Position numbers and translations under genes: made by a program
Shown here: positions 1 through 29,774 of the stretch, in pieces
Numbering within the stretch: position 1 is the first letter of the stretch
How the letters are laid out: each line of letters opens with the position of its first letter
Source of the DNA: Candidatus Micrarchaeota archaeon CG08_land_8_20_14_0_20_59_11
Lineage (GTDB): Archaea; Micrarchaeota; Micrarchaeia; Norongarragalinales; Norongarragalinaceae
Length of the DNA stretch: 29,774 bases
Direction of reading: 5' to 3'
Assembly (NCBI GenBank): GCA_002763345.1
Contig: PEXZ01000012.1
Coordinates: 1 to 29,774, forward strand
The notes under the pieces: model-generated
Told to the model about the DNA's origin: nothing
The model's database searches: none
What the model saw: only the letters and a program-made list of their open reading frames with translations

Positions 1-23
1 AGACGGACGTGGTTAAAGCGTTT

Positions 24-323
24 ATGCTTCTGGTGCTGGCGTCGTGCGGGAGCGAAAAAGAGGCGGCTGCGATAGGCGAAATGCTGGTGAAGGAAAGGCT
101 CGCCGCGTGCGCGCAGGTGCTTGGAGGCGTCAGGAGCGTCTTCTTCTGGAAGGGAAAACTGGCGAAGCGAAAGGAGGCGCTGCTTCTTCTGAAGGTGGCT
201 GGCAAGGATTATCCGCGGGTTGAACGCGAAATAAAACGCGCGCATTCCTACGAAGTGCCGGAAATAGTCGCGTTCAAGGTCGGGAAGGGATACGCGCCTT
301 ATTTGCGTTGGGTTGGCGGCTAG
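24..323 (+). CDS. cutA: Divalent-cation tolerance protein CutA
   Basis: Motifs LVKERLAACAQV, S-x-F-x-WKG and HSYEVPEI are CutA-family hallmarks. The ATG at 24 (MLLVLASC) is preferred over the GTG at 9. Confidence 0.92.
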   Translation: MLLVLASCGSEKEAAAIGEMLVKERLAACAQVLGGVRSVFFWKGKLAKRKEALLLLKVAGKDYPRVEREIKRAHSYEVPEIVAFKVGKGYAPYLRWVGG

Positions 324-373
324 AAGGATGGACGGCTGCGGCAGGTTGCCCCGCCGGTCGGCATTACTTCCCG

Positions 374-1039
374 TTACGCCGACGATTGCGCCTTCCTTAT
401 GAAGTAGAAGAGCACGCCGCCGACTGCCACGATGAGAACGCCGATTGCTATCGGCAGGAGGTTGTCCTGCGGCGGCTCGGGCGCCTGCTCAACTGCCGCT
501 GGCGTCGCGGTTGCCGCGCCCTGCTGGAGCACGACTACCTGGGGCGCTTCGAACTCGTCGAGCACCTGCTTGTCGAGCTGCTTCTCGACGGTGTAAGATA
601 CCTCCTTCTCCTCGCCGGGGTTCATGTTGTCGAAGAGCCACGTGACAACTACGCTGCCTTCCTCGAAGCCCGACGGAGGCACGGTGAAATTCATGAGCTC
701 GTCCGGGCGCTGCGCAACCGCGCCGGGCAGGCGCTCCTTCAGGAGCACGTTCTTCAGCGACACGTTTCCCGTGTTCTTGATTGTTACCTTGAACGTGCTG
801 TAGTTCTTCGTCACCTTCCTGCCGAACCGGTCGGTGGTGGTTATGTTGTACGTGTTCATCTCGCGCCAGATGGTGACGTCTATGTCGAGCTTCTGGCAAA
901 CCAGCGGGGCGAGGCGCTTGGTGTAAATCTGGGTTTCGTTGAAGATGAGCGTTGCTCCCGCCGGCAGGAGCGACTCCGCCGCCATCGCTAGCGGCGCTAG
1001 AGCGAATACTGCGAAAAGGAAAAGCCACGCCCCCCTCAT
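374..1039 (-). CDS. Secreted/membrane-anchored Ig-like (DUF11-like) surface protein
   Basis: N-terminal signal peptide, a beta-rich core (KVTIKNTGNVSLKNVLLKERLP...NPGEEKEVSYTV), an A/P/T-rich linker, and a C-terminal TM helix followed by RK. Confidence 0.75.
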   Translation of the reverse strand: MRGAWLFLFAVFALAPLAMAAESLLPAGATLIFNETQIYTKRLAPLVCQKLDIDVTIWREMNTYNITTTDRFGRKVTKNYSTFKVTIKNTGNVSLKNVLLKERLPGAVAQRPDELMNFTVPPSGFEEGSVVVTWLFDNMNPGEEKEVSYTVEKQLDKQVLDEFEAPQVVVLQQGAATATPAAVEQAPEPPQDNLLPIAIGVLIVAVGGVLFYFIRKAQSSA

Positions 1040-1054
1040 GAAAAAAGAAGGCAG

Positions 1055-1068
1055 GGACGGTTTAAGAA
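1055..1068 (-). promoter_or_regulatory. Probable TATA box (leaderless promoter) of 374..1039
   Basis: Minus strand CTTTCTTAAACCGTCC lies about 22 nt upstream of the ATG at 1039. Confidence 0.45.
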
Positions 1069-1075
1069 AGTAGCG

Positions 1076-1216
1076 TTAACGGTCCGCCATGTAGATGACG
1101 AGCAGAACGAGCGCTACGAGTGCGACCGCGTCCATGCCGGACAGGAGGTTCACTATCTCGTAGCGCAAGTCCGTCAGCAACAGCGCGAAAAGAAACGCCC
1201 AGAACCAAAATCCCAT
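1076..1216 (-). CDS. Small two-TM membrane protein, 46 aa (not in ORF track)
   Basis: Hand translation MGFWFWAFLFALLLTDLRYEIVNLLSGMDAVALVALVLLVIYMADR*. The ATG is 4 nt after the stop of the 550-aa gene and the ORF fills the gap. Confidence 0.65.
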   Translation of the reverse strand: MGFWFWAFLFALLLTDLRYEIVNLLSGMDAVALVALVLLVIYMADR

Positions 1217-1220
1217 TTCA

Positions 1221-2855
1221 TCACTCGATTATGGATTTCTTTATCGTCTGCAGCTTCTCGCGGTACTCCTCCTCTTCCGTCTTGCGCCTGCCGGTAAGGA
1301 CGATGACGAGCAGCGCGACTGCGACGAGCACGGCTATGAGCAGCATGTTCTGGCTGAGCGCGGTAACCACGAATCCCGTGAGCCCCGCGGGCTTCGGCGA
1401 GATTGCGGGCAGCGCCTGTTCGCCGACGACGCGGTCGCCCGCCTTAACTATAAGGCGCGGCGCAACCGCCTCCTCCGAGGTTGTCGGCGTGATTACGACG
1501 GTGAGATTGCGCGAAGACTGCGGAGCAACTGAAACGCCGCTCTCGGCCTGCACCTTCCACGCCGAGGGTATGCCCGCGACGCTGGCGGAGACGTTGTCGA
1601 GCGAGGTGTTCAGGTCGTTGACCACGGTTACGGTGACGCGCACGGATTCCGCCTCCTGCGTCTGCGTCGCCTCCACCTTGCTCGCTGCTGAGCAGGACAC
1701 GACTTCGATTTCCGTCGTCGCCTCCGCGACCATCTTCTCCGTCTCGATGCTTGCGATGCCGACGTGCAGCGTCGTCGTTCCCTGCTTGAGCGAGGAAGCG
1801 TCTATGATTACGTCAAAGGTGCCGCGTTCGCCTGCCTGCACGGTAATGGTTTCCTGCGAGGGCGTCGCGAACGGGTCGCTCATTATTGCGTATTCGTCCC
1901 CTGCCGTTCCGAGATTCTCGGCGAGCGCCTTTATGGCGGCGCCCTGGCAGTCGGACACGCGCACGTATTTCGGCATCAGGAGCGAAGCCTCGTACTTGTC
2001 CTGCACGTTGATGCAGACGTCCTTCTCCGTTATTACGGAAACGCCGTTCAGCACCTGCAGCGTGACCCAGTAGCGTCCCGCGTCGCGTCCGGGCTGGACG
2101 TCGATGAATACGTCGGAGGCGTCGTTGCGCGTCAGCGAGACGTACTCGCTGCCGAGCATCGCGTTTATTTTATCGGTATCGCCGAGCAGGCGGAGGTCGA
2201 ACGTGCCGGCTGCGCCCCTGTTCAGGAGCGTGAGCGGGACGCGCTTCCAGTCGCCCGCGTAGAAATCAATGCATTTCTCCGCACCGGAGACGCGCACGTC
2301 GTACTCGGTGGGATCGAAGTATTTAACGTAGGTAAGCGTGCTTGAGGGCCTGCCGCGCACCAGCGGGGCGACGTACGCCTCCACGCCGAGCGAGCCGTTT
2401 ATGTGGTAGGAGCATTCCTCCGTCGGCGTCACGAACACGTGAATCGTCTTCGTGCGCTCGGCGCAGGACGTTCCGTCCGCGTTGCACGAGCGCGCCTTCA
2501 GGTAGACGTCCTCGACTCCCCTGAAGCAGTCGGGCGCGTTGAAGCGCATGAACGTAGCCTTCGCGGCGTTCGGCTGGAGCGCTGCGAAGGGCTCGTCAAT
2601 GAAAGCAGTAAGTTCGCCCACGTAGGCGGAGAAGGACACGAAGCGCGTTTCGTCGGCATTGTTGATTGCCCAGACGCGAAGTTCAGCCTGCGTGCCGGTT
2701 ATGACGGCGTAGTCCGCCTCGGCGTAGAGCGATACAACGTTCCTGCAGTCCGACTGCGGATAGCGGCAGTCCGACTCGAAGTCGTTGCCTACCGCGTTGA
2801 CTACCGCAGCGAGCACTAGAAGAGCGCCGAGCGACAGAAGCGTCAGCCTATTCAT
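1221..2855 (-). CDS. Multi-Ig-domain (CARDB/NPCBM-associated-like) cell-surface protein with C-terminal TM anchor
   Basis: Signal peptide MNRLTLLSLGALLVLAAVVNA preceded by a GGTGA SD-like motif. Repeated beta-sandwich motifs (VPLTLLNRG...F.L; VTVTVVNDL...VAGIPSAW), Cys pairs, then a TM helix followed by RRK. Confidence 0.75.
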   Translation of the reverse strand: MNRLTLLSLGALLVLAAVVNAVGNDFESDCRYPQSDCRNVVSLYAEADYAVITGTQAELRVWAINNADETRFVSFSAYVGELTAFIDEPFAALQPNAAKATFMRFNAPDCFRGVEDVYLKARSCNADGTSCAERTKTIHVFVTPTEECSYHINGSLGVEAYVAPLVRGRPSSTLTYVKYFDPTEYDVRVSGAEKCIDFYAGDWKRVPLTLLNRGAAGTFDLRLLGDTDKINAMLGSEYVSLTRNDASDVFIDVQPGRDAGRYWVTLQVLNGVSVITEKDVCINVQDKYEASLLMPKYVRVSDCQGAAIKALAENLGTAGDEYAIMSDPFATPSQETITVQAGERGTFDVIIDASSLKQGTTTLHVGIASIETEKMVAEATTEIEVVSCSAASKVEATQTQEAESVRVTVTVVNDLNTSLDNVSASVAGIPSAWKVQAESGVSVAPQSSRNLTVVITPTTSEEAVAPRLIVKAGDRVVGEQALPAISPKPAGLTGFVVTALSQNMLLIAVLVAVALLVIVLTGRRKTEEEEYREKLQTIKKSIIE

Positions 2856-2909
2856 CGATACATCACCCACCAACGTTCCTTCCTGTTACTATTCTTGAGT
2901 AACAACATA

Positions 2910-2984
2910 TATAAACCTTTCCGTCCATAGGTATACGCGGGTGTTACCCGACATGGGGGAATACAGGGAAGGGCATTTAAAAAG
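2910..2984. promoter_or_regulatory. Divergent promoter region between the surface-protein gene and trmB
   Basis: TATA-like TATAAA (about 2910-2915) and TTTAAAAA (about 2976-2983), with a central palindrome CGGGT-GTT-ACCCG at 2938-2950. Confidence 0.5.
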
Positions 2985-3014
2985 GGGAGATGCATAATGA
3001 CTTACGGGGAGAGA

Positions 3015-3761
3015 ATGGCTGCTAATCCTGATACTATAGGCGCGTTGCAGCGCCTTGGGCTCAACCAGTACGAATCCAAGGCGTATTATGCACTCAGCAT
3101 ATTCGGCGACCACACCGCGGGACGGCTCAGCGAGCGCGCGGATTTGCCGCGCCCCCGCGTCTACGACGTCCTCGAGCGCCTGCAAGACAAGGGATTCGTG
3201 CTCATTCAGAAGGGACGCCCCGTAAAATACTCGGCAATCCCGCTTTCGGAAGCGGTGCAGACGCTCAAAAAACTCAAGCAGAGCGAACTCGCCGGAGAAC
3301 TCACGCGCATCGACGAGCTTTCCGGAACGCTCCACAACAAGCTCAGGGCAACCGCAGCCGCGAACGCGCCGACGGCGGACGCGGTATGGACGCTGCACGG
3401 CCGCGAAGCCATTTATTCGAAGATAGGCGCGATGATTTCGCACGCGAAGACCCACGTCACAATCGTCTCGACGCCGGAGGGCGCGCTTAGCAAGTGGAAC
3501 GCGCACTCGAAGGAGTTGTCGAAGGCGAAAACGCGGGGCGTGGAAATCAAGTTCGTAACCCCGCTCTCGAACGACGCCGCAGGGGAACTCACTAAGATTG
3601 CGTCGCTGCACACCAAGGAGATGCCGACGCGCATGGTTCTCTCGGACGACCAGGCGCTCGTGTTCCTGAGCGACAACAAGAGCAAACCCGAGGACGAAAT
3701 CGGCGTCTGGCTGAAAAGCCCGCACATCGTCGAAACGTTCAAGCAGGCAATAGGGAAATAA
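3015..3761 (+). CDS. trmB: TrmB-family transcriptional regulator
   Basis: N-terminal wHTH (LGLNQYESKAY...LPRPRVYDVLERLQDKGFV...GRPVKY) plus a C-terminal effector/PLD-like domain. The start at 3015 follows GGGGAGA; 2997 is an alternative. Confidence 0.88.
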   Translation: MAANPDTIGALQRLGLNQYESKAYYALSIFGDHTAGRLSERADLPRPRVYDVLERLQDKGFVLIQKGRPVKYSAIPLSEAVQTLKKLKQSELAGELTRIDELSGTLHNKLRATAAANAPTADAVWTLHGREAIYSKIGAMISHAKTHVTIVSTPEGALSKWNAHSKELSKAKTRGVEIKFVTPLSNDAAGELTKIASLHTKEMPTRMVLSDDQALVFLSDNKSKPEDEIGVWLKSPHIVETFKQAIGK

Positions 3762-3770
3762 ACGGATTAT

Positions 3771-3929
3771 ATGGACTGGCTTCTCGGCGCAGCCTTGGCG
3801 GTCTGCGGATACCTTTTCCTCAGCGCGGTGCTGGAGGAGTACGATTTGGGGCTAGGCGAGATTTTCGTCGAGAAACCGCACTACGTCATTGCAGTCGCGC
3901 TCGTCGTAGCGGTGCTGGTCCTGTCCTAA
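3771..3929 (+). CDS. Small two-TM membrane protein, 52 aa (not in ORF track)
   Basis: Hand translation MDWLLGAALAVCGYLFLSAVLEEYDLGLGEIFVEKPHYVIAVALVVAVLVLS*. It starts 9 nt after the trmB stop and its stop overlaps the ftsY stop. Confidence 0.65.
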   Translation: MDWLLGAALAVCGYLFLSAVLEEYDLGLGEIFVEKPHYVIAVALVVAVLVLS

Positions 3930-5134
3930 GCCGCGATGATGCGGCTTACCAGATCCTCGGAATCGAACGCCACCAGGTTGGCGTACTCCTGGCCGGTGCC
4001 GAGAAAGAGTATCGGTATTTTGGCTTCGTAGGCGAGCGAGAGCGCGCTCCCCCCCTTCGCATCGCAGTCCAGCTTCGTCAGTATGACGCCGTCCAGCCCG
4101 ACGGCTTCCTTGAACTTCAATACCTGTTCCACGAGCGCATGCCCGGCAATTGATTCGCCGACGAAAATCTTCAGGTCGGGTTTCACGACGCGGTTGATTT
4201 TCTCCATCTCCCTGAGCAGGTTGTAGTTGGTTTCCTGCCGGCCCGCGGTGTCGATGAGAACCACGTCGATATTCTGTGCGCGGGCGTGGGTAATGGCATC
4301 GAAAGCAACCGCGGAGGGGTCGGCGCCGTAGTCGTGCTTTATCACGCGCACGCCCAATCTCCTGCCGTGCTCCTCGGACTGCTGTATCGCAGCGGCGCGG
4401 AACGTGTCCGACGCCGAGATGACGGAGGAAAGCCCGCGCTCAGAAAGGTAGCGCGATATCTTCGCAATGGTCGTCGTCTTGCCTGAGCCGTTCGGCCCGA
4501 TGAAAAGCACGACGAACGGCTTCTTCGCGGCCGCCCTCCCCGCCAAGTCAAAGGGCTTCGCGCTGAACAAATCAAGGAGAGAAGCGCGCACCTCTGCCCG
4601 TATGCTCTCGGAAAGCGCGTTCTTCGGAACCGCTTTGCCTACTAGGCGCTTGCGAAGGTCTTCCACAAGAAATTCGGCGGTGTCGAATGAAACGTCGCTT
4701 TCGAGAAGGGAAACGCGCAACTCGTCGAGCATGGGCTCCGCCTCAGCGCCGGAAATCGTGACGCTGTTCGAGAGCATGCTCCTGACGCGCGAGAATATGC
4801 CGAGCTTCGGCGCGATTTCCTTTTTCGGCTCCTCCCTCAGTTCGAATTTCGGCTCGGACGCGGGCTTGCGCTCGTGCCTGACTTCGGGAACGGGAATAAA
4901 GTGATGCACGGTTTCTTTCGGCGCCTCGACTGCCTTCTGTGGCTCGTGTTTCGGCTCCTCCTTAATCTCGGCAACAGCCTCGCGCAGAATGGCTTCCTCA
5001 ACCGCCTCTTCCTTCGGCGCAACTACGGCGGGTTTTTCCTCCGCCATGGGCTGCGGCTCCGCGGGCTTCTCCTCCCCCCTCTTGGTTAGCCCGCCTATGA
5101 AGGACTTCAGCTTGTCCTTGAGCAGCCCGAACAA
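3926..5134 (-). CDS. ftsY: Signal recognition particle receptor FtsY
   Basis: GPNGSGKTTT, DTFRAAA, DTAGR and TKLDCDAKGG motifs of SRP GTPases, plus an N-terminal amphipathic helix and an acidic linker. Confidence 0.97.
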   Translation of the reverse strand: MFGLLKDKLKSFIGGLTKRGEEKPAEPQPMAEEKPAVVAPKEEAVEEAILREAVAEIKEEPKHEPQKAVEAPKETVHHFIPVPEVRHERKPASEPKFELREEPKKEIAPKLGIFSRVRSMLSNSVTISGAEAEPMLDELRVSLLESDVSFDTAEFLVEDLRKRLVGKAVPKNALSESIRAEVRASLLDLFSAKPFDLAGRAAAKKPFVVLFIGPNGSGKTTTIAKISRYLSERGLSSVISASDTFRAAAIQQSEEHGRRLGVRVIKHDYGADPSAVAFDAITHARAQNIDVVLIDTAGRQETNYNLLREMEKINRVVKPDLKIFVGESIAGHALVEQVLKFKEAVGLDGVILTKLDCDAKGGSALSLAYEAKIPILFLGTGQEYANLVAFDSEDLVSRIIAA

Positions 5135-5138
5135 AAAA

Positions 5139-5537
5139 TCACTTCTGCAACGCTGACGCGCGCGCCTCCAGTTCCTCCATGCGCTTGCCTACGGCGGCAA
5201 AGGACGCGGACAGCTCCTCCGCCGCCTTTGTCAGCTCCTTGCGCTTTTCGGCAAGCAGCGCCTTCGCCGCCTCGGCTGTTTTCTCCGCTATGATGCGGCT
5301 TCCGATTTCGACGAGCACGCGCTTTTCGTCGGTTGCCCTGCCTTTTATGAAAACGCCGGAACCGATGGAAAACATCGCGTCCTTGGTGATTTCCGGAAGC
5401 GACTCGAGCGCCTTCGTCGTCGCATTGTTCTCCTCGATGAGCTGCCGCACCATTGCGTTCTGGCGCTCGATTTCCGCCGCCTGCGAACGGTAGAAGGACA
5501 TCTCGTAAGCGAGCTTGCGCATTTCATCTTCCGACAT
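5139..5537 (-). CDS. pfdA: Prefoldin alpha subunit
   Basis: Coiled coil-beta hairpin-coiled coil (FSIGSGVFIKG...VLVEIGS), in the conserved position upstream of ftsY. GGGGTGAT SD before the ATG at 5537. Confidence 0.93.
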   Translation of the reverse strand: MSEDEMRKLAYEMSFYRSQAAEIERQNAMVRQLIEENNATTKALESLPEITKDAMFSIGSGVFIKGRATDEKRVLVEIGSRIIAEKTAEAAKALLAEKRKELTKAAEELSASFAAVGKRMEELEARASALQK

Positions 5538-6204
5538 CCGAATCACCCCGAAGCGCCTGGTAGATGCGCTGCACCTCGTAGCCCGTCGTGCTTTCGCCGA
5601 TGAGCGCGCCGCGGCTGTTCGCCACGATTCCGAGGGAACCGAAGGGCACTCCCCCGTTGCAGGTGCCGATGCCGCCCATCACGCCGAATATCTTCTCCAG
5701 GAACTTCAGTTCGGTTTCGCTGGTTTCGTTGTAAGCCAGAAAACCCCTGTTGGTCACGACGCTTGACGCGCCGACTGTCGCGAGCCCAGCGAGCGACTGC
5801 TGGAACACCTCCACGCCGAGGCTGTCGCCGATTTTCTTCGCATCCGCTTTAGAGAAGAGCGGGCTCACGAGCGCCGCCCTGTCGTTGGCGAGAATCGCGT
5901 TTCCGGGGGATACCGGGCCCGAAATCACGCAGACGTTCAGCCCCGCCTTCTTCAAGAGCGAGCGTTCCTGGGCGTCGGAGGAATGCGGAATCACGCAGCC
6001 CTTCGAATTCAGGGCGCAGAGCACGCCGATAATCGGCGACTCGTTTATGAAAAGCCTGACTACTTGCCCGACTCCCAGCACCCTGTGGAGCTGCTCGTCG
6101 ACGTGCGGGGAAAGCGTCTTCGGAACAATCGCGAGCGAGTCGCTGGCGCGCAGATAAATACCTACGAAGGGATTGCGATGGATGCCGGACTTTTCAATCT
6201 TCAT
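5524..6204 (-). CDS. eif6: Translation initiation factor aIF6
   Basis: NPFVGIY, GNAILANDRAALVSP, GT.N.G.P..G.VAN.RGALIG..TTG.E motifs, in the expected operon context. Confidence 0.95.
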   Translation of the reverse strand: MKIEKSGIHRNPFVGIYLRASDSLAIVPKTLSPHVDEQLHRVLGVGQVVRLFINESPIIGVLCALNSKGCVIPHSSDAQERSLLKKAGLNVCVISGPVSPGNAILANDRAALVSPLFSKADAKKIGDSLGVEVFQQSLAGLATVGASSVVTNRGFLAYNETSETELKFLEKIFGVMGGIGTCNGGVPFGSLGIVANSRGALIGESTTGYEVQRIYQALRGDSDVGR

Positions 6205-6647
6205 TGCAGCGTCGTCTCGCTCGCCGCATCCTGCTGGATGCGGCCAACAAGGACGAGGCCTTCCTTATCCTTCGTCGCGGAGATGCGCAGGCGCCTGCTT
6301 TTCGCGGCTTCCGCGGCGAGTTCTGGCGCGATGCGTATCTTCGCCGACTTCATGTGCTTGGAAACGAACTGCCTGAGCAGGCGGACCGCGGAGCGCTGGT
6401 GCCTCGGCTCGGGCTTGCGGAACGCCTCCGACAAATCCACGACGTAGAGGCGCTGGAGGACTATCTCCCTCTTCTTTTCTTCGCCCTCCTTCTTCTCGCC
6501 CTTCTTTTCCTCGCGGTGCTCGGGTTTCACGCGCTTGCCCTTGTCCTCGGCGGTTTTCTCCTCCTCAACTGGCTTGCCTTCCTCCGCCTCCTTCTCCTTG
6601 CGCTTCTCCTCGACCGGCTTGAACACCTTTTCCTCGTCTGCAACCAT
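6201..6647 (-). CDS. rpl31e: 50S ribosomal protein L31e with long charged N-terminal extension
   Basis: Core RLYVVDL...AVRLLRQFVSKHMK...I.I.PEL, positioned between rpl39e and eif6. Confidence 0.85.
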   Translation of the reverse strand: MVADEEKVFKPVEEKRKEKEAEEGKPVEEEKTAEDKGKRVKPEHREEKKGEKKEGEEKKREIVLQRLYVVDLSEAFRKPEPRHQRSAVRLLRQFVSKHMKSAKIRIAPELAAEAAKSRRLRISATKDKEGLVLVGRIQQDAASETTLQ

Positions 6648-6648
6648 G

Positions 6649-6813
6649 TTAATCCACCTTGAGCTTCAGCTTGCGCCTGCGCCAGTTGCGCTGCTTCGTG
6701 TTGCGCATCACGCGGCGCGCGGTCTTCGCTATGACGAATATCGGCATGCGCCTGTTCTGCTTCATCTTCTTTGCGAGTTTCCGCTTCAACGCGGGCGATT
6801 TGTTCCTCGGCAT
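6649..6813 (-). CDS. rpl39e: 50S ribosomal protein L39e (not in ORF track)
   Basis: Hand translation MPRNKSPALKRKLAKKMKQNRRMPIFVIAKTARRVMRNTKQRNWRRRKLKLKVD* (54 aa), with the KQNR.P.(W/F)V..KT and R.WRR.KL motifs. Confidence 0.95.
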   Translation of the reverse strand: MPRNKSPALKRKLAKKMKQNRRMPIFVIAKTARRVMRNTKQRNWRRRKLKLKVD

Positions 6814-6826
6814 CCGTACCACCCTA

Positions 6827-7150
6827 CTATTTTGAAATGCGCGTTATCTTCGTCTCGCGCCTGTTCGAAACGATTTTCCCTATGAGCTGCTGGAGCGCCT
6901 CCTCCGAGAGCTTCCCGCGAAGCTGCCCGTTCTGGTAGAGGTAAATGACGAGCGACGCGAGCTGCTGGTACGTCTGCGGACTCGCCGCGCGGATATTCGC
7001 CAAGCGCTCGTACGCCGCAGGTTCGAGAAGCTGCTTCAGCGTCTCCCGCCTCTGCAACTCCGCGATGCGCTCCTTCCTCGCCTCCTCAAGCGCCTTTTCG
7101 TAGGCGCTCGCGTTCCCTTCCTCACCTTCTTCCGTCATCTCGCTCATCAA
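6827..7150 (-). CDS. PDCD5-like DNA-binding protein (DUF122)
   Basis: LKQLLEPAAYERLANIR...LIYLYQNGQL.GKLSEE.L..L is typical of the PDCD5/TFAR19 family, and the gene lies downstream of rps19e as in other archaea. Confidence 0.9.
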   Translation of the reverse strand: MMSEMTEEGEEGNASAYEKALEEARKERIAELQRRETLKQLLEPAAYERLANIRAASPQTYQQLASLVIYLYQNGQLRGKLSEEALQQLIGKIVSNRRETKITRISK

Positions 7151-7545
7151 ACCTTTACTGCCTTGTCCAGCAGGGCTTTGCCGGCGTCAGTTATGACGCG
7201 CCCGGCCTTCTCCTTCCTGACGAACCCTGCTGCCTCCAGATGCTGGAGCCCCGCGCGGATTATCTTCCCGCCTGCCATGCGATGGTGCGCCCTGTGCACG
7301 ACGTGCTCCTTCCTGCCGCCGTACCTGTGCCTGAGGCGCCTTACGCCCGATGACTTGAAGTACAGCGTGTAGAGCAGCGACGCGCAACGGACGAACCAGA
7401 AATCCTCGTCGGCGGGAATGCGCTCGGCGTGGCTCCCGCTCTTCACGTTGTCCAGCCATTCCGGCTTTTTCACCGCCGGATTATTTTTCAGTTCCTCTGC
7501 TACCGCCTTGATAAGCGTATCCGCCTGTATGTCGGACGCCGACAA
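7147..7545 (-). CDS. rps19e: 30S ribosomal protein S19e
   Basis: KPEW...VKSGSHAER.P..EDFWFVRCASLL...GV.RLR..YGG...GGKIIR..LQ.LE..G. TTG start. Confidence 0.96.
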   Translation of the reverse strand: MSASDIQADTLIKAVAEELKNNPAVKKPEWLDNVKSGSHAERIPADEDFWFVRCASLLYTLYFKSSGVRRLRHRYGGRKEHVVHRAHHRMAGGKIIRAGLQHLEAAGFVRKEKAGRVITDAGKALLDKAVKV

Positions 7546-7550
7546 CTAAA

Positions 7551-7835
7551 TCACCTCGAATTTTTTCCAGAAATCGGAAACCTTCGGACATAATTACAGG
7601 CGAGGCAAATATATAAAGTTGCCCCTTTCGAGCGCCTGACGCGGAGCGTTCTTCCGGGAACCCAGACGGTCCCGCACCGCCGACAGAACGACTTGGAGCC
7701 GAGCGAAATCTGGTGGCGCATGGCGATTTTGCGGGCGAGCGTAATGTAGCGCTTTGAAAGTCGGGCATCCTTCTCCGCCCCCGCCAGCTTAATCAGCTTT
7801 TCACACCGTTCCTTCGCTATCTCCCGCGCGTCCAT
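7551..7835 (-). CDS. rnp4: Ribonuclease P protein component 4 (Rpp21)
   Basis: IAKERCEKL...RY..LAR.I..R plus a zinc ribbon FCRRC...CLAC; conserved position upstream of rps19e. Confidence 0.92.
   Translation of the reverse strand: MDAREIAKERCEKLIKLAGAEKDARLSKRYITLARKIAMRHQISLGSKSFCRRCGTVWVPGRTLRVRRSKGATLYICLACNYVRRFPISGKNSR
7610..7617 (-). promoter_or_regulatory. Probable internal TATA box for the rps19e operon
   Basis: TTTATATA on the minus strand inside the rnp4 3' end, about 65 nt upstream of the rps19e start. Confidence 0.45.
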
Positions 7836-7864
7836 GGGAGAAATAGGCAGCGCCTAAATAAAAG

Positions 7865-8473
7865 TCATTCCGACGCCATCTCGGCGCAGGTGAGCACCTT
7901 CGCAAGCACCGCGGGCGCCGTCAACTCGACGCCGCCGAGCGCAACCCGCGGCAGACCTTCCAGCGCCTTCGACTTGTCAAGGAACGCGCCGTGCGGGAAG
8001 CCGCCCAGAATGATGCCCGTGTCCGCCTTTTTCGCCAGCAACGTGACCAATGCCTTAAGTTTCGTTTTCTTCCCCGCGGCATCCATCACGATGAAGTCCG
8101 CCTTCAGCTCCGAAAGCAGTTGCTTCAGCGTTTTGCTTTCTATTTTCAGCAGGGTTTTCCCGTCCGTCTCTATCCTGCCCTTCCGCTCCAAGTCCTCCAT
8201 CAATCCCACGAAGCGCTTGTAGGAGCGAGGAACGCGCCATTCGCCGGAAATCGCAATCACGCGCTCGTCATAGGTGTGCATGAAGACGCGCAGTTCACCG
8301 CGCTTGTTCAGCTCGCTGTCCAGCGACATCTTCAGCAAATCGTGGGCGATGTCGGGACGCCCGCGCTTGTCCTTGTTCTCGTACCTCGAAAGAGCCTTCC
8401 AGTCGTCGTTGGCGTCAATTGCACGCCCCTTGAAGAACTCAAGCGAGGTTTCCGCAAACACGATTGTCAGCAT
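7865..8473 (-). CDS. nep1: 16S rRNA pseudouridine N1-methyltransferase Nep1/Emg1 (SPOUT)
   Basis: KRGRPDI.H..L...LDS.LN..G.L....HT...RVPRSY.RF.GLME.L, plus the SPOUT GGFPHG motif. Confidence 0.93.
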   Translation of the reverse strand: MLTIVFAETSLEFFKGRAIDANDDWKALSRYENKDKRGRPDIAHDLLKMSLDSELNKRGELRVFMHTYDERVIAISGEWRVPRSYKRFVGLMEDLERKGRIETDGKTLLKIESKTLKQLLSELKADFIVMDAAGKKTKLKALVTLLAKKADTGIILGGFPHGAFLDKSKALEGLPRVALGGVELTAPAVLAKVLTCAEMASE

Positions 8474-8582
8474 TTTTCATCACATCAGGGGGAAATCTGG
8501 AGAACCGTTGAACCCGCGAGGGAGGGAATCAGGAGAAACCCTGAACTGAAGGGAGGGTGAAACCCTCCCTGCGGGTTGGGAA

Positions 8583-8695
8583 TGGGCCCGCGGGGATTTG
8601 GACCCCGGACGTCCAGTTGTCTCAGCCGACGCAGGGGCACACGCCCCTGCGCGTCGTATAAGACTGGCGCTCTGACCAGGCTGAGCTACGAGCCC
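8583..8695 (-). tRNA. tRNA-Ile (anticodon UAU) with 38-nt intron at 37/38 (intron 8619-8656)
   Basis: Folded by hand: acceptor GGGCTCG/CGGGCCC, discriminator A, D stem GCTC/GAGC, anticodon stem CCAGT/ACTGG, loop CT-TAT-A|A, T stem CGGGG/CCCCG. BHB motif: central helix CUUA/UGAG with 3-nt bulges UA^C and AC^A. No encoded CCA. Confidence 0.93.
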
Positions 8696-8706
8696 TTCCT
8701 TTGCAC

Positions 8707-8741
8707 GCCGCGCCGTGATTCTAGCAGGCGCGGCATACAAG
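8707..8741 (+). repeat. Hairpin+ATAC element, copy 1
   Basis: GCCGCGCC-(12 nt)-GGCGCGGC-ATACAAG. Confidence 0.6.
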
Positions 8742-8811
8742 CGTATGCATGGTGCGTGCCAAGCACGCATCAAACAAGGATTTTTAACGGCGGATGCATT
8801 TAAGGATTTTC

Positions 8812-9315
8812 ATGAGGCAGTTTCACGGATTGCAACTGAAGGACTGGCTTTCGCTCTGCAACGCGGCGTGCGGCGTCGGCGCGATTTTCGCGGCGGCGCA
8901 AAGCTACGCGATAGCGGCGATTTTGGTCTGCGTAGCCGCGGTTTTCGACTATTTCGACGGAAAGGTGGCGCGCGGGGGGGCCGAAGGCGAGAACGAGTTC
9001 GGAAAGCATCTGGACTCGCTGTGCGATTCGGTTTCGTTCGTCGTCGCGCCGACGATAATGCTGCTTTACGTGCCGGTGATAGGATGGATTGCGCTTGCAA
9101 CCGCAGCCGCTGCATTGCTTTACGCCTTCGCGGGCGTTGTCCGGCTTGCGCGCTACAATCTGCAGGATGAGAAGAGGATTTATGCGGGATTGCCCGTCCC
9201 CATCGCGGCGGTTCTGCTCGTCGTGGCGATGCCGTTCGCCAAGGAGTTTGCATTTGTGCCGGCGATTGCGCTCGGCGTGCTGATGGCGTCGCACCTGCGC
9301 ATCAGGAAGCTATAG
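8812..9315 (+). CDS. pssA: CDP-alcohol phosphatidyltransferase, PssA/archaetidylserine synthase-like
   Basis: Signature D-x2-DG-x2-AR-x9-G-x3-D-x3-D (DYFDGKVAR...GKHLDSLCD), RLARYN and GLPVP motifs, multiple TM helices. The exact head-group specificity is not certain. Confidence 0.82.
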   Translation: MRQFHGLQLKDWLSLCNAACGVGAIFAAAQSYAIAAILVCVAAVFDYFDGKVARGGAEGENEFGKHLDSLCDSVSFVVAPTIMLLYVPVIGWIALATAAAALLYAFAGVVRLARYNLQDEKRIYAGLPVPIAAVLLVVAMPFAKEFAFVPAIALGVLMASHLRIRKL

Positions 9316-10014
9316 GCGCAGCACTTCTCCCAGAATGGATAGCGGTTCGCGCCAGTTACCCTTGAAGGAAACGACATTGTCCTGAACCAGGAGGCGCACA
9401 TATGGGTGTTTTTTCAGTGTTTTGAGCGCCTTGATTCTCGCGGCTTCTATGCGCCCCACTCTCCTCAGGCGGATTTCAAGCGTCCTGATGCGCTTCGCCC
9501 ATTCCTTCGCCGCTTTGATACGCTCGCGGGGTTTTTTTGCGAGGCGCAGCATCTTGGGGGATAGACGCTCCCCGTCGTAGGTCGCCTTCGCCAGTATAAG
9601 TTGGTTTCGCAGATTCAGCGCCACGCGGGACGCATCGTCGATTCTCTTCTTCGCGCCCTCCAGCGCCTCCCGTTCGTGGAAGGAAATCTCGTAGGTTTCC
9701 TCGTGGGGACGGCGGATCAAACCGAACTTGCGGACTATCGGCGAGTTGCGCAGCGGCTTCTTGGGCTTGCTCACTTCTACGATGAAATTGCCGCTCCGAA
9801 GCTCGCGGATTTTGTTCTCGCTGAGTTTTTCCGGGATATGGCTGTAGACGCTCCTGTCGAAAGCCATCGCCCACTGTTGTCTGAAACGATTGACGCCGAA
9901 CACGCCAATTTCCCGATGGAGCTCCCGATCGAAGTTCAGCGGCTTTGGCAGTAGGAACGGGGCTTTGCTTCTTTCCAACGAAACGAACTTTTCCTCAAGC
10001 CTGGGATGCACCAT
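9310..10014 (-). CDS. Hypothetical basic (R/K-rich) protein
   Basis: A long ORF filling the gap between pssA and thpR, co-oriented with thpR. No family recognised. Confidence 0.65.
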   Translation of the reverse strand: MVHPRLEEKFVSLERSKAPFLLPKPLNFDRELHREIGVFGVNRFRQQWAMAFDRSVYSHIPEKLSENKIRELRSGNFIVEVSKPKKPLRNSPIVRKFGLIRRPHEETYEISFHEREALEGAKKRIDDASRVALNLRNQLILAKATYDGERLSPKMLRLAKKPRERIKAAKEWAKRIRTLEIRLRRVGRIEAARIKALKTLKKHPYVRLLVQDNVVSFKGNWREPLSILGEVLRL

Positions 10015-10047
10015 TTCATCGCCCAAGAAATAGGCGCGCCGCCGCTT

Positions 10048-10548
10048 TTAAACAAGAGCGAAGCGCGCGACTGCTCGGTGCTCGGCGCCATCGGATTTCA
10101 GGACGCTTTCGAAAAGCACGAGTTCGCGCGCGGCGAATTCGCCGAAAAACTCGTCCGACGGAGAGAGCGAACCCCTGCCCTCCTTCAAGCGCGCCAGAGT
10201 GATGTGGGGCGAAAAGGGCCGCCCTTCATCATAATGCAGCAAATCCGCCACCTTTTTCTGCAACGAAACCAGCTCCTCCGATTGCACGCCCGCCCAGTAA
10301 ACGCGCGAGCCGAAGAAGCCCGTACTGGCGATTTTGATTTTGGCGGAAGGAAGGGGCTGGGTGGAAAGGGCGCGGGCTATTTCGTCCTTCCTCGCTTCTG
10401 TTATCTCGCCGAAAAACGCCAGAGTCAGGTGCATCTGCTCGGGCTTGGCGAAGGACGCGGGAACGCCGGAAGCGCGCGCTGCGGCGACGAGGCGCATCAT
10501 CTTGTCTTTTATCTCCTTCGGGATTTCAACGGCTAAAAAACAGCGCAT
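10048..10548 (-). CDS. thpR: RNA 2',3'-cyclic phosphodiesterase (2H family, 2'-5' RNA ligase)
   Basis: Starts MRCFLAVEIP and has two HxT motifs (HLTL, PHITLAR). The upstream part of the 269-aa ORF is spurious. Confidence 0.93.
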   Translation of the reverse strand: MRCFLAVEIPKEIKDKMMRLVAAARASGVPASFAKPEQMHLTLAFFGEITEARKDEIARALSTQPLPSAKIKIASTGFFGSRVYWAGVQSEELVSLQKKVADLLHYDEGRPFSPHITLARLKEGRGSLSPSDEFFGEFAARELVLFESVLKSDGAEHRAVARFALV

Positions 10549-10597
10549 AAACGCCTTTAGGAAAAGGGTTTTAAGAACGCTTTGCGTCAAGGGCATT

Positions 10598-11407
10598 ATG
10601 AAAAACGTCCTCTTCGCTTTGTTGATTCTCGGTTCGCTGGCAGGCGCGGCGCAGATAGTCGTCATCGAGCCGGTGGCGGGCGCGCTCTCGCAGGGGCAGG
10701 TTCTTGACCTGGGCGTCGTCGGACCGGGGCAGAAGGTCGAGATAGTGGCGGAACGCCTTACGGGCGAGAAGGGCCGCGGCGGGAGCGAGGCGCTCTGGGA
10801 CAGGTTCGTTGCCGTGCCGGAAAGCCTGCCGCAGGGATGGACGTCCGAACCGAGCAAGTTCTACGAGTCGCCGATGCGCGCCTACGTGACGGTGTCGAAG
10901 GACGCGCCCGACGGCGACTACGTGTTCACGCTGAAGACGATAGACGAATACGAGGGCGTGCTCCAGACGACGATGCAGTGCAAGGTGAGCGTCTCGCGCG
11001 GCGTCCTCGAAACCGGACTGCTCGAGGAGCGCGTCAGCGCGGGCGTGGAACAGCCCGCGGTGTATTACGTCAGGCTCAAGAACAAGAGCAGCGCCAGCGA
11101 CGTGTTCGAGATAAGCGTCACGGGGCTGCCGAAGGAGAACGCGGTTGTCAAGCGCATCTTCGTGAGGCACAATTCCGAAAGCACGGTGCCCTACGAGGTC
11201 TACTCCGGCGAGCAGGGCGAGTACGCGCTGTCCTTCGGTATAGTCTCGCTGTCCAGCGACGCCATCAGGGACGGGCAGAAGGGCACGCTGATAACGTATT
11301 CCTCGCTCTACTACGACATGCTTGCGTGCTCGCGCGGAATACTGCTGTTTCCGAGCGTGGAGCAGACGCTGTACGCGATTTTCGGAATCGCAGCGAACTT
11401 AAAGTAA
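10598..11407 (+). CDS. Secreted Ig-fold protein with C-terminal hydrophobic segment
   Basis: Signal peptide MKNVLFALLILGSLAGA, beta-rich domains (LDLG.VGPGQ; V.LKNKS..SD.FEISV.GLP). A TATA-like TTTTAAG lies about 25 nt upstream. Confidence 0.75.
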   Translation: MKNVLFALLILGSLAGAAQIVVIEPVAGALSQGQVLDLGVVGPGQKVEIVAERLTGEKGRGGSEALWDRFVAVPESLPQGWTSEPSKFYESPMRAYVTVSKDAPDGDYVFTLKTIDEYEGVLQTTMQCKVSVSRGVLETGLLEERVSAGVEQPAVYYVRLKNKSSASDVFEISVTGLPKENAVVKRIFVRHNSESTVPYEVYSGEQGEYALSFGIVSLSSDAIRDGQKGTLITYSSLYYDMLACSRGILLFPSVEQTLYAIFGIAANLK

Positions 11408-11425
11408 GGCCCGCTAAACGCTAGC

Positions 11426-12877
11426 GTGGACGAAGACGTCGAAAAATTAAAGCGCATCCGAGCGGAGCTTCGGCGCACCGGGCGGGTCGAGAGCAACTCG
11501 GAACTGATGGACTCGCTCGGGATGCGCGGAAAAAAGCGCCGCGAACTGCGGGTTCGGCGCGTGAGGAGCGCGAGCGGGATATGCGTGGTGGCGGTAATGA
11601 CGCGGCCCTACGCGTGCCCGGGAAAGTGCATATACTGCCCCACGTCGGAAAACGCGCCCAAGAGCTACACGGGCGAAGAGCCGGCTGCGCTGCGCGCGAG
11701 GCAGAACGGGTTCGACGCCTACAGGCAGGTTCGCTCGCGCCTCGGGCAACTGGAGGCAATCGGGCACGAACCGAGCAAGTGCGAACTCATCGTGATGGGC
11801 GGCACCTTCAACGCCCAGCCGCGGCAGTACCAGAACGCCTTCATGAAAAAAGCATTCGAGGCGTTTAACAACAGGAAAGCCAAAACGCTCGCCGACGCGC
11901 AAAAACAAAACGAGTCCGCGAAATACCGCGTCATCGGCCTGACCTTTGAGACGCGACCCGACTGGTGCTCGGAAGGGCAGGTGCGCAAGTTCCTCGAATT
12001 CGGCGCGACCCGCATCGAGCTCGGCGTGCAGTCGCTGGACGAGGAGGTTTTGCGGCGCGTCAATCGGGGGCACGGCGTCGCCAAAGTCGCCGAGGCGACG
12101 AAAACCTGCAAGGACGCTTTTCTCAAGGTCGGCTATCATATGATGCCGGGGCTTTTCGCCGACAAAAAAAAGGACGCGGCGATGTTCCGCATCTTATTCG
12201 AAGACGGCCGGTTCAAGCCCGACATGCTCAAGATTTACCCCTGCCTCGTGCTCGGGGGGACGCCGCTCTACGAACTGTGGCGCGAAGGGAAATTCAAGCC
12301 GTACTCCGCGGAGGAGGCGGCTGCGGCAATAGCGGAATGCAAGCGCTTCGTGCCCGGGTACTGCCGAATCATGCGCATCGACAGGGACATCCCGACGAAG
12401 CTGATAGTCGACGGCGTGAAGAAGAGCAACCTGCGCGAGCTTGTGCGCGAAGAGATGGATGAGCGCGGGCTGGAATGCCGATGCATACGGTGCCGCGAAA
12501 TCGGATTGCGCGGAGGAAGAATGGGAAACCTTAAGCTCGAACGTATGGAATACGAAGCCAGCGGAGGGACGGAGTATTTCCTGTCTTTGGAAACGGGGGG
12601 ACTTCTTGCGGCTTACCTGCGGCTGCGGAAAAGGGCCGACGGCGCGTTCGGGGTGCGGGAGTTGCGCGTGCTGGGCGAACAGACGCCAGTTGGCGAGGGG
12701 ACGCGTATGGCGCAGCACCTCGGGCTGGGGGCGCGCCTGCTCGGCGAGGCGGAAAGGATTGCGGCAGACGGCGGCGCCCGCGAAATGCTCGTGCTGAGCG
12801 GAATCGGCGCGCGGCCGTATTACCGAAAACGTGGTTATAAACTTCTTGACGGTTATATGGTGAAGGGATTGCGTTGA
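11426..12877 (+). CDS. elp3: tRNA uridine(34) acetyltransferase Elp3 (radical SAM + GNAT)
   Basis: AVMTRPYACPGKCIYCP (CxxxCxxC), PKSYTG.EPA, ETRPD, ELGVQS, LKIYP.LV, CRCIRCREIG, VREL.V.G, QHLGLG.RLL..AE. Confidence 0.97.
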   Translation: MDEDVEKLKRIRAELRRTGRVESNSELMDSLGMRGKKRRELRVRRVRSASGICVVAVMTRPYACPGKCIYCPTSENAPKSYTGEEPAALRARQNGFDAYRQVRSRLGQLEAIGHEPSKCELIVMGGTFNAQPRQYQNAFMKKAFEAFNNRKAKTLADAQKQNESAKYRVIGLTFETRPDWCSEGQVRKFLEFGATRIELGVQSLDEEVLRRVNRGHGVAKVAEATKTCKDAFLKVGYHMMPGLFADKKKDAAMFRILFEDGRFKPDMLKIYPCLVLGGTPLYELWREGKFKPYSAEEAAAAIAECKRFVPGYCRIMRIDRDIPTKLIVDGVKKSNLRELVREEMDERGLECRCIRCREIGLRGGRMGNLKLERMEYEASGGTEYFLSLETGGLLAAYLRLRKRADGAFGVRELRVLGEQTPVGEGTRMAQHLGLGARLLGEAERIAADGGAREMLVLSGIGARPYYRKRGYKLLDGYMVKGLR

Positions 12878-14634
12878 AGTGCGGAATCGAGATTCACCAG
12901 CGGCTTGACACGGGCAAGCTCTTTTGCAACTGCTATGCGAACCCGTCGGCCGATGGGACCGGGGCAGGCGGGGGGAAGACGCTGATTGTGCGGCGGATGC
13001 GCGCGGTCGCGGGCGAGATGGGCGGGGTGGACGCGGCTGCGGGGTTCGAGGCGCGGAAGGCTAGGGAATACGGATACGAGGCGCCGTCGGATTCCTCCTG
13101 CCTCGTGGAATGCGACGAGGCACCGCCTTTCGGGATTAATCGGGAAGCGGTTGCGATTGCGCTCGGCATAGCGCTCGCGCTGCACTGCAAGCCAGTTGAG
13201 GAGCTGCACGTGATGCGCAAGACCGTGCTGGACGGCTCCGCGATTTCGGGGTTCCAAAGGACGGCGTTGCTGGCAACTGACGGGCATATCGACACTTCGC
13301 AGGGCAGGGTCGGAATCCAGAGCGTCTGCGTCGAAGAGGAGAGCGCGGGAATACTCGGGAAAAACAGGTTCCGCTTGGACAGGCTGGGAATACCGCTCGT
13401 CGAGATTGCGACGGACGCCTCCATAAAAAGCGGCAGCCACTGCCGTGAAACAGCGGAGGCAATCGGGCTGCTCCTGCGCGGCGCGCGCATACAACGGGGG
13501 CTCGGCAGCATCAGGCAGGACGTGAACGTTTCTATCGACGGCGGCAGCCGGGTTGAGATAAAGGGCGCGCAGGAGCTTTCCGCGCTTGACGGAATGGTCG
13601 GGAACGAGGTGGTGCGGCAGGAGGCGCTCGTCGCGCTGAAGGAAAAACTCGGGGGGACGAAGCAGGACGGAAAAATAACGGACGTGACGAAGGAAGCATC
13701 TGCGCTGAAACTGCGCGGCAGGGTTGTCGGCGTAAAGCTGAGGGGATTGGCGGGACTATTGAAAACGGAACTTTATGCGGGCAAGCGGCTCGGTTCCGAA
13801 CTCGCGGACTACGCGCGCGCCCAGGGCGCTGGCGGAATAATGCACTCCGATGAACGCGACGATGCGGCAATCGGAAAAGCGCTCGGCTGCAAAAAAGGCG
13901 ACGCGTGGGCGGTTTGCGCCGGCGAGGACGCGGAACCCGCGCTGGAGGCGGTGCTCGGAAGGGCGCAACTGCTTTCGAGGTGCGTGCCCGAGGAAACGCG
14001 GAGGGCGGACGGCGACGGAAGCGCGTTCATGCGCCCGCTGCCCGGAAGTGCGCGGATGTACCCGGAAACCGACGTGCCGCTGCTGCTGCTGAAGGAAATT
14101 GTGCCCGAAAAAATACAGCCCGTGGCTAAAAGGCTAGAACTGTTCGAAAAAATCGGGCTGAATGACGACCTCTCTAAGAAAATGCTCCGTTCCCAGCACT
14201 CGCGCGTTTTTGAAGAAAATGCGGGCGTCGATGCGATGTTCGTGGCAACCACGCTTCTCGAAACGCTGCGGAACATCGGGAGGGAGGGCGCGCCTGTAAA
14301 AACCCTCACTGACGGGGCGTTCAGGGAATTTTTCGCGGCGTACGACGAGGGGATGTTCGTCAGGGCTGCCGCCGCCGGGATACTGAAGGAGATGGCGAAT
14401 GCAAAGACGGGCGTCGCAGGCGCTGTTGAAAAGCTCGGGTTGCGGCGCATGACGAAAGCGGAACTGAAGGAAGCGGCGAAGGCAGACGGGACGTTCGAGG
14501 AAATGATGCGCAAATATAGGCTGCGCGCCGACCCCGCGGAACTGAAGGAAGCGGTTGGACGACGCCCAACTGGCTGCATCCCTCGGCTGGACGCTCGCCG
14601 AAGCGAGCGTCATACAAAAGGATGCAGCGAATAG
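12874..14634 (+). CDS. gatE: Glutamyl-tRNA(Gln) amidotransferase subunit E
   Basis: KCGIEIHQRLDTGKLFC.C, MRKTVLDGS..SGFQRT, LDRLGIPLVEIAT, RGLGSIRQDVNVSI, FMRPLPGSARMYPETD. TTG start overlapping the elp3 stop. Confidence 0.96.
   Translation: MKCGIEIHQRLDTGKLFCNCYANPSADGTGAGGGKTLIVRRMRAVAGEMGGVDAAAGFEARKAREYGYEAPSDSSCLVECDEAPPFGINREAVAIALGIALALHCKPVEELHVMRKTVLDGSAISGFQRTALLATDGHIDTSQGRVGIQSVCVEEESAGILGKNRFRLDRLGIPLVEIATDASIKSGSHCRETAEAIGLLLRGARIQRGLGSIRQDVNVSIDGGSRVEIKGAQELSALDGMVGNEVVRQEALVALKEKLGGTKQDGKITDVTKEASALKLRGRVVGVKLRGLAGLLKTELYAGKRLGSELADYARAQGAGGIMHSDERDDAAIGKALGCKKGDAWAVCAGEDAEPALEAVLGRAQLLSRCVPEETRRADGDGSAFMRPLPGSARMYPETDVPLLLLKEIVPEKIQPVAKRLELFEKIGLNDDLSKKMLRSQHSRVFEENAGVDAMFVATTLLETLRNIGREGAPVKTLTDGAFREFFAAYDEGMFVRAAAAGILKEMANAKTGVAGAVEKLGLRRMTKAELKEAAKADGTFEEMMRKYRLRADPAELKEAVGRRPTGCIPRLDARRSERHTKGCSE
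14590..14617 (+). repeat. Hairpin+ATAC element, copy 2 (within the gatE 3' end)
   Basis: GACGCTCGC-CGAA-GCGAGCGTC-ATACAA, a perfect 9-bp stem. Confidence 0.6.
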
Positions 14635-14678
14635 GGCTCGGAAGGTAGTTTTATAATAAAAGGCGGGGTAACAAGGAT

Positions 14679-15719
14679 ATGGGCGACGAGGAAGGCGCGG
14701 ACTTTAAAGGCAAATTCGGCGGGTTGCTGGAAAAAGCGAAGGAAACCGTCAAAAGAATAGGCGCCATGCGCATGGCAGTAGCCGCGCTTCTGGCGCTCGT
14801 AATAATCTGGGGAGTGTTCCTGCGCCCGATTCCCGGAAAAATAACCGTCAGCGTGGTGGAGCTGGACAACGAGAAGCAGGCGATTTCGGGGGCGCAGGCG
14901 TACCTGCTGAACGCCGACGGAAAAATGGTGGGGAGCGGGGTTACGGACGAAACAGGCGGCGCGGAATTCGGGAACGCACCTGCCGACGCCGAGCTTACCG
15001 TAGAGGTGGACGCGGGAGCCATGTACAAGACGCTGCGCGGGATGCCCGTGCGCCTGACGTCCGGCGGGAGCGCGAGCGTCGAAGCGAGGATGGAGAGGGC
15101 GACGAGCCTCGACGTGAAAGCCGCGAACGTCCCGAAGACGGTCGGGGCGGGATGCGGAAAGAACGTCGCCGTCGAGGTGACGAATCTCGGCGAGGAGCCG
15201 GCAGACATCGAATTCATAGGCGAGGACGACCTTGATGGCAGGATTTCCGCACCGAGCGAGCAGCTCGCGGGAAAAACTAGCAAGGCGTACGTTGTTTCCA
15301 TAAGGGCGAGGAGCGACAAGCCAGGCAGCGGGATATCCGGAAGGGTGCGGCTGAAGTACACGCGGAAGGGATTCGACGTGGAACTGAATGTGGTCGAGAA
15401 GAGCGATTTCTCGCTGAACCCGTCCGCGATAAAGAGCGGCATCGACGCGGGCGAGACGCTGAAGGAATACATCACAATTACGAACACCGGCAAGACGGAG
15501 GACATAGACGACCTCTCCTTCACGGTCGCGGGCGACGTCAAGGACTGGACGACGGTTACGCTGACGAACGACGAACCGATACGGCCGAAGGAGGAGAAGA
15601 TAGCGACAATCAACATAGACGCGGGCGGCTCGGACGGGAAGTATCTGGGGCAGATAATATTCTCCACGTCGTGTGTGACCAAGCCGGTTCCGGTCGAGAT
15701 TACTATTAAGTCCGGGTGA
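14679..15719 (+). CDS. N-terminally anchored membrane protein with carboxypeptidase-regulatory-like and Ig-like domains
   Basis: Single TM near the N-terminus, I.GA.V.L......G.TD..G.A.F motif, and repeated V.N.G / I.NTG beta-sandwich motifs. TTTTATAA at 14649-14656. Confidence 0.75.
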   Translation: MGDEEGADFKGKFGGLLEKAKETVKRIGAMRMAVAALLALVIIWGVFLRPIPGKITVSVVELDNEKQAISGAQAYLLNADGKMVGSGVTDETGGAEFGNAPADAELTVEVDAGAMYKTLRGMPVRLTSGGSASVEARMERATSLDVKAANVPKTVGAGCGKNVAVEVTNLGEEPADIEFIGEDDLDGRISAPSEQLAGKTSKAYVVSIRARSDKPGSGISGRVRLKYTRKGFDVELNVVEKSDFSLNPSAIKSGIDAGETLKEYITITNTGKTEDIDDLSFTVAGDVKDWTTVTLTNDEPIRPKEEKIATINIDAGGSDGKYLGQIIFSTSCVTKPVPVEITIKSG

Positions 15720-15731
15720 GCCGGAAAGAAC

Positions 15732-15760
15732 GCCGCATCCGGCGGAATGCGGCATACAAG
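15732..15760 (+). repeat. Hairpin+ATAC element, copy 3
   Basis: GCCGCAT-CCGGCGGA-ATGCGGC-ATACAAG. Confidence 0.6.
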
Positions 15761-15769
15761 GGGGATAAG

Positions 15770-15922
15770 ATGAAGACTTGTTCGAGTTGCGGAAGGCAGG
15801 TTAAGGAATACACGGAATTCATGTGCCCGAGCTGCGAGAAGGGCGCAATCGTGCGCTGCAAGACGTGCCGCGAAACGAGCAATCCTTACCGCTGCGCGAA
15901 GTGCGGATTCAGCGGGCCCTGA
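15770..15922 (+). CDS. Small zinc-ribbon protein (DUF1610/HVO_2753 family)
   Basis: MKTCSSCG...F.CPSC....I.RC..CR...NPY.C.KCGF.GP is the family pattern. Confidence 0.9.
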   Translation: MKTCSSCGRQVKEYTEFMCPSCEKGAIVRCKTCRETSNPYRCAKCGFSGP

Positions 15923-16910
15923 GAATCCGCAACGTCTGCTGCTTTTTCGCCTCGTCCACGGTGACGACGACGAGCCCCGGCGGGCGGGAGCCGCGCGAAG
16001 GCGGTTGCCCGTAAACAACGGCGGAACCCAGCGGAGCGAAGAGCACCGCGGGAAGAACCGCCAAATCCTCTTCGCCTAAAACGGAGACGAGAACGCGGCC
16101 GTCGCGCAGCGCGCTTCGCAACGCGGAGTAAAGGACGGGCGTTATCCTGCCCGCGGGATTGCGCACCGATACGGTTTTCTCGCCGAATCGCATGCGCGGC
16201 ACCTTTTTCCGCATTATCTTCCCGTCGATTACGCACACGTCGGGCTTCAGGCGCGCCAGAACCCTCGACGTCAAATCGCCCACCAGAACGAGCTTCGTGG
16301 GCTTCGTACGGCGTATGAATGCGGACGCAGAGGCGGCGGTCGGGAAAAAACTGCCGAAGGGCTTGCGCAGGATTGTGCGGAGGCGCGGCCCGAGCGTGAA
16401 CGGCTTCGCGCTCTTGAAGAAGACTGCGCCCGCCCTGTTGCAGTCGCCGATGCGCACGCGCATCGAGGAGATGCGCCTGCGGTCTGCTGCGAGCACGAGC
16501 CGGCAGACGGCGATTGGCAGCCGCGGCAGGCGCTTGCGCCGCCGCGCGGAATTGACGCGGCGCGCGCCTGGGAGCGTTTCGGGGGAAACGACGATGCAGT
16601 CGCAGGGGCAGCGCGCCGAAAGAAGCGGACCGTACTCGTCGGAGATTTCCGTAAGGGATGCGCGCCACAAAAGCCGCTTCGATGAAAGAAATGCGGCAAC
16701 CGCCGTCCTCCTTTCCTTGAGGGGCTGGATTATTTCTCCGAGCGTTTTTTTCTCCGCAAAGTCCTGCGACGTGACTCCGACCAGCACGCGCTCCGCCGAC
16801 GAGAACGCCTTTAGCAGCAGCGCCTTGTGCCCGTCGTGCAGGCGGTCGAACGTGCCGCCGCACGCGGCGAATTTCCCGTACGGCGCGCGCCGTTTAGAAG
16901 GGTAGCGCAT
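15909..16910 (-). CDS. coaD: Fused phosphopantetheine adenylyltransferase + GTP-dependent dephospho-CoA kinase (DUF359)
   Basis: N-terminal GGTFDRLHDGH (HxGH), VVSPET and ISS..R. C-terminal LVGD, VIDGK..R, V.NPAG.IT, GEEDLA.LP and YGQP. Confidence 0.88.
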   Translation of the reverse strand: MRYPSKRRAPYGKFAACGGTFDRLHDGHKALLLKAFSSAERVLVGVTSQDFAEKKTLGEIIQPLKERRTAVAAFLSSKRLLWRASLTEISDEYGPLLSARCPCDCIVVSPETLPGARRVNSARRRKRLPRLPIAVCRLVLAADRRRISSMRVRIGDCNRAGAVFFKSAKPFTLGPRLRTILRKPFGSFFPTAASASAFIRRTKPTKLVLVGDLTSRVLARLKPDVCVIDGKIMRKKVPRMRFGEKTVSVRNPAGRITPVLYSALRSALRDGRVLVSVLGEEDLAVLPAVLFAPLGSAVVYGQPPSRGSRPPGLVVVTVDEAKKQQTLRILRAR

Positions 16911-16966
16911 GAAAAAACAATAGAGGGTTCGTGCTTAAAAGCAGTAACTTCAAAATAATAGTCCGA

Positions 16967-17040
16967 GGGCCAGTGGTATAACCTGGATAGCATGCGAGCT
17001 TGCGGAGCTTGAGATCAGGGTCCAAATCCCTGCTGGCCCG
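16967..17040 (+). tRNA. tRNA-Arg (anticodon GCG)
   Basis: Acceptor GGGCCAG/CTGGCCC, discriminator G, anticodon stem CGAGC/GCTTG, loop TT-GCG-GA, T stem CAGGG/CCCTG, A20 arginine identity element. Weak D stem; no encoded CCA. Confidence 0.88.
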
Positions 17041-17107
17041 TTGCATTGCTTTCTTTCCGCGGGCATATTACACTCCGCGCCAAAAGAAAGCGGCGTCTTG
17101 TGAGAAC

Positions 17108-17509
17108 ATGAAGAAGGTTGTCGTGTGTGGAGCGTTCGACCCGCTCCATCTCGGACACGTGCGCCTGCTGAAAAAGGCGAAAGAGCGCGGCAGGCTCTAC
17201 GTGGTGGTGGCGCGGGATGGGAACATCAGGAGGATAAAGAAGCGGGAGCCGTTTTACACGGAAAAGGAACGCATGGAATTCCTGAAGGAAATGAGGTGCA
17301 TTGACGAAGTCGTGCTGGGCGAAAAGAGCGACCTGCTCTCGGTTCTGCGCAGGATAAAACCCGACGTTGTTGTTCTCGGCTACGACCAGAAGGCGGATTT
17401 GCCCGCGATAAGGAGGGCTGCGCCGAAAGCGCTCGTAGTCCGCGAGAAAAGGCTTTCGCGGCACAAGAGTTCTGAGAAAAGGAAGGTGATTCGATGGGAA
17501 AGGTACTGA
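17108..17509 (+). CDS. ribL: FAD synthase (RibL-type cytidylyltransferase family)
   Basis: G.FDPLHLGH (HxGH), VVVARD, ER...L....IDEVVLG, PDVVVLGYDQ. The substrate is inferred from family resemblance. Confidence 0.78.
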   Translation: MKKVVVCGAFDPLHLGHVRLLKKAKERGRLYVVVARDGNIRRIKKREPFYTEKERMEFLKEMRCIDEVVLGEKSDLLSVLRRIKPDVVVLGYDQKADLPAIRRAAPKALVVREKRLSRHKSSEKRKVIRWERY

Positions 17510-17742
17510 CGCTGCTGAGGATTTCGCCCGACGAGGGCGTCGAAGTGAACGCGCTGTGCGAACGCGTGAAAAAAATTGGCGGATGCAACTCCGCGAAGGT
17601 TGAGGACTATGTCTTCGGCACGAAGGTAATCAAGGCATCCTTCGTATGCGAGGACAAGGACGCGAAGGACTTCGAGGAGATTGCACGCGGCGTGGAGGGC
17701 GTTTCCGAGGTTCAGGTCGAGGAAGTGGGGCTAATCTCCTGA
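17494..17742 (+). CDS. ef1b: Elongation factor 1-beta (aEF-1beta)
   Basis: MGKV...L.I.P.......L...V......VFG...I...F...D......E.....VEGVS.V.V. Confidence 0.9.
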   Translation: MGKVLTLLRISPDEGVEVNALCERVKKIGGCNSAKVEDYVFGTKVIKASFVCEDKDAKDFEEIARGVEGVSEVQVEEVGLIS

Positions 17743-18184
17743 GCGTGTTCCTGATTTCCGAGACGTGCGTTCCGCGCCAGTAGATTTGCCCGCACGAGGA
17801 ACAGCGGCGGAAGACGCGGCACCGCGCATAGACGCGCGGATAGACGAGCGATTTGACCGCACTCCTGGCTACGCGTTTCAGTTTCCCGCCGCATCTGGCG
17901 CATCTCGTTTCGGGAATGTTTTTCGGTATCCTGAATTTGAAGACGCGGGCGGTCTCGCACAACTGCTCCAGCGAATCGTTCGAGGAAAGCCGGAGGACGC
18001 GGACGTAATCCCCGGCTTTCGCCGCGAGCAGTCCGTCCCGCGTCAGCAGGACTGCGCCGAGGCTCATCGCACGGCGGATGATTTCGTCGTCGGCGGATTT
18101 CTTGTCGGCGTAAAACGTTTCCTTGCCGAGCAGGCGCAGCCATCGCGCGAGACGCCCCAGCATCACGTCTGCGAGGAAGCGCAT
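17630..18184 (-). CDS. Mut7-C RNase domain protein (DUF82, PIN-like + zinc ribbon)
   Basis: F.ADVMLGRLARWLRLLG, LLTRD, RC..CGG.L, C..CGQIYW.GTH. The 3' tail overlaps ef1b. Confidence 0.88.
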   Translation of the reverse strand: MRFLADVMLGRLARWLRLLGKETFYADKKSADDEIIRRAMSLGAVLLTRDGLLAAKAGDYVRVLRLSSNDSLEQLCETARVFKFRIPKNIPETRCARCGGKLKRVARSAVKSLVYPRVYARCRVFRRCSSCGQIYWRGTHVSEIRNTLRRLAPLPRPEPRKRPPRRVQSPRSPSRPCPRIRRMP

Positions 18185-18197
18185 GGAACACCTGCCG

Positions 18198-19385
18198 CTA
18201 GAGCACGCCGACCTTCCTGCCCGCGTACTCGAACGCCGCAAGCGCCTCGTCCAAATCCTCTGTCGTCAGTCCCGCGTTCATCTGGGCGCGAATTCGAGCC
18301 TTGTCCTGCGCGACCATCGGGTAGACTATGGGCGTCGCGAAAACGCCGCGGTCGAAAACGATGCGCGCCATTTCCTGCGCCTTTCCCGAGTCGCGAATCA
18401 TCAGCGGGATGATGGGCGTCTGCGACATGCCGGTGTCGAAGCCGATTTCGTTCGCGCGCTTCTTGAAGTACTCCGTGTTCTTCCACAGGTTTTCCACGTG
18501 CTGCGGTTCGGTTTCAATCACGTCAAGCGCGGCAATGGACGCACCCATCACCGAGGGCGGCTGCGCAGTGGAGAGCAGCCACGTGCGCGACTTGTTGAAC
18601 GCGAACTCAATCAGGTCGCGGCTTCCGCATATCGTGCCTCCGAACGTCCCGAACCCCTTGCCCAGCGAGCCGCCTTCCACGTGCACGCGGCCCTGCAGTT
18701 TGAAGTGGCTGACGATGCCCCTGCCCTTTCCGAGCACGCCTTCGCCGTGGCAGTCGTCAACGAATACCATGGCGCCGTACTCCTCGCACGCCTCGACGAT
18801 TTGGGGCATGGGTGCGATGTCCCCGTCCATGGAGAACACGCCGTCGGTAATCACGAGGATGCGCCTTACGCCCTTTCCGTCCGCCTCCTTGAGCTTGACC
18901 CGCAAATCCTCGGCGTCCGCGTGCTTGTAAACCGCGCGCTCTGCCTTGGTCAGCCGCACGCCGTCAATGATGCTCCCGTGGTTCAACTCGTCGCTTATTA
19001 TGACGTCGCCCTGGCCTGCCAGCTGCGGAATCAGGCCCGCGTTCACCGCAAAACCTGTCTGGCACACGAGCGCGGACTCGACGCCCTTGAACTTCGCGAG
19101 CTTTTCCTCAAAATCGCGTTCGAGCCGATTCGTGCCGGAAATCACGGGCACTGCGCCGGCTCCGGCGCCCCATTTTTGAGTGGCCGCAACGGCCGCAGCG
19201 ACCACCTTGGGGTGGGTCGCCAGGTTCAGGTAATTGTTGGAGTTGAGCAAAATAACCTTCTTGCCTTCGACGATTGCGCGCGGCTTGCTCGCAGAATCCA
19301 GCACGCGCACGTGCCAGAACAGGTTCTTCTCCTTCAGCGACTTCACTTCCTCGCCGAGAAACGCCGTCGGATTCCTCTTGACCAT
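18198..19385 (-). CDS. kbl: 2-amino-3-ketobutyrate CoA ligase (glycine C-acetyltransferase; BioF/Kbl family)
   Basis: NSNNYLNLA.HP, SDELNHGSIIDG.RL, TDGVFSMDGD, VDDCHGEGV.G, and the PLP lysine in SLGKGFG. The divergent tdh gene supports Kbl over BioF. Confidence 0.85.
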   Translation of the reverse strand: MVKRNPTAFLGEEVKSLKEKNLFWHVRVLDSASKPRAIVEGKKVILLNSNNYLNLATHPKVVAAAVAATQKWGAGAGAVPVISGTNRLERDFEEKLAKFKGVESALVCQTGFAVNAGLIPQLAGQGDVIISDELNHGSIIDGVRLTKAERAVYKHADAEDLRVKLKEADGKGVRRILVITDGVFSMDGDIAPMPQIVEACEEYGAMVFVDDCHGEGVLGKGRGIVSHFKLQGRVHVEGGSLGKGFGTFGGTICGSRDLIEFAFNKSRTWLLSTAQPPSVMGASIAALDVIETEPQHVENLWKNTEYFKKRANEIGFDTGMSQTPIIPLMIRDSGKAQEMARIVFDRGVFATPIVYPMVAQDKARIRAQMNAGLTTEDLDEALAAFEYAGRKVGVL

Positions 19386-19420
19386 TTCAAACCCCCCTCC
19401 TCAAAACCCCGTAAGTTAAT

Positions 19421-19494
19421 CCCGCAATAAGGAAGCGGGAAAAGGATTTAACACTTGCTAGCACGACGATTGTCGTAACGCGTCATGCTTTAAA
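19421..19494. promoter_or_regulatory. Divergent kbl/tdh promoter region
   Basis: TTTAAA at 19489-19494, 30 nt before tdh. Inverted repeats TCCCGC-N9-GCGGGA (19421-19441) and ACGAC-GATT-GTCGT. Confidence 0.45.
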
Positions 19495-19524
19495 CGGCTT
19501 GCGCGCAAATAAGGATGTGATTCT

Positions 19525-20553
19525 ATGAAGGCGATAATGAAACGCGAACCGAAGCCCGGATTCGAGCTCGTGGACGTTGCGCAGCCGAAGCCGGGGCCGA
19601 AGGAAATCCTCGTGAAGGTGAAAGCCACGTCGATTTGCGGCACGGACCTGCACATCACGGAGTGGGACGAGTGGTCCCAGAACCGAATCAAGCCGCCGCT
19701 GCTGTACGGGCACGAGTTCGCGGGAGAGGTCATCGAGCTGGGGCCCGGCGCCGAAGGCGTCCAGGTGGGCGATTTCGTTTCGGCTGAGACGCACATCGCG
19801 TGCGGCCAGTGCTTCCAGTGCAAGACTGGCAACAGCCACATCTGCGAGAACGTGAAGATTCTGGGCGTCGACGTGAACGGGTGCTTCGCCGAGTACGCCG
19901 CGATTCCGGCCGCCAACGCGTGGAAGAACTCCAAGAAAATCAATCCCAAGCACGCGAGCGCGCAGGAGCCGCTCGGCAACGCGGTGCACACTATCAGTTA
20001 CTGCAACGTGCGCGACGCGAACGTGGCAATCTTTGGCATGGGACCAATCGGATTGTGCGCGGTGCAGGTCTGCAAGGCGTACGGCGCGAGCAAGGTAATC
20101 GCGGTGGATCCGAGCGAGTACCGCGGAAAAATGGCGGAAAGGAACGGCGCCGACCTGGTGCTGAACCCGAAGGCGGATGATGTGGTGAAGGAAGTACTGG
20201 GCGCGACGGACGGCCACGGAACCGACGTATATATCGAAATGAGCGGCAGCCCGCAGGCGATTACTCAGGGATTCAAGTCGCTGCGCCCGGGCGGCGAGGT
20301 CGGGTTCCTGGGCATTCCGAAGAAGCCGTTCGAGTTCGACTGGGCTGAGAACGTGGTGTTCAAGGGCTGCACCGTTCACGGCGTGAACGGCCGCCGCATG
20401 TGGGACACGTGGTACCGCACGCGCGCCCTGCTGGAGTCCGGAAAGGTGGATTTGGGGAAGATTGTGACGCACGAGATGCGGCTGGAGGACTTCGGCAGAG
20501 GCATCGAACTGATGCGAAAGGGCGAATGCGGCAAGGTAGTGCTCACGCCCTGA
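19525..20553 (+). CDS. tdh: L-threonine 3-dehydrogenase (Zn-dependent MDR)
   Basis: SICGTDLHI..WD.W, GHEFAGEV, S.ETHI.CG.C.QC..G..H.C.N, EP.GNAVH, G..GRRMW.TWY, G..GKVVL. Confidence 0.93.
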   Translation: MKAIMKREPKPGFELVDVAQPKPGPKEILVKVKATSICGTDLHITEWDEWSQNRIKPPLLYGHEFAGEVIELGPGAEGVQVGDFVSAETHIACGQCFQCKTGNSHICENVKILGVDVNGCFAEYAAIPAANAWKNSKKINPKHASAQEPLGNAVHTISYCNVRDANVAIFGMGPIGLCAVQVCKAYGASKVIAVDPSEYRGKMAERNGADLVLNPKADDVVKEVLGATDGHGTDVYIEMSGSPQAITQGFKSLRPGGEVGFLGIPKKPFEFDWAENVVFKGCTVHGVNGRRMWDTWYRTRALLESGKVDLGKIVTHEMRLEDFGRGIELMRKGECGKVVLTP

Positions 20554-21912
20554 CTACCACCACGATTCGCGCCTGAACAGGTACGCGGCTAACCCCTGCA
20601 TCGCCTCCGCCTTCAGCGATAGCGGCGGCGCAAACTTCGCCTTTTTCAGCGGCTTCACGAAATGCGACGCGGCTCCCCAGGATTCGGGGCTGCGGAGAAG
20701 CGCCCCGATTTCGGTTTCGAGGAAGGTTACCGCCCTCAGCCTTTCCGCGAACACGCGCCCTCCCTCGATGTAAGGTCCGCGGTGCGCGGCCTTGTGCGCG
20801 CGCACGAAATCCGCAACTGCCTTCGCTGCCGACACTGGCGGTCCCTGCACGCGCTTCAGGCGCGGGCGTTCCGCCGACTCGCACTCGACGACAAAGAAAG
20901 CGCCATCCTCCGCCATGAAGGAGGCGGTTCCCAGCATCCTGAAATCCTGAAGCGCGAGATGGCGGCTGAGCGCGCGCTCGGTTTTGTGCAACTGCGGGTA
21001 AAGGATGTCCTCGACGAGCTTTGGAGCGGCAATCTTCAGAATGACGATTGCCGTACCCCTGCTCCGCAGGGCGCGCGAAATTTCCGAGGCGGAATGCTTC
21101 CTGCGTTTTCCGAAGAAGAACGACACCGACGGCTTTGAACGGAACGCGCGGCAGAGCGCAATGAATTTGCAGAGGTTGGTTTCGGATACGACTGCCGCCG
21201 CGTTCCTGTTCTTGTCTATTGCGTCTATCACGACGAGCGGTTCGGCGAAGGGATGCCTGCGTTCCGCGTAGTACCCCTCCATGTCCACGACAACCGGCGG
21301 AATCCACTGCGCGGCTGCCTCGACCAGGTTCCTGAAGGAGCGGTAATTCAGGACGAGGTATTCGCACACCAATCCCGAGAAACCCTGCACGCGGAGTTCG
21401 GCGCCGTAGAGTCCCGCATTCTTCAGGAACTGCTTCAGCACGCGCACGTCGCGGCGCTGCGTTTCCGTGAGGCGCTTCTGCAGATAGTCCATGTGCAACG
21501 GCGAACGGTCTACCGCGCTCTTGAGTTCCTCGTGCGGCGACGTTTCGAAGCACGGGATTACCTCCACTCTGAACGCGCCGTGCTGCGCCTGCAGGTACGG
21601 GTGCTCCGCGTAGTGCTTCTCCCACTTCGCCTTCAGCGCCCTGCGCGTCGCCTTGAAGGTTTTCGCGACTATCTCTTCCTTCGAGAAGGAGCGCGGGAAC
21701 GAAACGAACAAATCGATGTCATTGCCGCCGCGCAAACCCGTGTCCCGCGCTGCCGAGCCGACGAAGCACATGCGGCACTGCTTCGGAAGGTTTTTCGAAA
21801 GCGCCGCGGAAACCCCCGCCGCGAACGCCTTCTCGGAATCCGCCTCGGACTTCGTCGGCGTTATTTTTTTGGAAACCTTCTCGGCGACGGCGTCTATTGC
21901 GTGCGACGGCAT
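20554..21912 (-). CDS. cca: CCA-adding enzyme (archaeal class I)
   Basis: VGS.ARDT.L.G.NDIDLFV, YAEHPY, V..PC...SAVDRSP.H, DVR.LK.FLK..G.YGAE....GFSG..CE.L. The ATG at 21912 lies about 23 nt after a TTTTAAA box. Confidence 0.95.
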   Translation of the reverse strand: MPSHAIDAVAEKVSKKITPTKSEADSEKAFAAGVSAALSKNLPKQCRMCFVGSAARDTGLRGGNDIDLFVSFPRSFSKEEIVAKTFKATRRALKAKWEKHYAEHPYLQAQHGAFRVEVIPCFETSPHEELKSAVDRSPLHMDYLQKRLTETQRRDVRVLKQFLKNAGLYGAELRVQGFSGLVCEYLVLNYRSFRNLVEAAAQWIPPVVVDMEGYYAERRHPFAEPLVVIDAIDKNRNAAAVVSETNLCKFIALCRAFRSKPSVSFFFGKRRKHSASEISRALRSRGTAIVILKIAAPKLVEDILYPQLHKTERALSRHLALQDFRMLGTASFMAEDGAFFVVECESAERPRLKRVQGPPVSAAKAVADFVRAHKAAHRGPYIEGGRVFAERLRAVTFLETEIGALLRSPESWGAASHFVKPLKKAKFAPPLSLKAEAMQGLAAYLFRRESWW

Positions 21913-21948
21913 GTAGAAAGCAATCGGCGCGCTCTTTAAAACATCTCG

Positions 21949-21974
21949 GTATGACGCATGCCGCCGCATGCGTC
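21949..21974 (-). repeat. Hairpin+ATAC element, copy 4
   Basis: Minus strand GACGCATGC-GGCG-GCATGCGTC-ATAC, a perfect 9-bp stem starting 3 nt after the peptidase stop. Confidence 0.6.
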
Positions 21975-21977
21975 CAG

Positions 21978-22814
21978 TCAATGAAACACCAAAAAGAGCA
22001 GCATGTCGCCTACGAGCAGGCACGTCACGAGCGCGACGAGGACGAACGGCCCGAAGCGCGGCAGGTGCCCGTAGACGAAGACATGCGTCGCGCCCGCCTT
22101 GCGCAGCTTCGCGAGCACCTCTTTCGTCGCGAGCTTGCCGAAATGCAGCTTCTTCGGCATGCGCTCGAGCGCGAGGACGTCTTCGTCCTCAACCGCGCGC
22201 AACGGGACGCGCCTGATGAGCAGTTCGTCGGATATCTGCTGCTTGAAAAGCAGGAGGAAGAACGCGCAGAATCCGAACGTGAGAAGCGCCAGCGTCTGCA
22301 GCAAGCCGAGCCCGAAAGCGATTATTCCCGCTGCGAACAACGCGCACGCCGCGGCCATCGCGTAAAGCCGCCATGAACGGAGGGACGGGCTTTTGCGTCT
22401 GACGAGCATCGCCGCGTAATTGACTGCGGTGAAAAGCGTCGCGTAGAACGACGCCGCCACGAAAACGCTGAGTATGAAGGGAAGCACGAGCAGGTACGAC
22501 GGCGGCATGAGTTGCGGGAACAGCGTCGGGTTCATGGGAAGCAGCGCGGCGATTCCGAAGAACAGGAGGACGTCCCCTGAACCGAACTGCCCCGCCTTCC
22601 AGCACACGAGCCCGAAAAGCGCGATGACGCCGAGAAGAATCGCGGTTTGCGTTATGAAGGGGACGTCGAACGTGAGGATGTCGAGCAGGACGCCGACCGC
22701 AATCATGCCGTACAGTATCTTGTCGTCTATGAAACTGGTTTTCGCATCCTGCCAAGCGGCGACGCCGCAGCCGAGAACCGCGATGCACACGCGTACCGCC
22801 GCCAAACTAAGCAT
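21978..22814 (-). CDS. Prepilin/class III signal peptidase (A24, PibD/FlaK-like)
   Basis: Multi-TM protein with the first Asp in QDAKT..IDD, the second in FGSGDV (GxGD), and a C-terminal PRFGPF..V.L motif. The ATG at 22814 avoids overlap with the upstream gene. Confidence 0.85.
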   Translation of the reverse strand: MLSLAAVRVCIAVLGCGVAAWQDAKTSFIDDKILYGMIAVGVLLDILTFDVPFITQTAILLGVIALFGLVCWKAGQFGSGDVLLFFGIAALLPMNPTLFPQLMPPSYLLVLPFILSVFVAASFYATLFTAVNYAAMLVRRKSPSLRSWRLYAMAAACALFAAGIIAFGLGLLQTLALLTFGFCAFFLLLFKQQISDELLIRRVPLRAVEDEDVLALERMPKKLHFGKLATKEVLAKLRKAGATHVFVYGHLPRFGPFVLVALVTCLLVGDMLLFLVFH

Positions 22815-22849
22815 GGAAACTAAAAGAAAGGGGAAAATAAAAACAAACG

Positions 22850-25294
22850 CTATTTCTTCCTGCCGAAGAAATACCACGCGCCGCCGATTACGAGAACGGC
22901 GAGCACCGCCGCAATCGGCATCCAGTCAGCAGCCCCTGCTTTCTGGAGCTGCGCGCTCATCTTCGCGCTGACGAGGTCCTGCGCCTGTTGCGCGTACTGT
23001 TTCGCCAAGGCGTAGTCGCCGCCGTCGCGCGCCTGTTCAGCGAGCCCTATGAGGCGCTGGACGTCGCTCACGTCGTAGCCCTTCACCTGTGCGTCGAGCA
23101 TTCCCGTCCTGGCGTCCCTGATGTACGCGTTCGCGGAGGAAAGCTCGGTTGAAGGCGTTTCCGCGCCTGTTTCCTCGGACGACGTCTCGGTCGGCGTTTC
23201 CCCGGCGGAAACCGAGGGCGTCGGCGTTATCTCGAGAACAGTCGGCGTTGGAACCCCTGCGCCCGCAGGCGTCGGAGCAGGCGTCGCCCCTGCGGGGCAG
23301 TCCGGATCGGAGGCGCAGCAGGAGCGGCAGACGCCGTCAAGGGCGCACGAACCGCAGTCCTGAGTTGTTCCGCCGCCAACCCCAGTTATCGCTGGTATGG
23401 AATAGCTCACTGAAAGCGAGTGCGAACCCGAACCCGTATTCAGCAGGGTAAGGCTTCCTAGGGTGTAGTTCGAGTTGCACGTCAGCGTCTGGCCGTCAAG
23501 AATCACGACGGTATTCGCGCAGCCAGCGCTCGCGATGCCCGGCACCTTGGCGGTAAGGTCGAGGTTCGTCTGCACCGACGACGAGAAGGAGGCATTGTAG
23601 TAGTTGCTGCTGCCGACGGAGGCGGGCGTGTTGGCGTTTTCCTCAAGCGCAGGGAAGGACATCGTTGCGTTGAATTTCAGGGTCACGTTAGAAGCATCGG
23701 AATGTGGAAGCCAGTTGCCGAAGGAGGCGGAGACGAGCTGCAACTCGTAAATCCGCAGGCACATCATCATTATCCCGTTGTAGTTCGGCGAACCCGGCAT
23801 CTTGTCGGTCTGGTTCGTGCAGTTAGTGCGCACGGCGACGCCGTCGTACGTCCAGTTGCCGACTCCGTCCGACTCGTTCCAGTACATGCCCATGTTGCTG
23901 CTTATGTTGAACGTGGAGGTGTTGGGCGTCCCCGACATGAAGGGCGTGACGTTCTCCGGAAGGAAGAACCGTATTGTCAGGTTGTTGAGCGTGTAATTGT
24001 CGAGGAGGTTTAATATGCTCGCGGTATATTCGTAGGTTATGTTCTGCCCGAACGCCGGAGCCACGCCCGGACCGAACCCGCCGCCGATGTTCTGCCATCC
24101 GACGTATATCGGCGAGGACTCGCCATAGTATTGCCCGGCAGTAATGTTCTGCATCGTGAGAAAAACGCTTACATCGGTGTTGTTCGCCAGCGTAGCGTTG
24201 CCCGTGTTTACCATGAACAGCCCGCCGTTAGCGCAGTCGCTCTGGTCGTCCAGCCTGAACGTCATGTTCAGGCCGTTCTCCGCCGCCCAGGAGGAGTTCG
24301 TCATGAGGTTGCCTATCTGGATGGTGAAACCTGACTGTGAGGGAACGCCTATCGTCATATTGAACGATTCGTTCGTGAAAAAGTCCCACTGCGTCTCGTT
24401 GCGGATCAGGATGGGCATGAGCGTCTGATCTTGACCAAAGGAGTTGTTCACTGGCGAGCAGATCCTGAAGAGCATGTCGTTACTGCTCAGCATGTTCCTG
24501 AGCGAGAACGTGAGGTTGTACGTCCAAAGCTCGTTATAGCTCGGGCGCTCCATCATCGAGCCAGGCATATACATCAGCGCGCCGACCGAGTTGTTCCGCG
24601 CTTCTGGGCGCTTGGACGTCTGGTTGAACGCCATTATCGGCGTGTCCATGCTGTACGTCGCGCGCGTCTGGTTCCAGCCGGTTATCCAGAACGTCGCGTT
24701 GGTGGAGGACTCGGGGTTCAGGGCGTAGGCATACGGGCGCGGATTCACGTAATAGTCTGTTCTGTAGTGCGCCGCTGGCGTAGAATTCACCGTCACGTTG
24801 TTCGCGCCGAAACCCGTGGCGTTTGTGGTAAGGTTTATCCAGAAGTAGGTCGGCACAGTTGTGTTGACGTCGCTCAGGGCGGACACGTTCGCGGTGACTT
24901 TTACGGAAACGTTGGTGAAGTTGGCGTTCCAGTCGGTATAGTTTATCTGGCAGGCAACCCGAGAGTTATAGTCCGTCATTCCGTACGGGTCCCTGGAGTA
25001 GTTTACCGGCCTGAACCCCCCTGAGCCGTTGCAGTCAGCTGCGCGGTAGGGCTGGAAGCCGTAGGGCATGTTGAAATCAACTGCGAACCACCAGCTCTGC
25101 GGGCTTTCGCCGGAATAGTTAACGTACGCATAAAGGGTGTAGTTCTGCGACCAGTTGCCGATGTTCGTGGTGAAGTTCGCGGTGGTGTTTGCGGGCATAT
25201 AGGTTGCATGGTCCACGACGACCAAGTGGTCGACCGCCGAAACTGAACCCGCAACCAAAGCCAGAACGAGCAAACCCGCCAGTAACCTGTTCAT
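22850..25294 (-). CDS. Large heavily N-glycosylated cell-surface (S-layer-like) protein
   Basis: Signal peptide, about 44 N-x-S/T sequons (hand count), a Cys-rich mini-motif, a P/T/E-rich linker, a helical segment, and a C-terminal TM followed by RKK. SD GGAGG upstream. Confidence 0.85.
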   Translation of the reverse strand: MNRLLAGLLVLALVAGSVSAVDHLVVVDHATYMPANTTANFTTNIGNWSQNYTLYAYVNYSGESPQSWWFAVDFNMPYGFQPYRAADCNGSGGFRPVNYSRDPYGMTDYNSRVACQINYTDWNANFTNVSVKVTANVSALSDVNTTVPTYFWINLTTNATGFGANNVTVNSTPAAHYRTDYYVNPRPYAYALNPESSTNATFWITGWNQTRATYSMDTPIMAFNQTSKRPEARNNSVGALMYMPGSMMERPSYNELWTYNLTFSLRNMLSSNDMLFRICSPVNNSFGQDQTLMPILIRNETQWDFFTNESFNMTIGVPSQSGFTIQIGNLMTNSSWAAENGLNMTFRLDDQSDCANGGLFMVNTGNATLANNTDVSVFLTMQNITAGQYYGESSPIYVGWQNIGGGFGPGVAPAFGQNITYEYTASILNLLDNYTLNNLTIRFFLPENVTPFMSGTPNTSTFNISSNMGMYWNESDGVGNWTYDGVAVRTNCTNQTDKMPGSPNYNGIMMMCLRIYELQLVSASFGNWLPHSDASNVTLKFNATMSFPALEENANTPASVGSSNYYNASFSSSVQTNLDLTAKVPGIASAGCANTVVILDGQTLTCNSNYTLGSLTLLNTGSGSHSLSVSYSIPAITGVGGGTTQDCGSCALDGVCRSCCASDPDCPAGATPAPTPAGAGVPTPTVLEITPTPSVSAGETPTETSSEETGAETPSTELSSANAYIRDARTGMLDAQVKGYDVSDVQRLIGLAEQARDGGDYALAKQYAQQAQDLVSAKMSAQLQKAGAADWMPIAAVLAVLVIGGAWYFFGRKK

Positions 25295-25348
25295 GCCAAA
25301 CCATCCTCCCTTGCCATTGACAACGCAAATACCAGCAATAGGACGGCT

Positions 25349-25363
25349 GGACGGTTTAAAAAG
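25349..25363 (-). promoter_or_regulatory. Probable TATA box of the glycoprotein gene
   Basis: Minus strand CTTTTTAAACCGTCC, about 60 nt upstream of the ATG. Confidence 0.45.
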
Positions 25364-25384
25364 GCGATTGATTTAAAAACCGCG

Positions 25385-25498
25385 TCACACCGTCTCGACG
25401 AACACCCTGTCGTCCTGACGCGCCAGTCCGCACAGCCGCACGCCCTTGAAAGCCCTCTGAATCTCGCCGTAGCACAAGCGCGTCACATCGATTCTCAT
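25385..25498 (-). CDS. Small hypothetical protein, 37 aa (not in ORF track)
   Basis: MRIDVTRLCYGEIQRAFKGVRLCGLARQDDRVFVETV*, preceded by a strong SD (GAGGTGAT) and TTTATTAA at 25537-25544. Confidence 0.55.
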   Translation of the reverse strand: MRIDVTRLCYGEIQRAFKGVRLCGLARQDDRVFVETV

Positions 25499-25655
25499 TC
25501 CGCCATCACCTCGGAAAGAGGGCTTCCCCAGTGCGCTTAATAAACAAAAACAGACGGCGGCTTTCCACTGTCAGGAGGTTCCAGTGGGACACGGGAACAG
25601 TGCAGGCGCGGATTGTTGCGCGGCTGGCGAGCAGACGGCAAAACAAGCGGCGGCA

Positions 25656-26966
25656 TTACTTCAGCTTGCCGCCGAATTTTTTCTCCAACTGCTTCAGGAG
25701 TCCGCGGTTCCTTCCCAGCTGCTTCATCATCTTGGACACGCGCTCGAAATTATTGACCAGGTCGCGCACGTCGTCGGGCTTCAATCCTGCGCCCTTCGCA
25801 ACTCGCTCCTGCCGCACCTTTGCCTTCATCAAGTCGGGGTTCTTGCGCTCCTTCGACGTCATGCTCAGCACCGCCGCCTCGAACGCTTTCATCTTCTCCT
25901 CGCTTTTTCCTAGCATCTCCTCGGGCAGGTCGTACGCGCCCAGCATCTGCATGATTTGCTTCAGGGGACCCATGCGCTTCATCGCACGCATTTGCGCGAG
26001 GAAGGTTTCGTAATTGAGCTCGCCGCCCTCCATCGCCTTCTGGAGCGCTTCTTCGTCGGACGCCTCGCGCACCTTCTCCATCAGTGCGGGCAAGTCGGGA
26101 AAGCCCGTGAGTTGCGCGACGAATCCCTGGCTGTCGAACGGCTTGAGGTCGCCGATTTTTTCTCCTGTTCCGATGAATGCAACGCGGGCGCCGGATACGG
26201 CGACGCTGCTGAGCGCGCCGCCTCCCTTTCCGGAGCCGTCCATCTTCGTTATGACTACGCCTGAAACGCCTACGGAATCGTTGGACTCCTTCGCCTGCTT
26301 TCCAGCCACCTGCCCCAAGTCCGCGGACACGACGAGGAACGTCTCGTCGGGTTTGAAGGCGTCCTTCACGTCCTGCAGTTCCTTGATTAGCGCGGCGTCC
26401 ATGGCGCTTCTGCCTGCGGAATCGAAAATGAGGACGTCGTGCTTGTTGTTGTCGGAGCGCAGGGCGTCGACGGCAATCTTCGCGGCATTCTTCTCGGCCT
26501 TCTCGCCATAGAATCCGCATTTCGCCTGCGCGCTGAGCTGGTGGAGCTGTTCGAATGCAGCGGGGCGGTGCACGTCGCCCGCGATTACCGCAACCTTGAG
26601 CCCCTTCGATTGGTAGAACTTGGCTAGCTTCGCTATCGTGGTGGTTTTGCCCGCGCCGTAAAGCCCGAGCATGAGGATGCGCTGCTTGCCGAGCTTCGGC
26701 ACGTAGGATTCGCCGATTACACGCAGCAGCTCGTCGTAGACGACCCGCACCACGTGTTCGCGCTGGCTAAGCCCGGGAAGCTGCTTCTCCTTCAGCGCGC
26801 GCTCCTCGATGCGCTTGGTGAGCTCCATCACGAGCCGCACGTTCACGTCGTTGGAGATGAGGACGCGCTGCAACTCCTTCACGAGTTCCTTCACTGCGGC
26901 TTCGTCAACTAGCGCCGCGCCAGTGATGCGCGCCAGCGCCTTGCGTATGCCCGCGCCCAAGTCCAT
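25656..26966 (-). CDS. srp54: Signal recognition particle 54-kDa protein
   Basis: GLYGAGKTTT, D.HRPAAFEQL, DSAGR, TKMDGSGKGGGALS, and a Met-rich M domain (MKRMGPL..IMQML; SMT.KER.NP). Confidence 0.97.
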   Translation of the reverse strand: MDLGAGIRKALARITGAALVDEAAVKELVKELQRVLISNDVNVRLVMELTKRIEERALKEKQLPGLSQREHVVRVVYDELLRVIGESYVPKLGKQRILMLGLYGAGKTTTIAKLAKFYQSKGLKVAVIAGDVHRPAAFEQLHQLSAQAKCGFYGEKAEKNAAKIAVDALRSDNNKHDVLIFDSAGRSAMDAALIKELQDVKDAFKPDETFLVVSADLGQVAGKQAKESNDSVGVSGVVITKMDGSGKGGGALSSVAVSGARVAFIGTGEKIGDLKPFDSQGFVAQLTGFPDLPALMEKVREASDEEALQKAMEGGELNYETFLAQMRAMKRMGPLKQIMQMLGAYDLPEEMLGKSEEKMKAFEAAVLSMTSKERKNPDLMKAKVRQERVAKGAGLKPDDVRDLVNNFERVSKMMKQLGRNRGLLKQLEKKFGGKLK

Positions 26967-27014
26967 ATGGGTATCAATAGGAGGAACAGGTTTTAATGCC
27001 TAGTGCGCACCCCC

Positions 27015-27401
27015 CTACGAAAACGAGGCGACTACCTTCTTCGCCTTGGGGACGTTGCTCGTCTCGAAGCCGAACACCGCCTCGCCCCTGTCCGCGGGGA
27101 ACTGGTAGGCGTTCCTGATGTCGACACCGTTCTCCGCGAGTTCGCGCGTGAACCGCGCCAGCTCGCCGGCCTTGTTCTTGAGGCGGACGACCACCATCTC
27201 GAAGTCGGAAACGTCGTAGCCCGCCTTCTTCAGCACCGCCTTCGCCTTGGCGGGATTGTCGGTGACGATGTTAAGCACGCTCGTCTTGCCGTGCGCCTCG
27301 GCGGATATCGAGGAAATGTTGATGCGGTTGTCGCCGAGGATGCCGCTTACGTCGGCAAGCAACCCGACTCGGTCCTCCGTGACGATGGTGACGGTCTTCA
27401 T
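27015..27401 (-). CDS. Tandem ACT-domain protein
   Basis: Two ACT-like units: EDRVGLLADVS.IL....INI and LKNKAGELAR....LAENGVDI. Confidence 0.85.
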   Translation of the reverse strand: MKTVTIVTEDRVGLLADVSGILGDNRINISSISAEAHGKTSVLNIVTDNPAKAKAVLKKAGYDVSDFEMVVVRLKNKAGELARFTRELAENGVDIRNAYQFPADRGEAVFGFETSNVPKAKKVVASFS

Positions 27402-27456
27402 GATAGCCCCCCGAAAGAGTAGAAGGGGAAAAAGGAATAAAAAAGGATTGTTGCGG

Positions 27457-29748
27457 TTACTTCGCCTTCTTTCGGCCCATCACGGAATACGCGCCGTATG
27501 CGACGAGCGCCACGAGCAGCGCGCCTGCAATCCAGAGCGCGGTGGTGCTCGCGAGGAACATGCCGGACGACGGCGCGGGCTTCTTCGCCTCGTACGTTGT
27601 CGTTATCGGGACAAAGCCGGCCTTAGTCACGGCAATCGAGTACACGCCGTACTCGCCTGCGCCAAGCGTGGCGGAACCATTCACGCACGTCGCGGCGGAC
27701 GTCTTGTTCGAGGGCGACTTGACGCTGACGAGCGCGCCGTCGGCGCACTTAAAGCGCAGCGAACCCGCGGCGTAGGATACGTCCAGCGGCATCACCTCGA
27801 GCTTCGGCGTCGGCGTGGTTTTCTCGCCCTGCCCCACGACGTTGAGCGTAATCTCCTTCGTGGAGACTACTCCCTTCGACGTCGCGATTATCTTGATTGT
27901 GTAGGACTTGTTCGCCTCGTTCAGGGGCGGCGACGCGGAAAGGTAGACTACCTGCGCCTCCGCCTTTTCCAGAAGCACGAAATCGGGCGTCACGTTCACC
28001 CACGTCGGGCCTTCGACGTCGAGCGCGTACGCGTTCTTCAGCAAGCCCGTGTTCTGTATCGTGACCGGAATGATGGTGGATGCGCACTCCTCGACTACTT
28101 CGGTGTCGGGTCCGGCGACGCGCGCCACGTAGCACACCGCCTTCGAATAGACGGTGATGTTCACGCAGAGCTTGTCGCTGACGTTGCGCGACACCGAGGA
28201 AACGGCGAAGGTGAACTTGTACTTCAGCGGGTCCGCGTCGCACGTAAAGACAACGGGGTTCACGGTCCGCCTGCTCCTGCCCTCGATGTCCAGCACGGAG
28301 CCGTTAAGCAAATCCTGCTGTATCCATTCGGGCCCGTCCACGCGGTAGAGCAGGTAGGAGTCAGACTGCGTGCCGATGTTGATGACGTTGAAGGGGAACG
28401 CCTTGTCGGAGCACTGGCAAATCCAGTCGTTCTCTCCGCTGAGGCGCACGCCGTAGCAGCGTTCGAGGAATATGTAAGTCTTGTTCTCGCCGTAGGACAT
28501 TTCCGAGCGCGCGGAAACAATCGGCTCGTACTTGCCGTCCTTCATGCCCGAGGAAATCAGGAGCTTGACCTCCTTCTCCTCGCCGGGGTTGAGGAAAACC
28601 TGAGCCGGCTGGAGCGCGACGAAGTCCATATTTTTCACGGAAAGATTGAAGAGCTGCGGCGCGGCGCCCGTGTTCCTTATCTTCACGGGGAACGCGTGCT
28701 CGGTGTCGGAGCAGGTGTTGTTCGGGAGCATGACGTCGACGTTCACTCCGAAGCACGTCTTCGACACGACCTCGAGCGTCTTCTCGCGAACCGCGCCGTA
28801 CTTGGAGGCGGCGCTTACTTTCAGCGTGAAGGTGCCCGTGTTCGCCGCAATCGTGAGCTGCGTCTGCTGCGTCCCGCCCGATGCGATTTCAAGCGTGCGC
28901 GGGACTGTTGCCTGCGAAGCGTTCGTGTAAAGCGTTACGGTGTCGCCGAGCGGCCCCGCGTTCGTGACAACCATCGGCGTCGAGAAGGGCGTCTCCGCGC
29001 ACTTCTCGATTGCATTGCCGCCGAGGTTCGGGAAATTGAAGTCGAGTTGCTGGCAGTTGTTCATTATGAACTGCATCGAAAGCGTGCCCTCGTCGTTCGT
29101 GGGCTGCCCCGTAACCTCGTATATTGAAACCGCACGGACGTTCAGCGTCTTCGTTCCGGTTCCCGAAAGCTTGGCGGAATCGAGCGAAATATCAAACGCG
29201 GTTTCGCCGACTGCGGGGACGAAAACCTTCTGCGGCGCCGTTGCCGCAGCGGAGGCGTCTCCCGTAAGTATGATGGTGTAGTTCTTCGCCGCGGTCCTGC
29301 TCTTGTTGCGCAGGAGCACCTTGTAGGCGTGCTTCTCGCCGAGGCACATCGTCTTGCTTTCCGTGCTCGCGTCCTGCAGGGTGACGCAGGGCGTTACGCG
29401 GAGCGCGACGTGCGCGTTGGCATTATAATCCGAAGACTGCCCCTTGAGCGTGAAGTCGTAATTCCCGGGAGACGCGAAGCAAGACGGCGTCAGGTAGGCG
29501 TACAACGGAAGGGAACCCTGCCCGCCGATTACGGCGAGCGAAGGAGCCACTACTCCCCACGGTACGGACGACGTAATCGAGAACGAATAGTTGTCCGCAG
29601 TAGGCGCGGGGTTGCTCGCGGTGAAAACAACGAGCTCAGTGTCGCAGATGCACGCGTCTGCGGACACCTCGGTAGGCGCCAGCACCAGCGGCGACGCGGC
29701 GAGCATGGAAGCGAATAGGACAAGGACTGCTACGACTGCATACTTCAT
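27457..29748 (-). CDS. Multi-Ig-repeat, Cys-containing cell-surface protein with C-terminal TM anchor
   Basis: Signal peptide MKYAVVAVLVLFASMLAA, about six ~95-aa repeats (C...F.V.I.N.G...D.Y.L.V.G..W), then a TM helix followed by RKKAK. Confidence 0.82.
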   Translation of the reverse strand: MKYAVVAVLVLFASMLAASPLVLAPTEVSADACICDTELVVFTASNPAPTADNYSFSITSSVPWGVVAPSLAVIGGQGSLPLYAYLTPSCFASPGNYDFTLKGQSSDYNANAHVALRVTPCVTLQDASTESKTMCLGEKHAYKVLLRNKSRTAAKNYTIILTGDASAAATAPQKVFVPAVGETAFDISLDSAKLSGTGTKTLNVRAVSIYEVTGQPTNDEGTLSMQFIMNNCQQLDFNFPNLGGNAIEKCAETPFSTPMVVTNAGPLGDTVTLYTNASQATVPRTLEIASGGTQQTQLTIAANTGTFTLKVSAASKYGAVREKTLEVVSKTCFGVNVDVMLPNNTCSDTEHAFPVKIRNTGAAPQLFNLSVKNMDFVALQPAQVFLNPGEEKEVKLLISSGMKDGKYEPIVSARSEMSYGENKTYIFLERCYGVRLSGENDWICQCSDKAFPFNVINIGTQSDSYLLYRVDGPEWIQQDLLNGSVLDIEGRSRRTVNPVVFTCDADPLKYKFTFAVSSVSRNVSDKLCVNITVYSKAVCYVARVAGPDTEVVEECASTIIPVTIQNTGLLKNAYALDVEGPTWVNVTPDFVLLEKAEAQVVYLSASPPLNEANKSYTIKIIATSKGVVSTKEITLNVVGQGEKTTPTPKLEVMPLDVSYAAGSLRFKCADGALVSVKSPSNKTSAATCVNGSATLGAGEYGVYSIAVTKAGFVPITTTYEAKKPAPSSGMFLASTTALWIAGALLVALVAYGAYSVMGRKKAK

Positions 29749-29774
29749 GGACAAACCACCCACCTATTTGTTAC

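What the first reader, a model, noticed from the sequence alone, without database searches (positions are those of the whole stretch)
8583..8695. Rare tRNA-Ile with UAU anticodon carrying a BHB intron that sequesters U34
Seen: anticodon TAT and a 38-nt intron at 37/38 whose central helix pairs C32-U33-U34-A35 with intron UGAG, plus a GC-rich intron hairpin (GCAGGGGC/GCCCCTGC). ATA codons are used in the flanking genes. Established: most archaea decode AUA with agmatidine-modified tRNA-Ile(CAU) made by TiaS; UAU-type tRNA-Ile is confined to a few lineages, and eukaryotic tRNA-Ile(UAU) gets intron-dependent anticodon pseudouridines. Inference: this lineage may lack TiaS and need another way to avoid reading AUG. 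Elp3, a U34 modifier, is encoded 2.7 kb away.
Basis: partly seen in the sequence, partly recalled or inferred. Interest (0 to 1): 0.65.

Follow-up and report, generated by a model that had tools for sequence, protein, structure and literature searches.

The report
Intron-bearing tRNA-Ile(UAU) of a Micrarchaeote
This is a real, spliceable isoleucine tRNA gene with a UAU anticodon that reads the common AUA codon in a tiny Micrarchaeota archaeon lacking the usual enzyme TiaS. The same arrangement was published for the related ARMAN-2 archaeon in 2011, so it is an ordinary trait of the lineage.

Summary
Window 8583-8695 (minus strand) is a tRNA gene (Rfam 51.7 bits) with anticodon UAU and a 38-nt intron at 37/38. 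The intron sits in a bulge-helix-bulge motif whose central helix pairs C32-A35 with intron UGAG.

The replacement idea is supported:
- TiaS was not found in this 71.5%-complete MAG, in 40 relatives, or in 301 sampled Micrarchaeota genomes.
- The only CAU tRNAs found look like initiator and elongator Met.
- ATA makes up 29% of Ile codons.

Orthologous intron-bearing tRNA-Ile(UAU) genes occur in 27 of 30 relatives' loci examined. The genome also encodes an epsilon2-type splicing endonuclease (full-length match to the ARMAN-2 structure), RtcB and a CCA-adding enzyme.

None of this is new. Fujishima et al. 2011 (PMC3239211) reported tRNA-Ile(UAU), no tRNA-Ile(CAU) and no TiaS in ARMAN-2/-4/-5, and spliced the ARMAN-2 pre-tRNA-Ile(UAU) in vitro.

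Two parts of the finding carry no special meaning:
- "Sequestering U34" is the generic geometry of any 37/38 archaeal intron. Intron-less orthologs exist in at least 44 Micrarchaeota genomes.
- Elp3's proximity is plain block synteny.

This scan has already noted tRNA-Ile(UAU) in about 300 other genomes. How AUG misreading is avoided remains unknown.

The parts
8583..8695 (-). pre-tRNA-Ile(UAU) gene, 113 nt; no encoded CCA; discriminator A73
   Evidence: RF00005 at 51.7 bits; ARAGORN -i calls tRNA-Ile(tat) with intron i(40,38); orthologs in 27 relatives
8657..8695 (-). 5' exon (39 nt): acceptor 5' strand GGGCUCG, D-arm, anticodon stem CCAGU, loop CUUAUA up to A37
   Evidence: Sequence read directly; Rfam alignment
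8658..8660 (-). anticodon U34-A35-U36 (reads AUA)
   Evidence: CUUAUA is invariant in the 27 orthologs that the CTTATA-anchored parse recovered from 30 relatives' loci
8619..8656 (-). 38-nt intron at the canonical 37/38 position, within an hBHBh' splice motif
   Evidence: Bulges are UA|C and AC|A; the central helix is CUUA/UGAG; the outer helix is G-C, A.G, C-G, G-C
8631..8650 (-). intron hairpin GCAGGGGC-GUGU-GCCCCUGC
   Evidence: MFE folds. A hairpin is kept in orthologs although the sequence varies
8621..8624 (-). intron UGAG that pairs with C32-U33-U34-A35 (central BHB helix)
   Evidence: 25 of 27 orthologs keep 4 of 4 pairs
8583..8618 (-). 3' exon (36 nt): A38, ACUGG, variable loop, T-arm CGGGG-UCCAAAU-CCCCG (C55 instead of U55), acceptor 3' strand, A73
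8496..8582 (-). structured G/C-rich 3' trailer (AACCCGC-AGGGAGGG-UUUCA-CCCUCCCU-...-CCCUCCCUC-GCGGGUU), a member of a family found after about 10 tRNA genes of this genome; function unknown
   Evidence: no Rfam match
20554..22023 (-). CCA-adding enzyme, needed because the gene encodes no CCA; context, not part of the gene
   Evidence: Pfam tRNA_NucTransf2, CAA_C and NTP_transf_2
11426..12877 (+). Elp3 (tRNA U34 radical-SAM/GNAT modifier); a neighbour by block synteny only
   Evidence: TIGR01211 at 594.6 bits; synteny map

Best explanation
The gene encodes the AUA-decoding isoleucine tRNA of a Micrarchaeota archaeon (same genus as 'Ca. Norongarragalina meridionalis' LFW-144_1). The phylum has no TiaS, so it cannot make an agmatidine tRNA-Ile2(CAU). 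AUA is instead read directly by a UAU anticodon, while tRNA-Ile(GAU) reads AUU and AUC.

Proposed maturation path (inferred by homology, not shown here):
- The precursor carries a 38-nt intron at 37/38 in a bulge-helix-bulge motif.
- The genome's single-chain three-unit epsilon2 EndA cuts in the two 3-nt bulges (UA|C and AC|A).
- RtcB joins the exons and the CCA-adding enzyme completes the 3' end.

What is shown: the gene, its anticodon, the splice motif and its conservation, the absence of detectable TiaS, heavy ATA usage, and the presence of the processing enzymes. What is inferred: expression, splicing, charging by IleRS and AUA reading.

Unknown: the chemical state of U34, and how AUG misreading is avoided. 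Candidates are unmodified U34 with ribosome or IleRS adaptation as in Mycoplasma mobile, pseudouridine as in eukaryotes, or an Elp3-type xm5U.
For: The gene is a tRNA with a UAU anticodon and a 38-nt intron at 37/38.

Its acceptor stem GGGCUCG differs at one pair from that of tRNA-Ile(GAU), GGACUCG, in the same genome. The one non-initiator CAU tRNA has a different stem, GCCGGUG.

Intron-bearing orthologs were found in 27 of 30 relatives' loci. Their BHB central helix is kept and their anticodon stems show compensatory changes.

TiaS:
- TiaS_FLD gave 0 of 41 and 0 of 301 genomes (176 of them at least 90% complete), and rang in 4 archaeal controls and 2 MAG controls.
- A full-length TiaS query found nothing.

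ATA is 12.3 per 1000 codons, 29% of Ile codons, and occurs in 492 of 560 long ORFs.

Processing enzymes: the EndA is a 385-aa ORF matching PDB 4FZ2 end to end at E 8e-128, and 4FZ2 is ARMAN-2 epsilon2 EndA (PMC3488258). RtcB is present and so is the CCA-adding enzyme.

Published precedent: ARMAN-2/-4/-5 have tRNA-Ile(UAU) and lack tRNA-Ile(CAU) and TiaS. The ARMAN-2 pre-tRNA-Ile(UAU), with its 37/38 intron in a strict hBHBh' motif, is cleaved by the epsilon2 EndA in vitro (PMC3239211).
Against: The MAG is only 71.5% complete and only 25 tRNAs were found, so absence of a tRNA-Ile(CAU) in this genome alone is weak. Multi-intron tRNAs escape the covariance model: only 21 and 30 tRNAs were detected in two near-complete relatives, so a full anticodon census was not possible.

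There are no expression or modification data. The upstream region lacks the clear TTTAAA/TATAAA-type box seen before most other tRNA genes of this genome. The T-loop has C55 instead of U55, which is unusual, although three other tRNAs of the genome share it.
Confidence: 0.9

Rival explanations
1. The 37/38 intron has a dedicated role in preparing the anticodon before splicing, for example by directing pseudouridylation of U34/U36 as the intron does for eukaryotic tRNA-Ile(UAU), or by shielding U34 from Elp3. That role would be why it is retained.
For: All 27 orthologs recovered in the order keep an intron at exactly 37/38, while extra introns in the D-arm and T-loop come and go. The tRNA-Ile(UAU) genes of ARMAN-2 and Korarchaeum also have an intron. 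Eukaryotic psi34/psi36 formation is intron-dependent (established knowledge; psi34 is cited in PMC3895270).
Against: Intron-less tRNA-Ile(UAU) genes exist in the same phylum. G042 and G043 were read in full. The intron-less arm GCGGUCUUAUAAGCCGU occurs in 44 of 301 genomes, and TiaS was not found in any of the 301 genomes sampled at the same settings. The 32-35/intron pairing is what any canonical BHB requires. Intron sequence outside the BHB constraints is not conserved. An ACA at the 3' junction is present in only 9 of 27 orthologs. Canonical 37/38 introns are generally stable in archaea.
Confidence: 0.07
2. The intron-bearing CAU tRNA on contig C14 (6061-6172) is a tRNA-Ile2 modified at C34 by an unknown, non-TiaS enzyme. 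AUA would then be read by two tRNAs and the UAU gene would be redundant.
For: Its spliced sequence is 60/75 identical to tRNA-Ile(UAU), about the same as tRNA-Ile(GAU) at 59/75. It shares the D-arm and most of the anticodon stem.
Against: Its acceptor stem GCCGGUG differs from both Ile tRNAs. The only other CAU tRNA found has initiator marks (A1:U72, and GGG/CCC in the anticodon stem), so C14 is needed as the elongator Met tRNA. No TiaS was found by two methods. The ARMAN work reached the same reading.
Confidence: 0.03
3. The gene is a decaying or unexpressed copy, suggested by C55 in the T-loop and the lack of an obvious TATA box.
For: U54-C55-C56 in the T-loop. The upstream 60 nt lack the A/T box seen before most tRNA genes here.
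Against: It is the single copy and the only AUA reader found, in a genome where 88% of long ORFs use ATA. All stems are perfect. It is conserved with compensatory changes across the order. C55 also occurs in three other otherwise normal tRNAs of this genome.
Confidence: 0.02

Closest known systems
pre-tRNA-Ile(UAU) of 'Ca. Micrarchaeum acidiphilum' ARMAN-2 (Fujishima et al. 2011, NAR 39:9695, PMC3239211)
   Same: Same phylum and same UAU anticodon. The intron is at the canonical 37/38 position in an hBHBh' motif. No TiaS and no tRNA-Ile(CAU). Same epsilon2 three-unit EndA (full-length match to 4FZ2).
   Different: A different order (Norongarragalinales versus Micrarchaeales). The intron is 38 nt rather than 25 nt. 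The outer helix carries an A.G mismatch at its second pair. Nothing has been tested at the bench here.
tRNA-Ile(UAU) of Nanoarchaeum equitans and 'Ca. Korarchaeum cryptofilum' (PMC6000648; PMC3895270)
   Same: Archaeal UAU-type AUA decoders. The Korarchaeum gene also has an intron and resembles its own tRNA-Ile(GAU).
   Different: Other phyla, possibly independent origins. Only two such genomes were known in that 167-genome survey.
Eukaryotic cytoplasmic tRNA-Ile(UAU)
   Same: UAU anticodon with an intron next to the anticodon; AUA is read without a modified C.
   Different: In eukaryotes U34 and U36 become pseudouridine in an intron-dependent step (established knowledge). Nothing comparable is shown here, and intron-less orthologs exist in the phylum.
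Mycoplasma mobile tRNA-Ile2(UAU) (Taniguchi et al. 2013, PMC3575796)
   Same: A reduced genome that lost the C34-modifying enzyme and reads AUA with UAU.
   Different: It is bacterial and has no intron. U34 is shown to be unmodified, and AUG discrimination depends on the organism's own ribosome and an IleRS Arg residue. This was not examined here.
Canonical archaeal tRNA-Ile2(CAU) with agmatidine made by TiaS
   Same: The same job: reading AUA but not AUG.
   Different: A different anticodon and a different enzyme requirement. TiaS was not found in any of the 301 Micrarchaeota genomes sampled.

Membership tests
tRNA (Rfam RF00005) | Cloverleaf covariance-model score above the gathering threshold | tested here: met
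   51.7 bits against a gathering score of 29, model positions 1-71
tRNA-Ile(UAU), UAU-type AUA decoder | Anticodon U34-A35-U36 after intron removal | tested here: met
   CUUAUA|intron|A loop. The splice sites are fixed by the two 3-nt bulges. The same loop is present in all 27 orthologs recovered with the CTTATA anchor
tRNA-Ile(UAU), UAU-type AUA decoder | Isoleucine identity (charged by IleRS) | not testable with these tools
   Indirect only: the acceptor stem differs at one pair from tRNA-Ile(GAU) of the same genome, and the discriminator is A73
tRNA-Ile(UAU), UAU-type AUA decoder | The organism lacks TiaS and tRNA-Ile(CAU) | tested here: met
   PF08489 gave 0 of 301 genomes with positive controls. 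A full-length TiaS query found nothing. Only two CAU tRNAs were found, initiator-like and elongator. Caveat: the MAG is 71.5% complete and the tRNA census is incomplete
Archaeal BHB (hBHBh') intron at the canonical position | Two 3-nt bulges separated by a 4-bp helix, flanked by helices, with cleavage giving a 37/38 junction | tested here: met
   UA|C and AC|A bulges and a CUUA/UGAG helix. The anticodon stem lies on one side; the outer helix G-C, A.G, C-G, G-C lies on the other. The one mismatch in h' recurs in most orthologs
Archaeal BHB (hBHBh') intron at the canonical position | Cleaved by the cognate EndA | not testable with these tools
   A cognate epsilon2-type EndA is encoded. Cleavage has been shown only for the ARMAN-2 ortholog
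Intron-guided anticodon modification (eukaryotic psi34/psi36 type, or in-cis H/ACA-like) | Intron required in all lineages that use the tRNA; conserved guide elements such as an ACA box | tested here: not met
   Intron-less orthologs occur in at least 44 of 301 genomes. An ACA at the junction is present in only 9 of 27 orthologs, and there is no other conserved intron motif beyond the BHB constraints

The most novel reading that the evidence does not exclude
Within the order Norongarragalinales the 37/38 intron of tRNA-Ile(UAU) is kept in every ortholog because the unspliced precursor is the substrate for an anticodon modification, for example psi34/psi36 as in eukaryotes. That modification would stop the UAU anticodon from misreading AUG. 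The intron-less families would have evolved a different solution.
Probability: 0.06. Interest if true: 0.55.

Novelty: already known. Interest (0 to 1): 0.15.

Why it matters
It matters little beyond correct annotation. Standard tRNA finders without intron models miss this gene, which could make the MAG look as if it cannot read a codon that makes up 29% of its isoleucine codons.

The survey adds modest context to the 2011 ARMAN report. TiaS was not found in any of 301 sampled Micrarchaeota genomes, and tRNA-Ile(UAU) is present in several families, both with and without the intron.

The open question stays open: how a UAU anticodon avoids reading AUG in archaea, when engineered UAU tRNAs in Haloferax misread AUG (PMC3895270). 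This sequence does not make that question more testable than ARMAN-2 or cultured Micrarchaeota co-cultures already do.

Tried and rejected
- ARAGORN in default mode misses the gene. Its intron calls on the relatives' loci were mostly wrong, so I parsed the anticodon arms directly.
- A substitution-only fuzzy match failed on most loci because of D-loop indels and extra introns.
- A full anticodon census of near-complete relatives was abandoned. RF00005 finds only 21 tRNAs in G008 and 30 in G030, and misses G008's own two-intron tRNA-Ile(UAU).
- Overall sequence identity cannot separate the C14 CAU tRNA from the Ile tRNAs. Only the acceptor stem and the lack of TiaS do.
- The Elp3 linkage looked striking at first: same contig, 1.4-3.7 kb, in 14 family genomes (9.3 kb in a 15th). 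It proved to be conservation of a whole block.
- A kink-turn reading of the conserved purine-purine mismatch next to the 5' bulge was considered. I rejected it because the first pair after the bulge is G-C, not a sheared G.A.
- A box C/D reading of GUGAUGA...CUGA at 8470-8490 was rejected because it is the start of the Nep1 ORF.
- A relaxed Rfam scan of 8380-8800 gave nothing credible for the 3' trailer.
- The exact pattern CCAGTCTTATA...ARCTGG finds orthologs only in the own order, because anticodon stems differ elsewhere. It is therefore a lower bound, not a distribution.

Full report
**What is there.** Rfam's tRNA model matches the minus strand of 8583-8695 at 51.7 bits (gathering score 29), with one 39-nt insertion after position 37. 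ARAGORN misses the gene in default mode. With introns allowed it calls tRNA-Ile, anticodon tat, with a 38-nt intron.

Read directly, the gene is laid out as follows:
- acceptor GGGCUCG
- D-arm GCUC-AGCCUGGUCA-GAGC
- anticodon stem CCAGU
- loop C32-U33-U34-A35-U36-A37
- intron of 38 nt
- A38 and ACUGG
- variable loop ACGUC
- T-arm CGGGG-UCCAAAU-CCCCG
- acceptor CGGGCCC
- discriminator A73, with no encoded CCA

In window coordinates the 5' exon is 8657-8695, the anticodon 8658-8660, the intron 8619-8656 and the 3' exon 8583-8618.

**The splice motif.** The precursor fits the archaeal bulge-helix-bulge motif:
- The anticodon stem is followed by the 4-bp helix C32-U33-U34-A35 / U-G-A-G.
- That helix is flanked by the bulges U36-A37|C and A-C|A38.
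- An outer helix follows (G-C, A.G, C-G, G-C).
- The outer helix leads into the hairpin GCAGGGGC-GUGU-GCCCCUGC.

The only detail it missed is the mismatch at the second pair of the outer helix. The whole precursor folds well below shuffled controls (z = -4.5), although the unconstrained MFE structure is not the cloverleaf.

**Which organism.** The window is contig C59 of a 789-kb, 84-contig MAG that is 71.5% complete with 58.7% GC. Its GatE is 79% identical to that of 'uncultured archaeon LFW-144_1', and the next-best hits are all Candidatus Micrarchaeota MAGs. It is 'Ca. Norongarragalina meridionalis', order Norongarragalinales, class Micrarchaeia (PMC8561730).

**Is it conserved?**
- BLAST of the 113-nt gene against 40 relatives in the same family and order gives full-length or near full-length matches in many of them.
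- Parsing the 30 loci shows an anticodon arm of the form NNNNN-CUUAUA followed by an intron at 37/38 in 27 of them.
- Introns are 34-53 nt long.
- The four central-helix pairs are all present in 25 of 27 orthologs, using UGAG, UGGG, UAGG or UAAG. Chance expectation is about 1/64.
- The 3' bulge is always NN|A.
- The purine-purine mismatch in the outer helix recurs.
- One ortholog has a doubly compensated anticodon stem (CUGGU/ACCAG).
- Several orthologs carry further introns in the D-arm or T-loop, so intron number varies while the 37/38 intron stays.

**Does the lineage lack the TiaS route?**
- Pfam TiaS_FLD (PF08489) finds nothing in the MAG, nothing in 40 relatives of which 14 are at least 90% complete, and nothing in 301 sampled Micrarchaeota genomes of which 176 are at least 90% complete.
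- The same search rings in all four archaeal control genomes and in Nitrososphaeria and Methanoplasma MAGs.
- A full-length TiaS carrying all four TiaS Pfam domains finds no relative in the MAG or in 40 relatives.
- Of the 25 tRNA genes detected in the MAG, two have CAU. C80:20-94 has initiator hallmarks (A1:U72, and GGG/CCC in the anticodon stem). C14:6061-6172 is an elongator with a 37-nt intron at 37/38.
- The C14 acceptor stem, GCCGGUG, differs from the stems of tRNA-Ile(UAU) (GGGCUCG) and tRNA-Ile(GAU) (GGACUCG), which differ from each other at one pair. C14 is therefore best read as elongator tRNA-Met.

**Is the codon used?** ATA accounts for 12.3 per 1000 codons and 29% of Ile codons. 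It occurs in 492 of 560 long ORFs, including Elp3, GatE, FtsY, Nep1 and the CCA-adding enzyme of this window. An AUA reader is therefore indispensable.

**Processing enzymes.**
- A 385-aa ORF on C3 has an EndA N-terminal domain and two catalytic-type domains.
- It matches PDB 4FZ2 from end to end at E 8e-128. 4FZ2 is the three-unit epsilon2 endonuclease of ARMAN-2 (PMC3488258).
- RtcB is on C8.
- The CCA-adding enzyme is in the window at 20554-22023.

**What is already published.** Fujishima et al. 2011 (PMC3239211) report that ARMAN-2, -4 and -5 possess tRNA-Ile(UAU) and lack both tRNA-Ile(CAU) and TiaS. They also show that the ARMAN-2 pre-tRNA-Ile(UAU), with a 25-nt intron at 37/38 in a strict hBHBh' motif, is cleaved in vitro by the epsilon2 endonuclease. 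Korarchaeum and Nanoarchaeum are the other published archaeal cases, and the Korarchaeum gene also has an intron (PMC6000648; PMC3895270). The present gene is the ortholog of the ARMAN-2 gene in a sister order. This scan has also logged the same kind of finding in about 300 other genomes, mostly Asgard.

**The two inferences that do not hold up.**

*"Sequestering U34."* Pairing of 32-35 with the intron is what the BHB motif of any canonical 37/38 intron consists of. The elongator tRNA-Met of this genome is built the same way. Other Micrarchaeota families carry tRNA-Ile(UAU) genes with no intron at all. G042 and G043 were read in full, and the intron-less arm GCGGUCUUAUAAGCCGU occurs in 44 of 301 genomes, all in two families. 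TiaS was not found in any of the 301 genomes sampled at the same settings. Prompted by earlier notes of this scan on Asgard genes, I looked for a conserved ACA box. An ACA spans the 3' junction here, but only in 9 of 27 orthologs. An intron-dependent anticodon modification is therefore not excluded for this order, but it has no positive support.

*Elp3.* The ORF at 11426-12877 is a bona fide Elp3 (TIGR01211, 594.6 bits). It lies on the same contig as the tRNA in 15 family genomes: within 1.4-3.7 kb in 14 of them and 9.3 kb away in G003. The map shows that the whole block is conserved: three small ORFs, Nep1, tRNA-Ile(UAU), a CDP-alcohol phosphatidyltransferase, a 357-aa ORF, Elp3 and GatE. In G030, from another family, the tRNA keeps its Nep1 and PssA-like neighbours while Elp3 lies about 950 kb away. 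The proximity is inherited gene order, not evidence of coupling. Elp3 itself is common in these genomes (38 of 41). In Haloferax an engineered tRNA-Ile(UAU) acquires cnm5U34 and then binds AUA > AUG > AUU (PMC3895270), so an Elp3-type modification would not obviously solve the AUG problem.

**What remains unknown.** The state of U34 and the basis of AUG discrimination are not known. In Mycoplasma mobile, U34 is unmodified and discrimination depends on the organism's own ribosome and an IleRS arginine (PMC3575796). Eukaryotes use pseudouridine. No tool here can decide between these.

**Verdict.** The main interpretation (a TiaS-less lineage using a UAU tRNA) is supported, but it was already published for the phylum. 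The U34-sequestration and Elp3 hints are not supported. Interest is low.

Noticed in passing
window 8496-8582 (-); also G000 C37:1918-2017, C49:13013-13080, C47, C26:10745-10814, C80:1591-1660, C52:2407-2476, C45:1580-1634, C10, C24:74-172, C36:3792-3980: About 10 of the 25 tRNA genes are followed, before the oligo-T stretch, by related 60-100-nt G5/C5-rich structured trailers. One type reads [stem]-GGGGGAAACC-loop-GGUUUCCCCC-[stem]-ACCCCCUUCC. The other reads AACCCGC-AGGGAGGG-UUUCA-CCCUCCCU-...-CCCUCCCUC-GCGGGUU. The same-genus ortholog keeps the structure with compensatory changes. Some copies are inverted or not next to a detected tRNA. There is no Rfam match and the function is unknown.
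   Followed up: partly
window 8596-8602 (-) and 17021-17027 (+); G000 C80:1517-1590, C14:6599-6671: Four of the 25 tRNAs of this MAG (Ile-UAU, Arg-GCG, Lys-CUU, Pro-CGG) have U54-C55-C56 in the T-loop instead of U54-U55-C56, inside perfect T-stems. The tRNA-Ile(UAU) orthologs whose T-loop could be read have the usual UUC.
   Followed up: partly
L087, L090, L098, L101, L105 (D-arm); L078, L080, L089, L091, L095, L099, L100 (T-loop); L140, L136: Orthologs of this tRNA in relatives carry one or two additional introns at non-canonical positions (D-arm or position 26 region, T-loop). These differ between genera, which shows rapid intron gain and loss around a stable 37/38 intron. Such genes escape RF00005.
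   Followed up: partly
window 8707-8741 (+); G000 C10 and C73 upstream of the tRNA-Ala genes; C37/C49 trailers; C41, C64, C52, C8: Palindromic GC-rich hairpins lie just upstream of tRNA genes in place of an obvious TATA box, and recur at many other sites. Examples are GCCGCGCC-N11-GGCGCGGC before this tRNA, and GACGCAUGC..GCAUGCGUC or GGACGCAUCCCGCGGGAUGCGUC elsewhere. This is a REP-like dispersed family.
   Followed up: no
L142 (G052), L144 (G043), L145 (G113): Elongator tRNA-Met(CAU) genes of other Micrarchaeota families carry long 37/38 introns with box C/D-like motifs (GUGAUGA ... CUGA). This resembles the known intron-encoded methylation guides of other archaea. The 37-nt intron of this MAG's tRNA-Met has none.
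   Followed up: no
G316, G317, G318 (Aenigmatarchaeota, Nanoarchaeia and Woesearchaeota MAGs reached through L044, L051, L043): TiaS_FLD was also not found in three other DPANN MAGs, while it was found in Nitrososphaeria and Methanoplasma MAGs. Loss of TiaS may be wider in DPANN. The completeness of these genomes is not known.
   Followed up: no
L139 (G054:C1:83445-83560): A tRNA with an Ile-like body (85% identical to the 5' exon) reads as tRNA-Lys(UUU) with a 16-nt intron at 37/38. No tRNA-Ile(UAU) was picked up in that genome (family f19) by BLAST.
   Followed up: no

What the first reader, a model, noticed from the sequence alone, without database searches (positions are those of the whole stretch)
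8595..8602. C55 instead of the near-universal U55 in the T-loop of BOTH tRNAs: Psi55 loss or a new C-to-U editing system
Seen: tRNA-Ile (minus strand, 8602-8596) and tRNA-Arg (17021-17027) both have the T-loop TCCAAAT, i.e. U54-C55-C56, inside perfect 5-bp T stems with different sequences. That argues against a single mutation or error. Established: position 55 is U (converted to Psi55 by Pus10/Cbf5 in archaea) in almost all tRNAs and contacts G18, and Methanopyrus kandleri restores genomically encoded C8 to U8 with a dedicated deaminase. Inference: this lineage either dispensed with Psi55 and rewired the tRNA elbow, or edits C55 to U with an undescribed deaminase. This is the best candidate for a novel system in this window.
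Basis: partly seen in the sequence, partly recalled or inferred. Interest (0 to 1): 0.8.

Follow-up and report, generated by a model that had tools for sequence, protein, structure and literature searches.

The report
Working archaeal tRNAs with C55
Both tRNA genes in this piece of a tiny groundwater archaeon (Micrarchaeota) really carry a C where almost all tRNAs have the U that becomes pseudouridine 55. This is a recurrent, tolerated variant seen in a minority of tRNAs in several archaeal and bacterial lineages, not a sign of a new RNA-editing system.

Summary
**Observation: confirmed.**
- tRNA-Ile(UAU, with intron; 8583-8695, minus strand) and tRNA-Arg(GCG; 16967-17040, plus strand) are bona fide tRNAs. 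Both have T-loop TCCAAAT, with C55 at 8601 and 17022.
- Independent DNA samples and sister genomes show the same letters.

**The reading as a new system does not hold.**
- In this genome 4 of 26 tRNAs have C55. In a 90%-complete sister species it is 7 of 37. The rest keep U55.
- G18-G19 is unchanged, so the elbow is not rewired.
- No THUMP-domain protein was found, and the only deaminase is dCMP-deaminase-like.
- Cbf5 is present in the lineage, and its partner Nop10 is present in this genome.

**C55 is not unique to this lineage.**
- It also occurs in ANME-1 archaea and Nanoarchaeota that do have Pus10.
- It is published for Lactiplantibacillus plantarum tRNA-Gly.
- This scan has noted it before in more than 200 other genomes.

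**What is new, modestly.**
- Pus10 was not found in any of 61 genomes of this order, nor in two further Micrarchaeota families.
- In those clades about 10% of GGG-stem T arms carry C55, against about 1.6% in Pus10-bearing Micrarchaeota.
- The link did not replicate in Nanoarchaeota.

**Best reading:** C55 stays in the mature tRNA as a tolerated, near-neutral variant. Editing cannot be excluded without RNA data.

The parts
8583..8695 (-). tRNA-Ile gene, anticodon UAU, with an intron; carries C55
   Evidence: Rfam RF00005 51.7 bits. ARAGORN tRNA-Ile(tat) i(40,38). It is the only UAU gene found in the assembly.
8619..8656 (-). 38-nt intron of tRNA-Ile, in the anticodon loop; bounds approximate
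   Evidence: ARAGORN intron call i(40,38). The Rfam alignment shows a 39-nt insertion after A37. The exact splice points were not tested.
8596..8602 (-). T-loop of tRNA-Ile, T54-C55-C56-A-A-A-T60; C55 = 8601
   Evidence: Read from the sequence. No variant listed in four DNA runs. The orthologue in same-genus G002 has TTCAAAT.
16967..17040 (+). tRNA-Arg gene, anticodon GCG, no intron; carries C55
   Evidence: Rfam 47.5 bits. ARAGORN. It is the only GCG gene in G000 and in G002.
17021..17027 (+). T-loop of tRNA-Arg, T54-C55-C56-A-A-A-T60; C55 = 17022
   Evidence: Read from the sequence. C55 is shared by G001 and G002 (genus) and by G016, G020 and G022 (another genus of the family). All other orthologues found have U55.

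Best explanation
These are two ordinary, functional archaeal tRNA genes. Position 55 has mutated from U to C, and the C most likely stays in the mature tRNA.

**How the T-loop copes (inferred).** A C cannot be isomerised to pseudouridine, so these tRNAs simply lack Psi55. The loop still folds because its main supports are intact: the G53-C61 pair, the U54-A58 reverse-Hoogsteen pair and the G19-C56 pair. Only the weaker G18-55 contact and the N3-H to phosphate turn contact are changed.

**How it evolves (shown and inferred).** The change is tolerated and close to neutral or slightly harmful. It comes and goes in different tRNAs of small-genome archaea:
- species-level flips occur in both directions;
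- a few cases have persisted for a long time, such as tRNA-Lys(CUU).

In this branch of Micrarchaeota the variant is unusually common, at 15-19% of tRNA genes in the genus. This may be because Pus10, the dedicated Psi54/55 synthase, is missing and selection on U55 is weaker.

**Status of each step.**
- Shown: the sequence facts and their distribution.
- Inferred: that C55 stays unedited, that the tRNAs work, and any causal role of Pus10 loss.
For: **Genuine tRNAs and sole genes for their anticodons**
- Rfam and ARAGORN support.
- In the 90%-complete sister genome each of the 7 C55 tRNAs is the only gene for its anticodon, apart from the intron-bearing tRNA that ARAGORN mis-reads (probably CAU), for which this was not checked. 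tRNA-Arg(GCG) is the only reader of CGY codons there.

**A minority trait**
- 4 of 26 tRNAs here have C55: Pro-CGG, Ile-UAU, Arg-GCG and Lys-CUU.
- 7 of 37 in G002.

**Sporadic turnover**
- Ile-UAU has C55 in G000 only; G002 and more than 15 other orthologues have U55.
- The intron-bearing tRNA next to Pro-CGG has U55 in G000 but C55 in G002.
- Pro-CGG has C55 only in the genus. Arg-GCG has it in two genera. Lys-CUU has it in four families, one of them outside the order.

**Only position 55 varies**
- In 119 distinct tRNAs of the order, position 55 reads 87 T, 27 C and 5 G.
- Positions 53, 54, 56, 58 and 61 are at least 98% invariant.

**No compensating change**
- G18-G19 is kept in all C55 tRNAs aligned.

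**Same variant elsewhere, in genomes with Pus10**
- ANME-1 tRNA-Gly(GCC), Thr(GGU) and Met(CAU); three tRNA-Ala genes in another genome; all five of those genomes have Pus10 above 499 bits.
- Nanoarchaeota.

**Published bacterial case**
- L. plantarum tRNA-Gly has a natural C55 and is glycylated as well as its C55U mutant (PMC10464925).
Against: - No RNA-level data. No RNA run holding this sequence was listed, so retention of C55 in the mature tRNA is inferred, not seen.
- Psi55 is described as the most universally conserved tRNA modification and as important for tertiary stability (PMC7912444, PMC6138745). A cost is therefore expected.
- Long persistence of C55 in some tRNAs could mean it is more than neutral. 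Examples are Lys-CUU across families and ANME-1 Gly-GCC across about 28 species-level genomes.
- The genome is only 71.5% complete, so tRNA counts are partial.
Confidence: 0.75

Rival explanations
1. Loss of Pus10 in this branch of Micrarchaeota relaxed selection on U55, and that is why C55 is so frequent here. This is a causal add-on to the best explanation rather than a full alternative.
For: **Pus10 is clade-specific within the phylum**
- Found at over 200 bits in families f12 (22/22), f19 (46/46), f21 (9/10) and others.
- Not found in the own order (0/29 in this sample, 0/61), in f13 (0/64), or in f14 (one match above the cut-off among 47).

**Pattern counts, summed by hand** (C55 arms GGGTCCRAWTCCC against U55 arms GGGTTCRAWTCCC)
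- Own order: 48 vs 411.
- f13: 128 vs 992.
- f14: 64 vs 758.
- Together about 10.0% C55.
- Pus10-bearing families: 21 vs 1258, or 1.6%. At least 5 of those 21 are not in tRNAs.

**Specificity**
- Variation is confined to position 55.
Against: - Pus10 loss may amount to only one to three evolutionary events, so related genomes are not independent samples.
- The Nanoarchaeota replicate shows no link. The C55 pattern occurs in 26 of 185 Pus10-bearing genomes and in 1 of 16 without Pus10.
- ANME-1 genomes have 3-4 C55 tRNAs each and a full Pus10.
- Within the own order, family f9 (no Pus10) had 0 of 5 genomes with the pattern.
- Cbf5 and Nop10 may still make Psi55.
Confidence: 0.3
2. C55 is restored to U55 after transcription by an undescribed cytidine deaminase. 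This would be C-to-U tRNA editing, analogous to CDAT8 acting on C8 in Methanopyrus kandleri.
For: - The genome encodes a C at a position where U is expected.
- Free flipping between T and C at the DNA level among close relatives is what a general editing activity would also permit.
Against: - No THUMP-domain protein in G000, G001, G002, G016 or G008.
- The only CDA-fold gene is a 141-aa ComEB/dCMP-deaminase-like protein with no RNA-binding domain. It scores 155.7 bits to TIGR02571 but only 41 bits to TadA.
- Only a minority of tRNAs carry C55. After order-level divergence a neutral T/C site in a 59% G+C genome should hold far more C than about 10%.
- The same variant is scattered over unrelated archaea and bacteria. 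This would need many independent editing systems.
Confidence: 0.05
3. C55 is selected for in particular tRNAs. It might exempt them from a T-loop modification or from a partner that reads Psi55, or tune elbow stability, making it a functional mark rather than drift.
For: - Long persistence in specific isoacceptors: tRNA-Lys(CUU) across families f1, f7, f9 and f14.
- ANME-1 tRNA-Gly(GCC): an exact 26-nt 3' half is shared by 30 records, nearly all ANME-1/Methanophagales-type MAGs.
Against: - There is no consistent set of isoacceptors across lineages. Micrarchaeota have Lys, Arg, Pro, Gly, Val and Ile; ANME-1 has Gly, Thr and Met; Nanoarchaeota have many others.
- Species-level gains with U55 in all other orthologues, such as Ile-UAU, look like drift.
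Confidence: 0.1
4. The C55 genes are pseudogenes, contaminant DNA or sequencing errors.
For: The MAG is fragmented (84 contigs, 71.5% complete).
Against: - Perfect cloverleaves with high Rfam scores.
- Sole genes for their anticodons.
- The same bases appear in independent samples and sister MAGs.
- Estimated contamination is 0.25%.
Confidence: 0.02

Closest known systems
Lactiplantibacillus plantarum tRNA-Gly (all isoacceptors except GCC) with natural C55 (J Biochem 2023, PMC10464925)
   Same: A genomically encoded C at position 55 in an otherwise canonical T-loop of a working elongator tRNA. It affects a minority of the organism's tRNAs. [quoted passage not shown]
   Different: That case is a bacterium with TruB and concerns one amino-acid family. 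Here it is an archaeon in which Pus10 was not found, and several amino-acid families are affected: Ile, Arg, Pro and Lys, plus Val and Gly in the sister species.
C55 tRNAs of ANME-1/Methanophagales and of Nanoarchaeota
   Same: Archaeal tRNAs with T54-C55-C56 in perfect T arms and a normal G18-G19: Gly-GCC, Thr-GGU and Met-CAU in ANME-1, and assorted types in Nanoarchaeota.
   Different: Those genomes encode full-length Pus10. In ANME-1 the same three or four tRNAs carry C55 across many species, whereas in the window's lineage the set changes between sister species.
Canonical archaeal elongator tRNA with Psi55 made by Pus10 or, in vitro, by Cbf5-Nop10 (PMC1616971, PMC2018633, PMC6138745, PMC7912444)
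   Same: Everything except position 55: the cloverleaf, G18-G19, U54-A58, C56, G53-C61, and an intron in the anticodon loop of tRNA-Ile.
   Different: Position 55 is C, so Psi55 cannot be formed. Pus10 was not found in the order, while Cbf5 and Nop10 are present.
C-to-U editing of C8 by CDAT8 in Methanopyrus kandleri (recalled from the literature, not checked here)
   Same: A C is encoded in the genome at a position where tRNA structure normally needs a U.
   Different: CDAT8 is a CDA+THUMP protein, and as I recall most M. kandleri tRNAs carry C8. Here no THUMP protein was found and only about 15% of tRNAs carry C55.

Membership tests
tRNA (Rfam RF00005), archaeal elongator type | Cloverleaf scoring above the family's gathering score | tested here: met
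   51.7 and 47.5 bits against a cut-off of 29
tRNA (Rfam RF00005), archaeal elongator type | Conserved T-loop and elbow set: G53-C61, U54, U55, C56, A58, G18-G19 | tested here: not met
   All are present except U55, which is C in both genes
Natural C55 tRNAs (as L. plantarum tRNA-Gly) | C at position 55 in an otherwise canonical T arm, with G18-G19 unchanged | tested here: met
Natural C55 tRNAs (as L. plantarum tRNA-Gly) | The C55 tRNA is in use: it is the sole gene for its anticodon and is conserved in relatives | tested here: met
   Each is a single gene per anticodon in G000 and G002. Arg-GCG C55 is shared by three species of the genus
Natural C55 tRNAs (as L. plantarum tRNA-Gly) | C55 remains in the mature tRNA, and aminoacylation is normal | not testable with these tools
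   No RNA run was listed. This needs tRNA sequencing and charging assays
tRNA C-to-U editing system (CDAT8-like) | A deaminase with an RNA-binding (THUMP) domain encoded in the genome | tested here: not met
   No THUMP hit in five genomes, and only a ComEB/dCMP-deaminase-like CDA. G000 is 71.5% complete, but G002 (90%) and G008 (93%) also lack it
tRNA C-to-U editing system (CDAT8-like) | RNA differs from DNA at the edited site | not testable with these tools
   No RNA run was listed
Lineage without Psi55 | Pus10 absent | tested here: met
   No match above the cut-off in 61 genomes of the order, and the weak hits lie on Cbf5. A protein query also found nothing. The model finds Pus10 at 200-385 bits in other Micrarchaeota
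Lineage without Psi55 | Cbf5 and Nop10, the alternative Psi55 route, absent | tested here: not met
   TruB_N is found in 54 of 61 genomes, and in 21 of 21 good-quality ones. G002 Cbf5 has DKCLD+TruB_N+TruB_C_2+PUA. Nop10 is present in G000
Lineage without Psi55 | U55 given up across the tRNA set | tested here: not met
   22 of 26 tRNAs (G000) and 29 of 37 (G002) keep U55

The most novel reading that the evidence does not exclude
In three Micrarchaeota clades where Pus10 is not found, U55 has become a 'soft' position. About one in ten GGG-stem T arms carries C55, against about one in sixty in Pus10-bearing sister families. In the window's genus the figure is 15-19% of all tRNA genes. If Pus10 loss is the cause, much of the near-universal conservation of U55 would be due to the need to make Psi55 rather than to the base itself. 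These organisms would then be natural experiments in living with partly Psi55-free tRNAs.
Probability: 0.25. Interest if true: 0.5.

Novelty: new member of a known kind. Interest (0 to 1): 0.3.

Why it matters
U55/Psi55 is treated as one of the most invariant features of tRNA. This window adds an archaeal lineage in which a sizeable minority of essential, single-copy tRNAs do without it, and in which the dedicated synthase Pus10 is also missing.

It does not point to a new molecular system. The same variant is published for a bacterium, recurs in other archaea that have Pus10, and has been noted many times in this scan.

Its value is as a data point:
- for annotation, C55 should not be read as a pseudogene mark;
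- for the question of how much of U55's conservation is owed to pseudouridylation.

Tried and rejected
- **ARAGORN in default mode** found only tRNA-Arg. The intron-bearing tRNA-Ile needed intron mode or Rfam. With introns allowed, ARAGORN often mis-names intron-bearing tRNAs and gives spurious 'long-intron' calls. I ignored calls over 200 nt and used only the T arms.
- **RNA evidence for editing:** no RNA run holding the sequence was listed, so C versus U in the transcript could not be examined.
- **Halobacteriota survey:** 61 of 201 genomes hit the C55 pattern. The first 12 fetched hits lay in no ARAGORN-called tRNA and mostly looked like G+C-rich coding sequence, one being possibly tRNA-like. 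That tally overstates C55 tRNAs, and the backwards-pattern control is too lenient in G+C-rich genomes. Only the ANME-1-type and G387 hits were verified as tRNAs.
- **TrmY (PF04013)** as a co-loss marker for Pus10 was absent from Pus10-less and Pus10-bearing Micrarchaeota alike, so it is uninformative.
- **Pus10 link in a second phylum (Nanoarchaeota):** not replicated.
- **Family sums** of pattern counts were added by hand, so small arithmetic errors are possible.
- **No structure or complex prediction** was run; none bears on the question.

Full report
**1. The observation**

The window is contig C59 of a 789-kb metagenome-assembled genome with 84 contigs, 58.7% G+C, 71.5% completeness and 0.25% contamination. 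Its SRP54 is 92-94% identical to proteins of 'Candidatus Micrarchaeota' and uncultured-archaeon MAGs. The DNA is held by many groundwater and aquifer metagenome runs.

Rfam finds exactly two RNA genes in the window, both tRNAs:
- 8583-8695 on the minus strand, 51.7 bits;
- 16967-17040 on the plus strand, 47.5 bits (cut-off 29).

ARAGORN names them tRNA-Ile(UAU) with a 38-nt intron, and tRNA-Arg(GCG).

Read from the sequence:
- The Ile T arm is CGGGG-TCCAAAT-CCCCG, with C55 at 8601.
- The Arg T arm is CAGGG-TCCAAAT-CCCTG, with C55 at 17022.
- G53-C61, U54, C56 and A58 are canonical.

It is not an assembly artefact:
- Contigs from four other DNA runs cover both genes, and no variant is listed at either site. 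One contig spans 8400-8864 without a single difference.
- Two sister MAGs carry C55 in tRNA-Arg(GCG). One has TCCGAAT instead of TCCAAAT, so the neighbouring base has changed while C55 stayed.

**2. How far it goes in this genome and its relatives**

*Within the genome and genus*
- In the whole assembly, 26 credible tRNAs were found. Four have C55: Pro-CGG, Ile-UAU, Arg-GCG and Lys-CUU. One (Cys-GCA) has G55, and the rest have U55.
- For the 90%-complete sister species G002 I collected all 37 Rfam tRNA matches. 29 have U55 and 7 have C55: Arg-UCU, Val-CAC, Pro-CGG, Lys-CUU, Arg-GCG, Gly-CCC and an intron-bearing tRNA. One (Cys) has G55.
- Each named C55 tRNA is the only gene for its anticodon. 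They must therefore be in use.

*Orthologues across 60 relatives show sporadic turnover*
- Ile-UAU has C55 only in G000. G002 and all other orthologues recovered have U55.
- The intron-bearing tRNA next to Pro-CGG has U55 in G000 and C55 in G002.
- Pro-CGG C55 is confined to the genus.
- Arg-GCG C55 occurs in the genus and in three genomes of one other genus.
- Lys-CUU C55 occurs in families f1, f7 and f9 of the order and in f14 outside it, interleaved with U55 forms.

*The variation is specific to position 55*
- In 119 distinct tRNAs from loci of the order, position 55 reads 87 T, 27 C and 5 G.
- Positions 53, 54, 56, 58 and 61 are at least 98% invariant. The one or two deviants at each are mostly mis-registered T arms.
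- This sample is enriched for orthologues of the four C55 tRNAs, so its 23% C55 is not a frequency estimate.
- The D-loop G18-G19 is unchanged in every C55 tRNA aligned. There is no 'rewired elbow'.

**3. The enzymes**

*Pus10*
- TIGR01213 gave no hit above its cut-off in G000 or in any of 60 relatives of the order. The weak hits (17-37 bits, model positions about 290-373) lie on the same coordinates as the TruB_N hits, that is, on Cbf5.
- A Micrarchaeota Pus10 protein used as query also found nothing in the five nearest genomes.
- The model is sensitive in this phylum. It finds Pus10 at 200-385 bits in 97 of 251 Micrarchaeota genomes, in a clade-specific way: all of families f12 and f19, for example, and none of the own order or f13.

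*Cbf5 and Nop10*
- Cbf5 (TruB_N) is present in 54 of 61 genomes of the order and in 21 of 21 good-quality ones.
- The G002 protein has DKCLD, TruB_N, TruB_C_2 and PUA domains.
- Nop10 is encoded in G000 itself. The absence of Cbf5 from G000 and G001 is therefore most simply explained by incompleteness.
- According to the literature, Cbf5(-Nop10) can form tRNA Psi55 in vitro, while in Haloferax volcanii Pus10 does it in vivo (PMC1616971, PMC2018633, PMC6138745).
- Whether U55 tRNAs of this lineage carry Psi55 therefore cannot be told from sequence.

*Editing candidates*
- No THUMP domain was found in G000, G001, G002, G016 or G008.
- The only CDA-fold gene is a 141-aa ComEB/dCMP-deaminase-like protein.
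- Nothing resembles a tRNA cytidine deaminase.

*TrmY*
- TrmY is absent from Pus10-less and Pus10-bearing Micrarchaeota alike.

**4. Is C55 tied to Pus10 loss?**

*Within Micrarchaeota*

I counted exact matches to GGGTCCRAWTCCC (C55 arm) and GGGTTCRAWTCCC (U55 arm) in the same 251 genomes. The backwards-pattern control gave about 14 hits in all. The family totals below are my hand sums.

| Group | Pus10 | C55 arms | U55 arms | C55 share |
|---|---|---|---|---|
| Own order | not found | 48 | 411 | 10.5% |
| f13 | not found | 128 | 992 | 11.4% |
| f14 | one match above the cut-off among 47 | 64 | 758 | 7.8% |
| Families with Pus10 | present | 21 | 1258 | 1.6% |

At least five of the 21 hits in Pus10-bearing families are not in tRNAs. 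That is a six- to eight-fold contrast. It rests on perhaps one to three loss events, so it is suggestive only.

*Outside the phylum the link fails*
- ANME-1/Methanophagales-type genomes carry C55 in tRNA-Gly(GCC), Thr(GGU) and elongator Met(CAU). Another Halobacteriota genome carries it in three tRNA-Ala genes. All five genomes tested have full-length Pus10 at 499-523 bits.
- In a 201-genome Nanoarchaeota sample, the C55 pattern occurs in 26 of 185 genomes with Pus10 and in 1 of 16 without. 13 of 20 fetched hits are ARAGORN tRNAs.
- Real C55 tRNAs also occur in Pus10-bearing Micrarchaeota: Trp, Asp, Lys, Gly, His, Thr and Arg.

**5. What is known**

- A review of T-loop modifications calls Psi55 the most universally conserved tRNA modification and lists no C55 exceptions (PMC7912444).
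- A 2023 paper reports that L. plantarum tRNA-Gly species other than GCC have a natural C55. It calls this unique, and shows that the C55U mutant is charged equally well (PMC10464925).
- The notes of this scan hold 224 findings in at least 213 genomes that mention C55 tRNAs. They include followed-up cases in Patescibacteria and Succinivibrionaceae and at least seven archaeal windows.
- These notes are unchecked leads, but together with my own finds they show the variant is widespread at low frequency.
- I found no paper on tRNA T-loops or pseudouridine synthases of Micrarchaeota.

**6. Reading**

The simplest account is that C55 is a tolerated substitution that stays in the mature tRNA.
- The T-loop is held by G53-C61, U54-A58 and G19-C56, all intact here. 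Only the G18-55 contact and the turn hydrogen bond from N3-H of residue 55 are affected.
- As an analogy from my own knowledge, not tested here: C33 replaces the U-turn U33 in some initiator tRNAs.

C55 stays near 10% rather than drifting towards the genomic G+C level after order-level divergence. This argues that it is still mildly selected against, and equally argues against a general editing activity that would make T and C equivalent.

Its high frequency in this branch may reflect weaker selection after Pus10 loss, small population size, or both. I put about 0.3 on a causal role for Pus10 loss.

Editing remains possible in principle (about 0.05), but has no enzyme candidate and would have to be re-invented in many lineages.

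**7. Verdict**

It is ordinary in kind: a further, archaeal, set of natural C55 tRNAs. The modestly new context is a Pus10-less clade with an unusually high C55 share. It is not a new system.

Noticed in passing
L149:2775-2846 (G000 contig C80, outside the window); also L180, L177, L162, L175, L176: tRNA-Cys(GCA) of this order has G at position 55 (T-loop TGCAACT; CGCGACT in G033) together with A18 in the D-loop (AGCAGCT or AGCAGTT). Relatives with U55 (TTCGACT) have G18 (AGCGGCT). So A18/G55 covaries with G18/U55, an alternative elbow contact. An earlier scan note reports the same pairing in CPR bacteria.
   Followed up: partly
Genomes G338, G346, G354, G386, G439, G399 (L418-L435); 30 records: ANME-1/Methanophagales-type archaea carry C55 in the same three tRNAs, Gly-GCC, Thr-GGU and elongator Met-CAU, across many species although they encode full-length Pus10. 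This is a stable C55 set, unlike the shifting set in Micrarchaeota.
   Followed up: partly
Order-wide (61 genomes) and Micrarchaeota families f13 and f14: Pus10 was not found in three Micrarchaeota clades but is present in nearly all genomes of the main other families. No THUMP-domain protein at all was found in five genomes of the window's family. This also implies no ThiI-, Trm11- or Trm14-type enzymes there.
   Followed up: partly
window 17059-17106: In contigs of two other groundwater samples (X1, X2) the 46 bases just downstream of tRNA-Arg are replaced by 8 other bases (GTGGGAAC). This is a strain-level indel next to the tRNA gene.
   Followed up: no
window 20554-22023 (-), 12874-14634 (+), 11426-12877 (+), 3926-5134 (-), 25656-26966 (-): Pfam hits for the neighbouring genes: an archaeal CCA-adding enzyme, a GatB/GatE-type amidotransferase subunit, a radical-SAM protein with the Radical_SAM_C domain, an SRP54-type GTPase (probably FtsY) and SRP54. 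The window is rich in tRNA and translation-related genes.
   Followed up: no
L405 (Nanoarchaeota genome G284, C15:4528-4540): A tRNA-like 3' part with anticodon-loop GAA and a C55 T arm that ARAGORN does not call as a tRNA. It may be a split or otherwise unusual tRNA gene, and this genome also lacks a Pus10 match.
   Followed up: no
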